From IMG/VR virus record IMGVR_UViG_3300045988_084830, positions 1 to 56,658 of that record: 56,658 bases of DNA; one strand, 5' to 3'. Below the pieces are notes generated by a model. That model was given only the letters and a program-made list of their open reading frames with translations. It had not been told where the DNA came from and made no database searches. Both the position numbers and the translations under genes were made by a program. Shown piece after piece: positions 1-56,658 of the stretch; within the stretch, counting starts at the first letter, position 1; every line of letters begins with the position of its first letter. This DNA is from a virus.

Positions 1-119
1 CTTTTTTTTGGAGAACAGTTTCGCCTATAAAATTCTTCATAGCATCGCTAAACAGATTTTTGTAATCATTGTTAAGCCAATTTCGGATTTCAGATGCTCC
101 ATCATCGTATCTAGGAACA
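1..119. repeat. Terminal direct repeat, left copy (circular-closure overlap)
   Basis: Base-for-base identical to 56540..56658. A minus-strand ORF reads continuously across the junction. Confidence 0.95.
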
Positions 120-2515
120 ACAAACCCTTCCTGTGGTGTACTTGTACCTTCTCCGTAGTGGTAATTGTTCCAAAAATCATTATATCTGCCCCAATAATAA
201 ACCCAACGATTCTCACCGGAAATGGGGTCGTACAGCCAATATTTTTGATTTGGATTGCTACCAACATTGTTAAAGCGCATCTTGCGATAGCCATATCTAC
301 GGACGAACAATGTTCGGCCAGTGCCGTTATGGTCAGAAAGATAATTATGCTGCGCAAGGATGAAATCGACCGCAGCGCCGTTCTCCACGATTTTAACAAT
401 CGTTCCATCAGGAATGTTAGAAAGCTTAGAGGACTGGGTGGAAACATTCATGCTCGCGGATTCGCCAAAAGCACTTACAATAATAGAAGCGCTTCCCTTA
501 GAGTTCCACCAGATACGGCAAACAGAAATCCCGTTTTGATTGCTAAGGACTTGCAAGCGAACCGTTTCGTTGCTGGCAGCCCAGATGATTTCAGGTGCGC
601 TAGGAACAGAAGGATGGAATGTTGCCGTAACGTCAGTATAATTGCCCCAAGAGATATCAGCGGAAGCGTAGCTAAGCGTGATATAGGGGGATTCAGCTGT
701 CACTTGACAAGATGCAGAAGAATTTCCAACACTTGCAGTTATGGTCGCTTCTCCTTTATGTGAATAAGAGACACGACAAGTAGACACGCCATCAATATTT
801 GTTAAAACATCCAAGTGAACTATATTAACCGGAGAAGCGCTCCAACCAATCGAAGGAGAATCAATAGAAGCAGGGGACAACCTCGCGGTCAGAACGCGAG
901 ATTCTGCATACTGAAGAGAAAAAGAACTCTGGTCAAGAAGAATGGATGCAATGTCCGCCAAAATATACCCTTCCAGCGTACCTCTAAAACAGCCGCTGTA
1001 CGTATACTTTGCATTGGTGACAAAAAGCTCTGAGGCGTAGCCGAAATTGTGGTTCAGCTTCACATGGTCAAGTGCATCAACGTGAGGGCTGGCACGATAT
1101 TCTAAGCTTGCCTTTTTTCTGGTAGACAAAATAGAATACGCTTCTGTCATGGCGTTTTTGCCGATTTCCAAGATAGAATCGTTCAGCAAAGCGTTACTGA
1201 CAGATTGTGTAACTCCGTCAATGCTAGAATTCAAAGGGTAAAGATGAGTCGTGTTGTTCACGCTGCAAGATACGTTTTTCAAACGGGAAGAGAATGTAAT
1301 TTCCGGCCACTGATAGTTGTTCATTGGGTCTATTTCGTAAACTTCTGAAGACGAATCCGAAAAAAACGCAGGACGTTCAATCCGAATTTCTCCACCGCGC
1401 GTTTGGTAAAGAGCCATGCCGGCAGCGTTTGCAGCCATCTGCAAAATATCCGAGTTCTTGTAAGAGGAGTTGCTTTCATTGCTGATATCAACAGGATAGT
1501 TTTTCAGCTCGTTTGGAATAGAATACGATACGGTGTTTTCCGGAAGCTGTGAAAGCGCATCTACACACATATCATACAAATTCCCGCTTTTTCTGCCCGT
1601 ATAAGTGGAGTTCATCAAGAGCCCAAGCGCATCACGCGCTACGAAAGATGCTTCAAGGCCATTTGATGGAACGTTCCATTCGGACATAAAGAACTGTCCG
1701 CCGTTAATCCATTCCGTCTTTCCGTCAATATCCATGCCGTAGCTTACGGTAACAAGCTGGCGTTCGTAGATATAGCGGTACATTCCTTGTGGGTTCAATG
1801 GGTCCCAAATCTGTTGACTGTTATCAACAGAGAAGGAGACGCTGTCTTTGGAAAGCTGTCCAGAAAGTGGGTCTCTACTTGATTCGTGCGTGAAGGAGAG
1901 CAAATTTCCTTTTCGGTAAATAAGTCTGAATCCAACAATAAACTGTTCAATTCTCGCCCTTCGGTTTGGAAGGCACCAAGAAAGCACCTCAAGTGAAATC
2001 GAGTTGTAACCAGATATCTCCCAGTCAACCTCTGAACGAACATCTACGTTGTCAGAAACAGTTATGGTGCTTACTTGGGTTCCATCAGAATACGCCGTGA
2101 GCTTGAAGCTTTTAGCGTATTCATTCAACGTGCTAGACCACAAAATCGTAACGCCAGGAATCCGTCTGGTGTGATGCTTTCCAAACGTGAAAACGATTTT
2201 GGGGTGGTAAGAGTCCGTTACAATGTTTTTACTTGCGTAGCCGACATCCACTTGGGAACCAGAGCCAGGAAAGAGAGAAAACGTTCCATCAAGAAGATGT
2301 TGGTTCGTCTCTCCGGTTGCATACTTCTTCAGTTCACGTTCGCTATTATCCTCTACAATTTCAGAAACGTTGCTGAACAAAGACTGGCTATCCGCGCTAG
2401 CAGAAACATCCTTTTGAACTCCGGGTTCCGAGCTGTCATATGAAATCTTGACAAATGTTTCAGGAACAAGGGTCTCCTTGAACTTGTCAAGCCATTTTTG
2501 CGAAGGGTGTTCCAT
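1..2515 (-). CDS. Large tail-tip/host-recognition protein, N-terminal part (gene wraps the junction; 959 aa in total with 56175..56539)
   Basis: Manual translation from the ATG at 2515 (GGAGG upstream) is stop-free to base 1. It ends ...AMKNFIGETVLQKK, which matches the start of tracked ORF 56175..56579. It is missing from the ORF track only because no stop lies in the window. It follows the TMP and Dit-like genes. Confidence 0.8.
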   Translation of the reverse strand, partial: MEHPSQKWLDKFKETLVPETFVKISYDSSEPGVQKDVSASADSQSLFSNVSEIVEDNSERELKKYATGETNQHLLDGTFSLFPGSGSQVDVGYASKNIVTDSYHPKIVFTFGKHHTRRIPGVTILWSSTLNEYAKSFKLTAYSDGTQVSTITVSDNVDVRSEVDWEISGYNSISLEVLSWCLPNRRARIEQFIVGFRLIYRKGNLLSFTHESSRDPLSGQLSKDSVSFSVDNSQQIWDPLNPQGMYRYIYERQLVTVSYGMDIDGKTEWINGGQFFMSEWNVPSNGLEASFVARDALGLLMNSTYTGRKSGNLYDMCVDALSQLPENTVSYSIPNELKNYPVDISNESNSSYKNSDILQMAANAAGMALYQTRGGEIRIERPAFFSDSSSEVYEIDPMNNYQWPEITFSSRLKNVSCSVNNTTHLYPLNSSIDGVTQSVSNALLNDSILEIGKNAMTEAYSILSTRKKASLEYRASPHVDALDHVKLNHNFGYASELFVTNAKYTYSGCFRGTLEGYILADIASILLDQSSFSLQYAESRVLTARLSPASIDSPSIGWSASPVNIVHLDVLTNIDGVSTCRVSYSHKGEATITASVGNSSASCQVTAESPYITLSYASADISWGNYTDVTATFHPSVPSAPEIIWAASNETVRLQVLSNQNGISVCRIWWNSKGSASIIVSAFGESASMNVSTQSSKLSNIPDGTIVKIVENGAAVDFILAQHNYLSDHNGTGRTLFVRRYGYRKMRFNNVGSNPNQKYWLYDPISGENRWVYYWGRYNDFWNNYHYGEGTSTPQEGFVVPRYDDGASEIRNWLNNDYKNLFSDAMKNFIGETVLQKK

Positions 2516-2518
2516 TCC

Positions 2519-2896
2519 TCAAACCTCCACAAGTGACAGCTTGCACCCAGTCCAGCCCATTACATTCCCGCTATTGGGGTTTCGCCGCCACATACCAGAC
2601 GTGCGGTCAGATACATACATCTGCCGCGTTTCATAAGCATTGGTTGCTTGGTTCAAGAACCGAACCGAGCAATAAAAGTTTCTTGTGAACAAACTAAGGA
2701 CGGTTGCCCACTGGGCTGCGGTCAGGTAGTTCCACGACAACGATACTTTTGCAACATCGTGTCGTACGACGGCCCCGACCACTTTTCCTTGAGTATTTCG
2801 TCCAGAATCCACAATGGTGCTTGTGGTAGCTTCATAAGAGGACGGTTCAGGCAATGCCGTGCCGTTCACTGTGACCAGTGCTGGAATATTCGCCAT
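2519..2896 (-). CDS. Distal tail protein (Dit)-like small tail component
   Basis: 125-aa ORF placed between the tape measure and the large tail protein. The call rests on synteny. Confidence 0.55.
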   Translation of the reverse strand: MANIPALVTVNGTALPEPSSYEATTSTIVDSGRNTQGKVVGAVVRHDVAKVSLSWNYLTAAQWATVLSLFTRNFYCSVRFLNQATNAYETRQMYVSDRTSGMWRRNPNSGNVMGWTGCKLSLVEV

Positions 2897-2911
2897 AGAA
2901 CCGTAGCCTCC

Positions 2912-5900
2912 TTAATAGCTGTATGCTTCTGTTCCCATCAGGGACATTCCGCGATCACTCTGACGTTTTTCGACCGCAGAAGTGATTTCCTTTCCGTCGA
3001 GATAAACCCGAACGGTGAAGTTTCCGTTGTCCGTATCGCCGAATCCAGATTCCTGCATAGCGGCGATAAAACCTTCTTTTACAGAATCTCGAAGCTCAGA
3101 AGGGGTAAGCTCTGCGGAACGGCTGTAGCTAGAAGTGTAAGAACCAGAACTATTTGCTTCCGAATACTGGCTCGTTCCAGGAACGTCGGAATAATCCACA
3201 TTTCCAGAAGCGATAGAATCAACAGCTGGGCTGCTTTCACGACTTGCTGCAATCTTATCTGCGTATTCAAACAGCGGGTTTTTCACGTATTCGATTTGTC
3301 CGCCCCAGAGCTGAGCGACAAGGTTGTATGCGCCAATCATAACATTAACGCCATTAACGAATCCCTGAATAAACAGACCAAGCAAACGAACAATTCCTTC
3401 AAAAATATAGGACATGAAATTCTTCAAGCCGCCCCACACGGAAGAAATACCGCCTGCAACATCGCTATTCGTTCCGGCTAGATTGAACAAAGCACCAGCC
3501 AGCATCCCAATCAGAGAGATAACGAACAGGATAGGGTTTGCATTCATTGCAACATTTAATCCAGTCTGTGCCGTCGTAGCCGCAACGGTCGAAGGAACCA
3601 GTTGACCGATAAAACTAGAAGCCATACCGGCAATGTTGTTCCAAACGCCACTCAGGTTGCTTGTCAGCCAAGTAAGGCTGTTTTCTGCAATAGACTTGAT
3701 TTGTGCGCGCTGTTCATCATCCATTGCATGATAGAAATAGGAAGCGGCCCATGTGCCGAGAGACTGCAAATCTCCGTTTTGAATTGCATTGCCAAGCGTT
3801 TGGATGCTACCTAGAAAATCGTTCTGCAAGCCGGAATCAATCTGCTGCCACTGGGTATCCAGACCGTTCAAGAACCCGGCAACATAGTTGGTAGCCTGAG
3901 TAGAGCCAGCGTTAATCAGCTCGTTGCCTTTCTCCTGCACAGCGGCTACAACGCCCTGCATAGCAGTGGAGACGTAGGGAACGGCTGCAGTGATACCGTT
4001 TGCAAGGCCTTGGTCGATGTAGATACCGAACTGTTCAAAGACTTTAGAAGGAGAGTGGATGCCAGTATCTGTCGTGAACTTATCTAGAATAGCCTTTGCA
4101 AGTCCACCAACAGTTTTCTTTGCATTCTCAATTCCTTTGTTGATACCATCAATCAAGCCCTGAACGATGTTTTTGCCATAGTCCAAAAATTTTGCAGGGA
4201 GATTTTTAATTGTATCAACCAAACTGTTCCAAGCCTTGTCCCAGTTTTCTTTGAATCCGGCCCACTTCTGGTTCCACCACTCGCCAACGCCAACAAACCA
4301 CTGCTTTAAGCCTGCACTCGCTTGGTCAAGCGCCTGAATTGGATGCTGAACAAACCCGGGCAAGCTTTCCCATGCAGTCTGAAAATTAGTGCTGAATCCT
4401 TGCCACTTTTCATTCCACCACTCGCCAACGCCGACAAACCAGTTTTTTAAGCTCTCGCTTGCCTTGTCGAGAGATTCTGTAATTTTGTCCCAGTTTTGAT
4501 AAATCGCAATACCGACATCGGTCAGACCGCCAACAATTAAACCAATCAGCGTACCGATGCCTGTACCAATCGGGCCACCAAGAGAACCGATAATTGCACC
4601 AATGCCTGCGCCAGCCATTGTCGAGCCAAGCGGAATCAAAATTCCGTTTAACGTGTTTAAGCCATTCTTGACAGCATCGTAAACGCCCGTTACAAACATA
4701 GGTATGCCGGTTACTACTCCGCCAACTGCTGCTCCAATAATCGCGCCAGCAGTAGAGCCACCAGCCGCTTTAATGGCCGCTCCAACAGCAGTATTGCCAA
4801 AGCCGGTCACGATAAACTGAGCAATTCCTTTACCGAGAATGGCTGCGCCTGTAGTTCCAATCAAAGCACCAAGAACAATTTCGGCGAAATTTTTCCCATT
4901 TACGCCATTTTCAATCGCGTCTTTAATGCCTGTAATTTCAAGAACGACACCTACTGTAAAAACGCCAAGACCCAAAACAATGGATTTCAATGCGTTCATT
5001 TTGGAAATAGCATCCACAATATCCGTAATAAGATTTGTGAGCTTCCAAGCAGCAAGGGCGGTTGCTACAGTCGCTATAAGAGGAAGCATAGCCTTGATTT
5101 TCTGCTTGATAGCATCAATCTGCTTTGCAAACTCTTCGTTGTACTGCTTGAACATATCGTAGCCGGACAGGTCTACATCGCCCAAGATGTTGCCGGCAGA
5201 TGCACCGCCGCCAGAGCCGGAGCTTCCTTGTGTTGGGTCAATGATGTTCAGTTCATCAAAACCCATCGTGTAGTCCTTGAGAGCTTTGGCGGCTTTCTTT
5301 GTCGAATCGGTTGTGTCATCCATTGCGTCACCGATGCCGCCAACGCTGCCAGCACTCTTAGTGAAATCGGTGAACACGACCTTCACGCCCATCAGCTTTG
5401 CCACCCACTGAACGAACTCCCGAATGAGCTGAACGGCGGCAATCAGCGGGGGAAGAATAGATTTCATGGCAGGGTAGAGCAAAGAGCCAACAGACTTCGC
5501 CAGCATATCCAATTGCGCTTTCAGAATCTTAATCTGGTTCGCAGGGCTCTGGATGGTCTGTGCAAGGTTGCCCTGCACGTTGGCAGTCTGCTTCATAATG
5601 GCAATGTAACGCAAAACTGCCTTATCCGCCTGAGACAGACTAGATACCTGTTTGTTAAAGCCCAAAGCAAGAAGCTCTTGCTGTAACCGCGCCTGAGACA
5701 GGTCGATGCCCAAACGGCGAATAGGCTCAATCTCACCAGAGATTGCGGAGGACATTGCAGTAAAGGTCTCTGCAACGTCCTTGTTCCAATAGGAGCCTTC
5801 GTCATAGGCAAGCTGAGTCAGGTTCTTGGATAAGATATACGCTTTATCGCTGGCCAGACCAAACGAAGTACCCAAGCTCTGGATGGTAGCCATGTAGGTC

Positions 5901-6772
5901 ATCGCTTTGGTCGGGTCAACGCCAAGCAAACCCTGCATCTTGCCAATGAGCGTATCAGCTTCACCGCTCAAATTGCCCATAGCATTATGGAACAGGTCTG
6001 TTGCTTCGTAGAAATCATTAAACTTCGCAACAGCGTTGCCAAGATACTCAGCGATAGCTTTCAACGAAACCAGCTTTGCCATGTTCCGTATAAAGCCGTT
6101 CATCTGATTGGACAGGCTGAGATAGCTCTTGCACTGCTTTTCGTTGGCAGCAGTCACACGGTTTGCCTGTGTGACCACCTTGCTCAACTGCGGCGGGAGC
6201 TTCGCAAAAGCGTTGCCCACCTTGTCAAGCTGAGATACAAGGGGAGTAAGGGCAGTAGAAATCTTCTGACAAGAGCTTGCAAAAGAATCAAGGTCAGTCG
6301 CTTTCAGCTTGTCGGTCAGGTCGGGAACCTTCCCGATCGCATTGAAAGCACTGCCAAGAGCTTTAAGGTTCGATGCGTCCAGAATGGACAGTGGAGCCAA
6401 AGCGTTAGTGAGCTGAGTAATGCTTCCAGACATGGAGTAAAAGTCCACGCCGTTCAAGCCCGACACAGCCGCGGGGATCTTCTTGATGGCGCTCACGACC
6501 GTGTTGATGCTCTTTGCGCTTGCGGTCGGGTTGACGTTGGAAAGTCCATTTAGAAAGCTGGTGATTTTGTCCAGCCCGGACATTCCAGCGGATGCCTGTT
6601 TCAGCGTTGCAATGGAACCGGCCAGCTTGTCGAGGCTGTTCACAACCTTTGTGACGCTGCCTTTCGTCCGCAAATTAGAAATGGCGGTAGTGAGCTTGTC
6701 GATATTAAGCTCTGCGCCCTGCGATTCCGCAGAAATCTCTACGGATAAGCTCGTAATATCAACATCAGCCAT
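2912..6772 (-). CDS. Tail tape measure protein
   Basis: 1286 aa, with coiled-coil-like regions, Gly/Ala-rich TM-like segments and WWN.KW repeats. The ATG overlaps the upstream stop (ATGGCTGA). Canonical position. Confidence 0.9.
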   Translation of the reverse strand: MADVDITSLSVEISAESQGAELNIDKLTTAISNLRTKGSVTKVVNSLDKLAGSIATLKQASAGMSGLDKITSFLNGLSNVNPTASAKSINTVVSAIKKIPAAVSGLNGVDFYSMSGSITQLTNALAPLSILDASNLKALGSAFNAIGKVPDLTDKLKATDLDSFASSCQKISTALTPLVSQLDKVGNAFAKLPPQLSKVVTQANRVTAANEKQCKSYLSLSNQMNGFIRNMAKLVSLKAIAEYLGNAVAKFNDFYEATDLFHNAMGNLSGEADTLIGKMQGLLGVDPTKAMTYMATIQSLGTSFGLASDKAYILSKNLTQLAYDEGSYWNKDVAETFTAMSSAISGEIEPIRRLGIDLSQARLQQELLALGFNKQVSSLSQADKAVLRYIAIMKQTANVQGNLAQTIQSPANQIKILKAQLDMLAKSVGSLLYPAMKSILPPLIAAVQLIREFVQWVAKLMGVKVVFTDFTKSAGSVGGIGDAMDDTTDSTKKAAKALKDYTMGFDELNIIDPTQGSSGSGGGASAGNILGDVDLSGYDMFKQYNEEFAKQIDAIKQKIKAMLPLIATVATALAAWKLTNLITDIVDAISKMNALKSIVLGLGVFTVGVVLEITGIKDAIENGVNGKNFAEIVLGALIGTTGAAILGKGIAQFIVTGFGNTAVGAAIKAAGGSTAGAIIGAAVGGVVTGIPMFVTGVYDAVKNGLNTLNGILIPLGSTMAGAGIGAIIGSLGGPIGTGIGTLIGLIVGGLTDVGIAIYQNWDKITESLDKASESLKNWFVGVGEWWNEKWQGFSTNFQTAWESLPGFVQHPIQALDQASAGLKQWFVGVGEWWNQKWAGFKENWDKAWNSLVDTIKNLPAKFLDYGKNIVQGLIDGINKGIENAKKTVGGLAKAILDKFTTDTGIHSPSKVFEQFGIYIDQGLANGITAAVPYVSTAMQGVVAAVQEKGNELINAGSTQATNYVAGFLNGLDTQWQQIDSGLQNDFLGSIQTLGNAIQNGDLQSLGTWAASYFYHAMDDEQRAQIKSIAENSLTWLTSNLSGVWNNIAGMASSFIGQLVPSTVAATTAQTGLNVAMNANPILFVISLIGMLAGALFNLAGTNSDVAGGISSVWGGLKNFMSYIFEGIVRLLGLFIQGFVNGVNVMIGAYNLVAQLWGGQIEYVKNPLFEYADKIAASRESSPAVDSIASGNVDYSDVPGTSQYSEANSSGSYTSSYSRSAELTPSELRDSVKEGFIAAMQESGFGDTDNGNFTVRVYLDGKEITSAVEKRQSDRGMSLMGTEAYSY

Positions 6773-7187
6773 CACTACCACCATCACTTTCCATCATAGA
6801 GAACATCATTCTCTTGATTCGCTCCTGCGCCTCAACTGCGCGTTGGTATTCATACTCGTCTTTCTCCTTTTGAGTAAGCGGAATCGGTCTATCCATGTAC
6901 TTGATGGGGCTAGACCCTTTCTTTCGGAACATATTGCCAACCGTAGAGGAAAGCGCAGATGCCATGTAAAAGCCATTTCTCCACGCTTCTGCATTGGCTC
7001 TGCGTTCCCGCAGCTCCTCTGCGTCACGGTAAACCTTCGCCAGCCAGACATCACCGTGCCAGAACTGCTCGTAGGTCATACCAATGGAGATGTAATAGGC
7101 TTCTACATCATGGAACAGTTTGGAGAAAGAAAACGGCTCCCCCTCTCCGTCTGATTCCTGAGATTGTGCGGTTACACAATCTCCCAC
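6765..7187 (-). CDS. Tail assembly chaperone, frameshift extension (gpT-like part of G-T)
   Basis: The ORF lies in the -1 frame relative to 7172..7519 and is reached through the A_AAA_AAC site. The post-slip reading KKRNVGDCVTAQSQE matches the ORF start. Confidence 0.7.
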   Translation of the reverse strand: MGDCVTAQSQESDGEGEPFSFSKLFHDVEAYYISIGMTYEQFWHGDVWLAKVYRDAEELRERRANAEAWRNGFYMASALSSTVGNMFRKKGSSPIKYMDRPIPLTQKEKDEYEYQRAVEAQERIKRMMFSMMESDGGSDG

Positions 7188-7519
7188 GTTGCGTTTTTTG
7201 CGGTCTTGTCCTCAGTGTCAGTTGCCAGCAGGGACTTGGAAGCGTCCATGAACATCTCAAGCAGAACGCCCATCAGGTCTTCCTTCTCCTCGATGTGCTG
7301 GAACATCTCGTCAACAACCTTGCGCTTGATACCCTTGTTCCGGGCGATGAAAGCGCCGTAGAACAGGGCACGAGAGTTGGACAGCAGATTGGTCATCTGG
7401 GTGTACTGACCAATCTGAAAACCTGCGCGTTCGGTAGCTTCCACGCTGTCACGGGTGAAGGTCAGCTCATAAGTGTTCTTACCATCGGGGGAATGAAAGT
7501 TGATAACCTTAGCAGCCAT
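7172..7519 (-). CDS. Tail assembly chaperone (gpG-like)
   Basis: 115 aa, between the major tail protein and the tape measure, and overlaps the -1 frame ORF. Confidence 0.7.
   Translation of the reverse strand: MAAKVINFHSPDGKNTYELTFTRDSVEATERAGFQIGQYTQMTNLLSNSRALFYGAFIARNKGIKRKVVDEMFQHIEEKEDLMGVLLEMFMDASKSLLATDTEDKTAKNATWEIV
7193..7199 (-). promoter_or_regulatory. -1 programmed ribosomal frameshift slippery heptamer A_AAA_AAC
   Basis: Minus strand reads GCA AAA AAC, 6 codons before the gpG-like stop. The X_XXY_YYZ pattern lies in the zero frame. Confidence 0.6.
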
Positions 7520-7603
7520 AATAAATGCTCTCCTTTATAAATAGGAGCAGAACCAAATCCGTTGTTCAGTTCTGCCCGGTTTGATTGATTTGATTAAGAT
7601 GTA

Positions 7604-8041
7604 TTAGGAAACGTCAAGGGAAACCGTTTCAGCCCATTTGGGTTTGCTCAGGAAAATAATGTTGATGGGGAACTCCAACGGTTCATCAACGCCTGCGCCG
7701 GACATACCGCACTGGTGCATACCATCCCAAGTAAACCCAGAGCCATCAGAGAACTTCAGAGCATAATGATGCGTTGCATTGAGTTCGCCGTCCGAATCCT
7801 TGTAGCCACGCTCGGTAACGGCGGCGTAATCCGTCTTGTTGTAGAAGGCGGTAAAGGGCTTAAGATCAGACTGGTTGATGCCAAAAATCTGCTTCTGCAT
7901 GGGGTCAGAAAGGGTAGTGACGTCCAAAAGATTCGGGTCGGAAATCAGGTCAGGAAAATCCTTGATGTCGCACAGCTTGGTCATAGTGCCGGAAGTTCCT
8001 TCATAAAGAGTAATTCCGTAGCTGGAAATTCCAGTTGCCAT
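7604..8041 (-). CDS. Major tail protein
   Basis: 145 aa, with a strong SD, directly upstream of the chaperone pair. TP901-1/phi13-like size. Confidence 0.7.
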   Translation of the reverse strand: MATGISSYGITLYEGTSGTMTKLCDIKDFPDLISDPNLLDVTTLSDPMQKQIFGINQSDLKPFTAFYNKTDYAAVTERGYKDSDGELNATHHYALKFSDGSGFTWDGMHQCGMSGAGVDEPLEFPINIIFLSKPKWAETVSLDVS

Positions 8042-8056
8042 AGAATGTTTACCTCC

Positions 8057-8458
8057 TTAGTTTCGGTAAATCATTCCGTCCTCTCCGATTGTTGCCCCGT
8101 AGCTGCAATCAATCCGATAGACGGAATTGTTGTACAGCCCATTCAATGGGGCAAACGACTTGCGATAAAAATTGAGTGGTTCAAGAATGGAATCCACGAT
8201 TCCAACAATGGAACGTGCTTCTGCAATGCGTCCGCTGGTTTTGTTGGAATATACACGCACACGCAAGGAAACGGCAGCATACTTGCTTCGGCTGGCAGAA
8301 TCACGATGAACCGGGAGATTGTTGTTTTCCTCTATCTGCACACACGGAAATTTCTTGACGTTGCTGTCATTGATTTCACCAGTAACGAAGATACCGGGCA
8401 CTTGCTTTCGCAGTTCCTTAGCAACAGCCGTGAAAATAGAGTTGAAATAATCGATCAA
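8057..8458 (-). CDS. Tail terminator/tail completion protein
   Basis: 133 aa. Called by position in the head-tail joining block. Confidence 0.45.
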   Translation of the reverse strand: MIDYFNSIFTAVAKELRKQVPGIFVTGEINDSNVKKFPCVQIEENNNLPVHRDSASRSKYAAVSLRVRVYSNKTSGRIAEARSIVGIVDSILEPLNFYRKSFAPLNGLYNNSVYRIDCSYGATIGEDGMIYRN

Positions 8459-8976
8459 CTATTCCAAACCTCCCTCCACGTTGCTTCAACCTGAGAAGCC
8501 ATTTCCTCAACAGCTCCCCACATAGCCATAGCTGGCTCGTTGCCACTGGTGTAATTCAACTGGCCTTTGCCATCCACCTGTTTGACAGGCGTGCCAGCAT
8601 TGCCAGATTCGCCGTAGTAGTACCATCTGCGGTTTGCGCCTTGCCCTTTGCCGTAGGAGCCATGCGCACCAACACCGGGCGGCAACTCACCGCCATATCC
8701 GTTGTGATGTGCGCCAGTGCCAAACTCGATAAAGGCAACTGACTTGCCCTCTGCAACGATGGTACAAGTCTTGTCTTTTTGGTTGATATGGCATTTCACA
8801 TCATTGGAACCAGAGTATTCCGCATTAGCGAAACGCACCTTTGCAACTTCAAGCCCCAGCCAAGAAAGACGAAAAGCCAACGCTCTAGCTTTCTTGTTCA
8901 GGGTGGTCTTGTACTCCTGTATCTGACGTTCCGCATCACGAAGTCCGGCATCGCTCAACCTCACTTTAATTTTCAT
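8455..8976 (-). CDS. HK97 gp10-like head-tail joining protein
   Basis: The N-terminus MKIKV..L.DA....I resembles the HK97 gp10 family. Supported by synteny. Confidence 0.55.
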   Translation of the reverse strand: MKIKVRLSDAGLRDAERQIQEYKTTLNKKARALAFRLSWLGLEVAKVRFANAEYSGSNDVKCHINQKDKTCTIVAEGKSVAFIEFGTGAHHNGYGGELPPGVGAHGSYGKGQGANRRWYYYGESGNAGTPVKQVDGKGQLNYTSGNEPAMAMWGAVEEMASQVEATWREVWNS

Positions 8977-9343
8977 TTGTGGCCACCTCTTTCAGCGCAT
9001 ACAGCGTATCCGTGATATGCTCTGCGACTTTGACCACGATGTAATTGAAGGGCTTTGAAACGTCCGTCTGAAACCAGACGTGCGTGCCTTCATAAAGCGG
9101 TGTGTTGCGCTTTTTGCTGGACGAACTAACAACGTAGCTGTAATCCGTGAACGCTCCAAAAGGGTTTGCTTCCGCAGAACCAGTAGGCGGGCTGACGTTC
9201 AGCATCAGCTTTGCGGGTTCGCTCCACGATTCGTATGCGAATTCGCCGGTTTCGTTGCCCCACTCGTCCACGACAGGTGTTTTTTCGCCAACCGGGTTTG
9301 AATACCACAGCGGGCGCTTATCCAGCGGGCTTCCATTGAACAT
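8966..9343 (-). CDS. Head closure/head-tail adaptor protein
   Basis: 125 aa. Called by synteny. Confidence 0.45.
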   Translation of the reverse strand: MFNGSPLDKRPLWYSNPVGEKTPVVDEWGNETGEFAYESWSEPAKLMLNVSPPTGSAEANPFGAFTDYSYVVSSSSKKRNTPLYEGTHVWFQTDVSKPFNYIVVKVAEHITDTLYALKEVATNEN

Positions 9344-9687
9344 CAGCCGATAACACCTACTCTCGGAACCACTTCATTCAGCAGGGACTGTGCCACATCG
9401 GAACTTTCCCACACACGAGTAATGCCGTTGTTGGTGTAGCTTGTCTGCCCGTTTGCGCCGATGTGGTTGTACAGTTCCGCTGCAATGCGTATCTGCAACG
9501 ACTGATACTGCGAGGGCAGCTCGTCCGGTCTGTTGCCGAAGGGGTAGCCCTGCGCAAATATCTTGTCTTTGGCGAAATCAAGCAGCAGGTCGAAGAGTGG
9601 GTAGTCCTCGTCCGTGATTTCACGGTCAAGTGCGGGTGCAATGTACTGCCCCAGCTTGACTGCCGCTTCGGAATACTGGTCTCCCAT
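9343..9687 (-). CDS. gp6-like head-tail connector protein
   Basis: 114 aa, immediately after the capsid gene. Confidence 0.5.
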   Translation of the reverse strand: MGDQYSEAAVKLGQYIAPALDREITDEDYPLFDLLLDFAKDKIFAQGYPFGNRPDELPSQYQSLQIRIAAELYNHIGANGQTSYTNNGITRVWESSDVAQSLLNEVVPRVGVIG

Positions 9688-9707
9688 GCTGCTTTCCTCC
9701 TTTCGCC

Positions 9708-10784
9708 TTAGTAAGCCTTGATGCAGTACACGGCGTCCATGCGCTCAAAGGACGGCAGGACGATCTCGGAGACGTAGATGTTGGTGTTGACGGGATGCAC
9801 GGTCTGCTCAGTGGTAACAGCAACGCCAGTATTCACAACGGAAACCTGTGCGTTGGAGATGCCAGCCATCAGGTCGGCTTCCTCAGGGGTGGCAACATAG
9901 TACATATTGCCCAGAGAGCCAGAAGGAGCCAGAACGACATAGCCATCAGGCAAATACTTCTCGGCAGCAGCGGTCTCTTCCGGCTTGAACATCTTGTCAT
10001 ACAGGTGAATGCGGATGCCGGATGCACTTTCGATAACAGAACGTGCTTCGGAATCAACCAGCACAGCGGTGGTAGTCTTCATAACCGTCAGGAAACGGTT
10101 CTTGATTTCATCCGCAGCAATCATCTTGTGGAAAGTGTTGGTGTTCATGTAGGCATCGGTGACAATCTCACCAGTGTTTGCCAGCACGGTGTTTGCGGCA
10201 GTAGTCATCGTGGCGATGGGGGTTGCAGTGGTAGGAGCATCCCACTTCTCCTTGGTAGTCAGAGCCTTGTAATTGGACTGCTTCCAAGTGCCGTCAGGGT
10301 CGTAATCGTAGACGTAACTCACGCCGTTGGATTCGATGGAGATGCCGGGCTTGCCATCCTTGGGAGCCAGAAGCTGCCATACCATGCGCTCAGGAACGAT
10401 ACGAGCACCAGTGATAAGCTGTGCAGTATCATCGTAGACACGATTGATAACGTCTGCCGCAAACTCCTGATTGGTAGCCAGAACAGAGATAATCTTGCGG
10501 CGGTCTTCCTCGTCAATGTGAGTGCCCTCACGGAAGAACGGCATACTGGTCTCGGTCATCTTGATGCCCTGACGAGTACGGAACGTAGCCTTAGTGTCGA
10601 ACACACTAGGCTTCAGCGAAACGCCAACGCCCTTGTGACCACGCAGCCACTTCAGTTCCATGCTGACCTTCTTACGGGCAGGGAACAGAGCATCAGAAGC
10701 ATAGGGCTGCGCATTGGTCGGGTCATTCGTCCAGTAGGCGGCAATCGCAGCAGGGGAGAAGATTTCATTCAGATTCAGTGCCAT
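9708..10784 (-). CDS. Major capsid protein (lambda gpE-like fold family)
   Basis: 358 aa, preceded by a small decoration-like gene and the scaffold gene. The N-terminus (MALNLNEIFSP...) is typical of E-like capsids. Confidence 0.8.
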   Translation of the reverse strand: MALNLNEIFSPAAIAAYWTNDPTNAQPYASDALFPARKKVSMELKWLRGHKGVGVSLKPSVFDTKATFRTRQGIKMTETSMPFFREGTHIDEEDRRKIISVLATNQEFAADVINRVYDDTAQLITGARIVPERMVWQLLAPKDGKPGISIESNGVSYVYDYDPDGTWKQSNYKALTTKEKWDAPTTATPIATMTTAANTVLANTGEIVTDAYMNTNTFHKMIAADEIKNRFLTVMKTTTAVLVDSEARSVIESASGIRIHLYDKMFKPEETAAAEKYLPDGYVVLAPSGSLGNMYYVATPEEADLMAGISNAQVSVVNTGVAVTTEQTVHPVNTNIYVSEIVLPSFERMDAVYCIKAY

Positions 10785-10797
10785 AATTTAGTCCTCC

Positions 10798-11172
10798 TTA
10801 CTCGCTCTTTGCGCCAACATCAGTACGGCAGAAAACGGCGGGAACAGCCTTTTTCAGAGCGGCAATATCGTTTGCAGAATAGGTAAAGCCGGACAGCTTT
10901 GCCTTGTCCACATCAATAACGCCCTGAATCAGCAGTGCGCCATTGGGGTTGACGGCGGGGTCAACAGTGTGCAGCAGAATGCCAATGGCATCGGTAGCTG
11001 CATCAGCAGCACTGGTGCCAGTAGTGGTAGCAGCTTTCAGGCCAGTCTTTGCCATAGGATAGCCAGCCGGAACAGCATTGGTTTCCTTAACGGTAAAGGG
11101 AATGGCAACGTAGGTATCAGCAGCCAGAATAGTGCTTTCAGGAGCCGATACCGGAGTATTGGTGTACTTCAT
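10798..11172 (-). CDS. Head decoration protein-like (DUF2190-like)
   Basis: 124 aa, Ala/Thr/Gly-rich, lying between the scaffold and the E-like capsid as in D/E arrangements. Confidence 0.5.
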   Translation of the reverse strand: MKYTNTPVSAPESTILAADTYVAIPFTVKETNAVPAGYPMAKTGLKAATTTGTSAADAATDAIGILLHTVDPAVNPNGALLIQGVIDVDKAKLSGFTYSANDIAALKKAVPAVFCRTDVGAKSE

Positions 11173-11182
11173 GTTTTCCTCC

Positions 11183-11767
11183 TTAATGGAAAGCAGTCAT
11201 TGCGTCACTCGATGCCTTGCTTGCGTCTGCACGCTCCTTCGCAAAGCGTTTAGCAAAGGAAACACCTGCGCTATCCGCGCCGTCGCCATTGCCATCCGCA
11301 CCCGGAGGTGTGGGCATATCCTTCAGCAGAGAAGCCTTGTATGCGGTGTCGTGGGCGGTCATAAACTCCGACTGGAACTTAAACACCTTGTCCATGTCAC
11401 CGTCAGCCAGTGCAGATGCAGCCTTGTTGGCAAGTTCAGCGTCATAACCCTGTGCAACGAACTTCTCACGGTAAGATGCGAGGGTCTTTTCCTTGACGAG
11501 GTTTTCCTTGTCGGCAGTCAGGGCTTCAATCTGTTTCTGCATCTCTGCCATCTTGTCAGCCTGTTCCTGTGCGGCATTCTCGTCATCGGTACGCTTTGCC
11601 TTGAGCTGCTTCTTGTACTCGGCAGCTTCGCCATTGGCTTTCGTCACGGCGTTGCGCAACTTCTCAACCTCTGCGTTAGGGTCTGCAACCTTTTCAAGCG
11701 CAGAAATGATTTCATCGGCGGTCATGCCCTCTTTGTAGGCATCACCAAGCAACACATTGAGTTTCAT
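11183..11767 (-). CDS. Capsid scaffolding protein (GP20-like)
   Basis: Charged, coiled-coil-rich 194 aa with an AGGAGGA SD before the ATG at 11767. It lies between the portal and capsid genes. Confidence 0.7.
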   Translation of the reverse strand: MKLNVLLGDAYKEGMTADEIISALEKVADPNAEVEKLRNAVTKANGEAAEYKKQLKAKRTDDENAAQEQADKMAEMQKQIEALTADKENLVKEKTLASYREKFVAQGYDAELANKAASALADGDMDKVFKFQSEFMTAHDTAYKASLLKDMPTPPGADGNGDGADSAGVSFAKRFAKERADASKASSDAMTAFH

Positions 11768-11861
11768 ATCGTTAATTTCCTCCTGCGTTTTTTTACCGTT
11801 GCTTCCCTGCAACGCTGCGAAATTTGTATCCCGGCTTCCCTGCCGTGTTTATAGCAAAGGG

Positions 11862-13376
11862 TTATTCGCCCTCTGTTTCTTTATTGGTATCGGTAGACTG
11901 TTTGTCTGCCATGTCCCCGGTATTTGTGCCGGTAGCGTCCTGTTTAGGCTGTTCCTGCGGCTTCGGTGCTTTCCCATCCTCTCCCAGCTTGCCAGCGGAA
12001 ATCAGAAACGGCTTGCTCATTTCATAAGCAGCCTGCGGGTCAGGGAACAGACCGGGCGTAGTGAACGCCAGCTGCGGGTCAATAGTCTGCTGCAACATCT
12101 GCGCAAAAATCTGAACCTTGCTCTGCTGGTTATCGTACTGACGGCGTGGCAGTTTGATGTTGATGTCACTCGCCATCAGCTTAGAACCAGCCGTATCACG
12201 CAAGATTTTCAGCATTACAGACAGGCTTTGACGCTCAGCGTACTTGAACATATTCTCGTACTGCTGCGCCCTTGCTTCGGTGTGATTCCAACCATTACGA
12301 ACGATGACTGCGCCCACGTTGTCGGACGTTGCGTTCTCGCTGCCAGTGGCACTAGGCATGGCAGTCAGACTGCGGTACACGTTCAACATAGAATCAAGCA
12401 GGGTCTGGCTCTGCTGCTGGTCAAGCTCGTTTGCAATCTGCGATACAGAAGCGGGCAGACCAGAAGTGGATTTCAAGCACATTGCGCCAAGTTCCTTCAC
12501 TTGGTCAAGCGCGTCCTTGTCCACAAGGCAGTTGGTAAACACCATGATGGACTGGATGAACTGCGCCACGCCGTCCAAACGGTTGCTTTCAAGGTCGTTG
12601 ATGGCATCCAGCACAGGGATAGCCGGTTCAAACAGCCCCATACGCTCCGGGTTCAGCTTGTATTCGACCATCGGCAACATTCCGAGAGAGTGATTCTCAG
12701 ACTTTGTAACCTTGCCGTTGTCGATTTCAAAGTACTGGTTTGGCGTATACACGCAAATCAGGTCATTCAGATCGTTCTGATAATTGCGTGGGATGTGCAG
12801 CACGTTGGCGATGGGCTTGTGGCCGATGCCGGAGTTGTAAATCACATACGCCATGTCCGGGTCTGGAACGTCCACCAGCAGGGGCGTTTCGTCTGGGTAG
12901 TTGCCGTTGTACCCCTTGTCTGGAAGAACAATGCGGTATCCCTGTCCGCACTCCAACATCCACTGCCAGAGCCGCCGATCAAGCGCATCCTTGCCCTCAT
13001 ACTGCAAAGCATTGGACAGACGGGCGATTTCCTCACCATCACCTGTTGCCGTTTCAGACCGTACATAAGAGCAAGGAGTGCCGCTCATGTAGCCTGTGTA
13101 GAAGCCCACGCACTCGTTGGCATGGTTCTCTACAATGCGGTTGGTGATTTCAGCGTGGTATTCCTTTGTGCGATGGAGGACAGGCTGGCTACCCAAGTAG
13201 TAGTTGTGCAGAAAGCGAATCTCGTTCTTGTTCAGCAGATGAATAGGCTCTGCTTTGCCCATGACCACTTTCAGCACGTTTGCCCGATTGATTTCCGTCT
13301 CCGGCGTTTCAATCGGTCTACGTCCGGTCAGTGGCTCATTCAAAAAGCCGTCAACAACTATCTGATACTCAGCCAT
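11862..13376 (-). CDS. Portal protein (SPP1 gp6-like)
   Basis: 504 aa from the ATG at 13376 (GGAGGA SD). Correct size and position downstream of TerL. Confidence 0.85.
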   Translation of the reverse strand: MAEYQIVVDGFLNEPLTGRRPIETPETEINRANVLKVVMGKAEPIHLLNKNEIRFLHNYYLGSQPVLHRTKEYHAEITNRIVENHANECVGFYTGYMSGTPCSYVRSETATGDGEEIARLSNALQYEGKDALDRRLWQWMLECGQGYRIVLPDKGYNGNYPDETPLLVDVPDPDMAYVIYNSGIGHKPIANVLHIPRNYQNDLNDLICVYTPNQYFEIDNGKVTKSENHSLGMLPMVEYKLNPERMGLFEPAIPVLDAINDLESNRLDGVAQFIQSIMVFTNCLVDKDALDQVKELGAMCLKSTSGLPASVSQIANELDQQQSQTLLDSMLNVYRSLTAMPSATGSENATSDNVGAVIVRNGWNHTEARAQQYENMFKYAERQSLSVMLKILRDTAGSKLMASDINIKLPRRQYDNQQSKVQIFAQMLQQTIDPQLAFTTPGLFPDPQAAYEMSKPFLISAGKLGEDGKAPKPQEQPKQDATGTNTGDMADKQSTDTNKETEGE

Positions 13377-13467
13377 GTGTTCCTCCTTTCCGGCAAAATA
13401 AAAAGCGCAGCAAGACAAACCTGTTAAGGTCTATCTCACTGCGCCAAAACTGCGCTTCAAAAGCTAT

Positions 13468-13650
13468 TCACTTTTCCGGTGGATGGATAATTTTCACCCA
13501 TCCTTCCCTTGTGTCTCCTTCGATAACACCCTTGCATCTGTCGCACTTGAAATGGTATCGTCCGTCTACTTCGCCAAGATAGCGATTGCAGCGAACGTTC
13601 TTATAGATTGGGTTTTGCCTGATACAAGGGCAACAGATTCTAACTAACAT
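13468..13650 (-). CDS. Small zinc-ribbon protein
   Basis: 60 aa with CPC...C and KCDRCKG pairs, and an SD (aaaggag) upstream. Confidence 0.5.
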   Translation of the reverse strand: MLVRICCPCIRQNPIYKNVRCNRYLGEVDGRYHFKCDRCKGVIEGDTREGWVKIIHPPEK

Positions 13651-13813
13651 GAGCGCTCCTTTCGTTGGATTTCTGGAAACAGGCTGTTGAGCACAGACCT
13701 GTTGGAAGCTACTGGGAAACTGTTCGCACTTCCAGCCGTGCTATTTTCCGCCCCGGAAAACCTTCACAGTCTTTCTGTTTGCCGGACAGGCAATGGTTCG
13801 GACTGCGATTCGG

Positions 13814-13883
13814 ACGCGGAAGCCGGATTTGAACCAGCGACCTCTTGGCAACCAAGCGAGCTACCTGACTGCTCCACTCCGCG
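13814..13883 (-). tRNA. tRNA-like element resembling initiator tRNA-Met, with a truncated anticodon arm (5-bp stem, 3-nt loop)
   Basis: Hand fold: acceptor CGCGGAG/TTCCGCG, D arm GAGC-AGTCAGGTA-GCTC, variable loop AGGTC, T arm GCTGG-TTCAAAT-CCGGC. The anticodon arm is only CTTGG-TTG-CCAAG. Total length 70 nt. Confidence 0.5.
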
Positions 13884-14012
13884 ATAGACCCGGCTTACTT
13901 TACCGCTGCTCTTTGCAAAAGGAGAAAATTCAAAAAAGCCTTTTGCATCGAGAGCCGGGAATAGCGGTGAGGTGTCAAAAGAGAAATCCCATGCAAAGCA
14001 AGAGGATAGTTG

Positions 14013-14089
14013 TGCTGCGTAGCGGGTTTGAACCGCTTCGTGTCAGTTGGGGGAGTACAAACAACGTTCCGTCCACTCGGAAACGCAAC
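14013..14089 (-). ncRNA. Second tRNA-like element (77 nt) with a non-canonical anticodon region
   Basis: 7-bp acceptor GTTGCGT/ACGCAGC, T arm AGCGG-TTCAAAC-CCGCT, D-like arm TCCG-AGTGGA-CGGA. No clean 5-bp stem with 7-nt loop can be drawn. Confidence 0.3.
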
Positions 14090-14296
14090 ATATAATCCCC
14101 ACGACAGAGAAAGGCGGCTGTCGTGGGTGAGTAAGAAAGGAGGGTATTACACAACAAGCGGCGAGTAAAAATGACTTAAAAATCTCGCCATCGCAATACC
14201 TAGAGGAAGCTGCAAATCTTCCTGGTACTATTGTAAGCCATGTCAACAGGCAAATCAAATTTTAATGCCTACGAATCCGGCTATTTAGGGGAATTA

Positions 14297-15976
14297 TTAA
14301 AATGGCCTCTTGACAGGCTCAATTTTGCTGATTCCGTTATACAGTTCATCGGCAAGCTGTGCCAGACTGTCCGGTGCATCATCGTGCGGAACTTTGCCAA
14401 GCTGCGTGAACATCGTCACCTGTTCCATGAACGCCTTGTACTCTTTCGACTGGTGTTTTTCGTCAAGGAAATAGAACCGTTTGATGTCCGGCGCATACTG
14501 GATGATTCTTGACAGCTTACTTTGTCCGCTGGGTGCACGTTGGCTGCGGACAGAGCAGTGATAGCCCTGCTGCCTAAGCTGGCTGTCTACCACATCACAG
14601 TATTCGTCGCCGCCGTTGTTGGCTTCGCCACGCACCACATTGATTTTATGCTGGATGATTTTACCCACAACTTCCGGTCTTGTCACGGTCTTATCGCCGT
14701 TATTGAACACGAGATCAGGGATGAACACGGCATCGCCGTACACATAGGCGATAGGACAGGCGGTGAAGTCGCCGCCGCCCCATGCAATGTCCATGACCAT
14801 GAGCTTGCGATCAGGCTCTCCATCAGGCAGAACGCCGTTGAAATACCGCAGTTCATCGGCAGGGAACAGCAGACCTTCACGCTCAACAGGTTGGTTCATG
14901 TACAGTGCTTTCCAACTCATTTCATCCATGACTTCGCGTTGCTTTCGGAGCGTTTCTGTGCTATATCCTACACCATAGTCATAATCGAAGTTGGATTCGT
15001 CTTTTTCGTTCATTGCTGGCATAACAATGAATCTGTTCCTGTCGGAATCGCCGTAGTTTTGCTCTAATCGTCCGATAACATCATGGACAGACCAGCGTGT
15101 AGCAATATGCAGTTCCTTGCACTTGTTGCCGATTTTACGCTGTCTAAGGTCGGTAGTGTACGTTTCCCACAGCTTATCAAGGCGGGGTTTAGAGAGCGCA
15201 ACCTCAATGCCAGACACAAGGTCATCGCAGTAGAGAAGCGTAGATGCGCGGTACAGACCAGCATTGCCAGTTCCAATAGACGTAAATTCAAGCGTTTCAA
15301 AACGCTTTCTCTTGCCTAAGTCAATTCGGCAGTCCTTCGCATTGGTGTTCGACACGGCAACGTCCGGGAAAACATCGTTCCACAGATACTCTCCGTCCTT
15401 GTCGAATATACGCAAACATTCGTCATAAACGCCACGAACAAAGCTGTTCGAGTGAGAGCCTGTAAGCATCGGTTCGTCAGGGTTTCTTCCAGCAAGCCAT
15501 GTCAGATAGAAAATAGCTAGAGCCGTCTTACCGCAGCCGGGGGGCATGGAGATTGCCAGCAAGTCCAGTCTGTCATCCGCAAGGTCTTGCAGGGCGTTCG
15601 CAACGGTTCTTAACACCTTTCTTCTCGGCTGATAGAACTTCTTCTCTGGCGCACGATTCCATTCAAGGTAGATGCAATAGCTATCAAACACGTCTTTTGC
15701 TTCAAACAGGTACGTCCGACCGATAATGTCATAAACCTTCGCCACGTCCTCGCCTGTTTTCATCTTGCCCATTATGGCTGCACAAACAGAACGCAGCTCA
15801 CCAGAGTATTTGTAGGCATCGAACCGCTTGTCCTGCGGCAAAGCGTCTCTCAGGTTTACCACCGCCTGAAACCAGTCCTCGTAGACCTGTGCTTCGGTCG
15901 GATTCTGCTTTGCATACGCTTTGATACTGTCTATGATGGCGATACACTGCTTTGGCTGCATAAAAAAAATAGGCAC
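14297..15976 (-). CDS. terL: Terminase large subunit
   Basis: 559 aa with Walker A-like PPGCGKT and a C-terminal nuclease-type region. An alternative ATG start lies at 15961. Confidence 0.9.
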   Translation of the reverse strand: MPIFFMQPKQCIAIIDSIKAYAKQNPTEAQVYEDWFQAVVNLRDALPQDKRFDAYKYSGELRSVCAAIMGKMKTGEDVAKVYDIIGRTYLFEAKDVFDSYCIYLEWNRAPEKKFYQPRRKVLRTVANALQDLADDRLDLLAISMPPGCGKTALAIFYLTWLAGRNPDEPMLTGSHSNSFVRGVYDECLRIFDKDGEYLWNDVFPDVAVSNTNAKDCRIDLGKRKRFETLEFTSIGTGNAGLYRASTLLYCDDLVSGIEVALSKPRLDKLWETYTTDLRQRKIGNKCKELHIATRWSVHDVIGRLEQNYGDSDRNRFIVMPAMNEKDESNFDYDYGVGYSTETLRKQREVMDEMSWKALYMNQPVEREGLLFPADELRYFNGVLPDGEPDRKLMVMDIAWGGGDFTACPIAYVYGDAVFIPDLVFNNGDKTVTRPEVVGKIIQHKINVVRGEANNGGDEYCDVVDSQLRQQGYHCSVRSQRAPSGQSKLSRIIQYAPDIKRFYFLDEKHQSKEYKAFMEQVTMFTQLGKVPHDDAPDSLAQLADELYNGISKIEPVKRPF

Positions 15977-16072
15977 CCCCTACCTGAAAATGTAAAGAGT
16001 GCCTACAACTGCACAAAAATTAAATATTCGGTTTTATAATGCGATTTCAGAAAATTTCTTTCTCAAAATCAA

Positions 16073-16390
16073 TTAAAAGAACTGCCCGACCGTTTCTAAC
16101 CCTTTTTCTACCTTCTTCATTATGCTGTTTTCGGAGAGATACTCCATGCCTTTTAAGGTAATCTGCGGGTGAATCGGCTCTACAATATGCGGGAACTTGT
16201 TCGTCAGGTCTTGCGTGTAGACCAGGCCGCGAATAAAACCGTTCATTTGCAGCTCGATCATAATCTGCTCCCAATCAGAGACCTTCATCTTCATTGCTTT
16301 TGCAGAGATAAGCTCATAGTCAAATTCTTCATCGCCCTTGTGCTTATCCAGCAGTTTGAGAATCTTGTAAATAGCATTAAAGTTGTCCAT
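16073..16390 (-). CDS. YjcQ family protein
   Basis: MDNFNAIYKILKLLDK...ITLKGMEYLSENSIMKK matches the YjcQ pattern. Confidence 0.65.
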   Translation of the reverse strand: MDNFNAIYKILKLLDKHKGDEEFDYELISAKAMKMKVSDWEQIMIELQMNGFIRGLVYTQDLTNKFPHIVEPIHPQITLKGMEYLSENSIMKKVEKGLETVGQFF

Positions 16391-16402
16391 GAGCTACTCC
16401 TT

Positions 16403-16978
16403 TCACCTGTTCTGTTCAGCAATCCGATACCATGTCTGGCGGGTCACGCCAAGCTGCTTGGCAGCATCCGTGACCGTGAGAATGCGCTTCTCCACCTGTT
16501 CGTGAAGAACGTCAAAAAGATTTCGGTCATACTCGGTTGGCTTGCGGCCTTCCCTGTAATCAGGGCGCTGACTGGCAATGTTCTTGCCCTCTTTGGTGCG
16601 CTCAACAATCATGTCACGCTCAAACTCTGCAAAGGCAAGCATAACGTTACGAATCAGTTTTCCGGTCGATGTATTGTTCATCAGACCCATATTCAGAATG
16701 TTCACGGACACGTCTTTTGCAAGCAAGCTGTCAATAATTTCAATGCCGCCCTTCACGGAACGAGCAATACGGTCAAGCTTCGCCACGATCAGCGTGTCTC
16801 CCGGTTGGATTTCAGCCATCAGCTTGTCCAATTCAGGGCGATGCAGCTTCGTGCCAGTGTAAACATCAGAAAAGATTTTCTGTGCGCCGTTGGCTTTCAG
16901 AAGTTCCGACTGGGCTTCAAGACTGTTGCCATCAATCGCCTGACCGGCGGAACTGACACGAGCGTAACCGTAAATCAT
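16403..16978 (-). CDS. Small serine recombinase (resolvase/invertase family)
   Basis: N-terminus [13 protein letters not shown] holds the catalytic Ser motif. It has a C-terminal HTH and is 191 aa long. Confidence 0.9.
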
Positions 16979-16996
16979 TCAGGTTCACCGTCCTTT

Positions 16997-17314
16997 TCAA
17001 AGCGTGGATTTTTCCTTAAGTTCTTTTGCTTTTCGAACAAAATAATCGTTCTTAAATTCTTCCAGGCCATCATCAACCAAGTAGCAGCCGTCTTTTACAG
17101 GTTCATCACTTTTCGGCTCGATTACAACACGATAACCAAGCAACCAGCAAAATTTCACGAGAGTTTTAACCGAAAGGCCGTTTCCCCTCAATCTTTCAGT
17201 CACGCAAGAAGGACGTTCCTGTCCAAGTTCGTTCGCCCACCAAGCCCAAGTCTTGTGCGGGTTTCCAGCTCTAGCGTAATCTATCAACTCTTTGACAATT
17301 TTATTGCTTTGCAT
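16997..17314 (-). CDS. HTH-like regulator, first gene behind the operator-bearing promoter
   Basis: ATG at 17314 with an SD. The segment ...SVKTLVKFCWLLGYRVVIEP resembles an XRE-type C-helix. Confidence 0.45.
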   Translation of the reverse strand: MQSNKIVKELIDYARAGNPHKTWAWWANELGQERPSCVTERLRGNGLSVKTLVKFCWLLGYRVVIEPKSDEPVKDGCYLVDDGLEEFKNDYFVRKAKELKEKSTL

Positions 17315-17340
17315 ACAGGCATCCTCTCTTTCTTGATGCC

Positions 17341-17382
17341 ATTGTAACACTTTTTAATGTAACTGTCAACACTTTTTAGTGT
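17341..17382 (-). promoter_or_regulatory. Promoter TTGACA-17-TACAAT with two ACACT-N5-GTGT operator copies
   Basis: On the minus strand, -35 is at 17369..17364 and -10 at 17346..17341. Operators lie at 17347..17360 and 17369..17382. Confidence 0.55.
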
Positions 17383-17420
17383 AAGCAAAATTAGTTCTAT
17401 GCTTATATAATATATAAATA

Positions 17421-17452
17421 TACTCTAGTATGTATTTATACATACTAGAGTA
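17421..17452. repeat. 32-bp palindrome (15-bp perfect arms, 2-nt TT centre); candidate serine-recombinase crossover site
   Basis: TACTCTAGTATGTAT-TT-ATACATACTAGAGTA, read directly, within AT-rich divergent intergenic DNA. Confidence 0.5.
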
Positions 17453-17549
17453 GTATAAGAATGTTTACTTAGTTAATCACAATCAGGTAGAAAATTTTCT
17501 ATAATAAGGAGTAATTCTTCCAAACTTCATTTCCGTAAAACTTTGGGTC

Positions 17550-17578
17550 TTGACAAGCATATTTTCACGCTTTATACT
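17550..17578 (+). promoter_or_regulatory. Sigma-A-type promoter TTGACA-17-TATACT
   Basis: Exact hexamers with a 17-nt spacer, upstream of the RHH gene. Confidence 0.6.
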
Positions 17579-17605
17579 TGTTTCAGCGAAAGCGAGGTGA
17601 TAAGC

Positions 17606-17785
17606 TTGGCAAGACGGGCAGAAACCTCGGAACGTGATAAGCTGCGCATGATAAGCACCCGGCTCACGGAGAGCCAGATCGCAAGCATGGAGAGCAGCGC
17701 AAAGGCATTGGGTATCTCAAAGGTCGATGTTATCCGCATGGGTATCGAGTGGGTAGCATCCTACGTTGAAAGCATCAAGGCATAA
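17606..17785 (+). CDS. Ribbon-helix-helix (CopG/Arc-like) protein
   Basis: TTG start 5 nt after GAGGTGA. RMISTRLTESQ...VDVIRMGIE fits an RHH pattern. An alternative ATG lies at 17648. Confidence 0.55.
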   Translation: MARRAETSERDKLRMISTRLTESQIASMESSAKALGISKVDVIRMGIEWVASYVESIKA

Positions 17786-17938
17786 AAAAATAAGCTACCA
17801 GCCGCAACCACCACGAAGCCACTGATAGCTTATCCACATCACGAAACGAGAACCTGCAACCACCAAGGGGGCAGTCTCCCTTTTCGGAATCTATTATACC
17901 AAAAAGGGCTGCTCTCCGCAAGAGTTAGGAGAAAAAAC

Positions 17939-18097
17939 ATGAACTTTCCCACGACAACCGAAGAATTTCTGAAAGCCTTCGCACACGGCAAAGAGCCGAC
18001 CAGCGAGGACAGGGAGTACGCAGAAGCACTGGGTAAGCTGTCAGAACTGAACTACCGGGCAGGGTACGAAGCGGGAGCGACCAAAAATAAGGGCTGA
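17939..18097 (+). CDS. Hypothetical small protein (52 aa)
   Basis: Manual ORF MNFPTTTEEFLKAF... preceded by an SD (aggag). It falls below the ORF-track size cutoff. Confidence 0.35.
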   Translation: MNFPTTTEEFLKAFAHGKEPTSEDREYAEALGKLSELNYRAGYEAGATKNKG

Positions 18098-18165
18098 GTT
18101 TTGTGCAAATCTACAAACTTTTGGATTTTGTACAAATACCAGTACTACATTAAGCGTTTGCGTAA

Positions 18166-18194
18166 TTGACAAACCACAACATATTGCGTATACT
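18166..18194 (+). promoter_or_regulatory. Sigma-A-type promoter TTGACA-17-TATACT
   Basis: Same hexamers as the promoter at 17550, with a 17-nt spacer. Confidence 0.55.
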
Positions 18195-18224
18195 GGTTGC
18201 ACCCACATGAAGGGAGGTGAGTTT

Positions 18225-18401
18225 ATGTATAGTCCTTATCTTGAACGCCACAATCACACGTTCACTGTTGCGCTGACCGAACGGCAGTTCCAGTGGCTGA
18301 AAGCCTATTGCACTGAGCACAAGGTCGCACAGGCCGCAGCCATCCGTGACACGTTCTTTGAGGTGCATCCCATCCCGGAGAACGATGAAAACGAAAAATG
18401 A
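18225..18401 (+). CDS. Hypothetical small protein (possible RHH-like)
   Basis: ATG at 18225 follows GGGAGGTGA. 58 aa. Confidence 0.5.
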   Translation: MYSPYLERHNHTFTVALTERQFQWLKAYCTEHKVAQAAAIRDTFFEVHPIPENDENEK

Positions 18402-18518
18402 TACGTCCGCTGCTGTCGGCAAACTTTAGCGAACGTATCATAAACCACACTGGAACAAGCTGTTCCAGCCTTATTATAGCAGGAATTGGCTTGTTCCGCA
18501 AGAACTATAGGAGTTTTT

Positions 18519-19301
18519 ATGGAACAAAAGGTTAAATATGCTATCAATCTTATCAGCGAAAACGGGCAGGTTGTCGTGTCCAGCCGTGAAGTAGCAGAAA
18601 ATTTCGGAAAAGAACATCGGAACGTCATGCGAGATGTAGAAAACATCATGTCACAGGGTGTGCTCAAAAATGAGCAGACCCCCATGTTCTTCAAGACCGA
18701 GTACACCCACGAGCAGAACGGTCAGACATATCCCATGTATCTGATGAATCGCGATGGGTTTACGCTCCTTGCTATGGGATTTACCGGAAAGGAAGCCCTT
18801 GAATGGAAGCTCAAGTACATTGATGCTTTCAATCAGATGGAGCAGAAGCTTACCAACCCGGAGCCTGAATCAACAGAGATGCTGTTGAGCCGTGCTCTGA
18901 TTGCCGCTCACAGCGTTATCGACACGGAGCGTAAGAAAGTAAAGGCTCTGGAAGCGGAAAACGCCAAGATGAAGCCTGATTCCGATTACGCAAAGGCGAT
19001 GCTACTTTCCGATGAAAGCCTGACTACCACGCAGATTGCCATGAACTACGGCATGAGCGCACGAAAGCTGAACAAGATTCTTAGAGAGCTTGGCATCCAG
19101 CATACAGTGAACAAGCAGTGGATTCCTTACCAGAAGTATCTTGGCAACGGATACGTTGTCGGGCATCCGATCGAGCTGCCGAACGGCAAGACGAAAGAGG
19201 TCACCCGCTGGACAAGAGCCGGTCAGAAGTTCATTTATAGCAAGCTCAAAGAAGCGGGCTATCTGCCTGTTGGCGAGCAGATTAGAATGGAGACGTGCTG
19301 A
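18519..19301 (+). CDS. Rha-family regulator / KilAC-domain antirepressor
   Basis: The N-terminus VVSSREVAENFGKEHRNVMRDVENI matches the Rha motif. The C-terminus ...TTTQIAMNYGMSARKLNKILRELG is KilAC-like. Confidence 0.8.
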   Translation: MEQKVKYAINLISENGQVVVSSREVAENFGKEHRNVMRDVENIMSQGVLKNEQTPMFFKTEYTHEQNGQTYPMYLMNRDGFTLLAMGFTGKEALEWKLKYIDAFNQMEQKLTNPEPESTEMLLSRALIAAHSVIDTERKKVKALEAENAKMKPDSDYAKAMLLSDESLTTTQIAMNYGMSARKLNKILRELGIQHTVNKQWIPYQKYLGNGYVVGHPIELPNGKTKEVTRWTRAGQKFIYSKLKEAGYLPVGEQIRMETC

Positions 19302-19576
19302 TGGACTACTCCGAAGAAATGTTTCGGCTACAAGCTGAGAATGAAGAGCACAAAGCCGTTTTAGAAAAAAGCCATGAAATCCTTAATCAGGCATTAGAAA
19401 TCATCATGCCAGAGGATAAGAGGTCAAGAAAAGTTGTAAGTGTAGCGCTAGCAACGTCCGTACAACATTTTTGCGAGGACAGCTATTCAATGGGATACAA
19501 TGATTGTTTGCTCGACATTCTCAGGGAAAAGGAAGAAGTCAGCGCTCCTATCATGTTTCCAACACTTAAATCGTAA
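19295..19576 (+). CDS. Hypothetical protein
   Basis: 93-aa ORF that overlaps the upstream stop. Confidence 0.45.
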   Translation: MLMDYSEEMFRLQAENEEHKAVLEKSHEILNQALEIIMPEDKRSRKVVSVALATSVQHFCEDSYSMGYNDCLLDILREKEEVSAPIMFPTLKS

Positions 19577-19588
19577 ATAGCCTATAAG

Positions 19589-19629
19589 AAAAGCCAGTGG
19601 TTAGAGAACATCTAGCCGCTGGCTTTTTA
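19589..19629. terminator. Bidirectional intrinsic terminator
   Basis: Hairpin AGCCAGTGG...CCGCTGGCT is flanked by an A-run and a T-run, between convergent genes. Confidence 0.6.
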
Positions 19630-19631
19630 TG

Positions 19632-20477
19632 TTATAGGTCAATAACAGGCTTTTCGGATTTTTCTATACCAAGAACCAAATTTCCACTAATTTTAATCCA
19701 CTCACCGTCTTTACAGTTCACATTGATAAGCTGACTATATTCATAATCGTACTGAACACCAACGTGTTCAAAATATGTACAAGCACCAAGCGTTGTGTTT
19801 CCTTCTTCTTTATACTTTTGGAATGAACCAGCCCCGAACACCCACTTAAAATTGTACACGCCAACAGGGATATCCTTGCCAACAACATAATCGCCAGCAG
19901 GGATTTGGTTCTTTTGCAGCTTCAAAGGAACTCCATTATCACGAATTTTCCTTTGTCGTTGTTCTGGCTCGGTTTGCTCTTCTTCCATATCAGCTTCTAT
20001 TGATTGTTTTGTTTCAGGGTCTTTCCCTATCATTCTTGCGAGTGAATCCCTGTCCCACAGTTCAACATTTAACGTTTTAGCCAGCGTTTGCGCATTTGGA
20101 GTAAAATAAACATTTGTGAACACAACGGCTTTATCTGCGCCATATTTCTTTGCGCCAGCGTAAATCTCTTGAATTGGTTTCAGTCCTAAGTTTGAGCTGT
20201 ACCGTTTACATTGAAACGCCCATTTTTGGTTGTCTTTATTCGCAGTTATATCAACTCCGTAATCTCCGCTCGCTTTTGTGACATTAACATTCTTGAATCC
20301 GTTTTCCCTGAGAACTTTTGCGATAAAATACTCAAATCTGTGGCCTTCCATCTCGTCAATTTTTGAGAAATCAATATCTACAAGCGCATCTTCATCACTT
20401 CGTTTTGATAGAACCGCTATCAAATAAAAAAATATAACGATTGCGACAATAGCTATCATATAGCAAGTCTCCAGCAT
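19632..20477 (-). CDS. Membrane-anchored Mrr-like (PD-(D/E)XK) restriction endonuclease domain protein
   Basis: N-terminal TM segment IAIVAIVIFFYLIAVL, then GDYGVDITA...WAFQCKRY (D...QxK core), followed by about 110 aa of unknown C-terminal domain. Confidence 0.7.
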   Translation of the reverse strand: MLETCYMIAIVAIVIFFYLIAVLSKRSDEDALVDIDFSKIDEMEGHRFEYFIAKVLRENGFKNVNVTKASGDYGVDITANKDNQKWAFQCKRYSSNLGLKPIQEIYAGAKKYGADKAVVFTNVYFTPNAQTLAKTLNVELWDRDSLARMIGKDPETKQSIEADMEEEQTEPEQRQRKIRDNGVPLKLQKNQIPAGDYVVGKDIPVGVYNFKWVFGAGSFQKYKEEGNTTLGACTYFEHVGVQYDYEYSQLINVNCKDGEWIKISGNLVLGIEKSEKPVIDL

Positions 20478-20481
20478 TCAT

Positions 20482-20514
20482 AAAAGCCAGCGGCTTTTCG
20501 GCTACTGGCTTTTA
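20482..20514 (-). terminator. Intrinsic terminator-like hairpin related to the one at 19589
   Basis: AAAGCCAG...CTGGCTTT followed by T-rich sequence on the minus strand. It shares the AAAAGCCAG(T/C)GG motif. Confidence 0.4.
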
Positions 20515-20527
20515 ATTGTTTCAATGT

Positions 20528-20974
20528 TTAGTCCTCATAACTCGTATCGGTACGGACAAAGTGCATTTTCTTCGTTGTTCCAAGTGCAGATGCGCTATAA
20601 GTGATTTCACCATTTTCGTAAGTGAACGTCTTTGTTTCATCGCCGGAGGCAAGCAGAGCCAACCCAGTCTTTTCCTTATCGTTTGCGGAATCCCATGTGT
20701 AAGGCTCTGCACTGTCAGTAGGTGCTACATAAGAGCCAGCCCAATACAAAGACTTTGTATCGCCGCCATCAGACACCCAATAGATGACAATCTCGCCATC
20801 TTTGATGTATCCAGCCTGATAACTGTCGCCTTTATCTTTTTCTTCCCAGTTCCCCGTTAAGTCAAGTGGCTCAGCCGGAGCGGAACTAGATGTAGTCTTG
20901 CTACCACCACAGCCAACCAACATGATGCAAGCCAAAGTAGCCATCAGAACTGCTGCAATGATTTTCTTTCTCAT
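20528..20974 (-). CDS. Phage-encoded lipoprotein
   Basis: MRKKIIAAVLMATLACIMLVGCGG gives a signal peptide plus the lipobox LVGC. An SD (agggaga) precedes the ATG at 20974. Confidence 0.75.
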   Translation of the reverse strand: MRKKIIAAVLMATLACIMLVGCGGSKTTSSSAPAEPLDLTGNWEEKDKGDSYQAGYIKDGEIVIYWVSDGGDTKSLYWAGSYVAPTDSAEPYTWDSANDKEKTGLALLASGDETKTFTYENGEITYSASALGTTKKMHFVRTDTSYED

Positions 20975-21340
20975 TTTTGTGTCTCCCTTTCTTTGGTATG
21001 TTGCCTTTAGCTGATTATAACACAATCTAGGCTCCGAGAGGGGCCTTTTTGTATTTTTCGGAAAATTTGGAGACTTGCACAATCGGATGGGTTCTGATTT
21101 GTGAAGGTGGGGTGGGTATTGGCAAAGAAAGTCCTTTTTTATTTTTGTCGGAGGAGACGGGACTCACCATCCCCACCCCCGGCTCGCCCCATATACCCCG
21201 CCGGTGGAGACCCAAGCCCCAGCGCACCCGGAACGACTGCACACGACAGGCAAAAGCGCAGGAAGTGCCAAAACCAGGGCAGACAAGTACCAGGGCAGGC
21301 CATACAAGGCAATGCGCGCACCTGGACGTCTTGCACGGCT

Positions 21341-21364
21341 GCACCGTCCAGATCTGGACGGTGC
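21341..21364. repeat. 24-bp perfect palindrome GCACCGTCCAGA/TCTGGACGGTGC
   Basis: Read directly, inside a GC-rich stretch (about 21090..21450) where all six frames are open. Confidence 0.8.
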
Positions 21365-21480
21365 AGACTCTGGGGGTGTGGAGTGTGTCCGAAACTGAGC
21401 AGATACGGACGCTTGAGCGGCACACCAAAACAGGCCTAAAAATCATCACTTTTTCGTGTATGTTTGTTGCCTGCGCAACT

Positions 21481-21539
21481 TTACAAATACACTAAAAAGT
21501 GTTATTATAATGTCAGCAAAAGCATACACTAAAAAGTGT
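21481..21539 (+). promoter_or_regulatory. Promoter (TTACAA ... TATAAT) with two ACACTAAAAAGTGT operators
   Basis: Operators lie at 21489..21502 and 21526..21539. They are the reverse complement of the copies at 17347..17382. Confidence 0.5.
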
Positions 21540-21580
21540 AAATCACACATCACGAAACACCAAAACAGGAGGACAAAACC

Positions 21581-22009
21581 ATGAAAAAGACCATCGATTA
21601 TACCGCACTTGCAGATACTATCCGCGCCGAACTCAACGCCCGCCACGATCGTAGCGCATGGAATAAGGCTGTGACGTTATACGCTCTTGACCTGCTGGAC
21701 GATGTGCAGGAGGGTGCAGACAATATAGAGCGCTTGCCCCTTGACGGTGCAGAGCTTGAGCGGTGGGCGCTCAACGGCGCAAGCTGCTGGGAGCAGTACA
21801 GCAACGGCGGCTGTTCCCTCTGCTATAACGCCGATATCGCTGCCCGCGTCTGCACCCCGTCCGAACTCAAGCGAAAGCACGGTGGAGCGTATGAGCCTAA
21901 CAGCCGGGAAACGTGGCTTGACGTGCAAGCCCGTGCACTGTATCAGGCTTGCAACCGTATCCGCGCCATCTGCCGCACCAACGGCCTGTATTGCAAGGGG
22001 GTGCAGTAA
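21581..22009 (+). CDS. Hypothetical protein
   Basis: 142-aa ORF preceded by an SD (aggagga). Confidence 0.55.
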   Translation: MKKTIDYTALADTIRAELNARHDRSAWNKAVTLYALDLLDDVQEGADNIERLPLDGAELERWALNGASCWEQYSNGGCSLCYNADIAARVCTPSELKRKHGGAYEPNSRETWLDVQARALYQACNRIRAICRTNGLYCKGVQ

Positions 22010-22010
22010 A

Positions 22011-22106
22011 ATGATCACTTTGGACTTTACCCAATGGGCCGCCCTCTGGTATGTGGGCGGCATGATCAGCGGCGCGCTGGTTATGCTGGCATTTCTCAAT
22101 AGCTAA
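22011..22106 (+). CDS. Hypothetical tiny membrane protein (31 aa)
   Basis: Manual ORF MITLDFTQWAALWYVGGMISGALVMLAFLNS, tightly packed between neighbouring genes. Confidence 0.3.
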   Translation: MITLDFTQWAALWYVGGMISGALVMLAFLNS

Positions 22107-22123
22107 TAAGGAGGGCAAAATAA

Positions 22124-22333
22124 ATGTATACAATTTTTTATGGTATCGGCTCCACCGCTGCCAATGGCGGTTTTTATGGGCATAAATGGATAGCTGAGGA
22201 GCTAACCAGCATTGCAAACGGCGATTATTGCGAAAAAATGACCGAAAAAGAAATACAAGCCATGTGCAATGACATCAACTTACACGGCGGACACAACGGG
22301 TTTAAAGTTTGGGCTGAGGTGCAAAAACAATGA
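22124..22333 (+). CDS. Hypothetical protein
   Basis: 69-aa ORF preceded by an SD (aaggagg). Confidence 0.5.
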   Translation: MYTIFYGIGSTAANGGFYGHKWIAEELTSIANGDYCEKMTEKEIQAMCNDINLHGGHNGFKVWAEVQKQ

Positions 22334-22593
22334 CAACGTTTGAAGAAAAAGTGAACGCATACCGCGAAAACAAGCGGCTGATGGAAGAGTTAGAAGCAAT
22401 GAACGATGCAATCAAGGCCGATATCATTGCAATGATGCACGGCGCCCCCGAAATGGTGCAGGGCACTGCAAAGGCCATTTACAAGGATGTTTCTTCCGTC
22501 CGACTTGATAGCAAACTTTTGCAGGCAGCGCACCCGGATATTTATGCTGAATGTAGCAAGCGCACCACATACAAGCGGTTTAGCGTGGTCTGA
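22330..22593 (+). CDS. Hypothetical protein
   Basis: 87-aa ORF whose start overlaps the upstream stop. Confidence 0.5.
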   Translation: MTTFEEKVNAYRENKRLMEELEAMNDAIKADIIAMMHGAPEMVQGTAKAIYKDVSSVRLDSKLLQAAHPDIYAECSKRTTYKRFSVV

Positions 22594-22683
22594 GGGGGTG
22601 CGACAAGTGATATTTTCCTGCATCCTGTTCGTTTTTTGGTTTTTCTCTGCGCTGTTTAAAGCATCAAAATAAGAAGCATTTCA

Positions 22684-22713
22684 CCCGGTCAGAAATGGCC
22701 GGGCTTTTCTTTT
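22684..22713 (+). terminator. Intrinsic terminator
   Basis: CCCGG-loop-CCGGG followed by CTTTTCTTTT. Confidence 0.55.
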
Positions 22714-23239
22714 GCCTTGCATCTGCTGAGGGTGCAGGGCTTTTGTTTTGCCCTGCTGCAATACAGCCTCATGCAAGCGTTTACAGCGTGTTTTGTGAGT
22801 TATACCACCAACACCGCAAAACAGCGCACAGGGCTTTACAGGGGCTTTTCCAGCTATTTATCTCATTTTACCGCCGCAGATAACAGACCGGCAAAAGCGG
22901 ATATAACGCCACCTGCGCCACGTTGGAGCGTATCACAACGCCGCAGCACCTCCAGCACATACCAGATACCAGCACCACGCCGGACGCTGTACAGGCCAGC
23001 ACAGCCGCCCTATTATAATAAGGTATATAAGGGGGCAGCATATCGCAGACCATGCCAGCCCGGCGGGGTCTGTTCCTACCGTCTGCGGATCGCTGGCAAG
23101 TGTTGCACCCGGTGCACCTGCTGAGGGGTCAGCGTCTCCACCCGACGGGGCAGTCCAGCAGCGCGGGCGGCGCGGAACCATTGGCGGCTACCGCCGCATC
23201 TCTTTTCGGGCTTTCGCCCGATAGCTAATAGAGGTCAGC

Positions 23240-23901
23240 AATAGTCGTAGCGTTCCGGCTGGAATAGTCGTAGCCAATAGTCGTAATTTCTCCGATAAAA
23301 TAGTCGTGGAATAGTCGTAAAGTCGTCAGACGACTAGTTTTTGAAAGTCCTATATATCGTATAGTAACGAACAGCTCGCTGATAGTCGCAGAGTAATAGT
23401 CGTAGCGTTTTCTAACGAACCATCGTTAAATAGTCGTGTATTTTTGTGTGAAATAGTCGTTCGCCTTTTAGGAAAAGAGAGGTGCGATAGTCGCTAAGTC
23501 ATCAGACTGCATAAAAATCACAATCCGTTGCATATATTCATTATTTTATTCACCCGCTAGCCATAACAAATTCGTATACCAACCGTACTTATTATAATAT
23601 GCGCTTATATATCCCAGTAACTATCTAGGGATTATTCTGCTGGAATAGTCGTATCATCCGATTCGGCCTGTTCATATCCAATTTAATTCCTATTAACGCA
23701 CTATGATATTTTATTTAATTCATAGCGTTCTACTGGGAATAGTCGCAAACTAAATGCCTCAATATTTTTAACAAACAAAGCAAACCGCTCCGGCTGGTCA
23801 GTTGCTTTCGATTCGCAATCAGTTACTCATATAATCATGCAACATTTATACATATCCAACCGACTACAAAATGAAGTCAATTCTCCATGTAAAGTAGTCG
23901 T
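23240..23901 (+). repeat. Iteron field: at least 9 exact AATAGTCGT copies plus one-mismatch variants, all in one orientation (candidate phage origin)
   Basis: Exact copies start at 23240, 23263, 23276, 23299, 23310, 23395, 23429, 23452 and 23644. Variants start at 23381, 23486, 23738 and 23893. Another exact copy lies at 24724, just upstream of the initiator gene. Confidence 0.8.
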
Positions 23902-24005
23902 AGACCATCCACCAATCCGAACCTCACGCCAGTTCTTGCCTACGGTCTGCTCTGCTAGCTAACGGCGTAGCTTTGGAGATAGAGGGTTGTAGGGGGAAAG
24001 AACCT

Positions 24006-24710
24006 TTACAGGCGATTAAACTCTGGCTCGCTGTACTGCTGCTTCTCCTGCTCCTTGTCAATCCACATATCAGCAAAGGCCTTCCAGTTGGTAATAGGCT
24101 TTCCGGTCTTTGTCATCCAACCTGTTCCCTCATAATAGTTCATGAACCTGCTGGCAAGCCTGTTCTCGCATCCAGCATCCAAAAAATACTCGCTCACATC
24201 CTCGAAGTCCGGCGCGATGGCGTTCCTATCGGGCGGGTCGCCCGCTTTCTTAATAACTTTTTTTCTTTTCTTTTCTTCTATATTAAGGAGGTGAACGATT
24301 GTTCCCCTCACAGGTGAAGTATCGTTCACCTCAGAGGTGAATGATTGTTCACCTCCCTTTTCGCTCTTTGACGATTCTTCCGGCACTTTGACGTATATCT
24401 TATCGGGCTTGTTCTTCCCTTCACGTTTGCGCTCGATCAACCCGGCTTCTTCCAGTTCTTTCAGAGACTTCTTGACCCATCGTTCCGTGAATCCAGCATC
24501 GGCAGCAAGGTCTTTGATGGGATACACGATGTATACTCGACCTAGTTGGTCAGCAAACTTTCCACTTCTGCTTGCCCTCTGCGACGACCTTGCACGATTG
24601 AACAGGTAAAGGTAAACAATTTTTTCTGTTGGGCTAACGTCAATAGTCGAGAGGAATCGAGGGTAGATCATGTACCCATTGACCTTTGTATCGGCTGTCA
24701 TGTATTCCAT
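24006..24710 (-). CDS. Replication initiator (RepA_N-like winged helix N-terminus, DnaD-like C-terminus)
   Basis: YPRFLSTIDVSPTEKIVYLYLFNRA...LKELEEAGLIERKREG is a wHTH pattern. ATG at 24710 follows AGGAGGAG. The iteron field lies next to it. Confidence 0.65.
   Translation of the reverse strand: MEYMTADTKVNGYMIYPRFLSTIDVSPTEKIVYLYLFNRARSSQRASRSGKFADQLGRVYIVYPIKDLAADAGFTERWVKKSLKELEEAGLIERKREGKNKPDKIYVKVPEESSKSEKGGEQSFTSEVNDTSPVRGTIVHLLNIEEKKRKKVIKKAGDPPDRNAIAPDFEDVSEYFLDAGCENRLASRFMNYYEGTGWMTKTGKPITNWKAFADMWIDKEQEKQQYSEPEFNRL
24290..24353. repeat. Three GGTGAA-N6-(G)TTCACC-type repeats inside the initiator gene linker
   Basis: GGTGAACGATTGTTC, GGTGAAGTATCGTTCACC and GGTGAATGATTGTTCACC, read directly. 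Confidence 0.7.
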
Positions 24711-24883
24711 TTTCTCCTCCTGCAATAGTCGTAAACCTCTACAATGCGCTCACAGCCCCGTAGAGCCGTGCTAGAGCTATTTTCTGTGTTTGGTCGATAA
24801 GTTTGCCATCTGACGCTAAAAGCGTTTGTAGGGCTTCTTTGCGCGTATATGCAAAAAGCTGCCATTGCTGACAGCCCATACAC

Positions 24884-25120
24884 TTAGATTCCGTATTTGT
24901 CCTTTTTGTTAAGAACGACCCACCCAAAAAAGTTGAAAGAATTGCATTTTTCTACTCTTTCAAGCTTTTTGGCAGTAACAGCGGTTTTTACGCCATCGCT
25001 TCGTCTGTACAAGTTATGGAACAGGCAATAATCTCCTTGACGGTTCAGGCAAGCATCACATAGACCGTATCTTCCCTTCCCCGCTTGCACGTTGTCTATA
25101 AGCTTCTCGAGTGCATCCAT
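24884..25120 (-). CDS. Hypothetical protein
   Basis: 78-aa ORF with C..C pairs. Confidence 0.45.
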   Translation of the reverse strand: MDALEKLIDNVQAGKGRYGLCDACLNRQGDYCLFHNLYRRSDGVKTAVTAKKLERVEKCNSFNFFGWVVLNKKDKYGI

Positions 25121-25132
25121 GTAGCTTTCCTT

Positions 25133-26338
25133 TCAATCCATCCAAGTGTACTCTTGGAACCGTTGAATTTGCTTGTTAAACGTGATGGGAAGGTCGCCTA
25201 TCTCACCTTCCTTGTTCTTGCTCAACCGGAACAGATACTTGTCGTGGTTATCGCCGGACAGAAGGATGATTGCATCAGCGTCCTGTTCAATCTGTCCGCT
25301 CTCTCGCAAGTCGGAGTTGGTAGGCGTTGCTCCTGGCTTAGATGGGTTTCGATTAAGCTGTGCTAGAGCTACCACGACAATGCCTGTGGTCTGTGCCAGT
25401 TCGTGCATAGCAATGGATATGGCTGTAATGGCGGCATATCTGTCCTTTGCGCCCGTTTCGTGAATGAGTTGAAGATAGTCTACGAAGATGACTTGAGCCT
25501 TTTTACGGAGAGCCTGAGCCTTCATCCACGCCACGTTCTTTCCAGCAGCGGAGCGAATATATAAAGGCATCTTCATGTTTTTTGCCTGTCCGTCAATCTC
25601 ATTCAAACTGACCGCCTTATTTTTCACCGTGTCCAGAGGGCAGTATATTTGATTAGCCATCAGACGTGCGCCCAGCTTGCGTTTGCTGGTTTCTAAGCTG
25701 AAATAGTACACGGTGTAGTTTTGCTTTGCCATGCTTGCTGCTATTTGCAAGGACAGGGCTGTCTTGCCAGCAGACGGTCTGCCGCCGATGATGATGAAAT
25801 CGCCCGGAGAAATGTGTAGTGCTTCATCCAGACGCTCTAGGCCTGTCTTGATGTACACAGGCTTCTCGTCCATGTGAAGCACATAGTCGTTCAGCACATC
25901 CTCGTATGTCCACGCATCTTCTTCCTCAGCTTTCAGGCTCATTGCTTCGCCCATCTGCTGGTAAATGTCTGATAGATCAGAATAGTCTGTAAGCTCGCTG
26001 GTCATCTGAAATGCAAGACCTTGCACACGAGTGAGTGCAGCTTGTTCTCTGATAAGCTGTGCCCAACGCTGCATCTGCTCCCTGTCAATTCGTACACACT
26101 CTGATTCACAGGTTTGTACACACGCCAAGAGCGTCTGCGCTACGTCTGGATGCTGCGTATTTATCTCGACTGTATCTATCTTACCCCTAGCCGTCCAATA
26201 GCCCTGAACAGCCGCAAAAGCGTCTCTCAGCTCAGGTCTGAACAAGTCAAGTTCAAAGTCTGGTATGATTTCATCCACGACGCCCGGCTTGCAGAGCATC
26301 AGCGCACCGATAAATACCGTTTGAACGTCCATTGTCAT
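25133..26338 (-). CDS. dnaB: Replicative DNA helicase (DnaB family)
   Basis: Walker A GGRPSAGKTALSLQ and the RecA-like C-terminal domain pattern. 401 aa. Confidence 0.85.
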   Translation of the reverse strand: MTMDVQTVFIGALMLCKPGVVDEIIPDFELDLFRPELRDAFAAVQGYWTARGKIDTVEINTQHPDVAQTLLACVQTCESECVRIDREQMQRWAQLIREQAALTRVQGLAFQMTSELTDYSDLSDIYQQMGEAMSLKAEEEDAWTYEDVLNDYVLHMDEKPVYIKTGLERLDEALHISPGDFIIIGGRPSAGKTALSLQIAASMAKQNYTVYYFSLETSKRKLGARLMANQIYCPLDTVKNKAVSLNEIDGQAKNMKMPLYIRSAAGKNVAWMKAQALRKKAQVIFVDYLQLIHETGAKDRYAAITAISIAMHELAQTTGIVVVALAQLNRNPSKPGATPTNSDLRESGQIEQDADAIILLSGDNHDKYLFRLSKNKEGEIGDLPITFNKQIQRFQEYTWMD

Positions 26339-26973
26339 AGTCTAGGAAACTCCATCTCCGTACTTTGATCGTACTGGTCATCCTGTTTCAATGCGTAAAT
26401 GTCTTGCCACCCAGCATAGATGCTCTGGTCGAGAATGGCTTTCCAGTCGTGCCGATCAAACTTTTCCAGTTTGTTGCAGAGCATCTGTTTTGCCCGGTCT
26501 GTCATAGGCTTCTTGATTCTTGTACGCATCTGTGCGAACTCTCGCAGTGATTCCAGCAGGGCTTTATCGCCATGAGCAAAGTCGGAGAAGATGTCAGGTT
26601 TCTTCTTGACTGCACTCTCCGGTAAGGCCTTGACGTTCGTCTGACTGTCAGTTGATACGATAGGTTCATTGTCATCTGACCTTGAGCTCATAGATGAGCT
26701 GACCTTCATCTCATTTATGACATGAGGATGAACCGACTTTCGTGTATGCCATCCTTTTGACGCAATACCGCTTCTTTTCCACTCTTCATCGAGCAGATGC
26801 TTAATCAAAATGAAACAAGATTCTGCTTTTTTTGAGTTCAAAGTTGCGTCTTTTTCTTCAAAAACGTATGCACAGATTGCATCGTACAGTTCCAGTTTCT
26901 CTTTACTTTTCAGTGTGGAGATGGCTTCAAAGTAGTATCGTTGGAATGTAAAGCTGTCTCGTTTTTTGTCCAT
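26335..26973 (-). CDS. Replisome organiser / DnaD-domain protein
   Basis: The N-terminus FTFQRYYFEAISTL...LYDAICAY is organiser-like. The C-terminus ...ILDQSIYAGWQDIY is DnaD-like. ATG at 26973. Confidence 0.55.
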   Translation of the reverse strand: MDKKRDSFTFQRYYFEAISTLKSKEKLELYDAICAYVFEEKDATLNSKKAESCFILIKHLLDEEWKRSGIASKGWHTRKSVHPHVINEMKVSSSMSSRSDDNEPIVSTDSQTNVKALPESAVKKKPDIFSDFAHGDKALLESLREFAQMRTRIKKPMTDRAKQMLCNKLEKFDRHDWKAILDQSIYAGWQDIYALKQDDQYDQSTEMEFPRL

Positions 26974-26975
26974 GC

Positions 26976-27164
26976 TCAGTCCTCTTTGTATCGTTTGTTC
27001 CATGCTTCGATAGCGTCTTTGCGTCCATCTTGGATAATTTCAATCTCTCCACTATCGTTCATTCTAAACTCGATTCGATACTCTCTATTGGGATTTGTGA
27101 AACCACATTTATTGCATCGGATGTTAAATTCGTATCCTTTTATAAGGCTTCTTGCTTCCTCCAA
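26976..27164 (-). CDS. Lar-family-like restriction alleviation protein
   Basis: 62 aa with the CNKCG zinc knuckle and a C-terminal AIEAWNKR motif typical of the Lar family. Confidence 0.45.
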   Translation of the reverse strand: MEEARSLIKGYEFNIRCNKCGFTNPNREYRIEFRMNDSGEIEIIQDGRKDAIEAWNKRYKED

Positions 27165-27367
27165 CCGATAAATTCACACCATCCGATTGTCTGCGGGTCG
27201 CATCTGTGCGCGTATTTGACAGTCGGCAAGTCTAATCCTTTTAAGTTATTGCAAACAGTTTCAAGGCTAAAAAGTTTTTCAAGTTCATTGCTAGGAATTT
27301 TTGCATTTTCAGCATTGTAGATGGTCATTCCACACTGCTTACAACGCCATATAGACCATCCTTTCAT
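27140..27367 (-). CDS. Hypothetical Zn-ribbon protein
   Basis: 75 aa containing CKQCG. Confidence 0.4.
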   Translation of the reverse strand: MKGWSIWRCKQCGMTIYNAENAKIPSNELEKLFSLETVCNNLKGLDLPTVKYAHRCDPQTIGWCEFIGWRKQEAL

Positions 27368-27567
27368 CGTCTCTGCCCTCTCTTTCCCCTGTTGAACCGC
27401 CCAATCACTCGCTTATATTCCTCATAGCACTCCGGGCAAAGGTCGCCTGTGTCCCTTCGCCACGCCCAGTCCTTGAAGTATTCGTCAGGGTTCACCATCC
27501 TGCCGCCCAGAACCGCTCCGCAGCGGTCGCATACTCGCTTGTGGTAGATTCCTCTGTCAGTTTGCAT
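27364..27567 (-). CDS. CDRCG zinc-ribbon protein (paralog of 46750..46950)
   Basis: CDRCG...W.WR.DTGDLCPECY.EYK is shared with the plus-strand copy. ATG at 27567 follows GGGAGGA. Confidence 0.6.
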   Translation of the reverse strand: MQTDRGIYHKRVCDRCGAVLGGRMVNPDEYFKDWAWRRDTGDLCPECYEEYKRVIGRFNRGKRGQRR

Positions 27568-27866
27568 TAGTCGTCCTCCCCATCCAACCTGTTTACGCAA
27601 TTTTCCTTCTGACATTCATTGCAATTTCCGCAACACTCAAAAGAAAAATGCGTGATTTTTTGTGATTTATACTGACGGAGTAAATACTTATATTGGTTGT
27701 AGCAGTAAGGGCAAACAAGCATTCCATCAACGTTTCCCCATCCGGCTGCTTCTTCAAATTTTTCCCAGTGACTAAATCCGCCGTCCATATCGCCAGTTTT
27801 CAAAAGTTTTACGAAATGCGTCATTCCGCATCTGTCACATTTGCAAAGTTGTCCGTTTATTTTCAT
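27567..27866 (-). CDS. CDRCG zinc-ribbon protein
   Basis: CKCDRCGM...VCPYCYNQYK plus a Cys-rich tail. Confidence 0.5.
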   Translation of the reverse strand: MKINGQLCKCDRCGMTHFVKLLKTGDMDGGFSHWEKFEEAAGWGNVDGMLVCPYCYNQYKYLLRQYKSQKITHFSFECCGNCNECQKENCVNRLDGEDD

Positions 27867-27867
27867 T

Positions 27868-28701
27868 TCATTCACTCTCCCCAATATACTTAAACAGGAT
27901 TTCTTTGTCGGCTTTCCAGTCTTTGATTTTGCACGGAATGTCCGTGCCCGGCACGGTCTTTTTCAGCCCATCCATCTGCCAGATGTTCCATGAGATGATA
28001 TCTGCGATACAGTCAAGGAACATAGTCATACTGCCGATTTCCAGCTTTTTAGCATCAAACCGATACCTAAAATTTTCAACCAGCGTCAGAAACAAGTTGC
28101 ACCTTGCCAGCAAGAGATTGTCTCCCTGCCACTCATAGCCGTACGTCGATGCGTATGCCCAGCATATCCACATATCGTAGTCAGAGGACTGCTCTGCCAG
28201 AACATTCAGCTTCCTGTCCAGCAGACCGATTCTGTCCGGCACGGCAATCATCTGCCCTGTTGTGGTATCGTATCGACTCGTGAGGAACGGTGCTTCTCCA
28301 CAGGTGACTTCAAGATAAGTCTTGTTGATGTACTCCTTCCAGTCCTCGTCCTTCAGGCCGTTTTCGGCAACGTTTGTCATCTTCTCGCAAACCCAAGTCG
28401 GCGTAAACACCTCTGCTTTCTTGTTGGTTCGCTTCTTTTGGTCTACCAGCCGTTTCTGCACACGAGGGACAAGCTGAACTTTGTCCAGTTGTTCCAGTGT
28501 GATTTCATCTGCAAAGCCCACGCCTAGTTCAGGCGGCGGGTCTGTCGCCCAGATGATGTTCTTGCCTGTAGTGTGGTCTTGCAAGAGGACAGGCAGGAAC
28601 GTGCGTAGGCATGGGTCGGAGAAGTCAATCAACGGGGTCATGGGCATATCTATTTGGGTTGTTTCATTCTTTGATTTCTTTCCCATTCCATTTCTCTCCA
28701 A
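27868..28701 (-). CDS. Methyltransferase-like protein (motif X/I-like, no clear NPPY)
   Basis: EVFTPTWVCEKM and LEVTCGEAPFL resemble gamma-class N6-MTase motifs X and I. No (D/N)PP(Y/F) motif is visible. Confidence 0.4.
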   Translation of the reverse strand: MERNGMGKKSKNETTQIDMPMTPLIDFSDPCLRTFLPVLLQDHTTGKNIIWATDPPPELGVGFADEITLEQLDKVQLVPRVQKRLVDQKKRTNKKAEVFTPTWVCEKMTNVAENGLKDEDWKEYINKTYLEVTCGEAPFLTSRYDTTTGQMIAVPDRIGLLDRKLNVLAEQSSDYDMWICWAYASTYGYEWQGDNLLLARCNLFLTLVENFRYRFDAKKLEIGSMTMFLDCIADIISWNIWQMDGLKKTVPGTDIPCKIKDWKADKEILFKYIGESE

Positions 28702-29198
28702 AAGACGTTTATGCGCTTTTTTTGCTCGATTTGTGATAGTCGGAAGCCCTCTGACTGCCTACATTTTGTGATGCCAACAATGCGGCTTGCATAGTGTTTC
28801 GGACAGCAACGCTTGCCGGGAATTGGTGGTTCATCGCAATAGGCGCATAGGCCAAGTGTTTTTCTATAAGATTTCCCTTCTCTTTCCGTTTTTTGCTTTT
28901 CTTTCGTCCTGCATTCAATGCAGGACTTAAATCCTTCTGAAACAGGACGTTTCATGCAAACGGGGCATATTCCTTGTTCTTTCAGCCTTTGACGTTTTTC
29001 GCGTTGACGCAATTTATGTTTTTGCAGATACGCAGCTTTCGTTTCGTCTGAAAGGTTTTCGTATGCTTTCGTGTGCCTTTCGAGGTCTTTTGCCAAACAC
29101 TCCGCACATGATACTCTGCCGGGCATTGCATCGTTCTGACCGCAATGGATGCAAATGTGATGTTCTTTATACATCTGCCGTAACGCTTTGCTGCTCAT
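28650..29198 (-). CDS. Multi-zinc-finger protein
   Basis: Repeated C..C pairs. The ATG at 29198 overlaps the upstream stop. Confidence 0.5.
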   Translation of the reverse strand: MSSKALRQMYKEHHICIHCGQNDAMPGRVSCAECLAKDLERHTKAYENLSDETKAAYLQKHKLRQREKRQRLKEQGICPVCMKRPVSEGFKSCIECRTKEKQKTEREGKSYRKTLGLCAYCDEPPIPGKRCCPKHYASRIVGITKCRQSEGFRLSQIEQKKRINVFWREMEWERNQRMKQPK

Positions 29199-29425
29199 TT
29201 CACTATTACATGCTCCGTCACGTAATCGCCATAACAGTTGCACTTAAACCATTTGTATTTCGACGAACCTTCCGCAAAATCGAACTTCCATTTTTGGATT
29301 CTTTTGATACGTCCACAAACCGTACATCGGACTTTGATTATTCGTTTGTCTTTGTAAGGCTCAAAGGATATTTCGGTGAGTTCGCATATAAGTTCTCCGT
29401 CTTTCGTAAAAAGAAATTCGTTCAT
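29195..29425 (-). CDS. Hypothetical Zn-ribbon protein
   Basis: 76 aa with CTVCG...CNC. Confidence 0.45.
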   Translation of the reverse strand: MNEFLFTKDGELICELTEISFEPYKDKRIIKVRCTVCGRIKRIQKWKFDFAEGSSKYKWFKCNCYGDYVTEHVIVK

Positions 29426-30174
29426 TCCTCTTTTACCTCTCTGTACTCCACGTCAATCCCTTTCGGCAAAGCAGTCTGGTACTTCTGAGCCAACTGTTCT
29501 GCGCTCTGGGCATCGCCCAACGGCTGTTCAGGCGGTGAAACGGTGACTTCCACGTTGTCACGCATACCAAAGTAGTTCTTGGCTCGGAAAATCCACTCTG
29601 CCGGGTTTTCCTGACCATACATACCGTTGTATGCCCACATGGATTGCATTTGCAGAATCAGCTTGAGGATGTACTTCTGCTGCAAGCTATCATCACGGCG
29701 TTTGCCCGCCATAATCTGCTTCAGGCTCACCCATTCGATGCCCAGCACCAGTGCAATCCATTCCACCACAGGAGAGATTCTAGCTTCAATGCAAGCGTCA
29801 AAGAAGAAGTCAAGACGTTGCTGTACTTCAATCGGGTTGTTCATATCCACGCTCGGAAGGTCGCCAAAATATTTGGCTGCAATCATGCCGATGACCTTCT
29901 TGTCCTCTTCATCGCCGATTCTCGACTGCAAATCGCCTGTATTTAGCATCTTAGACCTCGTGATTGCTAACTCCTGTTGTTCTTTCACCTTTTTACTCAC
30001 CTGTGAGCGGATAGATTTCCGCTTGTTAAGCATCTGTTGTTTTTTCTTCTCGCGCTCTTTCTCGCGCTTCGCAGCGGCTTCTTCTTTCGCCTTTTGTGCA
30101 CGCTTCTCACGCTTTTTCTTTTCAGCTTCGGTCAGCGGAGGTCTGCCACGACCACGCTTCGGGGGCGTTGCCAT
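29422..30174 (-). CDS. terS: Terminase small subunit-like (gp3/P27-type)
   Basis: Lys/Glu-rich N-terminus, then ...VEWIALVLGI..SLKQI...NPAEWIFRAKNYFGMRDN, which resembles the GLA..LG / IF.LKN.FGW.D signature. Confidence 0.55.
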   Translation of the reverse strand: MATPPKRGRGRPPLTEAEKKKREKRAQKAKEEAAAKREKEREKKKQQMLNKRKSIRSQVSKKVKEQQELAITRSKMLNTGDLQSRIGDEEDKKVIGMIAAKYFGDLPSVDMNNPIEVQQRLDFFFDACIEARISPVVEWIALVLGIEWVSLKQIMAGKRRDDSLQQKYILKLILQMQSMWAYNGMYGQENPAEWIFRAKNYFGMRDNVEVTVSPPEQPLGDAQSAEQLAQKYQTALPKGIDVEYREVKEE

Positions 30175-30177
30175 GTG

Positions 30178-30522
30178 TCAGACCTCCTTTGGCGGTTCAG
30201 GAAGCGGCATCCAGCAAATAATTTCCCTTTCTTCATTTGATTTCCAGCTTCCATTCTTAAAAACACCAACGCCAAAAAGATAATACCAACGGCTCGTGTC
30301 CTTATCGAGCCAGTGATAATAAATAAGATACATCCCATCAACATTCGGGTCATTATCGTTTGCGTTTATCCAACAATCTCCATGAAAAACATCTCTTGGA
30401 AAGCACTTGCTTATATTTGAGTTTTCTTTTGTAAGCACGACACTCTTTACCCCATCAAATACTTTCTTTGGTAAATAGATTTCAACTGTTTCTGCATCAA
30501 TCATGCAAAATTTGCAATTCAT
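30178..30522 (-). CDS. DUF551-like protein
   Basis: C-terminal ICWMPLPEPP motif. Confidence 0.45.
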   Translation of the reverse strand: MNCKFCMIDAETVEIYLPKKVFDGVKSVVLTKENSNISKCFPRDVFHGDCWINANDNDPNVDGMYLIYYHWLDKDTSRWYYLFGVGVFKNGSWKSNEEREIICWMPLPEPPKEV

Positions 30523-30526
30523 ATCA

Positions 30527-30697
30527 TTACTCCTTTAATTCCATACAGATTTCCATACAGGATAGCTTAGATGCAATCCACGCAATCGAGCAGCAATCAT
30601 CTATTGGTCGCCACCATGCGCACTTTTCTTTCTCGCATACGCACCGCCCAAGCGGATTGCTGGTCATCTTCATTGGGCAGTAAAGTTCGTTGTCCAT
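30527..30697 (-). CDS. Hypothetical Cys-rich small protein (56 aa)
   Basis: Manual ORF MDNELYCPMKM...CVCEKEKCAWW.... Its start lies next to the upstream stop. Confidence 0.35.
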   Translation of the reverse strand: MDNELYCPMKMTSNPLGRCVCEKEKCAWWRPIDDCCSIAWIASKLSCMEICMELKE

Positions 30698-30700
30698 TGG

Positions 30701-30940
30701 TTATTCCCTTTCGATATGCACTTTGGCTATCTGCACATTTTCCGTCCCAACAAAACTTTTGAATGAGCCAGTTTTTAAGTTGACAGCATTGTAAGTTAAT
30801 GTATTGCAACTCCCACTTCCTACTACTGTAGTCGAAACATTTTCCGTTTTCATGTAAAGCTCTGAATGTTTGTAAAATGCTTCCGCAACATCAATATCAC
30901 CAAACAGCATCGGAATATCGTTTCTTGATTTGATTTCCAT
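30701..30940 (-). CDS. Hypothetical protein
   Basis: ATG at 30940 (MEIKSRND...), 79 aa. Confidence 0.45.
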   Translation of the reverse strand: MEIKSRNDIPMLFGDIDVAEAFYKHSELYMKTENVSTTVVGSGSCNTLTYNAVNLKTGSFKSFVGTENVQIAKVHIERE

Positions 30941-30942
30941 AT

Positions 30943-31137
30943 TTACCTCCACCCCATCACAACAGCCGTACAAACGGCCAGACACACGTTGACGAACAGC
31001 CAGGCGAGCATTGCTTGTCGTTCTTCAAACAGGTTGTCCGCCGCGTCTTTGATTGTCCGTTCGGACTGAACCACCACCGCCAGCAGAACTAGGCAGACCA
31101 GCCAGCGAGTTGCAAATTCAAACATTGTTAACTCCAC
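30943..31137 (-). CDS. Hypothetical membrane protein
   Basis: Two hydrophobic segments. Confidence 0.45.
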   Translation of the reverse strand: MELTMFEFATRWLVCLVLLAVVVQSERTIKDAADNLFEERQAMLAWLFVNVCLAVCTAVVMGWR

Positions 31138-31451
31138 CTTTCTCTCAACTCTTTTTCGACCTGTTCTGACTTTGCCGTGATGTAATCCGCAAACTCGTCA
31201 GGGGTCATGTCCTCTTCTTTGAACTTGCCGACCATCTCCCAGTACCTGTCACCGATGCGGATGATTTTCTGCACCTGTTCATCGGTCAAGTCTGCATCGC
31301 ACCGAAGGTTCTGAATCAATGCGCCCCATGTGGCGGCGATACCATCCAGAGCCATGCGAAAGCCGTACAACTGGTTCTGCCGTGCGATTTTTCGGAGGTT
31401 TGTTGGTTTGACCTGTTTGCCACACAGGGGGCAGTTTCCGAATTTATTCAT
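31128..31451 (-). CDS. Hypothetical protein
   Basis: 107-aa ORF with an N-terminal CPLCG. Confidence 0.5.
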   Translation of the reverse strand: MNKFGNCPLCGKQVKPTNLRKIARQNQLYGFRMALDGIAATWGALIQNLRCDADLTDEQVQKIIRIGDRYWEMVGKFKEEDMTPDEFADYITAKSEQVEKELRERWS

Positions 31452-31689
31452 CTGACTGCTCCTTGTTTTTAATGGTCACTTTCAAGATTACAGTCTTTCC
31501 GTCTTTTGTATCCCAAGCGTAACCATAAAAGCCTTGTTTTTCTTCTTCTGCCTTCGAAACAAGCCAGTCTCGAACCGCTTCTACCGCTTCATCCGTAACA
31601 CGAGTTTTATCTTTCCACTCTTTTCCGTTTGCTTTTACGGTTCCTGCGTAAATGCCAAACATCCCGCATCCAACATGATATTCAGCCAT
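31444..31689 (-). CDS. Hypothetical protein
   Basis: ATG at 31689 (MAEYHVGCGMFG...). Confidence 0.45.
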   Translation of the reverse strand: MAEYHVGCGMFGIYAGTVKANGKEWKDKTRVTDEAVEAVRDWLVSKAEEEKQGFYGYAWDTKDGKTVILKVTIKNKEQSDE

Positions 31690-32002
31690 TTTTATTCTCC
31701 TTTGCTTCAAGGCGAGAGAGCCAGCGATCAAGCTTTATCTCGGCGGTCTTGCAGATTTCCTCCGAAACCCTTGCCTTGATACATGGTTTTGAATCAGACA
31801 AATAGACCGTAAACGCAACTTTAATGTCTGCTAGTTCTTCTAGCAGATTTTCTTCGCACTCTTCAACGCTCTTCGGTGTCGGGTTCGTTCCATCAAGCGC
31901 ACGGCGTAGCTTCAACGCAGCCTGTGCCAGTTCGGATGCTTCTTCTGCCAGCTGTGCTAAGATTTCCGTCTTTGGCAGGATGTCTGAGACTTTCTTGCTC
32001 AC
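31682..32002 (-). CDS. MazG-like nucleotide pyrophosphohydrolase
   Basis: LAEEASELAQAALKLRR and EELADIKV match the EExxE/ExxD helices. GTG start at 32002 follows AAAGGAGA. Confidence 0.6.
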   Translation of the reverse strand: MSKKVSDILPKTEILAQLAEEASELAQAALKLRRALDGTNPTPKSVEECEENLLEELADIKVAFTVYLSDSKPCIKARVSEEICKTAEIKLDRWLSRLEAKENKNG

Positions 32003-32015
32003 TTCTGTTCTCCTT

Positions 32016-32399
32016 TCAGTCGATGTATCTCCATGCAACGATTTTGACATCACTTGAAACCCATTCACCACTACTTTGAAACCAGCGTTTATCGTTATAT
32101 CTACGGTACGCAATGTCGAGGTTTCCATTTTCAAGCTTTATTTCGACAGCCACGCCACATTGCGGTTGAGTAGTCATGTTGTTCCATTCGTTCTTGTTCC
32201 CGTTGTCTAGTTTTTCTTTGTTTGGCTCTAACCAGTCATTCAATTCTTTCATGCAGGACGGGCAAAGTTGAATCGGTTCTTCGCCAGCGATTATGTTTGC
32301 TCCGTTTTTTTCTGTCTTGATTTTTGCGATGCCATTGAAGCCATCTACTTTGTACCCGTCAAAGACTTCTCCGCATCGGTCACACTTAAAACAAATCAT
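32016..32399 (-). CDS. Zn-ribbon / DUF551-like protein
   Basis: N-terminal CDRCGE...CPSCMKEL. Confidence 0.45.
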   Translation of the reverse strand: MICFKCDRCGEVFDGYKVDGFNGIAKIKTEKNGANIIAGEEPIQLCPSCMKELNDWLEPNKEKLDNGNKNEWNNMTTQPQCGVAVEIKLENGNLDIAYRRYNDKRWFQSSGEWVSSDVKIVAWRYID

Positions 32400-32914
32400 G
32401 TTCTCTCCAATCTCTTTAGCAGTCCATCAACGTCATATCGCCAATGGACACGCAGCCTTTTCGCTCTAACCTCTATCCCCTCTTGCTCTGCCCATTGCCA
32501 AGGAATGCTCTTTCGGCTCTCGTTGTAACGGAACTCCAGAACTTTGCTGGCAGGGATTGCAAAGGTGCGGTTGACTGCCCTGTAATTGACTATCACATGG
32601 GCGGTCTGACCGCCGTACCCCATTGCTTCCACCATATCAGTGATGTGTTTTTCCTTGCGGTATTTGCACTTTGCCTTGTCGTACTTGCCGAACACCTTTT
32701 CCAAAGGGATAGAGGGGGTTTCGATGGTTTTTAGCTCAAACAGGTGGTTCATCGGGTATCTGTACACAAGGAAGTCGCAGATGTTGTCGATGGAAAAGGA
32801 CAGGTTCTCGTTGCCGCCGTAGTAGGTGGCAGCACTGTCTTTCAGGCGGTAGCACCACGCATCGGATGGGACAGATGCCTTGAAGTCTGCTTCAAACTGT
32901 TTGCCAGTGTTCAT
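32396..32914 (-). CDS. RecU-like PD-(D/E)XK Holliday junction resolvase
   Basis: The pattern ICDFLVY...LFELKT is D-x13-ExK. 172 aa, located within the recombination module. Confidence 0.55.
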   Translation of the reverse strand: MNTGKQFEADFKASVPSDAWCYRLKDSAATYYGGNENLSFSIDNICDFLVYRYPMNHLFELKTIETPSIPLEKVFGKYDKAKCKYRKEKHITDMVEAMGYGGQTAHVIVNYRAVNRTFAIPASKVLEFRYNESRKSIPWQWAEQEGIEVRAKRLRVHWRYDVDGLLKRLERT

Positions 32915-33102
32915 GCGTTGTCCTCGATTTTTTTGGCTTCTCTGATACGCAGTCGAGCAAGTTCGCTATTTGCATATCGCAGTTGCCAACTACCAAACCA
33001 GCCTTTGTGAACAAGTTTTCCGGCGCAGCAAACAAGCTCCTGCTTCATCAAGTCATCAAGTGAAATGATGTAACCGCCCGGCTTATACTTTCTTTTGCTC
33101 AT
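32911..33102 (-). CDS. Hypothetical protein
   Basis: 63-aa ORF, translationally coupled to its neighbour. Confidence 0.4.
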   Translation of the reverse strand: MSKRKYKPGGYIISLDDLMKQELVCCAGKLVHKGWFGSWQLRYANSELARLRIREAKKIEDNA

Positions 33103-33120
33103 CCCCGTTCACCTCTAAGC

Positions 33121-33396
33121 TCACGGAATATGAGTTTCTTTGTCAGCGGGCTTTTCCATTTCCTTCATAATCCGCTTATGTTCTTCCACTGTCATGTTGT
33201 TCGGGTAGAATCGCTTGTCCACCAGTTCAAACGGTTTCATATAGTGGTCAAGAACATCTCGTGCTTCTTTTCGTGCTTTTTCTGCACACATTTCGATGTA
33301 TTCTTCTTCTGTCATGTTGTAATCGGTAATGCAATCGACCACCGAAGAAAACCGGCACAGCAGACCATTAGGTTGTCTTGCAATGAAAGCTCCCAT
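33121..33396 (-). CDS. Hypothetical protein
   Basis: 91-aa ORF. Confidence 0.45.
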   Translation of the reverse strand: MGAFIARQPNGLLCRFSSVVDCITDYNMTEEEYIEMCAEKARKEARDVLDHYMKPFELVDKRFYPNNMTVEEHKRIMKEMEKPADKETHIP

Positions 33397-33612
33397 TTAT
33401 CGTTCACCTCTAAATTCACTTCCGAGAAATCGCTTTTTGCCTTTTTCTCGGTGCTTATCCTCATAATCACGGTGGTACACGCTCTGGCTATGGTTCAGCT
33501 CATACACGAACGCCTTGCGCTCCTCGAAGTCTTTCTTCTCTGCCTTGTACTTCTCGCAAGTGTCGTGACAGGCTTGGTGGCGTGATGTGCAGTTGAGACA
33601 ACAGGTAATCAT
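33397..33612 (-). CDS. Hypothetical Cys-rich protein
   Basis: ATG at 33612 (MITCCLNCTSRHQACHDTCEKY...). Confidence 0.4.
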   Translation of the reverse strand: MITCCLNCTSRHQACHDTCEKYKAEKKDFEERKAFVYELNHSQSVYHRDYEDKHREKGKKRFLGSEFRGER

Positions 33613-33616
33613 TCTA

Positions 33617-34269
33617 TCAACCCCACTGTTCGGACATGGCTTTTGCCACACCAGTAAAAGTTTTTGCCCGGTTCTTTGCACGGTCAGTGGTAAACATTCC
33701 CTTGTGCTGCTCACCGTGCTTGTGCGAGTAGGAGCCAGACGGGCACCATGTTGCGGTAGGTTCTACGATTTTTGTCGGGTGCAGCGGCGGTACACCGCGC
33801 TCCCACAGTAGCGTTTTCTTGCTGTATGGATGCCCGTACTCGTAGGGCTGGATTGCCTGCGTAGGCTTTGGGTAATCAAAAATCTTGCTGGGGGTAGGAT
33901 TCTCAATCACCACTTTTTCGCAATCTGCCGCCCACACGGCAAGAAAAAGCGCCTTGCCGCACAATCCATCATAATACCGGGAAAGATTGAGCTTTCCTCC
34001 CTTGTACAGGTGTCTTGCTCCCGCGTTGCTCGTCTTTGTGCAGGGGACAAATGCGATAATCATATCCCAGCGGGGCACATCATGCGAGATTCCGTCCATG
34101 GTCACGACCTGCCCCCCCCCTCAATAGCCTTTAGGCAGTCACCAAGAATATGCCATTCTGGATGCCCGCCGGACGGCTCAATCAGGTCGCAGGAATAGGC
34201 TTCGTGACCTTTCGCCCGGAATGCTTTGCAGACTTCCTGCGATTCCTCACAGGCAACTAAAACTTTCAT
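33617..34269 (-). pseudogene. Phage-type DNA cytosine methyltransferase interrupted by a frameshift at a G9 tract (about 217 aa in frame with G10)
   Basis: The N-terminal 50 codons from the ATG at 34269 (MKVLVACEESQEVCKAF...) run into a stop just after the tract. The downstream frame carries AFVPCTK and VIENP motifs. Confidence 0.7.
34112..34120. repeat. C9/G9 homopolymer at the methyltransferase frameshift point
   Basis: Nine consecutive C on the plus strand, counted directly. Confidence 0.9.
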
Positions 34270-34336
34270 CTTTCCAAACGCCCGTCCAGCCAGATAGCGC
34301 AGCTCTTATATAAGGTAGGCGGTCACGGATTACAGG

Positions 34337-34906
34337 TCAGAAGGGAAGGCTTCCGTCCTCTTCAATCACCGAGAAGTCATCGTTCCCGCCCTGCGAGTAG
34401 CCGGAGCCAGACCCACCAGCCAGAGTTTTCTTCGGTCTGACCTCATAATCTCCGGAACGAATCTTGTCCACGCTGGTAAAGCGGTCAACGACCAGCTTCG
34501 TCTTGATGTTGCCATCGTTGCCCATGTACTCTTCCTCACGGAGAACCACACCGATCAGCTTGCCACGCAGGGTCTTTTCATCGTTGTTGAACTTGTAACC
34601 GGGATTGGACTGCTCTACAGCGGTGATGAAGCCCTTGAAGAAGGGCAGCGCCTTTTCCTTGTAACTCTTGATGGTCTTGCCACCCCATGCCCATTCACCC
34701 GGATTCAGCTTGCCGCGCTCGATAAGGGAAGCGGTCTGCTCACGCCAGTAGCCCTTGAACTCGCCCTCTGTGATTTCCCACTCGATGTTCAGGCGTTCCT
34801 TTGCGGGTTCGTCCGTTGCCTTGCAGATACCGGCAACATAGCCGCCAACAGGCAAGTCACGGCGTTCGGTTGCTTCCTGCACGTCATTCCAGTTGATGTT
34901 CTTCAT
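34337..34906 (-). CDS. DUF669-type ssDNA-binding-like protein
   Basis: 189 aa directly downstream of the Sak4-like ATPase, with a Gly/Ser linker and an acidic tail ...EEDGSLPF like SSB tips. Confidence 0.6.
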   Translation of the reverse strand: MKNINWNDVQEATERRDLPVGGYVAGICKATDEPAKERLNIEWEITEGEFKGYWREQTASLIERGKLNPGEWAWGGKTIKSYKEKALPFFKGFITAVEQSNPGYKFNNDEKTLRGKLIGVVLREEEYMGNDGNIKTKLVVDRFTSVDKIRSGDYEVRPKKTLAGGSGSGYSQGGNDDFSVIEEDGSLPF

Positions 34907-34909
34907 CTA

Positions 34910-35542
34910 TTATTCTCCTTTGTTATCCGGCTGAACCGGGATGTTGTAATACTCACGGATGGTCTTGTCTACGGCAGCGAGGTCGTTCTCGATCATCGCA
35001 TCGTTGAACATCCCAAGAGGGGTTTTCACGGTGTCCATCCCATCATTGCGAGTGCTGAACAGGTATCGCCCATCCTGCACGACTGTTTTCAGGACGATGG
35101 TGAAGTACCCTTCCACGCAGACCTTCTCGTCCAGCAGCTTGCCGATGGTCTTGAATTTCTCGCCACCGTCTCCGTCACGCTCGCTGTGCCCGAAAAAGTA
35201 GACCACCACATCGTCCGGCAGTTCCTTTGCCCGCATCAGCAGAGCGTTGAAGTTGGCTGCCATATCGGTGAACTTCTGGTATCCGGCGACCTTTGCGTTC
35301 CGCATGAACTCGCCAGTCATAAGGTAGGTGGCATCGTCAATGACGATGGACTTACGCTTGGTGCTGTGGATTGCAGCATCAATCTTGCCGTAGTCGTTGG
35401 TGATATAGGTTTTCATGTTGCTACGGAACGGCAGCGGCTTGCCAAGCACGTTGATGACCGCAACCTGTTCCGGGTCAAAATTCCGAAGCGAAGCGGACTT
35501 ACCGCTGCCGGAGTGGCCGTAGACCATTACTAATACTGCCAT
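34910..35542 (-). CDS. Sak4-like (AAA_24) recombination ATPase
   Basis: Walker A GHSGSGKS and Walker B IVIDD. 210 aa. Confidence 0.7.
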   Translation of the reverse strand: MAVLVMVYGHSGSGKSASLRNFDPEQVAVINVLGKPLPFRSNMKTYITNDYGKIDAAIHSTKRKSIVIDDATYLMTGEFMRNAKVAGYQKFTDMAANFNALLMRAKELPDDVVVYFFGHSERDGDGGEKFKTIGKLLDEKVCVEGYFTIVLKTVVQDGRYLFSTRNDGMDTVKTPLGMFNDAMIENDLAAVDKTIREYYNIPVQPDNKGE

Positions 35543-35928
35543 CAGTTGTTCTCCTTCCTCGCTTCTTTTCTCGCTTTACGGCAAGCCGTGCAACGCTTAG
35601 GCAATGCCATGTTATGCGATTCAAAGAAAATGCGCTCTGCACGAGAAATCTCGAACGCTTTGCCGCAATCACGGCAAGTTTTCTTGATGCTTGTGTTCCC
35701 GTCCCACGAAGCCCTTCTTGCGGCATCTACGACAGCAAACGCTTCCTTGAATCCGTCATAAGGGCTCCTAACAAACGTATGCTGCGGTGCGTAACCGTTC
35801 TTGCGGAGCGTCTCCTCCAAATTGTCCCTTTTGCAACTTGTGCAAAGAGTTTCCGTGCTGTTCGGGAACACCGAAAAAGGCTTATTGCACTTTTCGCAGT
35901 GCTTGATTTCTTTCTTGTATTTACCCAT
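35542..35928 (-). CDS. Zinc-ribbon protein
   Basis: CEKC...CTSC and CRDCGKAF...PKRCTACR pairs. Confidence 0.5.
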   Translation of the reverse strand: MGKYKKEIKHCEKCNKPFSVFPNSTETLCTSCKRDNLEETLRKNGYAPQHTFVRSPYDGFKEAFAVVDAARRASWDGNTSIKKTCRDCGKAFEISRAERIFFESHNMALPKRCTACRKARKEARKENN

Positions 35929-35997
35929 TTTTCTTCCCTTTCTTCGGCTTCATTAGGCTTCATTGCTCTTACTTTGGCTTAATACGGCTGTATAAAA

Positions 35998-36198
35998 TCA
36001 ACCAGTCATCAGTTCCGACAACCGTGCACGGAGGTCTTTCAGTTCTGCTTCCCTGCCATCAATTTCAGACTGCAAGTCCTCAATCTCAGCCAGCCGGTCA
36101 GCTTCTTTGGCTTCTGCCATTTGCTCGTTGGTCATAAAATACACACCGTCCTCCGGCTCGGACACGCCGCCGAATCTATCTAAGCTCACGCTAATCAT
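35998..36198 (-). CDS. Hypothetical coiled-coil protein
   Basis: The ATG at 36198 overlaps the upstream stop. Confidence 0.4.
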   Translation of the reverse strand: MISVSLDRFGGVSEPEDGVYFMTNEQMAEAKEADRLAEIEDLQSEIDGREAELKDLRARLSELMTG

Positions 36199-36412
36199 TC
36201 TTTCTGGGCCGTCCTCTCTGTTTTCTGTGCTCTTGGATTTGAAGAGCCGAGTACCACTGGCTTGTGTCGATTTCAATGGTAGACCACCGGTAATCGCATT
36301 CTTTATTCAAGCAATGCTTTCTGCGGATGATACAATCATCCTCGTTCCTGGTGTCTACAGTCGTGACACTTTCTTGTCCGCATATCGGGCATTTCACTGA
36401 GCATCCCTCCAC
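36191..36412 (-). CDS. NrdR-like zinc-ribbon protein
   Basis: CPICG...VDTR...IRRKHCLNKECDYRW resembles the NrdR N-terminal ribbon. Confidence 0.45.
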   Translation of the reverse strand: MEGCSVKCPICGQESVTTVDTRNEDDCIIRRKHCLNKECDYRWSTIEIDTSQWYSALQIQEHRKQRGRPRKND

Positions 36413-36654
36413 TCGTTGGTGTGGTGGGCGATTCGCTTGATTTTGCGATTTTCGCGTTCAATACGCTCATTCTCCGCGCTAACGCCGATAATAGCGAGAA
36501 TCAAAGCGGTAAAAAGCATAGACACGGACAGCAACGTATATCCAAGCATCCCCCAGCCATTGGAAGCGCCATTGATGGCATTTCCGCATCCAAGTGCTGC
36601 AACGGCGATTGATATGCTTATAAAGCACAATACAGTGCCTTTAACAGTTTTCAT
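36394..36654 (-). CDS. Hypothetical membrane protein
   Basis: Two TM-like segments. Confidence 0.45.
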   Translation of the reverse strand: MKTVKGTVLCFISISIAVAALGCGNAINGASNGWGMLGYTLLSVSMLFTALILAIIGVSAENERIERENRKIKRIAHHTNEWRDAQ

Positions 36655-36886
36655 TTCTCTTCACCTCTTTTAAGACAATGTCAAATCCGTTTGGCTTGTT
36701 TTCGCTGATGACTATTTTTGCATTCAGGGCCTTTGCAATTTTTAGAAGCGTATCGACACGAACGGAACTTTTCTGCATCTTTCGCTTGCCCAAGATGCTG
36801 TAAATCGTCGGCCTTGATACACCCGATCTACGGCTAAGGTCATTGATTTTGAAGTATCTGGCCTTCATTGCATCTTCCAGCGTCAT
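36641..36886 (-). CDS. XRE-family HTH protein
   Basis: INDLSRRSGVSRPTIYSIL is an HTH_3-like pattern. Confidence 0.6.
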   Translation of the reverse strand: MTLEDAMKARYFKINDLSRRSGVSRPTIYSILGKRKMQKSSVRVDTLLKIAKALNAKIVISENKPNGFDIVLKEVKRNENC

Positions 36887-37074
36887 ACTTTCTTACCTGT
36901 GCCGAAAATCCAACAGGTGGCCATCAGAGCGCAAACGCCGATGATGTACCACGTTGCCTTAGCTCCGATCAGAAGATCGATATGATGCACCAGCCAGAAG
37001 TTTAGTAGGAACGTTGCTAGAACCAATGCCAGGACAATGCCCCAGATCAGGGCGATTTCCACGAATGCTTTCAT
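36883..37074 (-). CDS. Hypothetical membrane protein
   Basis: ATG at 37074 (MKAFVEIALIWGIVLALVLATFLL...). Confidence 0.45.
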   Translation of the reverse strand: MKAFVEIALIWGIVLALVLATFLLNFWLVHHIDLLIGAKATWYIIGVCALMATCWIFGTGKKV

Positions 37075-37154
37075 TTTTCTCCTTTCGCTTGTTGATGTGT
37101 TCCAACCGTTCCTTCTCACGGTTGTGCCAGCGGATTTCACGCTGGCCGTAGTAT

Positions 37155-37625
37155 TTACCGTTCATCAGGAGCCTTCACCTTTCCCTGTGCAAGTAAAGTA
37201 CTGTAATGGCCGTAGCTCATGCCGTATCGCTTTGCGGCATCGTTCATCTGGCGCACAGTGTATTTGGGAGGCTCGTGCTTTTGAGGTCTCGCACGTTCTG
37301 GCTCCTGCACATCCCAAGTAATTTTGAATTCGCCAGATGCTTTTAGCGCATTCAGCTCTTTTTGCTTTTTGGCTTTGTATTTTTTGGTCAAAGCCTTGTT
37401 TGCGTCTGCTGCGCATTCAGGGTGATACTTCTGAGACCAGAACTTCCGAACCATCGGCTTCTTGCACCAAGCGCATAAAGCCGGTTCCGGTTCAGTCTTG
37501 ATTCCTTTCTTTATAAGGGCCTGCCGTTCTCTGCGAACAATGATTTTACACTCTTCACAGTATTTCTTGCACGGGTTTACAAGGCCAAGAAAGGCACCGC
37601 AGCGCTCACAGTACTTTTCTTCCAC
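37155..37625 (-). CDS. Zinc-finger protein
   Basis: CERCG...CEEC...CAWC pairs. 156 aa. Confidence 0.5.
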   Translation of the reverse strand: MEEKYCERCGAFLGLVNPCKKYCEECKIIVRRERQALIKKGIKTEPEPALCAWCKKPMVRKFWSQKYHPECAADANKALTKKYKAKKQKELNALKASGEFKITWDVQEPERARPQKHEPPKYTVRQMNDAAKRYGMSYGHYSTLLAQGKVKAPDER

Positions 37626-37788
37626 GCTGCATCTCCTCTTTCAGTCTTTCTTCTCTGTTGTGCCGCTCAAAGCACTGGTTGATGGATTTCTCCATCCACA
37701 GCACCTTGTTGGCATCGTTTCTGGACACGCCAGCTGCCATTGCCAGCTTTAGTCTGCGCTTGCGGCTTTGCGCTTTACGAAATTTCAT
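37606..37788 (-). CDS. Hypothetical basic protein
   Basis: The ATG at 37788 overlaps the upstream stop. Confidence 0.35.
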   Translation of the reverse strand: MKFRKAQSRKRRLKLAMAAGVSRNDANKVLWMEKSINQCFERHNREERLKEEMQRGRKVL

Positions 37789-38162
37789 CACCAGCACTCA
37801 CCAGCCTTATCTGTGATGAACTTCGGGACTTCCCGACCTGTGGCAATGCACAGCGCAACTAGCTTTTCGACCCAGATGTTAAACAGGCTTTCTTTTGGCA
37901 TATAGCACTGTCCAACACAAGGCTCCTTAAAACTTTTCCAGATCGTTAGGCCGACAGCGCCATCCGTGACCGTCCATATCATACTGTAACCTTCGTTGCA
38001 CAGGTTGTACAAAATGTCCCGTGCTTTGCTTTTGGCTTCGTTGATTTCAAAAGCATCCCAGCGCTTTTTGCTTTCCTCGTAGGCTTCCACCGCCTTGTTA
38101 ATGGCGTTGTGCGCTTCGTTCGGGTGTTCAAGGTCTACCTTTAAAGTAATAATCTGCTCCAT
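37788..38162 (-). CDS. Hypothetical protein
   Basis: 124-aa ORF. Confidence 0.5.
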   Translation of the reverse strand: MEQIITLKVDLEHPNEAHNAINKAVEAYEESKKRWDAFEINEAKSKARDILYNLCNEGYSMIWTVTDGAVGLTIWKSFKEPCVGQCYMPKESLFNIWVEKLVALCIATGREVPKFITDKAGECW

Positions 38163-38174
38163 GTTCAGCCCTCC

Positions 38175-38663
38175 TTATACCGCACCGTCAAACGCCTTAT
38201 CCATAGCGTCCATGACAGGCTTTAAGCGTTCCAGCGTGTTGTACTTCTGCTTGAAGCTCTGTGCATCCCGGAAAGCGTCTGCCATCATCTGACTGTGCAA
38301 ATCCGGGTGTTCCAGAACCTCTTTCATCGGCATATAAGACCGAACAGGCGGTTCATCCGGCGCAACCACCGTAACGTTGACGTAGGCTCTGACAGGCTCC
38401 TGCGTATCCTCGCTGGTGATGCGAATTGCTCCAATCATGTGCCGTGCCTGACCCTGACGGTACTTCTCGGCGGCAACTTCATCTCTCCACTCAAAGTCGT
38501 TATGCAGAACCGATTCCTTCGGTCTAGCATAATCGACAACTAGCTCCGGCGTAAGCTTTCCGCTGTTCTGCCGGATTTTTTCAAATGCACTAGCGGCTTC
38601 ATCGGCAGTTGCCTTGTAACAGTACTTGTCGTTCTTCCACTGATAACCAGTTTTAATGTTCAT
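38175..38663 (-). CDS. Hypothetical conserved phage protein
   Basis: 162 aa. The motif LTPELVVDYARPKESVLHNDFEWRDEVAAEKYRQGQAR recurs in phage proteins of unknown role. Confidence 0.5.
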   Translation of the reverse strand: MNIKTGYQWKNDKYCYKATADEAASAFEKIRQNSGKLTPELVVDYARPKESVLHNDFEWRDEVAAEKYRQGQARHMIGAIRITSEDTQEPVRAYVNVTVVAPDEPPVRSYMPMKEVLEHPDLHSQMMADAFRDAQSFKQKYNTLERLKPVMDAMDKAFDGAV

Positions 38664-38699
38664 TTTTGGCTCCTTTCTGAATTTTTGGCTCCATGCCAG

Positions 38700-39102
38700 C
38701 CGCTACATACCAAGCTGCACCCGAACGCATCTCGCCTGAACACACCTATCCAGCCCATCCACACCATTACTTGCCGTCCGCGACCAACCTCGCCAGCCTT
38801 GCCGCGTCTTAACGCTCCGCACATCAACTCAACATAACGCACCAAAACTTAACGCACCTCGCCTCGCCAGCCACTCCACACGGCGCCCTGTCTTGCCAAT
38901 CCGTGCCACATCCCGCCTTAACAGCCTAACCTCGCCGGAACCTAACATAGACCGCCTAGCCTAACCAGCCTTAACGAACCTAACACTAACGTTCCTAAAC
39001 AAGCCGAACCCCGACTGCCAATCCATAACCGACACAAACATACCTCGCCGAAATCCGGCCTAACATTCCGCGCCTTAGCTCACCTCACCAGCCAAAAGAG
39101 CG
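38700..39102. repeat. ORF-free, G-poor (top strand) motif array: at least 10 C(C/T)TAAC and 5-6 (A)CCTCGCC copies, one orientation
   Basis: C(C/T)TAAC copies start at 38809, 38849, 38918, 38926, 38942, 38961, 38971, 38980 and 39060, with near-copies nearby. CTCGCC copies lie near 38731, 38788, 38858, 38931 and 39044. Confidence 0.7.
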
Positions 39103-39828
39103 TTATTCGCTCAGTTCAACATGGAATGCGCCCCAGCTCCCGCCCTTTTCGATGCGCCACTCGCCAAGACCGCACTGGTCACCACCAGCGTTCAGCATAT
39201 TCACGATGTCTGACAGGCTAAAGTTGCCGTTCTCGTTGAAGGAGATGGTAACGTCCATGTACCAGTTGGCGAACTCAGGACGATAGCGCAGGTCTGCGGT
39301 TCCCATGCCGATACGAACAGAATCCTCACGGCCTACAAACTTCGGCTCACCTTCCGGCTTGAAGGACTTGATTTCGATGAACTCAGAACCATTGTCCCCG
39401 AAAATCATAAATGCGCCACGAGCGGAAACCTTATCCTTCGTCCAGCCCAGACGGAATGCAGCGGAAACGGCAGCGGCCTTAACAGCGCAAGCAGGGAAAC
39501 CGAACTGCTCAGATGCTGCATACTCGTCCAGCAGTTCTTCCGTCCAGTCGGCGTAGGCAACGTCCGGCTTGCCGTTCATCCAGTATAGTGCTTCGGCGAT
39601 TTCGCCGTAGACGTTCTTAGCCTGCTTCTTATCCTTCTTGAGCTTCGTACCCTGCTGAGATGCAAGCAGCTCTTTCTTTGCTTTCTCGCTCCATGCGTGT
39701 ACAATCAGCGGAGAATCGCCGATAATGCGGATTTTTGCGATTTTCTTAACAATGGGCTTGATGCAGACAACGGTAGCTTCTTTCTTGGTCATTTTGGTTC
39801 TCTCTTTCTTTTTTGCTTGTTTGCTCAA
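39103..39828 (-). CDS. Hypothetical protein (basic N-terminus; Gly-rich C-terminal loop)
   Basis: 241 aa, the second gene of the early operon. I did not recognise a family. Confidence 0.5.
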   Translation of the reverse strand: MSKQAKKKERTKMTKKEATVVCIKPIVKKIAKIRIIGDSPLIVHAWSEKAKKELLASQQGTKLKKDKKQAKNVYGEIAEALYWMNGKPDVAYADWTEELLDEYAASEQFGFPACAVKAAAVSAAFRLGWTKDKVSARGAFMIFGDNGSEFIEIKSFKPEGEPKFVGREDSVRIGMGTADLRYRPEFANWYMDVTISFNENGNFSLSDIVNMLNAGGDQCGLGEWRIEKGGSWGAFHVELSE

Positions 39829-39840
39829 ATGCGTTTGCAG

Positions 39841-40074
39841 TCACATCTGAGGTTCGTTTTCTGTATTCTGCTCGATTTCAAGAATCTTGCAGATGCTCTG
39901 GATAATCTTCTCCGGCTTTCGCTCGCCACGAAGAATCTTGTAGAGGTACGAATCGTCAAGGAACAATCCAGTATCGCTTTGAACCGCCTGAATCAGCTCC
40001 GTTTGCTTCATACCTCGCTGCAACAGCTTCATCTTCACTTCCAGCTCAAAGCCAGAACGGAAGTTTTCTTTCAA
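39841..40074 (-). CDS. Cro-like HTH regulator
   Basis: 77 aa with GMKQTELIQAV. TTG start follows GGAGGTGGA. It is the first gene behind the leftward switch promoter. Confidence 0.6.
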   Translation of the reverse strand: MKENFRSGFELEVKMKLLQRGMKQTELIQAVQSDTGLFLDDSYLYKILRGERKPEKIIQSICKILEIEQNTENEPQM

Positions 40075-40101
40075 AATTCCACCTCCATTTGCTAAAATCT
40101 A

Positions 40102-40233
40102 TTGACAAGTACGGAAAACTGTACTAATATAAGGGTGTAGAGAGTTTATATTGTACAGTGTTCTGTACTGTCCATGTCTGTATTATAGTACAGGCTTCTG
40201 TACAAGTCAACTCTTTTGTACAAAATTCTGTGC
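40102..40233. promoter_or_regulatory. Genetic switch: face-to-face promoters plus four GTACAG-N4-CTGTAC operators
   Basis: Plus-strand promoter: TTGACA 40102..07, 17-nt spacer, TAATAT 40125..30. Minus-strand promoter: TTGACT 40210..05, 17-nt spacer, TATAAT 40187..82. Operators lie at 40109..24, 40153..68, 40188..203 and 40218..33. O1 and O3 fill the two spacers. Confidence 0.6.
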
Positions 40234-40267
40234 ATTTGTATACTTGCACAAATATGGGAGCATTCTT

Positions 40268-40597
40268 ATGTCGGACTTGTACAGCAACATCCATGCACTT
40301 TGCGAAAAAGATGGCATCAAAGACGGAACCCTTTGCAGTAACATTGGGATTCGCCGCAGTTTTCTTTCCGAATTGAAAGCTGGAAGAACCAAGAGCCTGT
40401 CCACAGAGGTTCTTTCTAAGATTGCAGCTTATTTCAACGTGTCGGTTGACTATCTTCTTACTGGCGACCAAAAAGAAAACCCGCCCCAGCAGCCGCAAAG
40501 TGAAGTCGATGCAGCAGTGGAGCGGATTAGAAAAAAACTTGAATCTATGCCGAAAGAGCAACGTGAAGCTCTGATGAACCTGATCGAGAAGATGTGA
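40268..40597 (+). CDS. XRE-family repressor (CI-like, no protease domain)
   Basis: ATG at 40268. LCSNIGIRRSFLSELKAGR is an HTH_3 pattern. 109 aa. Confidence 0.7.
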   Translation: MSDLYSNIHALCEKDGIKDGTLCSNIGIRRSFLSELKAGRTKSLSTEVLSKIAAYFNVSVDYLLTGDQKENPPQQPQSEVDAAVERIRKKLESMPKEQREALMNLIEKM

Positions 40598-40667
40598 CGT
40601 TCATGCCCGGTAAAATAAAAGAATCCCTTGTGCCGGGCTGGTGTAGCTCTGCGCAAGGGATTTTCTA

Positions 40668-40769
40668 TTATTCCAAATCTAGGGCTTGCTCCGCTACCGG
40701 AATCTTTTCAGGATGTTCCAGCAGCCATGCAATAAATCGGTCAATCTTAGCTCTTTCCTGTTCACTCAT
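40668..40769 (-). CDS. Hypothetical 33-aa peptide
   Basis: Manual ORF MSEQERAKIDRFIAWLLEHPEK... preceded by an SD (GGGAGGA). Confidence 0.3.
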   Translation of the reverse strand: MSEQERAKIDRFIAWLLEHPEKIPVAEQALDLE

Positions 40770-40955
40770 TGTGGCATATCCTCCCGATTGGTAAGTGCAG
40801 ATGTTCATTTGATACGATTATACATCTTTTAGTTGTCAAGTCAATGTATTTTTAACAACTTCGTAAAAATCGAACGTTTTCTTCACATCCATTACTTCAC
40901 ATCAGGGAAGCCAAAAATTGCAATGACAATGATTAAGAGCCACATTAAGTTTAAG

Positions 40956-41201
40956 TTACCCTTTGCTTTGTAACATTCCGTTGAGCATGGAACGAAAGGG
41001 GTTTTCAGGCAACTTGTCCAGCACATCTGCTTTGACGAGAGCGTTTGTGCTGATGCTGTGCGAAACATTGTTTAGCTGCACAATGGCATCGTCCAAGTCT
41101 TTTACGGTTGCTCCACGCCGTTCCATTGACTGGAGGAAGGTTTTCACTTCTTCAAGAACGACAGGGTTCTCGGCTTTATAGAATCCATTCGTAAAGTCCA
41201 T
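40956..41201 (-). CDS. Hypothetical small acidic protein
   Basis: 81-aa ORF preceded by an SD (aaggaga). Confidence 0.5.
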   Translation of the reverse strand: MDFTNGFYKAENPVVLEEVKTFLQSMERRGATVKDLDDAIVQLNNVSHSISTNALVKADVLDKLPENPFRSMLNGMLQSKG

Positions 41202-41213
41202 CTTCTTCTCCTT

Positions 41214-41420
41214 TCACAGTTCCACAAGCTGCCCGTCAATGCGTTCGATGCTGTCTGCCGGGTCGCGCCCATCGTCTAAGGCGGCTACGGCGCGTTCCAA
41301 GATGCCTTTTGCTTCGAGGTAAGCATCTTTATCAGCTTCGTACCCAGAAAGGCTCAGAACAAGTTCCAGCGTCCGTCTGCGAGCGTATGGGATAATCAGA
41401 GCATCTACGGTTCGGTTCAT
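41214..41420 (-). CDS. Hypothetical small protein
   Basis: The ATG at 41420 overlaps the stop of the upstream 36-aa ORF. Confidence 0.45.
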   Translation of the reverse strand: MNRTVDALIIPYARRRTLELVLSLSGYEADKDAYLEAKGILERAVAALDDGRDPADSIERIDGQLVEL

Positions 41421-41530
41421 TAGCTTTCCTCCCACGGTTCAGGTGTGCGCGGCTTCCCATCGGGAACACTGGCAGGCATTCCGTCGATGGTCGGCATACG
41501 TTCATGGTTCCAGATTACAGTTTCTTTCAT
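41420..41530 (-). CDS. Hypothetical 36-aa peptide
   Basis: Manual ORF MKETVIWNHERMPTIDGMPASV... preceded by an SD (agaggag). Confidence 0.3.
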   Translation of the reverse strand: MKETVIWNHERMPTIDGMPASVPDGKPRTPEPWEES

Positions 41531-41691
41531 TTTTGTTCCACTCCTCTTTGGAATTTTTTGACAATACAGTTATATCACATCTCGCTGTTTCAATGAAATA
41601 GCGACTTTTTTCAATTATTGTTTCACATTTTGAACAATATATCAGTTAAATTACTTTGCTTTTGTATCATTTTGTCGAAAGAGGGGTATTT

Positions 41692-42285
41692 ATGGATGAT
41701 TATAGGATACGAGTGGCAAAAGCGTTAGAGATAGCAAGAGCAAAATCCGGGCTTAGCCAACAGAAGCTTGCGGACAAAATGGGTGTAGGCCGGACATCCA
41801 TTTTTCGTTACGAGCAAGGGACAATGACCCCAGATGCTCCTACCATCATAAAGTGGTTTGTGTGCTGCGGTGTTGCGGCCAAGCCGTACATAGACACCTG
41901 TTTGCATCCTGGCTTATTGGAAAGTCTTGCTGGCGATGCCAGCACCGAAAGAAAGAGGGATGCGCTGATAGAACATATCAAAGACGCCCATCCACAGGAA
42001 ATCGACCTGCTTTGCTATCTGATCTATGGCAATCACGGTTCAGATTACCTTGCCGTTCTGTGCGAAATGGTAGCCAACCTTCACACGACTTTGCGTGATC
42101 GTGTGTCCGTCTGCCGCACCGTCACCGGCCATTATGAAATGGCACAGGCCACCAAAACCGACCCAGACCCAGACGGAACACAGCCTAATATGCAGATTTT
42201 ATATCAGGCACAGGACTGTGGGGAAGCTTCGGCCATGAAACGAAACGATTCTTATACCATCAACGAGGAAAACATTTTGCGCTGA
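41692..42285 (+). CDS. XRE-family regulator with a 130-aa C-terminal domain
   Basis: GLSQQKLADKMGVGRTSIFRYEQG is an HTH_3 pattern. ATG at 41692 follows GAGGGG. Confidence 0.7.
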   Translation: MDDYRIRVAKALEIARAKSGLSQQKLADKMGVGRTSIFRYEQGTMTPDAPTIIKWFVCCGVAAKPYIDTCLHPGLLESLAGDASTERKRDALIEHIKDAHPQEIDLLCYLIYGNHGSDYLAVLCEMVANLHTTLRDRVSVCRTVTGHYEMAQATKTDPDPDGTQPNMQILYQAQDCGEASAMKRNDSYTINEENILR

Positions 42286-42327
42286 TTGTCGAATTATCGA
42301 AGTTTTTACGGTATACAGGGGGACGTG

Positions 42328-42515
42328 CTCCACTTTTTGTACACAATAGACCTGTTATAAATATAGTTTTGGGTTGTCATTTTGTCCCCTATAGAGTCGT
42401 AAATGATGGATTTTTGCGGGTGTAATTAACGAGCTCTCGTAAAATTTTCGTTCATCAAAGAGCGACTTGTCAATTCGTCCCCTATTGGTGTGATTGCACT
42501 CCATTTTCTGTACAC
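42328..42515. repeat. Two inverted iteron copies (CTCCA(C/T)TTT(T/C)TGTACAC) upstream of oriV
   Basis: Copies at 42328..42344 and 42499..42515 are the reverse complement of the direct iterons. Confidence 0.6.
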
Positions 42516-42579
42516 GATAAAACCGTTAAGTAGGTTATAGGGCTTGATAGACGTTTCTTATTCAGCAAAAAAGTTGTCG

Positions 42580-42588
42580 TTTTCCACA
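42580..42588 (+). promoter_or_regulatory. DnaA box-like TTTTCCACA
   Basis: One mismatch to TTATCCACA. It is followed by AT-rich DNA holding a tandem TATCTCTTGTT repeat (around 42653..42676). Confidence 0.45.
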
Positions 42589-42693
42589 ATCTGCCCGTTG
42601 AAGAGAAGAAATTGTTGAAAATGTATCGTCGTCACTATTTGATGATGATTATTTATCTCTTGTTTATCTCTTGTTTATATATATAGTAAGAAC

Positions 42694-42796
42694 GTGTACA
42701 AAAAGTGGAGCATTGTGTACATAAAGTGGAGGAACGTGTACAAGAAGTGGATGGTATTGTGTACAAAAAGTGGAGTATCGTGTACAGAATGTGGAA
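42694..42796 (+). repeat. Five direct iterons GTGTACA(A/T)(A/G)AAGTGGAG at 21-23 bp spacing (plasmid-type oriV)
   Basis: Copies start at 42694, 42715, 42736, 42759 and 42780, with partial copies overlapping the rep promoter. Confidence 0.85.
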
Positions 42797-42830
42797 GTCG
42801 ATTGTTGAAAAATAATTGTGTACAGAATCA

Positions 42831-42859
42831 TTGACGTGTACACGATACAGTGGTATAAT
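42831..42859 (+). promoter_or_regulatory. rep promoter TTGACG-17-TATAAT (TG-extended) overlapping an iteron-like site
   Basis: Hexamers and spacer counted directly. GTGTACACGATACAGTGG lies within the spacer. Confidence 0.6.
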
Positions 42860-42884
42860 AGGGTAGAAGAAATGAGGTGATGCA

Positions 42885-43976
42885 ATGCCAGAATTGACAG
42901 GAAACAATCTTGTCGAAAAGAGCAAGGCATTGGTTTGGGCGAAGTTTACGGACTACACAGCAGGCGAGCTTCGGCTGCTTGAGGTCTATCTGAGCCGTAT
43001 CAATCCGAGAGACCCAGAAAGCTCTAACGTGTCGTTTACGCTGGCTGAATATTGCAAGCTGCTGGATTTGAAGCTCAATTCAAAGAACTTGAAGTCGCAG
43101 GTTAAGCACTTTTTGGGCAACGTGGTTTCAGTACCACTGAATGCAGATGGAACAGAATATGTGATGTATCCGCTGTTCACAAAGGCAGAGGTCAAGTACA
43201 ATCGAGAATCCTTGTCCTATGACGTTTCAATCAACTGTAATCCTGACTTGCGGCCTGTGTTTTTCGACATTGCAAGAAGCGGCTACGTCAAATACCGTCT
43301 GCGCTATACGATTGGGATGAAACAGCAAGCATCTATTCTGATGTACAGCATGATTCGAGATTGGATGAATCGCTCTCTAACATCGAACAAGATTGGTTTG
43401 AAGCAGCTGCGTGACCACTTGGGGGCAAACGATGTAAGTTATGACGACTTCCGGGCTTTACGCCGCAGAGTTCTTGAACCAGCAGTGGAAGAGATAAGCA
43501 ATGTTTCAGACATCGTCGTTGACTTTGAAAAGATTTGCACAGGGCGAAAGGTAGTAGCAGTTGAGTTTCGATTCGGGTGCAAATCCAAGCAGCCCGTCAT
43601 AGATGCCGATTCTAGCGAGGTTGATTGTGAGACGAATTCCAAGCAGGAAATCAAAAAAGCCGCAAGAAAGCCCCGCGCAAGCGGATACGAAGGGTACGAC
43701 TGGTCTGTGTGCGATGCTCTATCCGTTCAAGAGTGCATCGAGGTTGCAAAGGTTGTCGAGGTAAAGATGATGGAAGAACACCCATCTATCAAGCTGCCGA
43801 AGCGGAGAGATGCGGTCTATGACATCGTAAAGGCCGCGTGTGCAGATATTCTTTCAATCAGCCGTGACCCTTGGCCTGATTACCCGAAGCGGTATCTGAT
43901 TGGCAGCTTGAAGAAAGACGGTGCGATTGAAGAGTATCTTCCGGCTTTCTATGAGATTGATGCATTGCAAAAGTAG
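42885..43976 (+). CDS. rep: Rep_3-family plasmid replication initiator
   Basis: The N-terminus NNLVEKSKALVWAKFTDYTAGELRLLEVYLSRI matches the Rep_3 signature. Iterons lie immediately upstream. Confidence 0.8.
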   Translation: MPELTGNNLVEKSKALVWAKFTDYTAGELRLLEVYLSRINPRDPESSNVSFTLAEYCKLLDLKLNSKNLKSQVKHFLGNVVSVPLNADGTEYVMYPLFTKAEVKYNRESLSYDVSINCNPDLRPVFFDIARSGYVKYRLRYTIGMKQQASILMYSMIRDWMNRSLTSNKIGLKQLRDHLGANDVSYDDFRALRRRVLEPAVEEISNVSDIVVDFEKICTGRKVVAVEFRFGCKSKQPVIDADSSEVDCETNSKQEIKKAARKPRASGYEGYDWSVCDALSVQECIEVAKVVEVKMMEEHPSIKLPKRRDAVYDIVKAACADILSISRDPWPDYPKRYLIGSLKKDGAIEEYLPAFYEIDALQK

Positions 43977-43977
43977 T

Positions 43978-44025
43978 CAGATACAGCACATTATGCAGAA
44001 TGAGCACAGTGGGCAGATAAAGCAG
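43978..44025 (+). repeat. Three 12-bp direct repeats CAGA(T/A)(A/T)NAGCA(C/G) at 18-bp spacing
   Basis: CAGATACAGCAC, CAGAATGAGCAC and CAGATAAAGCAG, upstream of the parA-containing operon. Confidence 0.5.
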
Positions 44026-44036
44026 AAAGGAGCGGT

Positions 44037-44306
44037 ATGAAGAAGCAGGAAATTGCGTGGTATTCCGTTAAAGATGATGGGATGCCAACACCAGAAATCA
44101 TTGAAAGAACGAAAGGTCTGTTCTTGTGTTCGGTAAAAACGGTCTATCTGAAAGATGAATCTATAACGGCAATAAACACGGTAGCGGCATTTATCAAGAA
44201 CGGAGAATTTTTGAATACATCTTTTGAAAAGTTAAGTCATTCTTCAAGCAATAGTTTTATTGCAAGAGTGGTTGCATGGGCAGAGCTTCCGATGTACGAA
44301 GAATAA
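44037..44306 (+). CDS. Hypothetical protein (DUF551-like end)
   Basis: 89-aa ORF preceded by an SD (aaaggag). Confidence 0.5.
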   Translation: MKKQEIAWYSVKDDGMPTPEIIERTKGLFLCSVKTVYLKDESITAINTVAAFIKNGEFLNTSFEKLSHSSSNSFIARVVAWAELPMYEE

Positions 44307-44321
44307 AGAAAGGATGATAAA

Positions 44322-44573
44322 ATGGAAAAAGTTCAAAGTTCCGTTTTATACAGAGAAGTGGCGAAATTGCGAAACGGCTTTGATTGTAACAGAGTTGAGT
44401 TTTTCACCGTTGGGGACGGAATTGATACTCCAATTCATGTAATGGTCGGTTCTCGTGGACACGGCACTGTAGAACCAGACGAAGCAATTGAGGAAGGAAA
44501 GGCGCTAATTGAAGCTGGTAAGGCAGCAAAAAAATTTAAGTACAACGGTTATTTTGTGATTTGGGGAGAATAA
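44322..44573 (+). CDS. Hypothetical protein
   Basis: 83-aa ORF. Confidence 0.5.
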   Translation: MEKVQSSVLYREVAKLRNGFDCNRVEFFTVGDGIDTPIHVMVGSRGHGTVEPDEAIEEGKALIEAGKAAKKFKYNGYFVIWGE

Positions 44574-44575
44574 AA

Positions 44576-45346
44576 ATGGCAAAAATCATAGCTGTCGCCA
44601 ACCAGAAGGGCGGCACAGGAAAAACCACCACAAGCACCTGTCTGGCTGGTGCGTTGCAGTTGCTCGGAAAGAAAGTCCTGCTGGTGGACTGCGATGCCCA
44701 GTGCAACGCAACAGACACCTACGGCGCACAGACAGTGGACGTGTGCACCCTGTTTGATGTGATGACTCGGCAGGGCACTGTCGAAGAAGGAATCCAGCAC
44801 TGTGAAGCTGGCGATATTCTTCCATCTGACCCAGACTTGAAAGATATTGATGAGCAAATGGTAAGGGATATTGGCAAGAACTTTCGGATGCGTGAAGAAC
44901 TGGAGCCGGTATCTAGCCAGTATGATTACATCATTCTTGACACACCACCGCAACTTGGATTGATGCTTGTAAATGCTCTGATCGCAGCCAATAGCGTTAT
45001 TGTGCCGATGACCCCCGACCGCTATTCTGTCGCTGGTTTAAGCCAATTGTCACAGACCTTGAGCGGCGTTCGCAAATATTACAATCAGAATTTGAAGATT
45101 GAAGGCCTGCTCCTGAACCAGTACAAGAGCCGTGAGAACCTGTCCAAAGAGGTTGTGGAGCAGCTTCCTGTGATTGCACAGAGCATGGGAACAACGCTGC
45201 TGGATGTGAAGATTAGACCGTCTATGGGCGTTCGTAAAGCACAGGCAGAGCGGCACAGCCTGTTTAGTAGCGACACGGCAAAGAGTACCAGCGCAGAGGA
45301 TTTCAAGGCGTTGGCAAAGATTATTGTAGAAGGAGAAGAAAAATGA
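44576..45346 (+). CDS. parA: ParA/Soj-type partition ATPase
   Basis: MAKIIAVANQKGGTGKTTT carries the deviant Walker A motif. 256 aa. Confidence 0.9.
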   Translation: MAKIIAVANQKGGTGKTTTSTCLAGALQLLGKKVLLVDCDAQCNATDTYGAQTVDVCTLFDVMTRQGTVEEGIQHCEAGDILPSDPDLKDIDEQMVRDIGKNFRMREELEPVSSQYDYIILDTPPQLGLMLVNALIAANSVIVPMTPDRYSVAGLSQLSQTLSGVRKYYNQNLKIEGLLLNQYKSRENLSKEVVEQLPVIAQSMGTTLLDVKIRPSMGVRKAQAERHSLFSSDTAKSTSAEDFKALAKIIVEGEEK

Positions 45347-45870
45347 GCGGTGGACACTGGGATTATCAAAATGACAGCCTTGCAAATGCTATTTACCAGC
45401 ACTGCTACCCAGATTATGGCCTTGCAGATGAACGGGTAAAAGAGCTTTCGATTATTGCACGAAAAGAAAATCCGCTTGGAGACAAAGATTTGAGTATGCT
45501 TCTGTACGATTTGCTCTGTGTTTTACATAGCTGTGATTGGTACAGAAGTGGCGACATTGATAAAGAGCAGTATAAGAAAGATGTACAGTATTTCAAGGAA
45601 AAATGGTTATGGAGCAAGGAATGGATTAGAGTGAGCGACCACTACCCGGAAATGATGTATGTAAACGGAGAGTTTCAGAGCAACCCCGTTTTCGTTGCTT
45701 CACCGTTGACAGGAACAGATATTGCACAATGTTACTTCTATCCAAAAGACGGTGGAAAACCTATTTGGAAAACAGAATGGTCTGGTAATCTTGGAGTGAC
45801 ACATTGGATGCCGCTACCAGAAGGTCCATCGTTTGACGATTTGGATTTTGAGGAGGTTGATGTAGAATGA
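45343..45870 (+). CDS. Hypothetical protein with a DUF551-like C-terminus
   Basis: The motif ...THWMPLPEGP. Confidence 0.5.
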   Translation: MSGGHWDYQNDSLANAIYQHCYPDYGLADERVKELSIIARKENPLGDKDLSMLLYDLLCVLHSCDWYRSGDIDKEQYKKDVQYFKEKWLWSKEWIRVSDHYPEMMYVNGEFQSNPVFVASPLTGTDIAQCYFYPKDGGKPIWKTEWSGNLGVTHWMPLPEGPSFDDLDFEEVDVE

Positions 45871-46439
45871 AGTCAACCAGCAAAAAAACATCCGGCTTGT
45901 TGGGCGGGTTTGACTTCCAGCCTGTTTTTTCGGAACAGACATTAAGCCGAAGTGAGCCAAAGGAAGAAGAAGTAAGCCAAGCAAAGCCGAACGAAGCCGA
46001 ACAAGCACTGATTAAGCCCAGTGAAGCTACAGACAGCCGTACACAGCCTAATGAAGCACTGTTAAGCAGTATTAAGCCGAAGCAAGCCAAAGACAGCGAA
46101 ACGCAGCCGAACAATGCCGTAGTAAGCGAAAGTAAGCCAAAAAAGCTGAAAAAGGTGAAAGAAGTTCAGCGTCTTATCGAACAAGGCAATGTTCCAGGTG
46201 CACTAGCCGAAGCTGGCTTGACAAAGAAAAAAATCCCGATGCCAGAATCGCATCAGGGCGTTGCAAGTGGTGACGGCAAGCGTTCAAAGCGCATTACCAT
46301 CCTTATGAGTGAGGAAGAGCGCAAGTACATCAACCGTGAAGCCAGACGGCACGGAATGACGATTGGACAGTTCGTGTATGCTCTGTCAGTTGCAGCGGCA
46401 GAGGGGATGATTGAATTGGAGGATTTCTTGGAGGATTGA
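45867..46439 (+). CDS. RHH-type DNA-binding protein with degenerate KP.EA peptide repeats (candidate ParG-like centromere binder)
   Basis: C-terminal KRITILMSEEERKYINREARRHGMTIGQFV is an RHH pattern. The N-terminal half holds tandem (S/I)KP(N/S/K)(E/Q)A repeats. Confidence 0.55.
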   Translation: MKSTSKKTSGLLGGFDFQPVFSEQTLSRSEPKEEEVSQAKPNEAEQALIKPSEATDSRTQPNEALLSSIKPKQAKDSETQPNNAVVSESKPKKLKKVKEVQRLIEQGNVPGALAEAGLTKKKIPMPESHQGVASGDGKRSKRITILMSEEERKYINREARRHGMTIGQFVYALSVAAAEGMIELEDFLED

Positions 46440-46470
46440 CGATAAAAGTTAAGATTTAGGAGGGTTTTAT

Positions 46471-46719
46471 ATGCTGATATTTGAAAAGAATCTGTTTTAT
46501 GACTGCACCAAAAAAGAACTCGAAAAGATTTCGGAGGCCATTAAAAAAGACCAAAGCAATGGAGCGCTCACTTTTGGAATGGAGGCTATGAAAGTTCAGA
46601 TTGAACGAATCCGAGAACATTTTAGTGTTCCGGGAAAAGCATTTGATCGTGTATCTGCTTACAATCTCGCCAAAGAAGAACTGTATGATGAAATCGCGGA
46701 ACGATATTTTCAAATCTGA
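46471..46719 (+). CDS. Hypothetical protein
   Basis: 82-aa ORF preceded by an SD (taggagg). Confidence 0.5.
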   Translation: MLIFEKNLFYDCTKKELEKISEAIKKDQSNGALTFGMEAMKVQIERIREHFSVPGKAFDRVSAYNLAKEELYDEIAERYFQI

Positions 46720-46749
46720 TCAAAGCTAATAAATTTAGGAGGGTTCGTA

Positions 46750-46950
46750 ATGAAAAAAGCGAATGGTAGATATATGCAAACAGAATGTGACCGTTGTGGG
46801 TTCACTGTTCATATAGACGATACAAACAGAGCTCTACTTCATGGATGGGGCTGGAGGAAAGATACAGGTGACCTTTGCCCGGAGTGTTATGCAGAGTATA
46901 AGAAGATGGTGCTTGAATTCAATGCGGAAAAACGTCGCGCCGTCCGATAA
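46750..46950 (+). CDS. CDRCG zinc-ribbon protein (paralog of 27364..27567)
   Basis: It shares CDRCG...WGWRKDTGDLCPECYAEYK with the early-operon copy and is preceded by an SD (taggagg). Confidence 0.6.
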   Translation: MKKANGRYMQTECDRCGFTVHIDDTNRALLHGWGWRKDTGDLCPECYAEYKKMVLEFNAEKRRAVR

Positions 46951-46976
46951 AAGCTGAGATTTAAGGTAATGTAATT

Positions 46977-47129
46977 ATGAACAGCGTACTTATTGATCGG
47001 AAAGTAGCAAAGAAAATCGATTCTATTTTTGAGCATCCGAATGAGATATACTCAGTATATTTAAAGTCTGGTGATGCTGTCTGGCTATATGGTAAAGTTG
47101 AATTATATGAATTTTTGCGTAGCCTATAA
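46977..47129 (+). CDS. Hypothetical 50-aa protein
   Basis: Manual ORF MNSVLIDRKVAKK... with a weak SD. Confidence 0.25.
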   Translation: MNSVLIDRKVAKKIDSIFEHPNEIYSVYLKSGDAVWLYGKVELYEFLRSL

Positions 47130-47140
47130 AAATTAAAACA

Positions 47141-47177
47141 GAAAAACCCCTGTGTAGTTGTAATGACCGCACAGGGG
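47141..47177 (-). terminator. Intrinsic terminator (minus strand)
   Basis: CCCCTGTG...CACAGGGG followed by TTTTTCTGTTTT on the minus strand. Confidence 0.4.
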
Positions 47178-47191
47178 AGAAAGGAAACAAC

Positions 47192-47365
47192 ATGAACAAG
47201 AAACCGATTGATAAAGAAAAGAAATCAAACATCAAATGCGAACATTGCGAATATTGGACAGGGTTATTGTGGGACGAAGCAAGATGTAAACTAAACAGCC
47301 AGCCGAAACAATATTATCAAAGATGCAAAAACTTTTCGTGGAAAGAAACTTTGCTTTATAAATGA
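47192..47365 (+). CDS. Hypothetical 57-aa Cys-containing protein
   Basis: Manual ORF MNKKPIDKEKKSNIKCEHCEYW... preceded by an SD (gggagaaagg). Confidence 0.35.
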   Translation: MNKKPIDKEKKSNIKCEHCEYWTGLLWDEARCKLNSQPKQYYQRCKNFSWKETLLYK

Positions 47366-47366
47366 G

Positions 47367-47410
47367 AAAAACCCCCTGTACGGAATTATAACCGTATAGG
47401 GGGTTGCTTT
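47367..47410. terminator. Bidirectional intrinsic terminator between convergent modules
   Basis: 12-bp stem CCCCCTGTACGG/CCGTATAGGGGG flanked by an A-run and T-rich sequence. Confidence 0.6.
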
Positions 47411-48047
47411 ACTTATCAGCAATGCAATCCCAGTAGAGATATGCCTTGCCATCTGCGGCATCTGCGTCCTCAAGGAACGCCTTTGCCATATCAGCGTAGA
47501 AGCCCGGAGTGTCAACGGACTGACGCTTTGCGACCTGACAATAATCCGAGTACATCATGTTCATAACAGCCCAGAAATCGTTCGGGTCACAGGTGATATT
47601 GCGCTGTTTCGCAACGTCCTGTGTCTGTTCCAACGTCCAGTGACAGCCCTTCGTGCCGTCAGCATTCACCATGCTGTCGCACCATTCCTCAGCTTCATCG
47701 TGGGTGAGGTGCTGGCGTGGCATCTTGATGGAACGGCTATCTGCACCGCCATGCTCATACTGCCCAGCCCGTTTATCCCAGTCGCCGTTCTGCGAGAAGC
47801 CGATTTGCGGCATTCTGCGCCCATTCTCTACGTCAGGATAGCGGGGGATAGGGTAGGGGTCGATGTAGCGGTTCTCCTCCTGCGGATAGTAGGGATAGCG
47901 GTCGTTGCCACCTTCCAGCTTGCGCAGACGGCGTTCCATCTCGCGCTCCCTGCGGTCACGTTCTTCCTCAAGGCGGTCACGTTCCGGCTCACGGTCTTTG
48001 TCGTGGTCACGGAGCATCATCATGCGGCGAAAATTAGTCTTGCCCAT
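47409..48047 (-). CDS. Cargo operon gene 6: hypothetical protein (charged RE/DE and Pro/Tyr-rich N-half, globular Cys-containing C-half)
   Basis: 212 aa with an SD (GAGGAGG). Contains ...RYPYYPQEENRYIDPYPIPRYP... and ...NADGTKGCHWTLEQT...MNMMYSDYCQVAK.... Confidence 0.6.
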   Translation of the reverse strand: MGKTNFRRMMMLRDHDKDREPERDRLEEERDRREREMERRLRKLEGGNDRYPYYPQEENRYIDPYPIPRYPDVENGRRMPQIGFSQNGDWDKRAGQYEHGGADSRSIKMPRQHLTHDEAEEWCDSMVNADGTKGCHWTLEQTQDVAKQRNITCDPNDFWAVMNMMYSDYCQVAKRQSVDTPGFYADMAKAFLEDADAADGKAYLYWDCIADK

Positions 48048-48060
48048 AATCTATACCTCC

Positions 48061-48432
48061 TCAAGAAATGGACGCAGGTGCGCCGGCGTGGGAACGGCAG
48101 AAGCAGCCAAGATACTTGAACGTGCCGGTGCCGGTCGCAGACGTTGCCACGCGGGTAGCGTAGCGGGTGCGGGTGTGGATGCTCTCGGCGGTTGCCTGAG
48201 CGCAGTTGCAGTCGGTCAGAGGGTATGCGGTCGTTCCTGCACCGATGGTGATGACCACAGGGGCGTTGATGGTGGTCGTGTCCGGGATGCTCTGGGCAAC
48301 CACGATGCAATACTTCTCTCCGTTCTGGTATGCGCCAGCAGGGATGTTGATGGTCAGCGTGTCATTGGCGAACGTCACCGCATCCGAGATGACGAGGTGC
48401 GGGCACAGACGGCAGCTTGTTTTGCAAGCCAT
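48061..48432 (-). CDS. Cargo operon gene 5: hypothetical Cys-rich protein
   Basis: 123 aa with 8 Cys, starting MACKTSCRLCPH. Preceded by an SD (AGGAGGAAAA). Confidence 0.6.
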   Translation of the reverse strand: MACKTSCRLCPHLVISDAVTFANDTLTINIPAGAYQNGEKYCIVVAQSIPDTTTINAPVVITIGAGTTAYPLTDCNCAQATAESIHTRTRYATRVATSATGTGTFKYLGCFCRSHAGAPASIS

Positions 48433-48446
48433 AATGTTTTCCTCCT

Positions 48447-48482
48447 AAAAAATCAGGGGCAGAGGTGTCTTACCCCTGCCCC
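48447..48482 (-). terminator. Internal terminator/attenuator hairpin in front of gene 5
   Basis: GGGGCAG...CTGCCCC followed by TGATTTTTT on the minus strand. It overlaps the SD of gene 5. Confidence 0.45.
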
Positions 48483-48517
48483 GATGGTTCACCCGGTGTT
48501 ATCGGGGAGTGTGTTGG

Positions 48518-49387
48518 TTAGCAGCCGCAGCAGTTCACGCCCATGTTGGGGTTTGCCACCTGATAAGCGGGAATCGGACGAGGATTGACCCGGTTCAGGA
48601 TGGTATCAGTCTGCTGGGACATCACGGTGGTCAGAAGCGCATTCTGACGATCCTGAGAAGCCGCGAACTTTAAGCTCTGGTTCTCAGCGGTCAGAGTAGC
48701 AATCTTGTCCTGCGTGAAGTAGTCCATCATGCTGCGGAAGTTGGCGTTGCAGTTGTCCACGATGGCGCGGGCGTTGTCTGCGATAGCCTGACGGGTAGCG
48801 CAGTCCTCCGTTGCGATGGTGTACTTCAGGTCGCCGATGAGCTGTTTGTTCTCGCAGCAGCAAGATGCAAGCTGCGTCTGGATGGCGGTCTGACCCGCCT
48901 GCCGTGCGTTGCCCTCCTGCATGATGGCAAGGCTGATGGCGTTGTCGCCGTTGGACACGCTGCGTTCCAGACCGTTCACCAGCTGTGCGTTCTGGTAGCC
49001 AAGCTGACAGATGGCGCTGTTCACGCCCGCAAAGCCGTTCGCGATGTTGGCGTTGATGCCATTGATCTGCGCCAGCTGGTCATAGCCCAAAGAGCAGATA
49101 CCGCTCTGGATACCCGCCAGAGAGCGGGAGGTATCCTGCTGATAGAAGCCCTCAGACAGAGCCGCGCGGGTGTCGTTACCGCCCTGACCGGATGCGCCAG
49201 TGCCGACCAGATAGGGGATGTAGGCGTTCATGCCATTGTCGCCGCCGTTGCGCCCGTTGCCGTAGTTGCCCCAGCCGAAGATGATGGCAAGGATGATAAC
49301 AGCCCACAGACCTTCGTTGCCGAAGAATCCGCCGTTGTTATTGCCGCCGTCCTGCCCAGCCAGATAGCCAGTTGCAAAATCGTCCAT
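48518..49387 (-). CDS. Cargo operon gene 4: hypothetical protein (MDDF start, Gly/Asn-rich, single TM, CCC motif, ends NCCGC)
   Basis: 289 aa with an SD (aaaggag). TM segment LWAVIILAIIFGW. 11 Cys. Confidence 0.6.
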   Translation of the reverse strand: MDDFATGYLAGQDGGNNNGGFFGNEGLWAVIILAIIFGWGNYGNGRNGGDNGMNAYIPYLVGTGASGQGGNDTRAALSEGFYQQDTSRSLAGIQSGICSLGYDQLAQINGINANIANGFAGVNSAICQLGYQNAQLVNGLERSVSNGDNAISLAIMQEGNARQAGQTAIQTQLASCCCENKQLIGDLKYTIATEDCATRQAIADNARAIVDNCNANFRSMMDYFTQDKIATLTAENQSLKFAASQDRQNALLTTVMSQQTDTILNRVNPRPIPAYQVANPNMGVNCCGC

Positions 49388-49527
49388 AACAAAACTCCTT
49401 TCAGTTTTGCGTTATGCTATCCCACCGCCGTATGCGATGGGCGAAGCCAAACAAATGCGGTTTTTGTCAAGTCCGCAAAACTGAGAAGCGTTTCGCTTAG
49501 AGGGATGCTTATTTTAGGGTTGTTAAG

Positions 49528-49689
49528 TCAGCTTGGAGGGTTGTCCTTTTTATCTTTTGGGTCATCCCAATTTTTGCCGGCAGCACCGAAAATAAAGCCA
49601 AGCATTAAAGGAACCCATATTTTGTCATTGCCGCACAGATTGTTGATGTCAAAATCTTTTTCGGAATGGCTGTTTTCAAAATCATCCAT
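49528..49689 (-). CDS. Cargo operon gene 3: 53-aa TM peptide (MDDF start)
   Basis: Manual ORF MDDFENSHSEKDFDINNLCGNDKIWVPLMLGFIFGAAGKNWDD... preceded by an SD (GAGGAGG). It falls below the ORF-track cutoff. Confidence 0.45.
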   Translation of the reverse strand: MDDFENSHSEKDFDINNLCGNDKIWVPLMLGFIFGAAGKNWDDPKDKKDNPPS

Positions 49690-49701
49690 TGTAAAGCCTC
49701 C

Positions 49702-49953
49702 TCACTTCGGAAGCGTCAAATTCAGGACGCTTGCCAGCTGGTTCAGGTCGATACCACGCTCTTTGGCGAGGTTCTGCGCCATCGTTCGGAGTTGTACTTC
49801 GTTTTTTCCCTGAATCAAGTTCAAGCCCTGCATGATAGGAGCATTCTGCCCGCTCAACTGCTGGATAAGCCCCATCGGGTTTTGTCCGGCACGAGCAAGG
49901 TTTGCAAGCTGCATGATAGGGCTGTGAGTAATCATATCAAACGGAGAGGGCAT
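49702..49953 (-). CDS. Cargo operon gene 2: hypothetical protein
   Basis: 83 aa, with an SD (aaaggaga). Confidence 0.55.
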   Translation of the reverse strand: MPSPFDMITHSPIMQLANLARAGQNPMGLIQQLSGQNAPIMQGLNLIQGKNEVQLRTMAQNLAKERGIDLNQLASVLNLTLPK

Positions 49954-49956
49954 CGC

Positions 49957-50475
49957 TTATTCTCCTTTCTTTGCTGCGGTAGCGGGCTTCGAAAAGCTCT
50001 TCTGCCACTTTTCCAGTTCATCCAGCCGATGCACGAGGGTGTTGTACTGCTCAATAGGCACATATTGCTGTGTCGGTGCAGCGGTCTGCTGTGCCTGCTG
50101 TGCTTGCATCTGTCTCCACGCTTCCGGGCTGTAAAACTCTAACACGTCAGATTCACAAGTATTTGGATTCAGACGTTTGCAGTAGATGACACCACTACGC
50201 AAATCCGGGCAATACGTCCATCTTCCGTACAGATCAGACGGTATCGCCAAAAATTCTTCCCTGCTGGAAACAGGTCTACCAAGCAACCAGCCGCCATCTT
50301 GTGCTGACTGCTGAACAGGCTGCTGCCCATTCATCGGCTGCGGACGCTGCGGTTGTGCCTGCTGCATCTGCGTGTTCGGCAGGGGAGTGGAAAGACCTAC
50401 CGTGCCCATGCTGCCGTAAGGATTGACAGGTTGCTGCGGAACGTAAGGCGCTCCGGGTGTTGGATAATAGCTCAT
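49957..50475 (-). CDS. Cargo operon gene 1: hypothetical protein with a Gln/Pro-rich N-terminus
   Basis: ATG at 50475 follows AGGAGGG. MSYYPTPGAPYVPQQPVNPYG.... 172 aa. Confidence 0.6.
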   Translation of the reverse strand: MSYYPTPGAPYVPQQPVNPYGSMGTVGLSTPLPNTQMQQAQPQRPQPMNGQQPVQQSAQDGGWLLGRPVSSREEFLAIPSDLYGRWTYCPDLRSGVIYCKRLNPNTCESDVLEFYSPEAWRQMQAQQAQQTAAPTQQYVPIEQYNTLVHRLDELEKWQKSFSKPATAAKKGE

Positions 50476-50548
50476 AATACATCCCTCCTGATGTGACCAG
50501 TGTACCGCATCGGCAGAAAACGAAAGACAACGAAGGTACAACGAAGGA

Positions 50549-50592
50549 CAAAAAAAGAAAAGCGCCCACACGGAGAAATCCGCATGAGCGCT
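50549..50592 (-). terminator. Leader terminator T2
   Basis: AGCGCTCA...TGGGCGCT followed by TTTCTTTTTTT on the minus strand, about 75 nt before the start of gene 1. Confidence 0.6.
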
Positions 50593-50678
50593 TAACTGTA
50601 AGGATGCACACATTGGAGTGCAATGCTAAGATATCACATAATCCAATATATGGCAATGCTTTCGACAAAACTAGTGCG

Positions 50679-50714
50679 AATAAAACAAAATCCACCAGCC
50701 TAAAGCTGATGGAT
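50679..50714 (-). terminator. Leader terminator T1
   Basis: ATCCATCAGC-loop-GCTGGTGGAT followed by TTTGTTTTATT on the minus strand. Confidence 0.6.
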
Positions 50715-50912
50715 TATAAGTGAGCGAGTAATCGCCCTGCCACCGAAGTGGCAAAATTGTGTCTCCCGCATGGTACGCACTGTAAGTAGGCGGGCGGGAG
50801 ACTGGTCGGCGCCTATCTGGCAACCGCTTTTTTCATTCCCAGATAAAGCACTGGGCTAGCTGGCAAATATCCACCCTGTTGCGCTTCTTCGAGAGGCCGG
50901 GTGGATTTCGTT
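50679..50912 (-). ncRNA. Structured leader RNA or sRNA of about 230 nt (class unassigned)
   Basis: It is bounded by a TG-extended -10 promoter and terminator T1. It contains several 8-9 bp hairpins, including UGCCAC-UUCG-GUGGCA. No ORF is present. Confidence 0.45.
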
Positions 50913-50918
50913 GGTGTT

Positions 50919-50927
50919 ATTATACCA
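50919..50927 (-). promoter_or_regulatory. Extended -10 promoter TGGTATAAT
   Basis: The minus strand reads tttgTGGTATAATaac, immediately after the upstream terminator. Confidence 0.5.
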
Positions 50928-50936
50928 CAAATCGTG

Positions 50937-50972
50937 CAAAAAGAAAAGCGGCAGACCCGAAAGCCTGCCGCT
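50937..50972 (-). terminator. Intrinsic terminator after the sigma-region-4-like gene
   Basis: AGCGGCAG...CTGCCGCT followed by TTTTCTTTTT on the minus strand. Confidence 0.65.
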
Positions 50973-51016
50973 TCAATGCGTTTCGTGAGAAATCGCACCC
51001 AATTAAGATTATGATA

Positions 51017-51340
51017 TCACACATCCAGCATTTTTTCAATGCTTTTTAGCCGGTATCCTATCGCCGTCCGGCTGTAATGCGTCTGCGCTGCAATGTCCGG
51101 CAGCGGGAGCCGCTCAACGTACCGCAAAAGAGCTATCTTTCGGTCTACCCTCCCAAGCGGTGCGTTTTTGATGGCGGCGGTCATCTGCTGTCGGTCAAGT
51201 CCTTGCAGCGCAGCGGGCAGCACTACACGAGCCGCCGCCACAGGCAGCACCGAGCCAAAAAGGCTGCGGCAGCTGTCCGGCGTTGCGCTTAGATACGCAT
51301 TTTGCCATATTAAGACCGCAAATTTGCAATTTTTTATCAA
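51017..51340 (-). CDS. Sigma-70 region-4-like / DUF1492-like HTH regulator
   Basis: C-terminal RKIALLRYVERLPLPDIAAQTHYSRTAIGYRLKSIEKML. The start codon is uncertain (TTG at 51340, or an internal ATG). Confidence 0.45.
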   Translation of the reverse strand: MIKNCKFAVLIWQNAYLSATPDSCRSLFGSVLPVAAARVVLPAALQGLDRQQMTAAIKNAPLGRVDRKIALLRYVERLPLPDIAAQTHYSRTAIGYRLKSIEKMLDV

Positions 51341-51424
51341 ATTTGAGCCTTAACACCCCGATTTTGTTGGTCTTAACAAAATCGCTCCATGTAGTGCTTG
51401 CCATAGTATAGTCCTTTCTACGGT

Positions 51425-51655
51425 TTAGATTTCAACCTTGCCGTTTTCATCGTACACGTCAAACCACTCTTCGCAGTATTCGTGCACGCGCTCACGCAAA
51501 CTCTTAATGTACCTGAGAGACTTGCAGGTATATACCTTCATACCCTGATACTTTCCATCAAGCCCGGTAAAAGTACCGCGATAAAAGCGCCCCATTCCTT
51601 TGGCTTTATAGATGGAGCGAGGTTCGTCCATTTCTGTGTTTTTGAGATAATACAT
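51425..51655 (-). CDS. Hypothetical protein
   Basis: 76-aa ORF preceded by an SD (aggaggg). Confidence 0.5.
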   Translation of the reverse strand: MYYLKNTEMDEPRSIYKAKGMGRFYRGTFTGLDGKYQGMKVYTCKSLRYIKSLRERVHEYCEEWFDVYDENGKVEI

Positions 51656-51666
51656 CTTGCCCCTCC

Positions 51667-52005
51667 TTACTGCTTTTCCAGCGCCGCCTTCATGCGGTCA
51701 AAGAAAAACTGAATCACGGTGCCGATGGTCTCATCGGTGATGGCCCAGCTGATAAGCCTGCCCCACTTGCTGGCGCTGAGGGCCGTGCGGAGCATCTGCG
51801 CCACCCACGCCTTGCGTTCTGCGCCTCTCTTGGTGCCCTGAATCTCTTGCTCTGCCTGCTCGATCAGGTCGAGCACAGTGCCCTTGACAGCCGCGCCATA
51901 GCCCAGCCGGATGCAGCCCAGGGCGTAGAACGCAAAGCCGCCCAGCATGAGCACGAGGGCCACAGGGGCAGGAAGTGCGGTCAAAAGATTACGAATCGCT
52001 TCCAT
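51667..52005 (-). CDS. Holin (LL-H-like)
   Basis: N-terminal TM segment PAPVALVLMLGGFAFYALG, then a GAERKAWVAQMLRTAL... tail as in the LL-H holin family. It lies next to the lysin. Confidence 0.55.
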   Translation of the reverse strand: MEAIRNLLTALPAPVALVLMLGGFAFYALGCIRLGYGAAVKGTVLDLIEQAEQEIQGTKRGAERKAWVAQMLRTALSASKWGRLISWAITDETIGTVIQFFFDRMKAALEKQ

Positions 52006-52378
52006 GATTGGTAACTCCTTTCAAAAGATAGTTGTCGATGTCGGTGCGGCTCTTCTGCATCCCCTCGCGGTTGTTGCCGGACAGCTGCGCATCCAGAAGG
52101 TTGCGCACCCCGTCGAGGGTCAGACGGCTCACCTCGTCAATTTCTTCAAAGCGGCGCAGATCTCGGGCAAGGGCCTGCGTGTGTTGGAGCTGGCCCTGCT
52201 CTAAGGTGCCGATGCGCTTGTCCATCTCATCCAGCCGCTTGTTCTGCACGTTATCCGGTTCCTGCGCCTTTTTGATGTACTTATGGATGATTTCCAGCAC
52301 CTTGTCGATGGTGATGGCCGCAGCGCACAGGCTGCCCAGGATGCCCAGCACCCACAGCAAAGCTTCTTTTTCGGTCAT
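51989..52378 (-). CDS. Holin-associated single-TM coiled-coil protein
   Basis: N-terminal TM segment LLWVLGILGSLCAAAI. It lies between the lysin and the holin. Confidence 0.45.
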   Translation of the reverse strand: MTEKEALLWVLGILGSLCAAAITIDKVLEIIHKYIKKAQEPDNVQNKRLDEMDKRIGTLEQGQLQHTQALARDLRRFEEIDEVSRLTLDGVRNLLDAQLSGNNREGMQKSRTDIDNYLLKGVTNHGSDS

Positions 52379-53172
52379 TTGCCCTCCCGGAGACGGGTCA
52401 GACCCTTCTTGCGGATGATTTTCGGGTAGTTGAGGGTGGTCACGTTGAGGTCAACGTTGCCGGAGATGCCAGGCACGCGGCCCTTGCTGGTGTGCTGGTG
52501 AGCGTTGTAGTGGTAGCCGACGGCGGGAGTCTTGCCCGTGTAGTCGGCCAGCCAAACGTCCCAGCGGTTTGCCAGACGGCCCATGTCCAACTCATAGCTG
52601 TAACTCGTGTAGGTGTACAGCTGGGCGTAAAATCCCATCTTTTCCACCTGCTCCAGCGCATAGGCGGTGAGGTTTGTGAGGTCGAGGGTGGACAGCTGCT
52701 TAATGCTGTTTTCCTCCACGTCCACCGCGAGGGGCATGGTCAGCTCCTTTCCGTAGACCGCCTGCCGTACAAGGGCAAGCTCTGCATCGGCCATTGCTTC
52801 GCTGGTAGCATAGGTGTAGTAGTAAACGCCCACGTCCAGCCCAGCCGCTTTGGCGTTGCGGTAGTTCGCTTCAAAGGTCGGGTCGATGTACAAGCCGTCT
52901 GCCCGATTGGAGAGCTTGCGGTTGGTGGACACTGTCTTGAGCATGGCCCCCTTGTAGCCCGCCGCCGCCACCTGTGCCCAATCGATGATTCCCTGATACC
53001 GGCTCACGTCAATGTACCGGTAAGGAGGCTCACCTGCCCACCCGGTCACGGTGTCCACAGTGGGCACGCCCGGTGCAGGAGCAGGTTCTTCCTTGTCGGC
53101 GCTGTCCCCGGCAGCGTGAGAGAGCGCAGAAAAGATATCCCGCAGGAAGTCAAGCATCACTTTCCATCTCAT
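52375..53172 (-). CDS. Endolysin, GH25 muramidase
   Basis: The signature is YIDVSRYQGIIDWAQVAAAGYKGAMLK...DVGVYYY. A possible alternative start lies at 53157. Confidence 0.8.
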   Translation of the reverse strand: MRWKVMLDFLRDIFSALSHAAGDSADKEEPAPAPGVPTVDTVTGWAGEPPYRYIDVSRYQGIIDWAQVAAAGYKGAMLKTVSTNRKLSNRADGLYIDPTFEANYRNAKAAGLDVGVYYYTYATSEAMADAELALVRQAVYGKELTMPLAVDVEENSIKQLSTLDLTNLTAYALEQVEKMGFYAQLYTYTSYSYELDMGRLANRWDVWLADYTGKTPAVGYHYNAHQHTSKGRVPGISGNVDLNVTTLNYPKIIRKKGLTRLREGK

Positions 53173-53293
53173 AAAATCCCTCCTCCGTCAGCTTTGCCAG
53201 CACGGCATCCTTGTACCGGTCAGGCACGTTGTCGATGGTAAAAGCGCCGTCAAAACGGTGCAGTTTGATTTGGGTCACATAGAACAGAACCAT
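53150..53293 (-). CDS. XkdX-like small protein (47 aa)
   Basis: ATG at 53293 follows AAGGAGGA. Only the last 47 codons of the tracked ORF 53150..53584 appear to be coding. Confidence 0.45.
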   Translation of the reverse strand: MVLFYVTQIKLHRFDGAFTIDNVPDRYKDAVLAKLTEEGFYEMESDA

Positions 53294-53303
53294 AACATCC
53301 TCC

Positions 53304-53675
53304 TTACTGTGCGGCCAGCAGGTCGAGCATAGCCGCTTCCAGAGCAGCAAGGCGCTCTTCTGCGGTGGGCAGCTGTGCCTTTTCCTCTGCTTCCTTGCGG
53401 GCCTTTTCCTGTGCGGCCAGCTCTTCGGCGGTGTACAGCACATACCGCTGCACTTCCACCTCTTCGTCATAGGCTCCCTTTGCGGCGACACCGGGCACGT
53501 CCACCACCTTCCAGCGGTCACGGCCCCCGTTGGGGTAGGTCTTGTACTCATAGTGGCTAACCTCTTCCACGCCCGCCACAGCATCGTGGTGGATGGTCTG
53601 GGTCTCCTGCTTGAGGTATCCTTTCGTCAAGTCGGGGGTGGCGATTTCTACGCCGTTACTGTCGATGATTTTCAT
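53304..53675 (-). CDS. Hypothetical tail-fibre-associated protein
   Basis: ATG at 53675 follows AAAGGAGA. It has a C-terminal coiled coil. Confidence 0.5.
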   Translation of the reverse strand: MKIIDSNGVEIATPDLTKGYLKQETQTIHHDAVAGVEEVSHYEYKTYPNGGRDRWKVVDVPGVAAKGAYDEEVEVQRYVLYTAEELAAQEKARKEAEEKAQLPTAEERLAALEAAMLDLLAAQ

Positions 53676-53686
53676 AAAATCTCCTT

Positions 53687-54178
53687 TCAGGCGACACGCT
53701 TCCATGCGTACATGCAGTAGTAGGGCGGCATGTTGTTGTGTGGTTGGCCAGCGCCACTAGTATTTGTTGCTAGATAACCCGCGGATTCATCTGCGTCAAT
53801 GATTAACGATATATCATTAATCATGACATGATGCTGCGCTTGGAGTTTAATTCCAAGTGCAGATGCGGTTTTATAATACCAGTCAACGTTTCCATAAGAG
53901 ACAATTTCATGTGAGTGCGGGCCATTCTCCAGATTTGTCAATGAATGCTTTGCTTCGCCGCCCGTACTTCCTGCCGCATAGGTATCGCCAGCGGCCAGGA
54001 TAAAACTGTCTTTGATCTGCTCCCATGTGCCGCCGTAAAGCTCGGCAGGGCTGGTGGGTTTTTCGCTGATGTACAGACTGCCAACGGGGTGGTCTCGCTC
54101 GACTACCGCCGCAAGGACTTGCTGATAGATAGCATAGGCATCAGGGCCAATGCCATTTTTGAGTTCTCCTAGTGCCAT
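53687..54178 (-). CDS. Tail fibre / tail-collar domain protein (short)
   Basis: HPVGSLY...GGTWEQI...GQPHNNMPPYYCMYAWKRVA is a tail-collar-like pattern. Confidence 0.6.
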   Translation of the reverse strand: MALGELKNGIGPDAYAIYQQVLAAVVERDHPVGSLYISEKPTSPAELYGGTWEQIKDSFILAAGDTYAAGSTGGEAKHSLTNLENGPHSHEIVSYGNVDWYYKTASALGIKLQAQHHVMINDISLIIDADESAGYLATNTSGAGQPHNNMPPYYCMYAWKRVA

Positions 54179-54189
54179 AATGTCTCCTT

Positions 54190-55287
54190 TCAGGCGGTAC
54201 GAAGCCAAGTGTAAGTAAAGTATGCCGGGGGTTGGACTGTAGTGCTATTGCCATAGATGGAGCTGCCAACGGCACGGACATAGTTAGAATATATCGAGAC
54301 ATCGCCGCCACTAGACCCTTTTGTCAAAACCCACCCGTCAGCAAGAGTTGTGGAAAGAATGCCGTTTGCGGTTGGTTTGTTGCTTGAAAAAAGCACGCCG
54401 TTTAGCTGTCCATATATGCTCGGTAAACCTGCCTCTACCGTCGTACCAGCTGGGTGCGTGTCGCTTGCACCCATTAACGCCCTATCTTGCGCAATCTTTT
54501 CCCATGTGCCGCCGCCAAAAGTCACAGCCGGGTTTTCCGGGCTGATGGTCTGATAGATACTACCCACAGGATGTGCCGCAAGCAGGAAGTTGGAATAAAT
54601 GGAGCCGTCACCATAGAATTGCCCGCCATACTTGATGGGATACCACCGGGCGGAAATTTCCGCAGTCGGAATGTTGTGTGCACGGATACGGATAGCTCCG
54701 GTTCGAGTTTCGGGGTTTACGAGCATAGCTTTACCGGCTACGTCTGCGCTTGCGGGGTCGATGCTGACAGATACCACAGTCGTGGACGTAACGTCCGCTG
54801 TAATGTCAATGTAATGTGGGTACTCTGCAACTTCTGTGTCTGTTTGCCACCCAGTAATTGGAATAGAAAGATCATGTGGAACGACGGAGTCTGCTTTGCC
54901 CGCCAGAGCATCACCGGTAGCCTTTGCGTCGGCAGGGGCGTTTTCGATGCTGAGGGTTTTGTCAGTATTTGCCTTGGCCCCGGCCTCTTCCGAGTATTTC
55001 TTTGCATTGGCTTCACTGGTTGCAGCGGCAGATGCACTGGATGCAGAAGCCCCAGCGGATGCAGCGGATTCTCCAGCTTTTGTGGTTGCAATTCCGGCCT
55101 GTTCAGTGGCAGTAGCGGCAGAAGTAGAAGCTCCGTCCGCTTCCCGCTTTGCATTGGCTGCGCTTGCCTCCGCACTCTTTCGAGCCGCTTCGACCGCTTT
55201 AATCCAGTCCTCTTCTGTGCCATCATATCCATACTTTACAGCAATGGCATAGGCGCTATAAGGGCCGATTTCAATTGTTTTGCTCAT
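54190..55287 (-). CDS. Tail fibre protein (Ala-rich stalk, tail-collar-like end)
   Basis: 365 aa with an Ala/Ser/Glu-rich coiled stalk. The C-terminus HPVGSIY...GGGTWEKI...TTVQPPAYFTYTWLRTA parallels 53687..54178. Confidence 0.65.
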   Translation of the reverse strand: MSKTIEIGPYSAYAIAVKYGYDGTEEDWIKAVEAARKSAEASAANAKREADGASTSAATATEQAGIATTKAGESAASAGASASSASAAATSEANAKKYSEEAGAKANTDKTLSIENAPADAKATGDALAGKADSVVPHDLSIPITGWQTDTEVAEYPHYIDITADVTSTTVVSVSIDPASADVAGKAMLVNPETRTGAIRIRAHNIPTAEISARWYPIKYGGQFYGDGSIYSNFLLAAHPVGSIYQTISPENPAVTFGGGTWEKIAQDRALMGASDTHPAGTTVEAGLPSIYGQLNGVLFSSNKPTANGILSTTLADGWVLTKGSSGGDVSIYSNYVRAVGSSIYGNSTTVQPPAYFTYTWLRTA

Positions 55288-55712
55288 TCAAACGTCACCT
55301 CCAAAATCCCAGAGCCGTTGTCTTGCATATTTATTTCGGTCAAGCTATCGCTTTTAACCATATAAAGAACGCCGTTTTTCTGTTCAAAGTTCATCCAACC
55401 GCCTTTATTAGCGCTTTGTTCTGCAAGGCGGGCGCTTTCAGCGGAGTTTTCGGCTTGCTTCTGTGACTCTTGCGCGGACGTTTTGGTATTTACTTCGGAC
55501 AGTTTTGCATTCAGCTCTGCTTTTTCAGCGGCAATTCTTGCAATGTCCGCACCTGCAACGTCTGAAAGAGTATTCAGCGTTTCAGCATTCATAGGAGTGC
55601 CTTCAACGATAGGCTCATCGTTGCGAACCAGTGTGACAACTTCCGATGTGCCGTCAGACTTTTTCATTGTCCATCGGTTTGGGTACTTTGCCTTGCGGTC
55701 AACAAATACCAT
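55284..55712 (-). CDS. BppU-N-like fibre/baseplate protein
   Basis: MVFVDRKAKYPNRW is the typical N-terminus. ATG at 55712 follows GGAGGTGA. Confidence 0.5.
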   Translation of the reverse strand: MVFVDRKAKYPNRWTMKKSDGTSEVVTLVRNDEPIVEGTPMNAETLNTLSDVAGADIARIAAEKAELNAKLSEVNTKTSAQESQKQAENSAESARLAEQSANKGGWMNFEQKNGVLYMVKSDSLTEINMQDNGSGILEVTFE

Positions 55713-56163
55713 AGTAAGGTTCACCTCCGCATATTGGTTCTGAGCAGTAAAGCAAGTGGTCGTTTGCGATTCGCTCTACCTCGGCCAAAATTGTTTCAAT
55801 CAGGTTCATGATCTGATATGTCAGGTTGTTCATACTTGATGGCGTGTCGGACAATCTACCTGGGCCGCTACATTTAGCTCGGATGTTGGAAATGTTCACA
55901 AGCCAGCGAGAAGCGTCCGAGACAGTCAGGTATCCATTTACATCCCAATCGATTTTTACCGAAACAGATGCGTTTAAAATGTCTGCAACCTCTTGAATTC
56001 CACTTTCAATACGGTTATAGTCTGTGTAACTCAGAGCACCTTTCATGCCAGCGGCCCATTCCGCTTGTTCGTCTGCCGACCATGTGCCTGAACGTCCCTT
56101 TTCTGAAATTTCAGAAACTCGAGATACATCTTCATAGGTTCTATCAGTAATCCATGTTGCCAC
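55699..56163 (-). CDS. Hypothetical tail-associated protein
   Basis: 154 aa with W.TDRTYEDV...YTDYNRIE, a motif seen in fibre-adjacent proteins. Confidence 0.45.
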   Translation of the reverse strand: MATWITDRTYEDVSRVSEISEKGRSGTWSADEQAEWAAGMKGALSYTDYNRIESGIQEVADILNASVSVKIDWDVNGYLTVSDASRWLVNISNIRAKCSGPGRLSDTPSSMNNLTYQIMNLIETILAEVERIANDHLLYCSEPICGGEPYYGIC

Positions 56164-56174
56164 TATTATTCACC

Positions 56175-56658
56175 TCAAATCATCAGATTTCCATTTGCGT
56201 CAATCTCAAGATTGTCAGGCAGAGTAAACGCAGGTCTAGCAAAAACGGATTCATTATTTGCCCATATGCTCCTGCTTGTTCCGCTGTAAGAGCAACAAAC
56301 AACTCCGTGCTCTGCACGTTCCGCATCTTCTCCGCTCAAACCATCAGAAGAAGCGTCCGTCAACGGACTTCTTGTCCAGCAAAGTTCTGTTTCACTGTCC
56401 AAGATTTGCTGAGCCGTAGGAAGTTTTTCACCGTTGTTCGGGTCTGCGTTATACGCATTTCCACCAATACCGAGCTCTTTAGAAGTCAGGAGGAAAACGC
56501 TTTCAGCAACATAAGTAGTCGGCTCAAATATGCTGCTTGCTTTTTTTTGGAGAACAGTTTCGCCTATAAAATTCTTCATAGCATCGCTAAACAGATTTTT
56601 GTAATCATTGTTAAGCCAATTTCGGATTTCAGATGCTCCATCATCGTATCTAGGAACA
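56175..56658 (-). CDS. C-terminal part of the wrapped 959-aa tail protein
   Basis: Same frame as 1..2515 through the 119-bp overlap. The tracked ORF starts at an internal Met. Confidence 0.8.
   Translation of the reverse strand, partial: VPRYDDGASEIRNWLNNDYKNLFSDAMKNFIGETVLQKKASSIFEPTTYVAESVFLLTSKELGIGGNAYNADPNNGEKLPTAQQILDSETELCWTRSPLTDASSDGLSGEDAERAEHGVVCCSYSGTSRSIWANNESVFARPAFTLPDNLEIDANGNLMI
56540..56658. repeat. Terminal direct repeat, right copy
   Basis: Identical to 1..119. Confidence 0.95.

Follow-up and report, generated by a model that had tools for sequence, protein, structure and literature searches.

What do six small genes do that lie behind the lysis genes of a virus and match no family with a named role? 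This question was raised by positions 47409-50475 of IMGVR_UViG_3300045988_084830, the whole analysed stretch of which (56,658 nucleotides) is called the window here. The cassette consists of six co-directional minus-strand genes with a GGAGG-type Shine-Dalgarno (SD) sequence before every start, exactly as the first-pass annotation had described:

49957-50475, minus strand, g1 (172 aa)
49702-49953, minus strand, g2 (83 aa)
49528-49689, minus strand, g3 (53 aa)
48518-49387, minus strand, g4 (289 aa)
48061-48432, minus strand, g5 (123 aa)
47409-48047, minus strand, g6 (212 aa)

The mechanical ORF of g1 extends to 50613, and translation from the SD-backed ATG at 50475 yields the 172-aa product found in homologues. 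Compared with 21-79 close relatives, all six genes are under purifying selection, with pN/pS values of 0.06-0.18 (0.07 for both g1 and g2, 0.18 for g3, 0.13 for g4 and 0.06 for g6). Because of these values, and because the gene order is kept across very distant loci, the six ORFs exceed chance, demonstrating that all of them are functional genes.

The cassette was also shown to form its own insulated transcription unit, bounded on both sides by terminator hairpins and placed behind the lysis genes and the gene of a small sigma-region-4-like HTH protein; the insulated layout ending at a bidirectional terminator, claimed previously, is thus borne out. Its regulatory features are:

51017..51340, minus strand, small sigma-70 region-4-like HTH gene (107 aa), immediately preceding the cassette
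50476..51016, minus strand, leader of 541 nt between the HTH gene and g1
51039-51011 and 50656-50628, minus strand, two sigma-70-like promoter matches in the leader region
50974-50945, minus strand, leader hairpin T1, intrinsic-terminator-like
50715-50689, minus strand, leader hairpin T2, intrinsic-terminator-like
50593-50560, minus strand, leader hairpin T3, intrinsic-terminator-like
49388..49527, minus strand, g3-g4 intergenic region, conserved above coding sequence
48456..48482, minus strand, internal terminator-like hairpin and U-tract between g4 and g5
47370..47405, not assigned to one strand, bidirectional terminator closing the module (-21.9 kcal/mol, z -5.9)

Where a promoter and a ~450-nt leader had been proposed earlier, two promoter-like sites were seen, and the leader is longer than stated and contains three terminator-like hairpins (T1-T3, -16.5 to -26.2 kcal/mol, z -5.2 to -7.7). 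In total, five strong terminator-like hairpins were found within the window. The T3 region is 95.9% identical among relatives, above its surroundings, and the leader matched no Rfam family (ctRNA_pGA1 at T3 was sub-threshold, E=0.32). Between g3 and g4, positions 49500-49351 showed 97-99.5% identity in 79-80 relatives, and an 8-bp hairpin can be read from the sequence 5' of the g4 SD. The hairpin noticed before g5 proved strong (-23.4 kcal/mol, z about -4.7), and the g4/g5 intergenic region is 98.8-98.9% conserved among relatives, above its flanking genes; this putative terminator may plausibly tune differential dosage, and a hairpin occurs at the same position in only 7/33 distant loci. Near 47400, at the end terminator, the coverage by relatives drops from 65-70 to 1-10 of 80, marking a sharp homology boundary.

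The 107-aa HTH protein, whose gene is present in 54/61 relatives, gave weak matches to sigma-70 ECF models over residues 45-105 (17.7 bits vs a cut-off of 42.9) and to the phrog_36 transcriptional regulator. Its alignment to sigma-70/ECF models covers region 4 only and sigma region 2 was not matched, unlike in a full alternative sigma factor of the TcdR/UviA group with regions 2 and 4. Analogous small HTH genes of two related clusters (hhalign 94.6%) precede the module in 29/41 distant loci, and a terminator-like hairpin lies at 17/23 clean HTH-to-module junctions elsewhere.

Conserved synteny, set beforehand as a test of the locus, was strongly positive. Among 61 relatives that were picked through Rep3, independently of the cassette, g1, g2, g4, g5 and g6 each occur in 59-61, with g3 in 23, and the cassette is conserved above the neighbouring lysis genes. 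In 63 diverse loci, a g1-like gene lies upstream of g4 in 54 and a g2-like gene likewise in 54, and, on the downstream side, a small Cys beta protein and a g6-like or R/D/Y-rich protein were each found in 59. The complete set of four g4 neighbours is present in 49/63. At least 22/41 loci have a lysin or holin cluster no more than 4.5 kb upstream of the module, and in Butyrivibrio phage Ceridwen and the crAss-like cr116_1 the module is placed late, as here. These results show that g1, g2, g4, g5 and g6 form a core module of conserved order across tailed viruses of gut anaerobes. The cassette is therefore not private cargo, being fixed in its lineage instead of patchy, but a deeply conserved module whose order is kept in thousands of gut viruses.

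The carriers comprise Clostridia prophages, Butyrivibrio phage Ceridwen, Bacteroides phage C3_41T2LP and crAss-like phages, in addition to Mollicutes- and Bacteroidales-binned contigs. The module occurs with Bacillota and Bacteroidota hosts, g4 also with archaeal ones, and it is carried by sipho-, myo- and podo-type phages alike. Its surroundings vary: in C3_41T2LP it lies among recombination and replication genes, away from the lysis genes and outside the structural block, in cr116_1 it adjoins head genes, and in one prophage locus (L002) it stands at the prophage edge beside host genes. The parts also interchange, the g5 position being filled in other loci by the unrelated phrog_20016 family and that of g6 by an R/D/Y-rich protein plus a peptidase. 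Long contigs carry deletion variants with g1::g4, g1::g6 and fibre::g4 fusions, indicating that the module is not absolutely essential.

This distribution already largely refutes the initial suggestion of lysogenic conversion, in which spore-coat-, exosporium- or envelope-like proteins would serve a sporulating Clostridia host. The composition rich in Cys, Gly, Tyr and Gln/Pro, the layout of holin, lysin, sigma-like gene and then cargo, the many Clostridia carriers and the collagen-repeat protein beside the module in relatives agree with such a role. However, Bacteroides and crAss-like phages, Methanomassiliicoccales viruses (for g4) and the Mollicutes- and Bacteroidales-binned contigs have non-sporulating hosts, so that the reading is unsupported; further, secretion signals are lacking, Pfam and NCBIfam gave no similarity to coat or exosporium families, g5 had no profile similarity to an ExsY sequence (hhalign probability 0.1%), and the sigma-like protein is merely a region-4-sized HTH. 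C3_41T2LP and the crAss-like phages are usually regarded as lytic, and C3_41T2LP was isolated from a plaque. A conversion role now seems scarcely credible.

The proteins themselves were then characterized. g4, the putative anchor, belongs to phrog_16490 (PHROG profile, E=3.5e-39), a family of more than 7,486 clusters at 90% identity. It begins with an acidic N-tail, a ~13-residue Trp/Gly-flanked hydrophobic helix and a Gly/Asn-rich linker. Long helices then span ~180 residues, in which GICxLGY motifs recur and a CCC is invariant, and a PxPxPAYxVxNPN motif and a Cys/Gly tail ending in NCCGC follow. Helices were predicted by AF2 at residues 26-36, 85-146 and 151-267, in a model of low confidence (pLDDT 51). 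In 60 homologues the mean length of the N-tail is 35 aa, with an average of 1.2 K/R vs 3.65 D/E, and the hydrophobic core is ~13 residues, short for a transmembrane helix. Methanomassiliicoccales viruses carry g4 alone, without the rest of the module. A collagen-repeat protein gene adjoins the module in relatives, and the fibre::g4 chimeras are deletion products joining this neighbouring collagen-fibre gene to g4, not native fibres. Two candidate identities of g4 were rejected: the Rz i-spanin (hhalign of the g4 alignment vs λ Rz, probability 0.5%) and a PspA/ESCRT-III remodeller (0.1% vs E. coli PspA), the latter with no PspA or Snf7 match in Pfam either. g3 is a single-pass protein resembling the g4 N-terminus, with the same MDDF start and a short hydrophobic helix, as previously noted, as well as an acidic N-tail and a Lys/Asp-rich C-tail; a g3-like 67-aa gene is found at one further locus (L003). 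g3 was shown to be an optional, truncated look-alike of the g4 N-terminus.

g1 starts with a Q/P/Y-rich low-complexity tail, which leads into a ~50-aa beta domain (GRPVSSREE...IYCKRLNPNT); the C-terminal part is made up of an amphipathic helix and a basic tail. g1 belongs to phrog_21718 (PHROG profile, E=6.2e-9), which was matched by 17/20 diverse g1-like proteins, and its two synteny variants are homologous (hhalign 98.3%). g2 is a small helical protein, rich in Met, Gln, Asn and Pro, with a C-terminal AKERGIDL helix-extended-helix-like motif; BLAST gave 30-47% identity to the same-position gene of distant loci, and the only Pfam echoes were weak (XPC-binding, E3_binding, Rho_N and HRDC). g5 contains 8 Cys and is predicted all-beta (model pLDDT 69), with Cys7, Cys10, Cys42 and Cys77 invariant and Cys3 completing a CX3CX2C pattern. 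It is the most conserved member, being 60-66% identical to copies on Bacteroidales-binned contigs, and almost always a stand-alone protein of ~120-180 aa. The N-half of g6 is disordered and rich in Arg, Asp, Glu, Tyr and Pro, and its residues 109-202 match Pfam DUF7841 (PF25223) at E=4.9e-26 (91.7 bits vs a cut-off of 25.2); a 133-aa protein of the C3_41T2LP module is DUF7841 as well (E=5.3e-16). The Cys motifs of g4, the Cys content of g5 and the low-complexity N-halves of g1 and g6 had all been recognized correctly at first.

Consistent with the first impression that none of the six could be placed in a nameable family of virion, lysis, replication, lysogeny or defence proteins, searches of Pfam, NCBIfam, PADLOC, PDB and Foldseek-PDB assigned nothing to the six proteins beyond DUF7841 and function-less PHROGs, g1-g5 having no Pfam or NCBIfam match. 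PADLOC-DB gave nothing significant for the six and related module members (best PDC-M39B, E=0.041). No homology or fold match to characterized lysis, egress or assembly proteins emerged from λ Rz, PspA, PDB and Foldseek comparisons. The soluble partners carry no signal peptide, and the module has no lipobox protein. DUF7841 and PHROGs 16490, 21718 and 20016 are catalogued singly, and no description of their linkage into one module was found; the suspicion of an undescribed system thus holds, in that the system is conserved and apparently undescribed.

The best reading, held only tentatively, is that g4 acts as a membrane-tethered, cytoplasm-facing coiled-coil stalk that recruits signal-peptide-less partners, including g5, and has a late function at the membrane to the benefit of the phage. 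In its favour are the constraint on the genes, their fixation in the lineage, the conserved order, the late-operon position, the insulation, the charge pattern of the N-tail and the predicted coiled coil. By this model, which we infer, the short Trp/Gly-flanked helix of g4 would enter the cytoplasmic membrane with the acidic N-tail, devoid of positive charges, outside, a topology deduced from charge only, and the ~180-residue coiled coil would extend into the cytoplasm, tipped by the Pro-rich motif and the Cys/Gly tail. On this stalk may assemble g5, a tetra-Cys beta protein that is probably metal-bound; g1, with its small beta domain, helix and Q/P/Y tail; the Met/Gln-rich g2, possibly a chaperone for the hydrophobic helix; and g6, with its charged disordered half and DUF7841. 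Most speculatively, the complex would serve the phage itself at the inner membrane face at the end of the lytic cycle, perhaps to regulate or complete lysis and egress or as a membrane platform for late steps, and would not convert the host surface or spores. Since the module spans host phyla and g5 is so conserved among them, its partner is likely phage-internal or universal, such as the membrane, and not a host-specific surface. The placement in C3_41T2LP away from lysis genes, the low pLDDT of g4, its short hydrophobic segment, the deletion variants and the negative comparisons with characterized lysis, egress or assembly proteins count against a late membrane role.

At two loci (L089 and L090), a near-consensus extended -10 promoter (TTGAAA-18-TGgTATAAT) lies directly before the module, which suggests that the genes are expressed constitutively or in lysogens and not strictly late. 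Such a promoter could drive a moron-type operon in lysogens and infected cells, with the g4 complex excluding superinfecting phages by blocking their DNA entry or other membrane steps. This explanation is unlikely. In its favour, the architecture is autonomous (terminator, promoter-like -10/extended -10, genes, terminator), g4 has a predicted membrane anchor, L002 places the module at a prophage edge, and the module is dispensable with mixed and matched parts. In contrast, PADLOC gave no match, the cassette is fixed instead of patchy, the strong purifying selection and the identity of g5 across host phyla are unlike arms-race genes, five conserved proteins are unusual for known exclusion systems, and plaque-isolated Bacteroides phage and crAss-like phages carry them too.

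The module is co-oriented with, and downstream of, structural and late genes, and the 48001-49000 bin (g4-g5) has ~58% G+C vs 42-54% in most other bins, the lysin bin being equally high (58.4%). These features would suit an accessory virion component, in which g4 would be either a coiled-coil fibre or a pilot-like protein that penetrates membranes, g5 would form the knob, and the other members would be internal proteins or help in assembly. A comparable plan is seen in the φX174 H pilot protein, with a Gly-rich hydrophobic N-terminus and then a long coiled coil; crAss-like homologues carry others' annotations "spike protein/glycoprotein" and "outer capsid protein/viral fiber"; in BFVD, the g5 model has a weak likeness to the C-terminal portions of fibre-like proteins (TM 0.4-0.5, E 0.03-0.3); and head genes adjoin the module in cr116_1. 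However, the fibre::g4 fusions are not native, g5 is almost never a domain of larger proteins and varies too little between host phyla to be a receptor-binding tip, all three phage morphologies carry the module, C3_41T2LP keeps it outside the structural block, and the DUF7841 profile vs φX174 H, the sole PDB echo, was insignificant (E=0.58); a virion role seems rather unlikely. Very improbable is an effector set, bacteriocin-like or matrix-forming, acting outside the cell: signal peptides would be unneeded as phage lysis releases the proteins, and the module directly follows lysis genes. A Gly-rich hydrophobic N-terminus before a long helix recalls colicin-type or fusion-peptide architecture, and sigma, holin and cargo recall the UviA/bcn and TcdR loci. 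Nevertheless, profile searches including Pfam, NCBIfam and PADLOC detected no toxin, immunity or enzyme domains, and a weapon aimed at a specific target would not be expected to stay so conserved from one host phylum to another.

Among known systems, phage morons and accessory operons after the lysis cassette, such as toxin and exclusion genes at prophage ends, share the autonomous unit with surrounding terminators and promoter-like elements, the location behind holin and lysin, where the late region closes, and, in some loci, the prophage edge. They differ in that the five proteins of this module are conserved and inherited together, are fixed in the lineage and common to several host phyla, and include no member of a known toxin, exclusion or defence family. 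λ Rz i-spanins and XhlA-type proteins resemble g4 in the N-terminal membrane segment, long coiled coil, conserved Cys and a gene near holin and endolysin. In contrast, g4 is about twice as long and lacks a sequence relationship to Rz, and its acidic N-tail predicts the opposite of the type II (N-in, C-out) Rz with its positive N-tail, that is, a stalk in the cytoplasm; the module also has no lipoprotein partner as in two-component spanins, and is carried by phages whose hosts are monoderm or have no wall, so that a spanin would serve no purpose there. φ29 p16.7 and EzrA-type proteins resemble g4 in architecture only, with a predicted N-out, C-in single-pass anchor and a cytoplasmic coiled coil that may organize partners at the membrane, whereas g4 has no recognizable DNA-binding domain and its gene is late, not early. 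The coat and exosporium proteins ExsY/CotY and BclA share small Cys-rich beta proteins, low-complexity Gly/Tyr/Gln-rich partners and, in relatives, an adjoining collagen-repeat gene, but show no detectable similarity, and the module lacks export signals and is widespread in viruses of non-sporulating hosts. Finally, the DUF7841 and PHROG entries that cover the C-half of g6 (DUF7841), g4 (phrog_16490), g1 (phrog_21718) and the alternative occupant of the g5 position (phrog_20016) describe single function-less proteins, which are here linked in one conserved module.

The coordinates, strand and sequence details reported by the first-pass annotation for the six minus-strand genes at 47409-50475 (g1 to g6) all matched the window. 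Both g3 and g4 start with MDDF and carry a single hydrophobic segment, g4 contains the CCC motif and NCCGC, g5 has 8 Cys, the N-halves of g1 and g6 are of low complexity, and the strong Shine-Dalgarno sequence noted before each gene is of the GGAGG type at 6/6. Against 21-79 close relatives, pN/pS was 0.07 for g1, 0.07 for g2, 0.18 for g3, 0.13 for g4, 0.12 for g5 and 0.06 for g6, and these low values in all six indicated that the genes are real. Shadow ORFs of 159-227 aa that are antisense to or overlap g4, g5 and g6 (47640-48588, plus strand; 48020-48310, minus strand) reflect the G+C-rich coding strand, and their 'conservation' across loci merely mirrors that of g4 and g5.

The proposed insulation of the unit was also borne out, as hairpins upstream of, within and closing it all fold far better than shuffled sequences. 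Three U-tract hairpins (50974-50945, 50715-50689 and 50593-50560) occupy the 541-nt stretch before g1, a fourth separates g4 from g5 (48482-48456), and a bidirectional hairpin (47370-47405) closes the unit; all five have folding energies of -16.5 to -26.2 kcal/mol, with z of -4.7 to -7.7. Conservation in two non-coding stretches, at the g4/g5 hairpin (98.9%) and over the 150 nt surrounding the start of g4 (97-99.5%), exceeds that of the genes themselves, which points to RNA or DNA elements with a regulatory role. No Rfam family matched in the leader or intergenic regions. In the leader, the conserved terminator T3 (the hairpin at 50593-50560) comes no more than ~60 nt after a promoter-like site (50656-50628); this region (50547-50660, minus strand), which gave a sub-threshold Rfam match to ctRNA_pGA1 (E=0.32), could be an attenuator or small RNA instead of a simple leader.

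A complete tailed-phage genome makes up the window and also carries plasmid maintenance genes. Its structural and lysis genes include a terminase, an SPP1-type portal, an E-type major capsid protein, a Gp10_C baseplate protein, a tape-measure-sized ORF and a GH25 endolysin. The minus-strand late genes run from terminase to tail, around the window ends and on through 56579-53150, and the cassette follows the lysis genes, as listed here together with the plasmid genes:

42885-43976, plus strand, Rep3 plasmid replication initiator (Rep3_N and Rep3_C)
44561-45346, plus strand, ParA-like gene (Walker-type motif read from the translation)
53172-52375, minus strand, GH25 lysin, after the late genes
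52378-51989, minus strand, holin-like gene 1, after the GH25 lysin
52005-51667, minus strand, holin-like gene 2, after holin-like gene 1
51425-51655, minus strand, 76-aa ORF between the holin-like and sigma-like genes, shared by 0/80 relatives
51340-51017, minus strand, sigma-region-4-like gene of 107 aa, directly before the g1-g6 unit

The nearest plasmid homologue of the Rep3 initiator is from Mediterraneibacter gnavus (35%), and no integrase was noticed among the few window proteins scanned, nor any tRNA gene in the window. Overall, the element has the look of a phage-plasmid. Between their holin-like and sigma-like genes, many close relatives have a 564-aa collagen-repeat fibre-like gene (2603-4297 of locus L076) and a 74-aa ORF; the window lacks this fibre-like gene and has the 76-aa ORF there instead.

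Because sampling by the cassette itself would be circular, relatives were gathered via the Rep3 gene, and the 61 loci reaching far enough downstream were counted:

g6, in 61/61 loci
g5, in 60/61 loci
g4, in 59/61 loci
g2, in 59/61 loci
g1, in 59/61 loci
sigma-like gene, in 54/61 loci
g3, in 23/61 loci

By these counts the cassette is core to its lineage rather than patchy cargo. The phage-plasmid lineage in which it is fixed has been recovered >100 times from human gut viromes. The flanks of the cassette are mosaic, with the relatives' homology ending sharply at the end terminator, and the lysis genes diverge more among relatives than the cassette does.

In-frame chimeras of fibre::g4, g1::g4 and g1::g6 recur in metagenomes, some on 30-55 kb contigs (proteins P0067, P0054, P0072, P0069 and P0303-P0309; locus L008, 1699-3066). 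Their junctions differ, and they are deletion derivatives of the cassette, suggesting that its low-complexity or coiled-coil stretches recombine often. P0067, P0054 and P0072 join a tail-fibre N-terminus and collagen to the C-terminal half of g4. They were considered as evidence that g4 is a virion fibre, and this reading was rejected because relatives encode a separate 564-aa collagen-fibre gene between the holin-like and sigma-like genes; the three are deletions between that fibre gene and g4. The chimeras are evidence that loss of the cassette is possible, and not that g4 is a fibre. An accessory virion role of the cassette is considered improbable.

The acidic N-tail of g4 averages 35 aa, with 1.2 K/R vs. 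3.65 D/E in 60 homologues, and is followed by a hydrophobic core of ~13 residues flanked by Trp/Gly and then by a Gly/Asn-rich linker. The AF2 model contains two long helices (85-146 and 151-267); its pLDDT is only 51, a value to be expected when an oligomeric coiled coil is modelled as a monomer. Near-invariant in g4 are two GxCxLGY repeats, the CCC, a PxPxPAYxVxNPN motif and the Cys/Gly tail. The most conserved member is g5, with 60-66% identity to Bacteroidales-binned copies, while g4 reaches only 33-46%. Across 368 clusters at 50% identity it is nearly always encoded as a small protein on its own; the AF2 model (pLDDT 69) is all-beta, and the invariant residues Cys7, Cys10, Cys42 and Cys77, with a nearly invariant Cys3, make a metal site plausible. 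Among the others, g1 consists of a Q/P/Y tail, a ~50-aa beta domain and a C-terminal helix; g2 is rich in Met/Gln/Asn/Pro, ends in a helix-extended-helix-like segment and has only weak Pfam echoes; and g6 couples an R/D/E/Y-rich disordered half with DUF7841. All soluble module proteins lack a signal peptide or lipobox.

The g4 family comprises >7,486 clusters at 90% identity, none of which bears a name or Pfam domain. Synteny was derived by clustering coding-strand ORFs in 63 diverse loci (59 from GTDB genomes, two metagenomic contigs, two cultured phages and one crAss-like phage). Upstream of the g4-like gene, a g1-like gene and a g2-like gene were each found in 54/63 loci; downstream, a small Cys-containing beta protein and a g6-like or R/D/Y-rich protein were each found in 59/63. 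All four neighbours occurred together in 49/63 loci, confirming a conserved gene order, and the incomplete sets were mostly at contig ends. The module has two synteny variants, whose g1-like families (hhalign 98.3%) and small upstream HTH genes (hhalign 94.6%) are homologous. Depending on the locus, the beta-protein slot holds the g5 family or the 140-aa phrog_20016 family, for which homology with g5 was rejected (hhalign probability 0.4%), and the final slot holds g6, or an R/D/Y-rich protein accompanied by either a small HExxH protein or a DUF7841-like one. These parts occur in several combinations, and some versions have an extra small Cys-His peptidase-like gene. Three unrelated phage lineages have HNH/AP2 homing-endonuclease-like genes inserted within or next to the module (locus L003, 8954-9778, 11407-12303 and 14139-15011; L005, 9079-9873; L006, 4907-5527), and such insertions may contribute to its horizontal spread.

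Going by the names in the records, the main carriers are Clostridia (Oscillospiraceae, Lachnospiraceae, Acutalibacteraceae, Ruminococcus and an Anaerotruncus colihominis isolate), with further ones in Bacteroidales, Bacilli and Mollicutes bins. Two are cultured: Butyrivibrio phage Ceridwen on Butyrivibrio fibrisolvens DSM 3071, and Bacteroides phage C3_41T2LP on Bacteroides uniformis; the module of C3_41T2LP includes a DUF7841 protein. The module is also carried by many members of the crAss-like phages, the most abundant viruses of the human gut, and earlier annotators labelled their g4 homologues 'spike protein/glycoprotein' or 'outer capsid protein/viral fiber'. Viruses assigned to Methanomassiliicoccales have g4 alone. 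One of them, Caudoviricetes sp. vir215 (locus L148), encodes a g4-like protein (3152-4186) with two CCC motifs and no Cys/Gly tail, downstream of a reverse transcriptase gene, possibly a diversity-generating retroelement, and upstream of an integrase. A short 253-aa FtsK/SpoIIIE-family ATPase adjoins the HTH switch region in an element with a distant module copy (L001, 15625-16386; L002, 12809-13570), which shows no structural genes within the 16-19 kb covered.

Among 41 loci with enough upstream sequence, a lysin or holin lies ≤4.5 kb upstream of the module in at least 22, and a small HTH gene precedes it in 29. A terminator-like hairpin occurs at 17/23 clean HTH-to-module junctions, often with a TATAAT-like element right after it, and loci L089 and L090 have the sequence TTGAAA-18-TGgTATAAT. 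Support for the main rival explanation, an operon of the moron type for exclusion or gatekeeping that lysogens would express, comes from the near-consensus promoters of some loci and from the layout bracketed by terminators; we regard it as unlikely given the conservation across phyla and the absence of patchiness of the cassette. The position behind the lysis genes, with gating by terminators and the small HTH gene, suggests that expression may be late and controlled, which favours a membrane-tethered complex at the end of the lytic cycle, with a role in egress, in lysis control or as a membrane platform for late steps; we advance this tentatively. That the proteins form an effector set released by lysis seems very improbable.

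Most of the mechanism behind the membrane-tethered complex we infer. Since the N-tail of g4 is acidic without positive charges and its partners have no export signals, g4 would be an N-out, C-in membrane anchor that leaves the stalk and the Cys-rich partners facing the cytoplasm. The function would benefit the phage and depend on partners that are either internal to the phage or universal, the membrane for example, and not on a host-specific surface, because the module is fixed in the lineage, is strongly constrained and occurs in hosts with completely different envelopes. Put more broadly, it is possible, at a doubtful level, that the module is an unrecognised multi-protein machine of gut-anaerobe tailed viruses, in which a membrane-tethered coiled-coil stalk performs a host-independent step at the cytoplasmic membrane beyond known phage systems. 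The stalk would bear low-complexity partners that phase-separate and a tetra-Cys protein that binds metal or Fe-S; the machine would be common to viruses of Bacillota and of Bacteroidota, and its g4 anchor occurs in viruses assigned to methanogenic archaea as well. The remaining probability belongs to functions that we have not thought of.

With >7,400 clusters in the g4 family alone, this conserved and strongly constrained five-protein set is a sizeable part of gut-virome dark matter. Its function, once found, would annotate thousands of genes at once and could expose a phage step specific to anaerobic gut viruses, e.g., a metal- or redox-dependent membrane function. As two cultured phage-host pairs carry the module, the function is directly testable, and together with the wide distribution and the constraint this makes it a worthwhile experimental target.

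Searches of Pfam, NCBIfam, PHROGs and PADLOC with the six proteins and distant module members returned DUF7841 and function-less PHROGs and nothing else. Solved structures, searched with single sequences and with profiles of g4, g5, g1, DUF7841 and phrog_20016, gave nothing significant; the g5 model had no Foldseek match in the PDB, and its BFVD matches were uncharacterised phage homologues plus weak fibre-end echoes. No match to g5 was found in the plasmid collection, and direct comparisons with λ Rz, PspA and ExsY were all negative. The literature on DUF7841, the crAss 'spike' and 'fiber' annotations and Methanomassiliicoccales viruses held nothing relevant, and no published description of the module was found in the incomplete coverage available. 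The module has no characterised relative by sequence, profile or available fold searches, and DUF7841 and three function-less PHROGs are the only families that cover parts of it. Of the first-pass interpretation, the conserved, insulated and undescribed system stands, while the spore or lysogenic-conversion part does not; a spore-coat or exosporium role appears extremely improbable. Compared with spanins, g4 differs in homology, topology, lipoprotein partner and host type, and in its membrane-anchored coiled-coil architecture it is like Rz, XhlA, φ29 p16.7 and EzrA.

Follow-up and report, generated by a model that had tools for sequence, protein, structure and literature searches.

Predicted small RNA genes with abiF-like hairpins beside the lysis genes of a gut phage-plasmid

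The window, by which we mean the whole stretch of 56,658 nucleotides that was analysed (IMG/VR record IMGVR_UViG_3300045988_084830), is a phage-plasmid of human gut origin, circular and ~56.6 kb in size. The search for a host returned a single MAG contig, which is the element itself. Directly 3' of the lysis genes, on the minus strand, there is a mosaic block of promoter-hairpin-terminator units, followed by the operon that begins with gene 1. The features of this block are as follows.

51011..51039, minus strand: P0, a promoter-like sequence (TTGAAA-17-TGaTATCAT) inside the 3' end of a sigma-region-4-like ORF
50937..50974, minus strand: T0, an intrinsic terminator (stem 50974..50945, 13 bp with seven GC pairs, and a U-tail), 3' of the sigma-region-4-like ORF (51340..51017)
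50919..50927, minus strand: P1, a putative promoter with the TG-extended -10 TGGTATAAT and a predicted start near A50912
50867..50907, minus strand: H1, abiF-motif-like hairpin 1 (AUCCACCC...GGGUGGAU), with an 8-bp stem and the loop GGCCUCUCGAAGAAGCGCAACA, starting ~7 nt past the predicted start
50803..50866, minus strand: the H2 module, a CCCAG...CUGGG hairpin (50855..50838) and a small GC hairpin
50761..50802, minus strand: H3, abiF-motif-like hairpin 2 (GUCUCCCGC...GCGGGAGAC), with 9 bp in the stem, CGC/GCG as the inner helix and UACCAU bulging on the 3' side
50722..50753, minus strand: H4 (UGCCAC-UUCG-GUGGCA, 50753..50738) and H5 (GGGCGA-UUAC-UCGCUC)
50679..50715, minus strand: T1, the intrinsic terminator that closes unit 1 (stem 50715..50689, 12 bp, U-tail to 50679)
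50628..50656, minus strand: P2, a putative promoter (TTGCCA-17-TGaTATCTT), seen in 99 loci with 51 distinct sequences
50549..50622, minus strand: the predicted RNA of unit 2, ~70 nt, consisting of a 5'-terminal hairpin UGCAC-UCCAAUGU-GUGCA, a linker and the terminator T2 (stem 50593..50560, U-tail to 50549)
50517..50548, minus strand: three direct repeats YYTTCGTTKT with a 10-11-bp period (TRF: period 10, 3.2-3.6 copies), which travel with gene 1 whatever lies upstream
50497..50511, minus strand: a conserved box, GATGCGGTACACTGG, whose TAYACT is a candidate -10 of gene 1
49957..50489, minus strand: the SD (AGGAGGG, 50489..50483) and gene 1 (ATG at 50475; 172 aa, P/Q-rich, phrog_21718)

All of the features that a sequence-only reading had listed for this region were recovered, either exactly or within 5 nt. 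The extended -10 that follows T0 lies precisely where it had been placed (50927..50919), and the hairpins, T1, T2, the repeats and the SD of gene 1 are likewise present; the second promoter also exists, with its -10 extended by TG, but at 50656..50628, 5 nt below its proposed position. T2, T0 and T1 are all within the top five terminator-like hairpins of the 16.6 kb scanned. Compared with dinucleotide shuffles, the whole 440 nt folds at z = -5.96, the P1-T1 segment at z = -5.08 and the P2-T2 segment at z = -6.17 (dG -32.7 kcal/mol); the stretch from the repeats to the SD gives z = -0.16 and is thus unstructured as RNA. The ~230 nt after P1 had been described as free of ORFs, and this holds: only mechanical ORFs cross the region (50671..50823 and 50813..50998 on the minus strand, and others on the plus strand), running through hairpins and terminators and having no SD. 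A hidden small protein was rejected on this basis and on the observation that the breakpoints of the mosaic sit at hairpin borders.

From these signals, unit 1 (P1 to T1) is read as an independent non-coding RNA gene, with a predicted and probably constitutive transcript of ~230 nt. The -10 of P1 is retained in at least four different upstream contexts across ~110 loci, and the same extended -10 precedes the rep gene of the window's replicon. Further upstream, P0, a small hairpin (50998..50976) and T0 could constitute a third mini-unit of ~65 nt; in relatives that lack T0, a P0-type promoter, TGATAAAAT, directly precedes H1.

At gathering thresholds, an Rfam search of the window gave one tRNA, outside this region, and nothing else. 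A known riboswitch or leader was rejected, the permissive hits to trpB, ctRNA_pGA1, GibS, atoC and Xoo2 all being driven by terminators; the sole exception is the abiF RNA (RF03085). This model matches H1 over its full length with 18.9 bits (gathering score 37; E 1.8 in 901 nt and 0.39 in 191 nt), and it does not report H3 at E<=10. In relatives, the slot of H2 is either empty or filled by a third abiF-like hairpin, Hx, which reaches 26.8 bits (E 0.01) and matches the consensus at every position of CCCGC-AAGCCUCUCAACGAUGC; one relative (L017) has a compensatory CCUCG/CGGGG variant of the H2 hairpin itself. The architecture of RF03085 comprises an outer stem of ~6 bp, a 1-nt spacer, a 3-bp inner helix, an 11-nt apical loop (CUCUCAACGAU) and a 3' bulge of ~6 nt. 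H1 has an 8-bp stem, two of the three inner pairs (the A-U pair is lost), the bulge CAACA and a loop, CUCUCGAAGAA, that is identical at 8 of the 11 positions and differs at three. H3 has a 9-bp stem, all three inner pairs (CGC/GCG), the bulge UACCAU and a more diverged loop, CUACUUACAGU, with ~5 of 11 positions identical and ~6 different. Bulges of the H1 and H3 types and the CGC/GCG inner helix are also present in copies with canonical loops elsewhere. The loop sequence GCCUCUC.A.GA.GC is common to these hairpins and the Rfam consensus, the stems being free to covary.

Structural covariation in related loci, on which the sequence-only reading had made its proposal depend, is indeed found: the stems of H1, Hx and H3 covary around the shared loop motif. 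In an ungapped alignment anchored on that motif the three stems share one register; 90% of the cells pair, both sides change in 7 of the 10 pairs, and the covariation score is 0.469, compared with 0.188 for shuffles (0/500) and 0.02-0.20 for slid controls, the data consisting essentially of three paralogue classes plus a few alleles, with low divergence inside each class. The outcome for pairing and covariation is the same on 77 distinct model hits. A mid-stem position of H1 varies without compensation, and the colinear set, at 96% identity, varies too little for covariation to be seen. At L335 and L372, the H1 position behind the same promoter holds a different stem with a canonical loop, and many different complementary stems occur among ~170 viral abiF-type copies. 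The 16-nt core of the H1 loop hardly changes across >100 variants. The pairs of H4 run through the series A-U, G.U and G-C across relatives. Our own covariance model, R1, scores H3 at 59 bits and H1 at 58.7 in the window, where the next best match has 9, and in 926 kb of relatives its copies are confined to this cassette. H1, H3 and Hx are sub-threshold relatives of the abiF RNA. Two other identities for such hairpins were considered: a CRISPR-repeat mimic was rejected, the loops of 22-24 nt being unlike CRISPR repeats, and a DNA-level operator, ssDNA origin or attC-like site is disfavoured by loops that are more conserved than stems and by G.U pairs that fit the transcribed strand.

RCd22, or AbiFr, is the antitoxin RNA of AbiF (Abi_2, a HEPN RNase) in a type III-like toxin-antitoxin or abortive-infection system (Saunier et al. 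2025, PMC12373285); AbiF-AbiFr is also treated by Zilberzwige-Tal et al. (2025), as relayed in PMC12737573 and PMC13064643. The AbiFr/RCd22 hairpin binds the dimer of the HEPN RNase and blocks the active site. Characterisation of AbiF and its RNA antitoxin dates only from 2025, and the two have been proposed as ancestors of Cas13 and crRNA; in the characterised systems a Rho-independent terminator lies between the antitoxin RNA and the toxin gene. Transcribed from a SigA promoter, RCd22 carries its motifs at +9..41 and +61..95, ends in a terminator and is located in or after the lysis module (PMC12373285; phiC2 sequence). It acts both in cis, through premature termination, and in trans (PMC12373285). 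A hairpin of the cos region of sk1, an unrelated phage hairpin, has been reported to inhibit AbiF (PMC13064643).

Unit 1 resembles RCd22 in several respects that are known here from sequence alone: a sigma-A-type promoter with the first hairpin ~8 nt past the predicted start, a tandem pair of hairpins whose build (outer stem, short inner helix, apical loop of 11 nt, bulge on the 3' side) is at least partly that of the motif, a closing intrinsic terminator, and a position just past the lysis genes (in a prophage in the case of RCd22). The sequence-only reading had offered, as its alternative, that the first unit is a stand-alone sRNA, and the resemblance to the RCd22/AbiFr antitoxin RNA supports this at the level of prediction. 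There are differences. H1 and H3 fall below the gathering threshold of RF03085; they are unlike each other and ~65 nt apart with another hairpin between them, whereas the spacing in RCd22 is 19 nt; unit 1 has the extra hairpins H4 and H5, and a second small RNA unit lies downstream. Above all, there is no abiF/Abi_2 gene downstream of unit 1 or anywhere in the element.

Neither Pfam nor PADLOC identified Abi_2 among the 76 ORFs of the window, and tblastn and phmmer with four Abi_2 proteins returned no match from the window or from 202 related loci. The same is largely true of viruses at large: of 216 sampled IMG/VR loci with canonical abiF-type hairpins, 8 have an Abi_2 homologue within the flanks retrieved, so that ~96% have no AbiF gene nearby, in a census by tblastn with four queries on partial loci that undercounts the toxins. 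Where the gene is present, flanks of the H3 type (C-GCC...GCG-UACCA) occur 20-50 nt upstream of it in two loci (L349 and L399), and in two others (L258 and L289) a canonical GCU-type hairpin lies 21-35 nt upstream of a Pfam-confirmed Abi_2 gene. The literature searched yielded no description of orphan abiF-type RNAs in phages without the toxin.

Since the layout of an antitoxin RNA is kept and the toxin gene is missing, we propose that unit 1 acts as an orphan in trans. P1 would drive a ~230-nt RNA ending at T1, the core of which would be the two diverged abiF-type hairpins, H1 and H3. This RNA may bind AbiF-family toxins of the host or of competing mobile elements, as an orphan antitoxin or a decoy, and the effect would be counter-defence or anti-addiction, analogous to that of pseudo-ToxI and the RNA anti-CRISPRs. 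That unit 1 is an antitoxin-type RNA without its toxin, one that may act against AbiF, seems to us a proposition that could equally prove right or wrong. That its function is the neutralisation of AbiF is tentative and stands somewhat short of an even chance.

Phage PhiTE reportedly encodes pseudo-ToxI, a mimic of the defence system's own RNA, and the RNA anti-CRISPRs (solitary repeat units) are likewise said to be phage-encoded mimics. Like these, unit 1 is carried by a mobile element, has a predicted promoter of its own and resembles the RNA component of a defence or toxin system in the absence of the protein. Unlike them, its hairpins are diverged and its function is deduced, whereas the activity of those RNAs was shown experimentally and their match to the cognate RNA is close. 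If RNAs of the unit 1 type do neutralise AbiF, a new way of countering defence by RNA would join pseudo-ToxI and the RNA anti-CRISPRs, and the abundance of abiF-type hairpins in viral contigs would be accounted for.

Relatives of the window show how the block is assembled. In ~190 related phage genomes the stretch from the lysis module to gene 1 ranges from 166 to 2802 nt, and its modules are fixed in order and variable in presence. Among 71 relatives chosen by gene 1 alone, H1 is present in 73%, P2 in 51% and the H4/5-T1 module in 17%; gene 1 is accompanied by T2 in 92% and by the repeats in 87%. An HTH gene on the opposite strand lies between T2 and the repeats in ~15% of relatives, one relative (L027) has neither P1 nor P2, and in a distant relative the lysis genes are followed by genes 1-3 without such an RNA (its small upstream ORF has no detectable relation to the sigma-like ORF). 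In colinear relatives unit 1 is 95.7-97.4% identical to the window, compared with 81-84% for the sigma-like ORF (one outlier, 42%) and 86-95%, mostly 86-90%, for gene 1; this high identity could in part reflect recent lateral spread of the module. Morons are promoter-gene-terminator insertions between the core genes of phages. The units described here are similar, in that they are apparently autonomous, have a promoter and a terminator, separate the lysis module from the core genes that come next and are variably present in close relatives; they differ in that the cargo in the window is RNA only, with no credible ORF in unit 1 or unit 2.

An alternative is that unit 1 is the decaying remnant of an AbiF toxin-antitoxin locus, in which the toxin has been lost and the RNA persists without a function of its own. 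The absence of an Abi_2 gene, the drift of H1 and H3 from the consensus and the highly variable module content are all as expected for a remnant. However, unit 1 is better conserved than the coding genes that flank it, its promoter is conserved in different contexts, and compensatory changes maintain the stems, also at the orthologous position of H1. Versions without the ORF are, moreover, common rather than sporadic, and orphan copies dominate viral contigs generally. We consider a remnant improbable.

The interpretation to which the sequence-only reading had given most weight was conditional read-through of a single long leader into the cargo operon, by way of a riboswitch or attenuator: transcripts from P1 and P2 would stop at T1 and T2 unless a ligand, protein or antiterminator permitted read-through into genes 1-5. 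There are indeed two strong terminators upstream of gene 1 on the same strand and no canonical sigma-A promoter between T2 and gene 1; RCd22 itself works partly via premature termination, and even the distant relative has two terminator-like hairpins before its homologue of gene 1. The 5' end (50912..50900) also shares 13 nt of complementarity with T1, in its 3' arm and tail (50696..50684), which makes it the sole candidate for mutually exclusive terminator and antiterminator folds. But this complementarity mirrors the similarity of the H1 and T1 stems, and most relatives retain only 9 nt of it; T1 and T2 stay intact in the MFE and centroid folds, and no riboswitch family in Rfam matches. A helix between CAACGAA at the 5' end and the UUCGUUG repeats was rejected as well, as it shows no covariation in relatives. 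Each terminator ends a predicted promoter-driven unit of its own, and gene 1 can do without unit 1 and without P2: a module presence of 17-73% is not the obligate linkage to a downstream gene that a riboswitch or attenuator would have, and the opposite-strand HTH gene and the relative without P1 and P2 point the same way. With modules that vary among relatives and promoters that intervene, the idea of one leader of gene 1 is not supported. We regard it as likely that unit 1 is a stand-alone abiF-type RNA gene; the attenuated leader is left with a slim probability.

Much the same slim probability is assigned to an ordinary base-pairing sRNA, the C/U-rich loops (CCUCUC) of which would pair with SD regions in mRNAs of the host or the phage; any likeness to abiF RNA would then be incidental or ancestral. 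The near-invariance of the H1 loop core, the anti-SD-like character of CCUCUC and the stand-alone promoter-terminator architecture would all suit such an RNA. The 56.6-kb genome nevertheless has no complementary target of >=14 nt, and its single 13-nt match is A-rich and of a kind of which ~0.6 would be expected by chance; the loop motif is, furthermore, common to RNAs known to act via protein binding. The same search led us to reject an antisense regulator, or an RNA of the P1 c4, P4 CI or N15 CA type, acting on its own operon; complementarity to the start region of gene 1 reaches 9/11 at best. Least probable of all is an antitoxin or regulator of an unrecognised, non-Abi_2 toxin of the element, encoded by genes 1-5 or by small hydrophobic ORFs located after H3 in relatives. 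In its favour, no function is known for genes 1-5, ORFs of 55-87 aa (one with two predicted membrane helices) follow H3 in many relatives, and the GGGAG of the H3 3' arm resembles an SD. Against it, gene 1 is found without the RNA, the RNA is found with many different neighbours, the small ORFs differ among relatives and the window has none after H3.

Returning to the reading of the block as separate RNA genes, unit 2 would be a second small RNA, with a transcript predicted from P2 to T2. P2 has two alleles with unrelated spacers, yet the -35, the 17-nt spacing and the TG-extended -10 are conserved. In the second allele the 5' stem of unit 2 is swapped for GCUUC/GAAGC around a conserved CAAUGU loop; in the MAFFT alignment the pairings of the two alleles are out of register, and this hairpin was left out of the formal covariation analysis. 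T2 would insulate gene 1, which probably has a control region of its own, made up of the three direct repeats, proposed here as protein-binding sites, and the TAYACT box. The box is near-invariant although both of its flanks have been replaced in some loci. A sporulation-sigma or canonical sigma-A promoter for gene 1 was rejected, there being no convincing -35 and no recurrence of the box elsewhere in the window. For genes 1-5, Pfam, NCBIfam, PADLOC and PHROGs gave only families of unknown function or hypothetical proteins, and a tblastn comparison of annotated phages with genes 1 and 3 added nothing beyond matches of that kind. For annotation, this means that what looks like a structured leader with tandem terminators downstream of a phage lysis module can be an array of small RNA genes.

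The slot of T1 is occupied in relatives by other terminators, including the DUF3800-VIII RNA (RF03075, 66-78 bits), of which the window has none at the gathering score. DUF3800-associated RNAs and skipping-rope belong to the 'motifs with 3' terminators' (Weinberg et al. 2017, PMC5737381). Unit 1 is akin to these motifs, which are short, highly conserved structured RNAs that end in intrinsic terminators, seldom lie in 5' UTRs and often belong to prophages; it differs from them in that DUF3800-VIII and skipping-rope are both missing from the window. Neutralisation of AbiF by unit 1, if true, would provide a handle on the DUF3800-associated RNAs of the same cassette. A wider conjecture, which we regard as doubtful, is that gut phage-plasmids and many other phages keep a modular, promoter-driven, RNA-only counter-defence island, in which orphan toxin or defence RNAs are shuffled and expressed against effectors of hosts or rivals, and that this is the main viral use of the abiF motif.

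Several abiF-type hairpin specificities, the DUF3800-VIII RNA and tRNAs or tRNA-like RNAs as possible decoys are among the components seen in such cassettes. In some relatives small ORFs and tRNA or tRNA-like genes share the cassette, the cargo ORFs encoding zinc-ribbon, HTH or unknown proteins, and in some a skipping-rope RNA lies ~3 kb away. An element of the form GCCNN-UUCG-NNGGC-AGGGCG recurs near abiF-like hairpins in unrelated large gut phage contigs.

The RNA region lies on the minus strand, directly 3' of the lysis module and 5' of five genes of unknown function. It had been read from sequence alone as a long leader of the operon that begins with gene 1, carrying two terminators in series, or alternatively as housing a stand-alone small RNA. 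The coordinates then assigned proved correct on re-reading, except that the second promoter was displaced by 5 nt. The features are:

51340..51017 (-), small ORF resembling sigma region 4, whose 3' end opens the region
50974..50945 (-), intrinsic terminator T0
50927..50919 (-), promoter P1, TG-extended -10 TGGTATAAT
between P1 and T1 (-), four hairpins (H1, H2, H3 and H4)
50715..50689 plus tail (-), terminator T1 (stem)
50656..50628 (-), promoter P2, TTGCCA-17-TGaTATCTT
50593..50560 plus tail (-), terminator T2 (stem)
50548..50517 (-), three repeats of 10-11 nt (YYTTCGTTKT)
50475 (-), ATG of gene 1, preceded by a Shine-Dalgarno (SD) sequence

Against dinucleotide shuffles, the whole 440 nt folds with z -5.96, unit 1 (P1 to T1) with z -5.08 and unit 2 (P2 to T2) with z -6.17; the stretch from the repeats to the SD shows no excess folding (z -0.16). 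T2, T0 and T1 all fall within the top five terminator-like hairpins of the 16.6 kb scanned. A third mini-unit may exist at 50937..51039 (-), where a promoter-like TTGAAA-17-TGaTATCAT (51039..51011), overlapping the stop codon of the sigma-like ORF, is followed by a small hairpin (50998..50976) and T0; relatives that lack T0 have this same promoter directly before H1. Unit 1 is predicted to begin with AACGAAAUCCACC (50900..50912, -). Over 13 nt, with one G.U pair, this sequence is complementary to GGUGGAUUUUGUU (50684..50696), which makes up the 3' arm and tail of T1; H1 and T1 themselves have nearly identical stems.

The two promoters appear in varied surroundings. Among loci retrieved through the H1 loop, the P1 -10 is kept in at least four unrelated upstream contexts; it reads TGGTATAAT where it follows T0 or another coding sequence, and TGATAAAAT or TGTAAAAT where it sits at the 3' end of the sigma-like ORF. 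P2 occurs as two alleles with unrelated 17-nt spacers; the alleles have in common TTGNCN, the spacing and TGnTATYTT. A terminator of its own stands behind each promoter, so T1 and T2 do not serve one transcript as a pair. The comparison set comprised 80 loci found via gene 1 and 112 via the H1 loop. In the 80 gene-1 loci, 166 to 2802 nt separate the sigma-like ORF from gene 1, and similarity to the window within this spacer breaks off at hairpin borders. Across both sets the modules keep a constant order and vary in presence:

(T0) - P1 - H1 - (H2, or Hx, or nothing) - (tRNA + spacer) - H3 - (H4/5-T1, or small ORF + terminator, or other terminators including the DUF3800-VIII RNA) - (P2) - T2 - (opposite-strand XRE-HTH gene) - repeats - gene 1

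Here Hx is a further hairpin found in relatives only. Scored on 71 loci picked by gene 1 alone, T2 is present in 92%, the repeats in 87%, H1 in 73%, H3 in 66%, P2 in 51%, H4/5-T1 in 17%, the opposite-strand HTH gene in 15% and the tRNA in 10%. One relative has just a terminator, T2, the repeats and gene 1. Another, more distant, with 34% identity in gene 1 and 37% in gene 3, has lysis genes, two terminator-like hairpins and genes 1-3 in that order and lacks all of the modules. Thus, the stretch cannot be an obligate leader of gene 1, and a leader or riboswitch with serial terminators is not supported: each terminator closes its own promoter unit, and the modules are dispensable in relatives.

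There is evidence that H1, H3 and Hx form one family. All contain the loop motif GCCU-N9-(A/U)GCG-N-A and, when they are aligned without gaps on this motif, the differing stems pair in one register, with pairing in 90% of cells and both sides changed in seven of ten pairs. The covariation score of this alignment is 0.469, against 0.188 in shuffles (0/500) and 0.02-0.20 in slid controls, and 0.362 against 0.142 on 77 distinct model hits, the signal coming mainly from three paralogue classes with low variation inside each. At one mid-stem position, H1 varies with no compensatory change. Searched with a covariance model of the family, the window yields H1 (58.7 bits) and H3 (59 bits) alone, the best remaining hit scoring 9 bits; the 188 copies that the model detects across 926 kb of related loci all lie within this cassette.

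The sole non-terminator Rfam match across the region is that of H1, over its full length, to the abiF RNA motif (RF03085), at 18.9 bits and hence below the gathering score of 37. Hx scores 26.8 bits (E 0.01) and is consensus-identical through CCCGC.AAGCCUCUCAACGAUGC. Exact-word scans of IMG/VR placed the canonical abiF loop in >200 loci from many environments. Some 170 of these hairpins have complementary stems of highly diverse sequence; their inner helix covaries (AGC/GCU versus CGC/GCG), and their 3' bulges include CAACC and UACCA(C/U), comparable with H1 and H3. Two relatives (L335 and L372) carry at the H1 position, behind the same promoter and within H1's flanks, a hairpin with a different stem (ACCCGAC/GUCGGGU) and the canonical loop, which ties H1 to the abiF motif by orthology. 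In four viral loci (L258, L289, L349 and L399) an abiF-type hairpin stands 20-50 nt 5' of a homologue of Abi_2, the AbiF HEPN toxin family, confirmed by Pfam in L258 and L289 (1e-36 and 5e-56).

Abi_2 was found in the window neither by Pfam or PADLOC (76 ORFs) nor by phmmer or tblastn with Abi_2 queries, and the latter two were equally negative for 202 related loci; the unit 1 RNA is therefore an orphan. The inserted cargo genes of relatives encode zinc-ribbon, HTH or unknown proteins, mostly on the opposite strand. Among motif-bearing viral loci, an Abi_2 homologue lies within the fetched flanks of at least 5 of 120 (L203-L322) and at least 3 of 96 (L324-L419), at least 8 of 216 together, these being lower bounds, since the loci are truncated and four tblastn queries were used. 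Orphan abiF-type RNAs appear to be the rule in viruses. In viral contigs, abiF-type hairpins with loop AAGCCUCUCAACGAUGCUCAAAC or CGCC...GCG variants are very common and show extensive stem covariation; about 20 of these loci have a metallophosphatase-like ORF (~185 aa) some 300 nt downstream of the hairpin. Three unrelated large gut phages (L340, L363 and L403, contigs >100 kb) contain arrays of two or three abiF-like hairpins, one with H1's stem AAAUCCACCC/GGGUGGAU, preceded by an H4/H5-like hairpin (GCCNN-UUCG-NNGGC-AGGGCG) and followed by a terminator and a zinc-ribbon gene.

A characterized member of this class is RCd22, a Clostridioides difficile prophage RNA with a SigA promoter, located in or immediately past the lysis module (Saunier et al., PMC12373285). 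It restricts abiF transcription in cis and, in trans, neutralizes the AbiF HEPN toxin by direct binding; its activity needs intact stems, and compensatory changes are tolerated (PMC12373285). According to two reviews, two RNA copies bound to the Prevotellaceae AbiF dimer obstruct its active site, and AbiF with its RNA is proposed as the ancestor of Cas13 and its crRNA (PMC12737573, PMC13064643). Unit 1, as judged from its sequence, has the same layout (promoter, hairpins, terminator) in the same post-lysis position. The stand-alone alternative is supported and can be refined: unit 1 is quite probably an RNA gene of the abiF/RCd22 type rather than a leader, a sub-threshold relative of the abiF antitoxin RNA. 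The best-supported reading is that its toxin was lost or was never there. Its RNA would act in trans on AbiF-family toxins of the host or of rival elements; AbiF neutralization as its function is a tentative proposal, somewhat short of an even chance. Reading unit 1 as an orphan abiF-type RNA, a toxin-less relative of a recently characterized antitoxin RNA, suggests a testable RNA-based counter-defence.

Loss of the toxin might also have left a functionless relic. In relatives of the same layout, unit 1 (H1 to T1) matches the window at 95.7-97.4% identity, compared with 81-84% for the sigma-like ORF (apart from one at 42%), 86-95% for gene 1 (mostly 86-90%) and 80-85% for the stretch from the repeats to the SD. 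Conservation in this neighbourhood is thus generally highest in the non-coding unit, and we consider a relic unlikely. A cis-acting attenuator, suggested by terminators ahead of gene 1 and faced with their separate promoters, is slightly less probable again. Much the same low standing is given to a base-pairing sRNA, which would suit an independent unit and would make the abiF resemblance incidental or ancestral. Least probable is an antitoxin of an unrecognized toxin, compatible with genes 1-5 having no known function and set against the occurrence of gene 1 in relatives that lack the RNA.

For unit 2, the best-supported reading is a second small RNA, with T2 insulating gene 1. Beyond T2, we infer that the three helical-turn-spaced repeats and a conserved TAYACT box may make up a control region of gene 1 that depends on an activator. 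A subset of relatives (L025, L038, L012 and others) has an insertion of four tandem 11-bp repeats (TAAKCAAGNTT) that separates T2 from the YYTTCGTTKT repeats and looks like a second set of protein-binding sites. About 15% of relatives (among them L020 2300-2800, L046 and L078) encode in the T2-repeats interval, on the opposite strand, a 165-aa protein with a C-terminal XRE-type HTH. Their shared control region contains inverted repeats (AAACTGATACAA / TTGTATCAGTTT), and a terminator-like hairpin lies on the strand of gene 1; the probable role of the protein is that of a dedicated repressor for the gene-1 operon.

Other RNAs occupy the cassettes of relatives. The DUF3800-VIII RNA (RF03075, 66-78 bits; L003 2797-2860, L052 2726-2789) is a long terminator hairpin that stands in for T1 in many of them, and the skipping-rope RNA (RF02924, 51-59 bits) is encoded on the other strand, ~3.1 kb downstream of where gene 1 starts (L003 6120-6192(-), L014, L025); Rfam finds neither in the window. 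DUF3800-associated and skipping-rope RNAs end in terminators, are of unknown function and are linked to particular proteins (Weinberg et al., PMC5737381). Between H1/Hx and H3, some relatives carry tRNA-Val(GAC) and others tRNA-like genes with an altered or shortened anticodon loop, on which ARAGORN fails and Rfam tRNA scores ~44 bits (carriers of either kind: L158 1733-1804; L093 3491-3563; L155, L156, L190). Each is followed by a conserved ~85-nt spacer. These genes could be replacements or decoys for an anticodon nuclease.

The element itself is a phage-plasmid rather than an integrated prophage. Among its products are a Rep_3-type initiator (42885..43976, +) with its own promoter TTGACG-17-TGGTATAAT, five direct iterons CGTGTACAAAAAGTGGAG upstream (42693..42795) and inverted copies near 42330 and 42498, together with ParA (44561..45346, +), an XRE-type repressor (41656..42285), portal, capsid, Gp10-like baseplate and GH25 endolysin; no tyrosine integrase was detected among its genes. 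One ORF has a serine-recombinase (Resolvase) N-terminal domain. Gene 1 has 566 matches in IMG/VR, and relatives of the element are abundant in human-gut viromes and almost missing from species-representative genomes, where a single Clostridiales MAG contig was found. With 49.2 bits (gathering score 29), Rfam places a tRNA at 13814..13883 (-), flanked by the genes for terminase and portal, unlike ARAGORN, which reports zero tRNAs across the window. Several short ORFs that lack annotation but have good SDs occur between genes 2 and 3 (49387..49702) and in a convergent zone past the par genes (46439..47409), which is closed by a strong plus-strand terminator-like hairpin (47370..47405).
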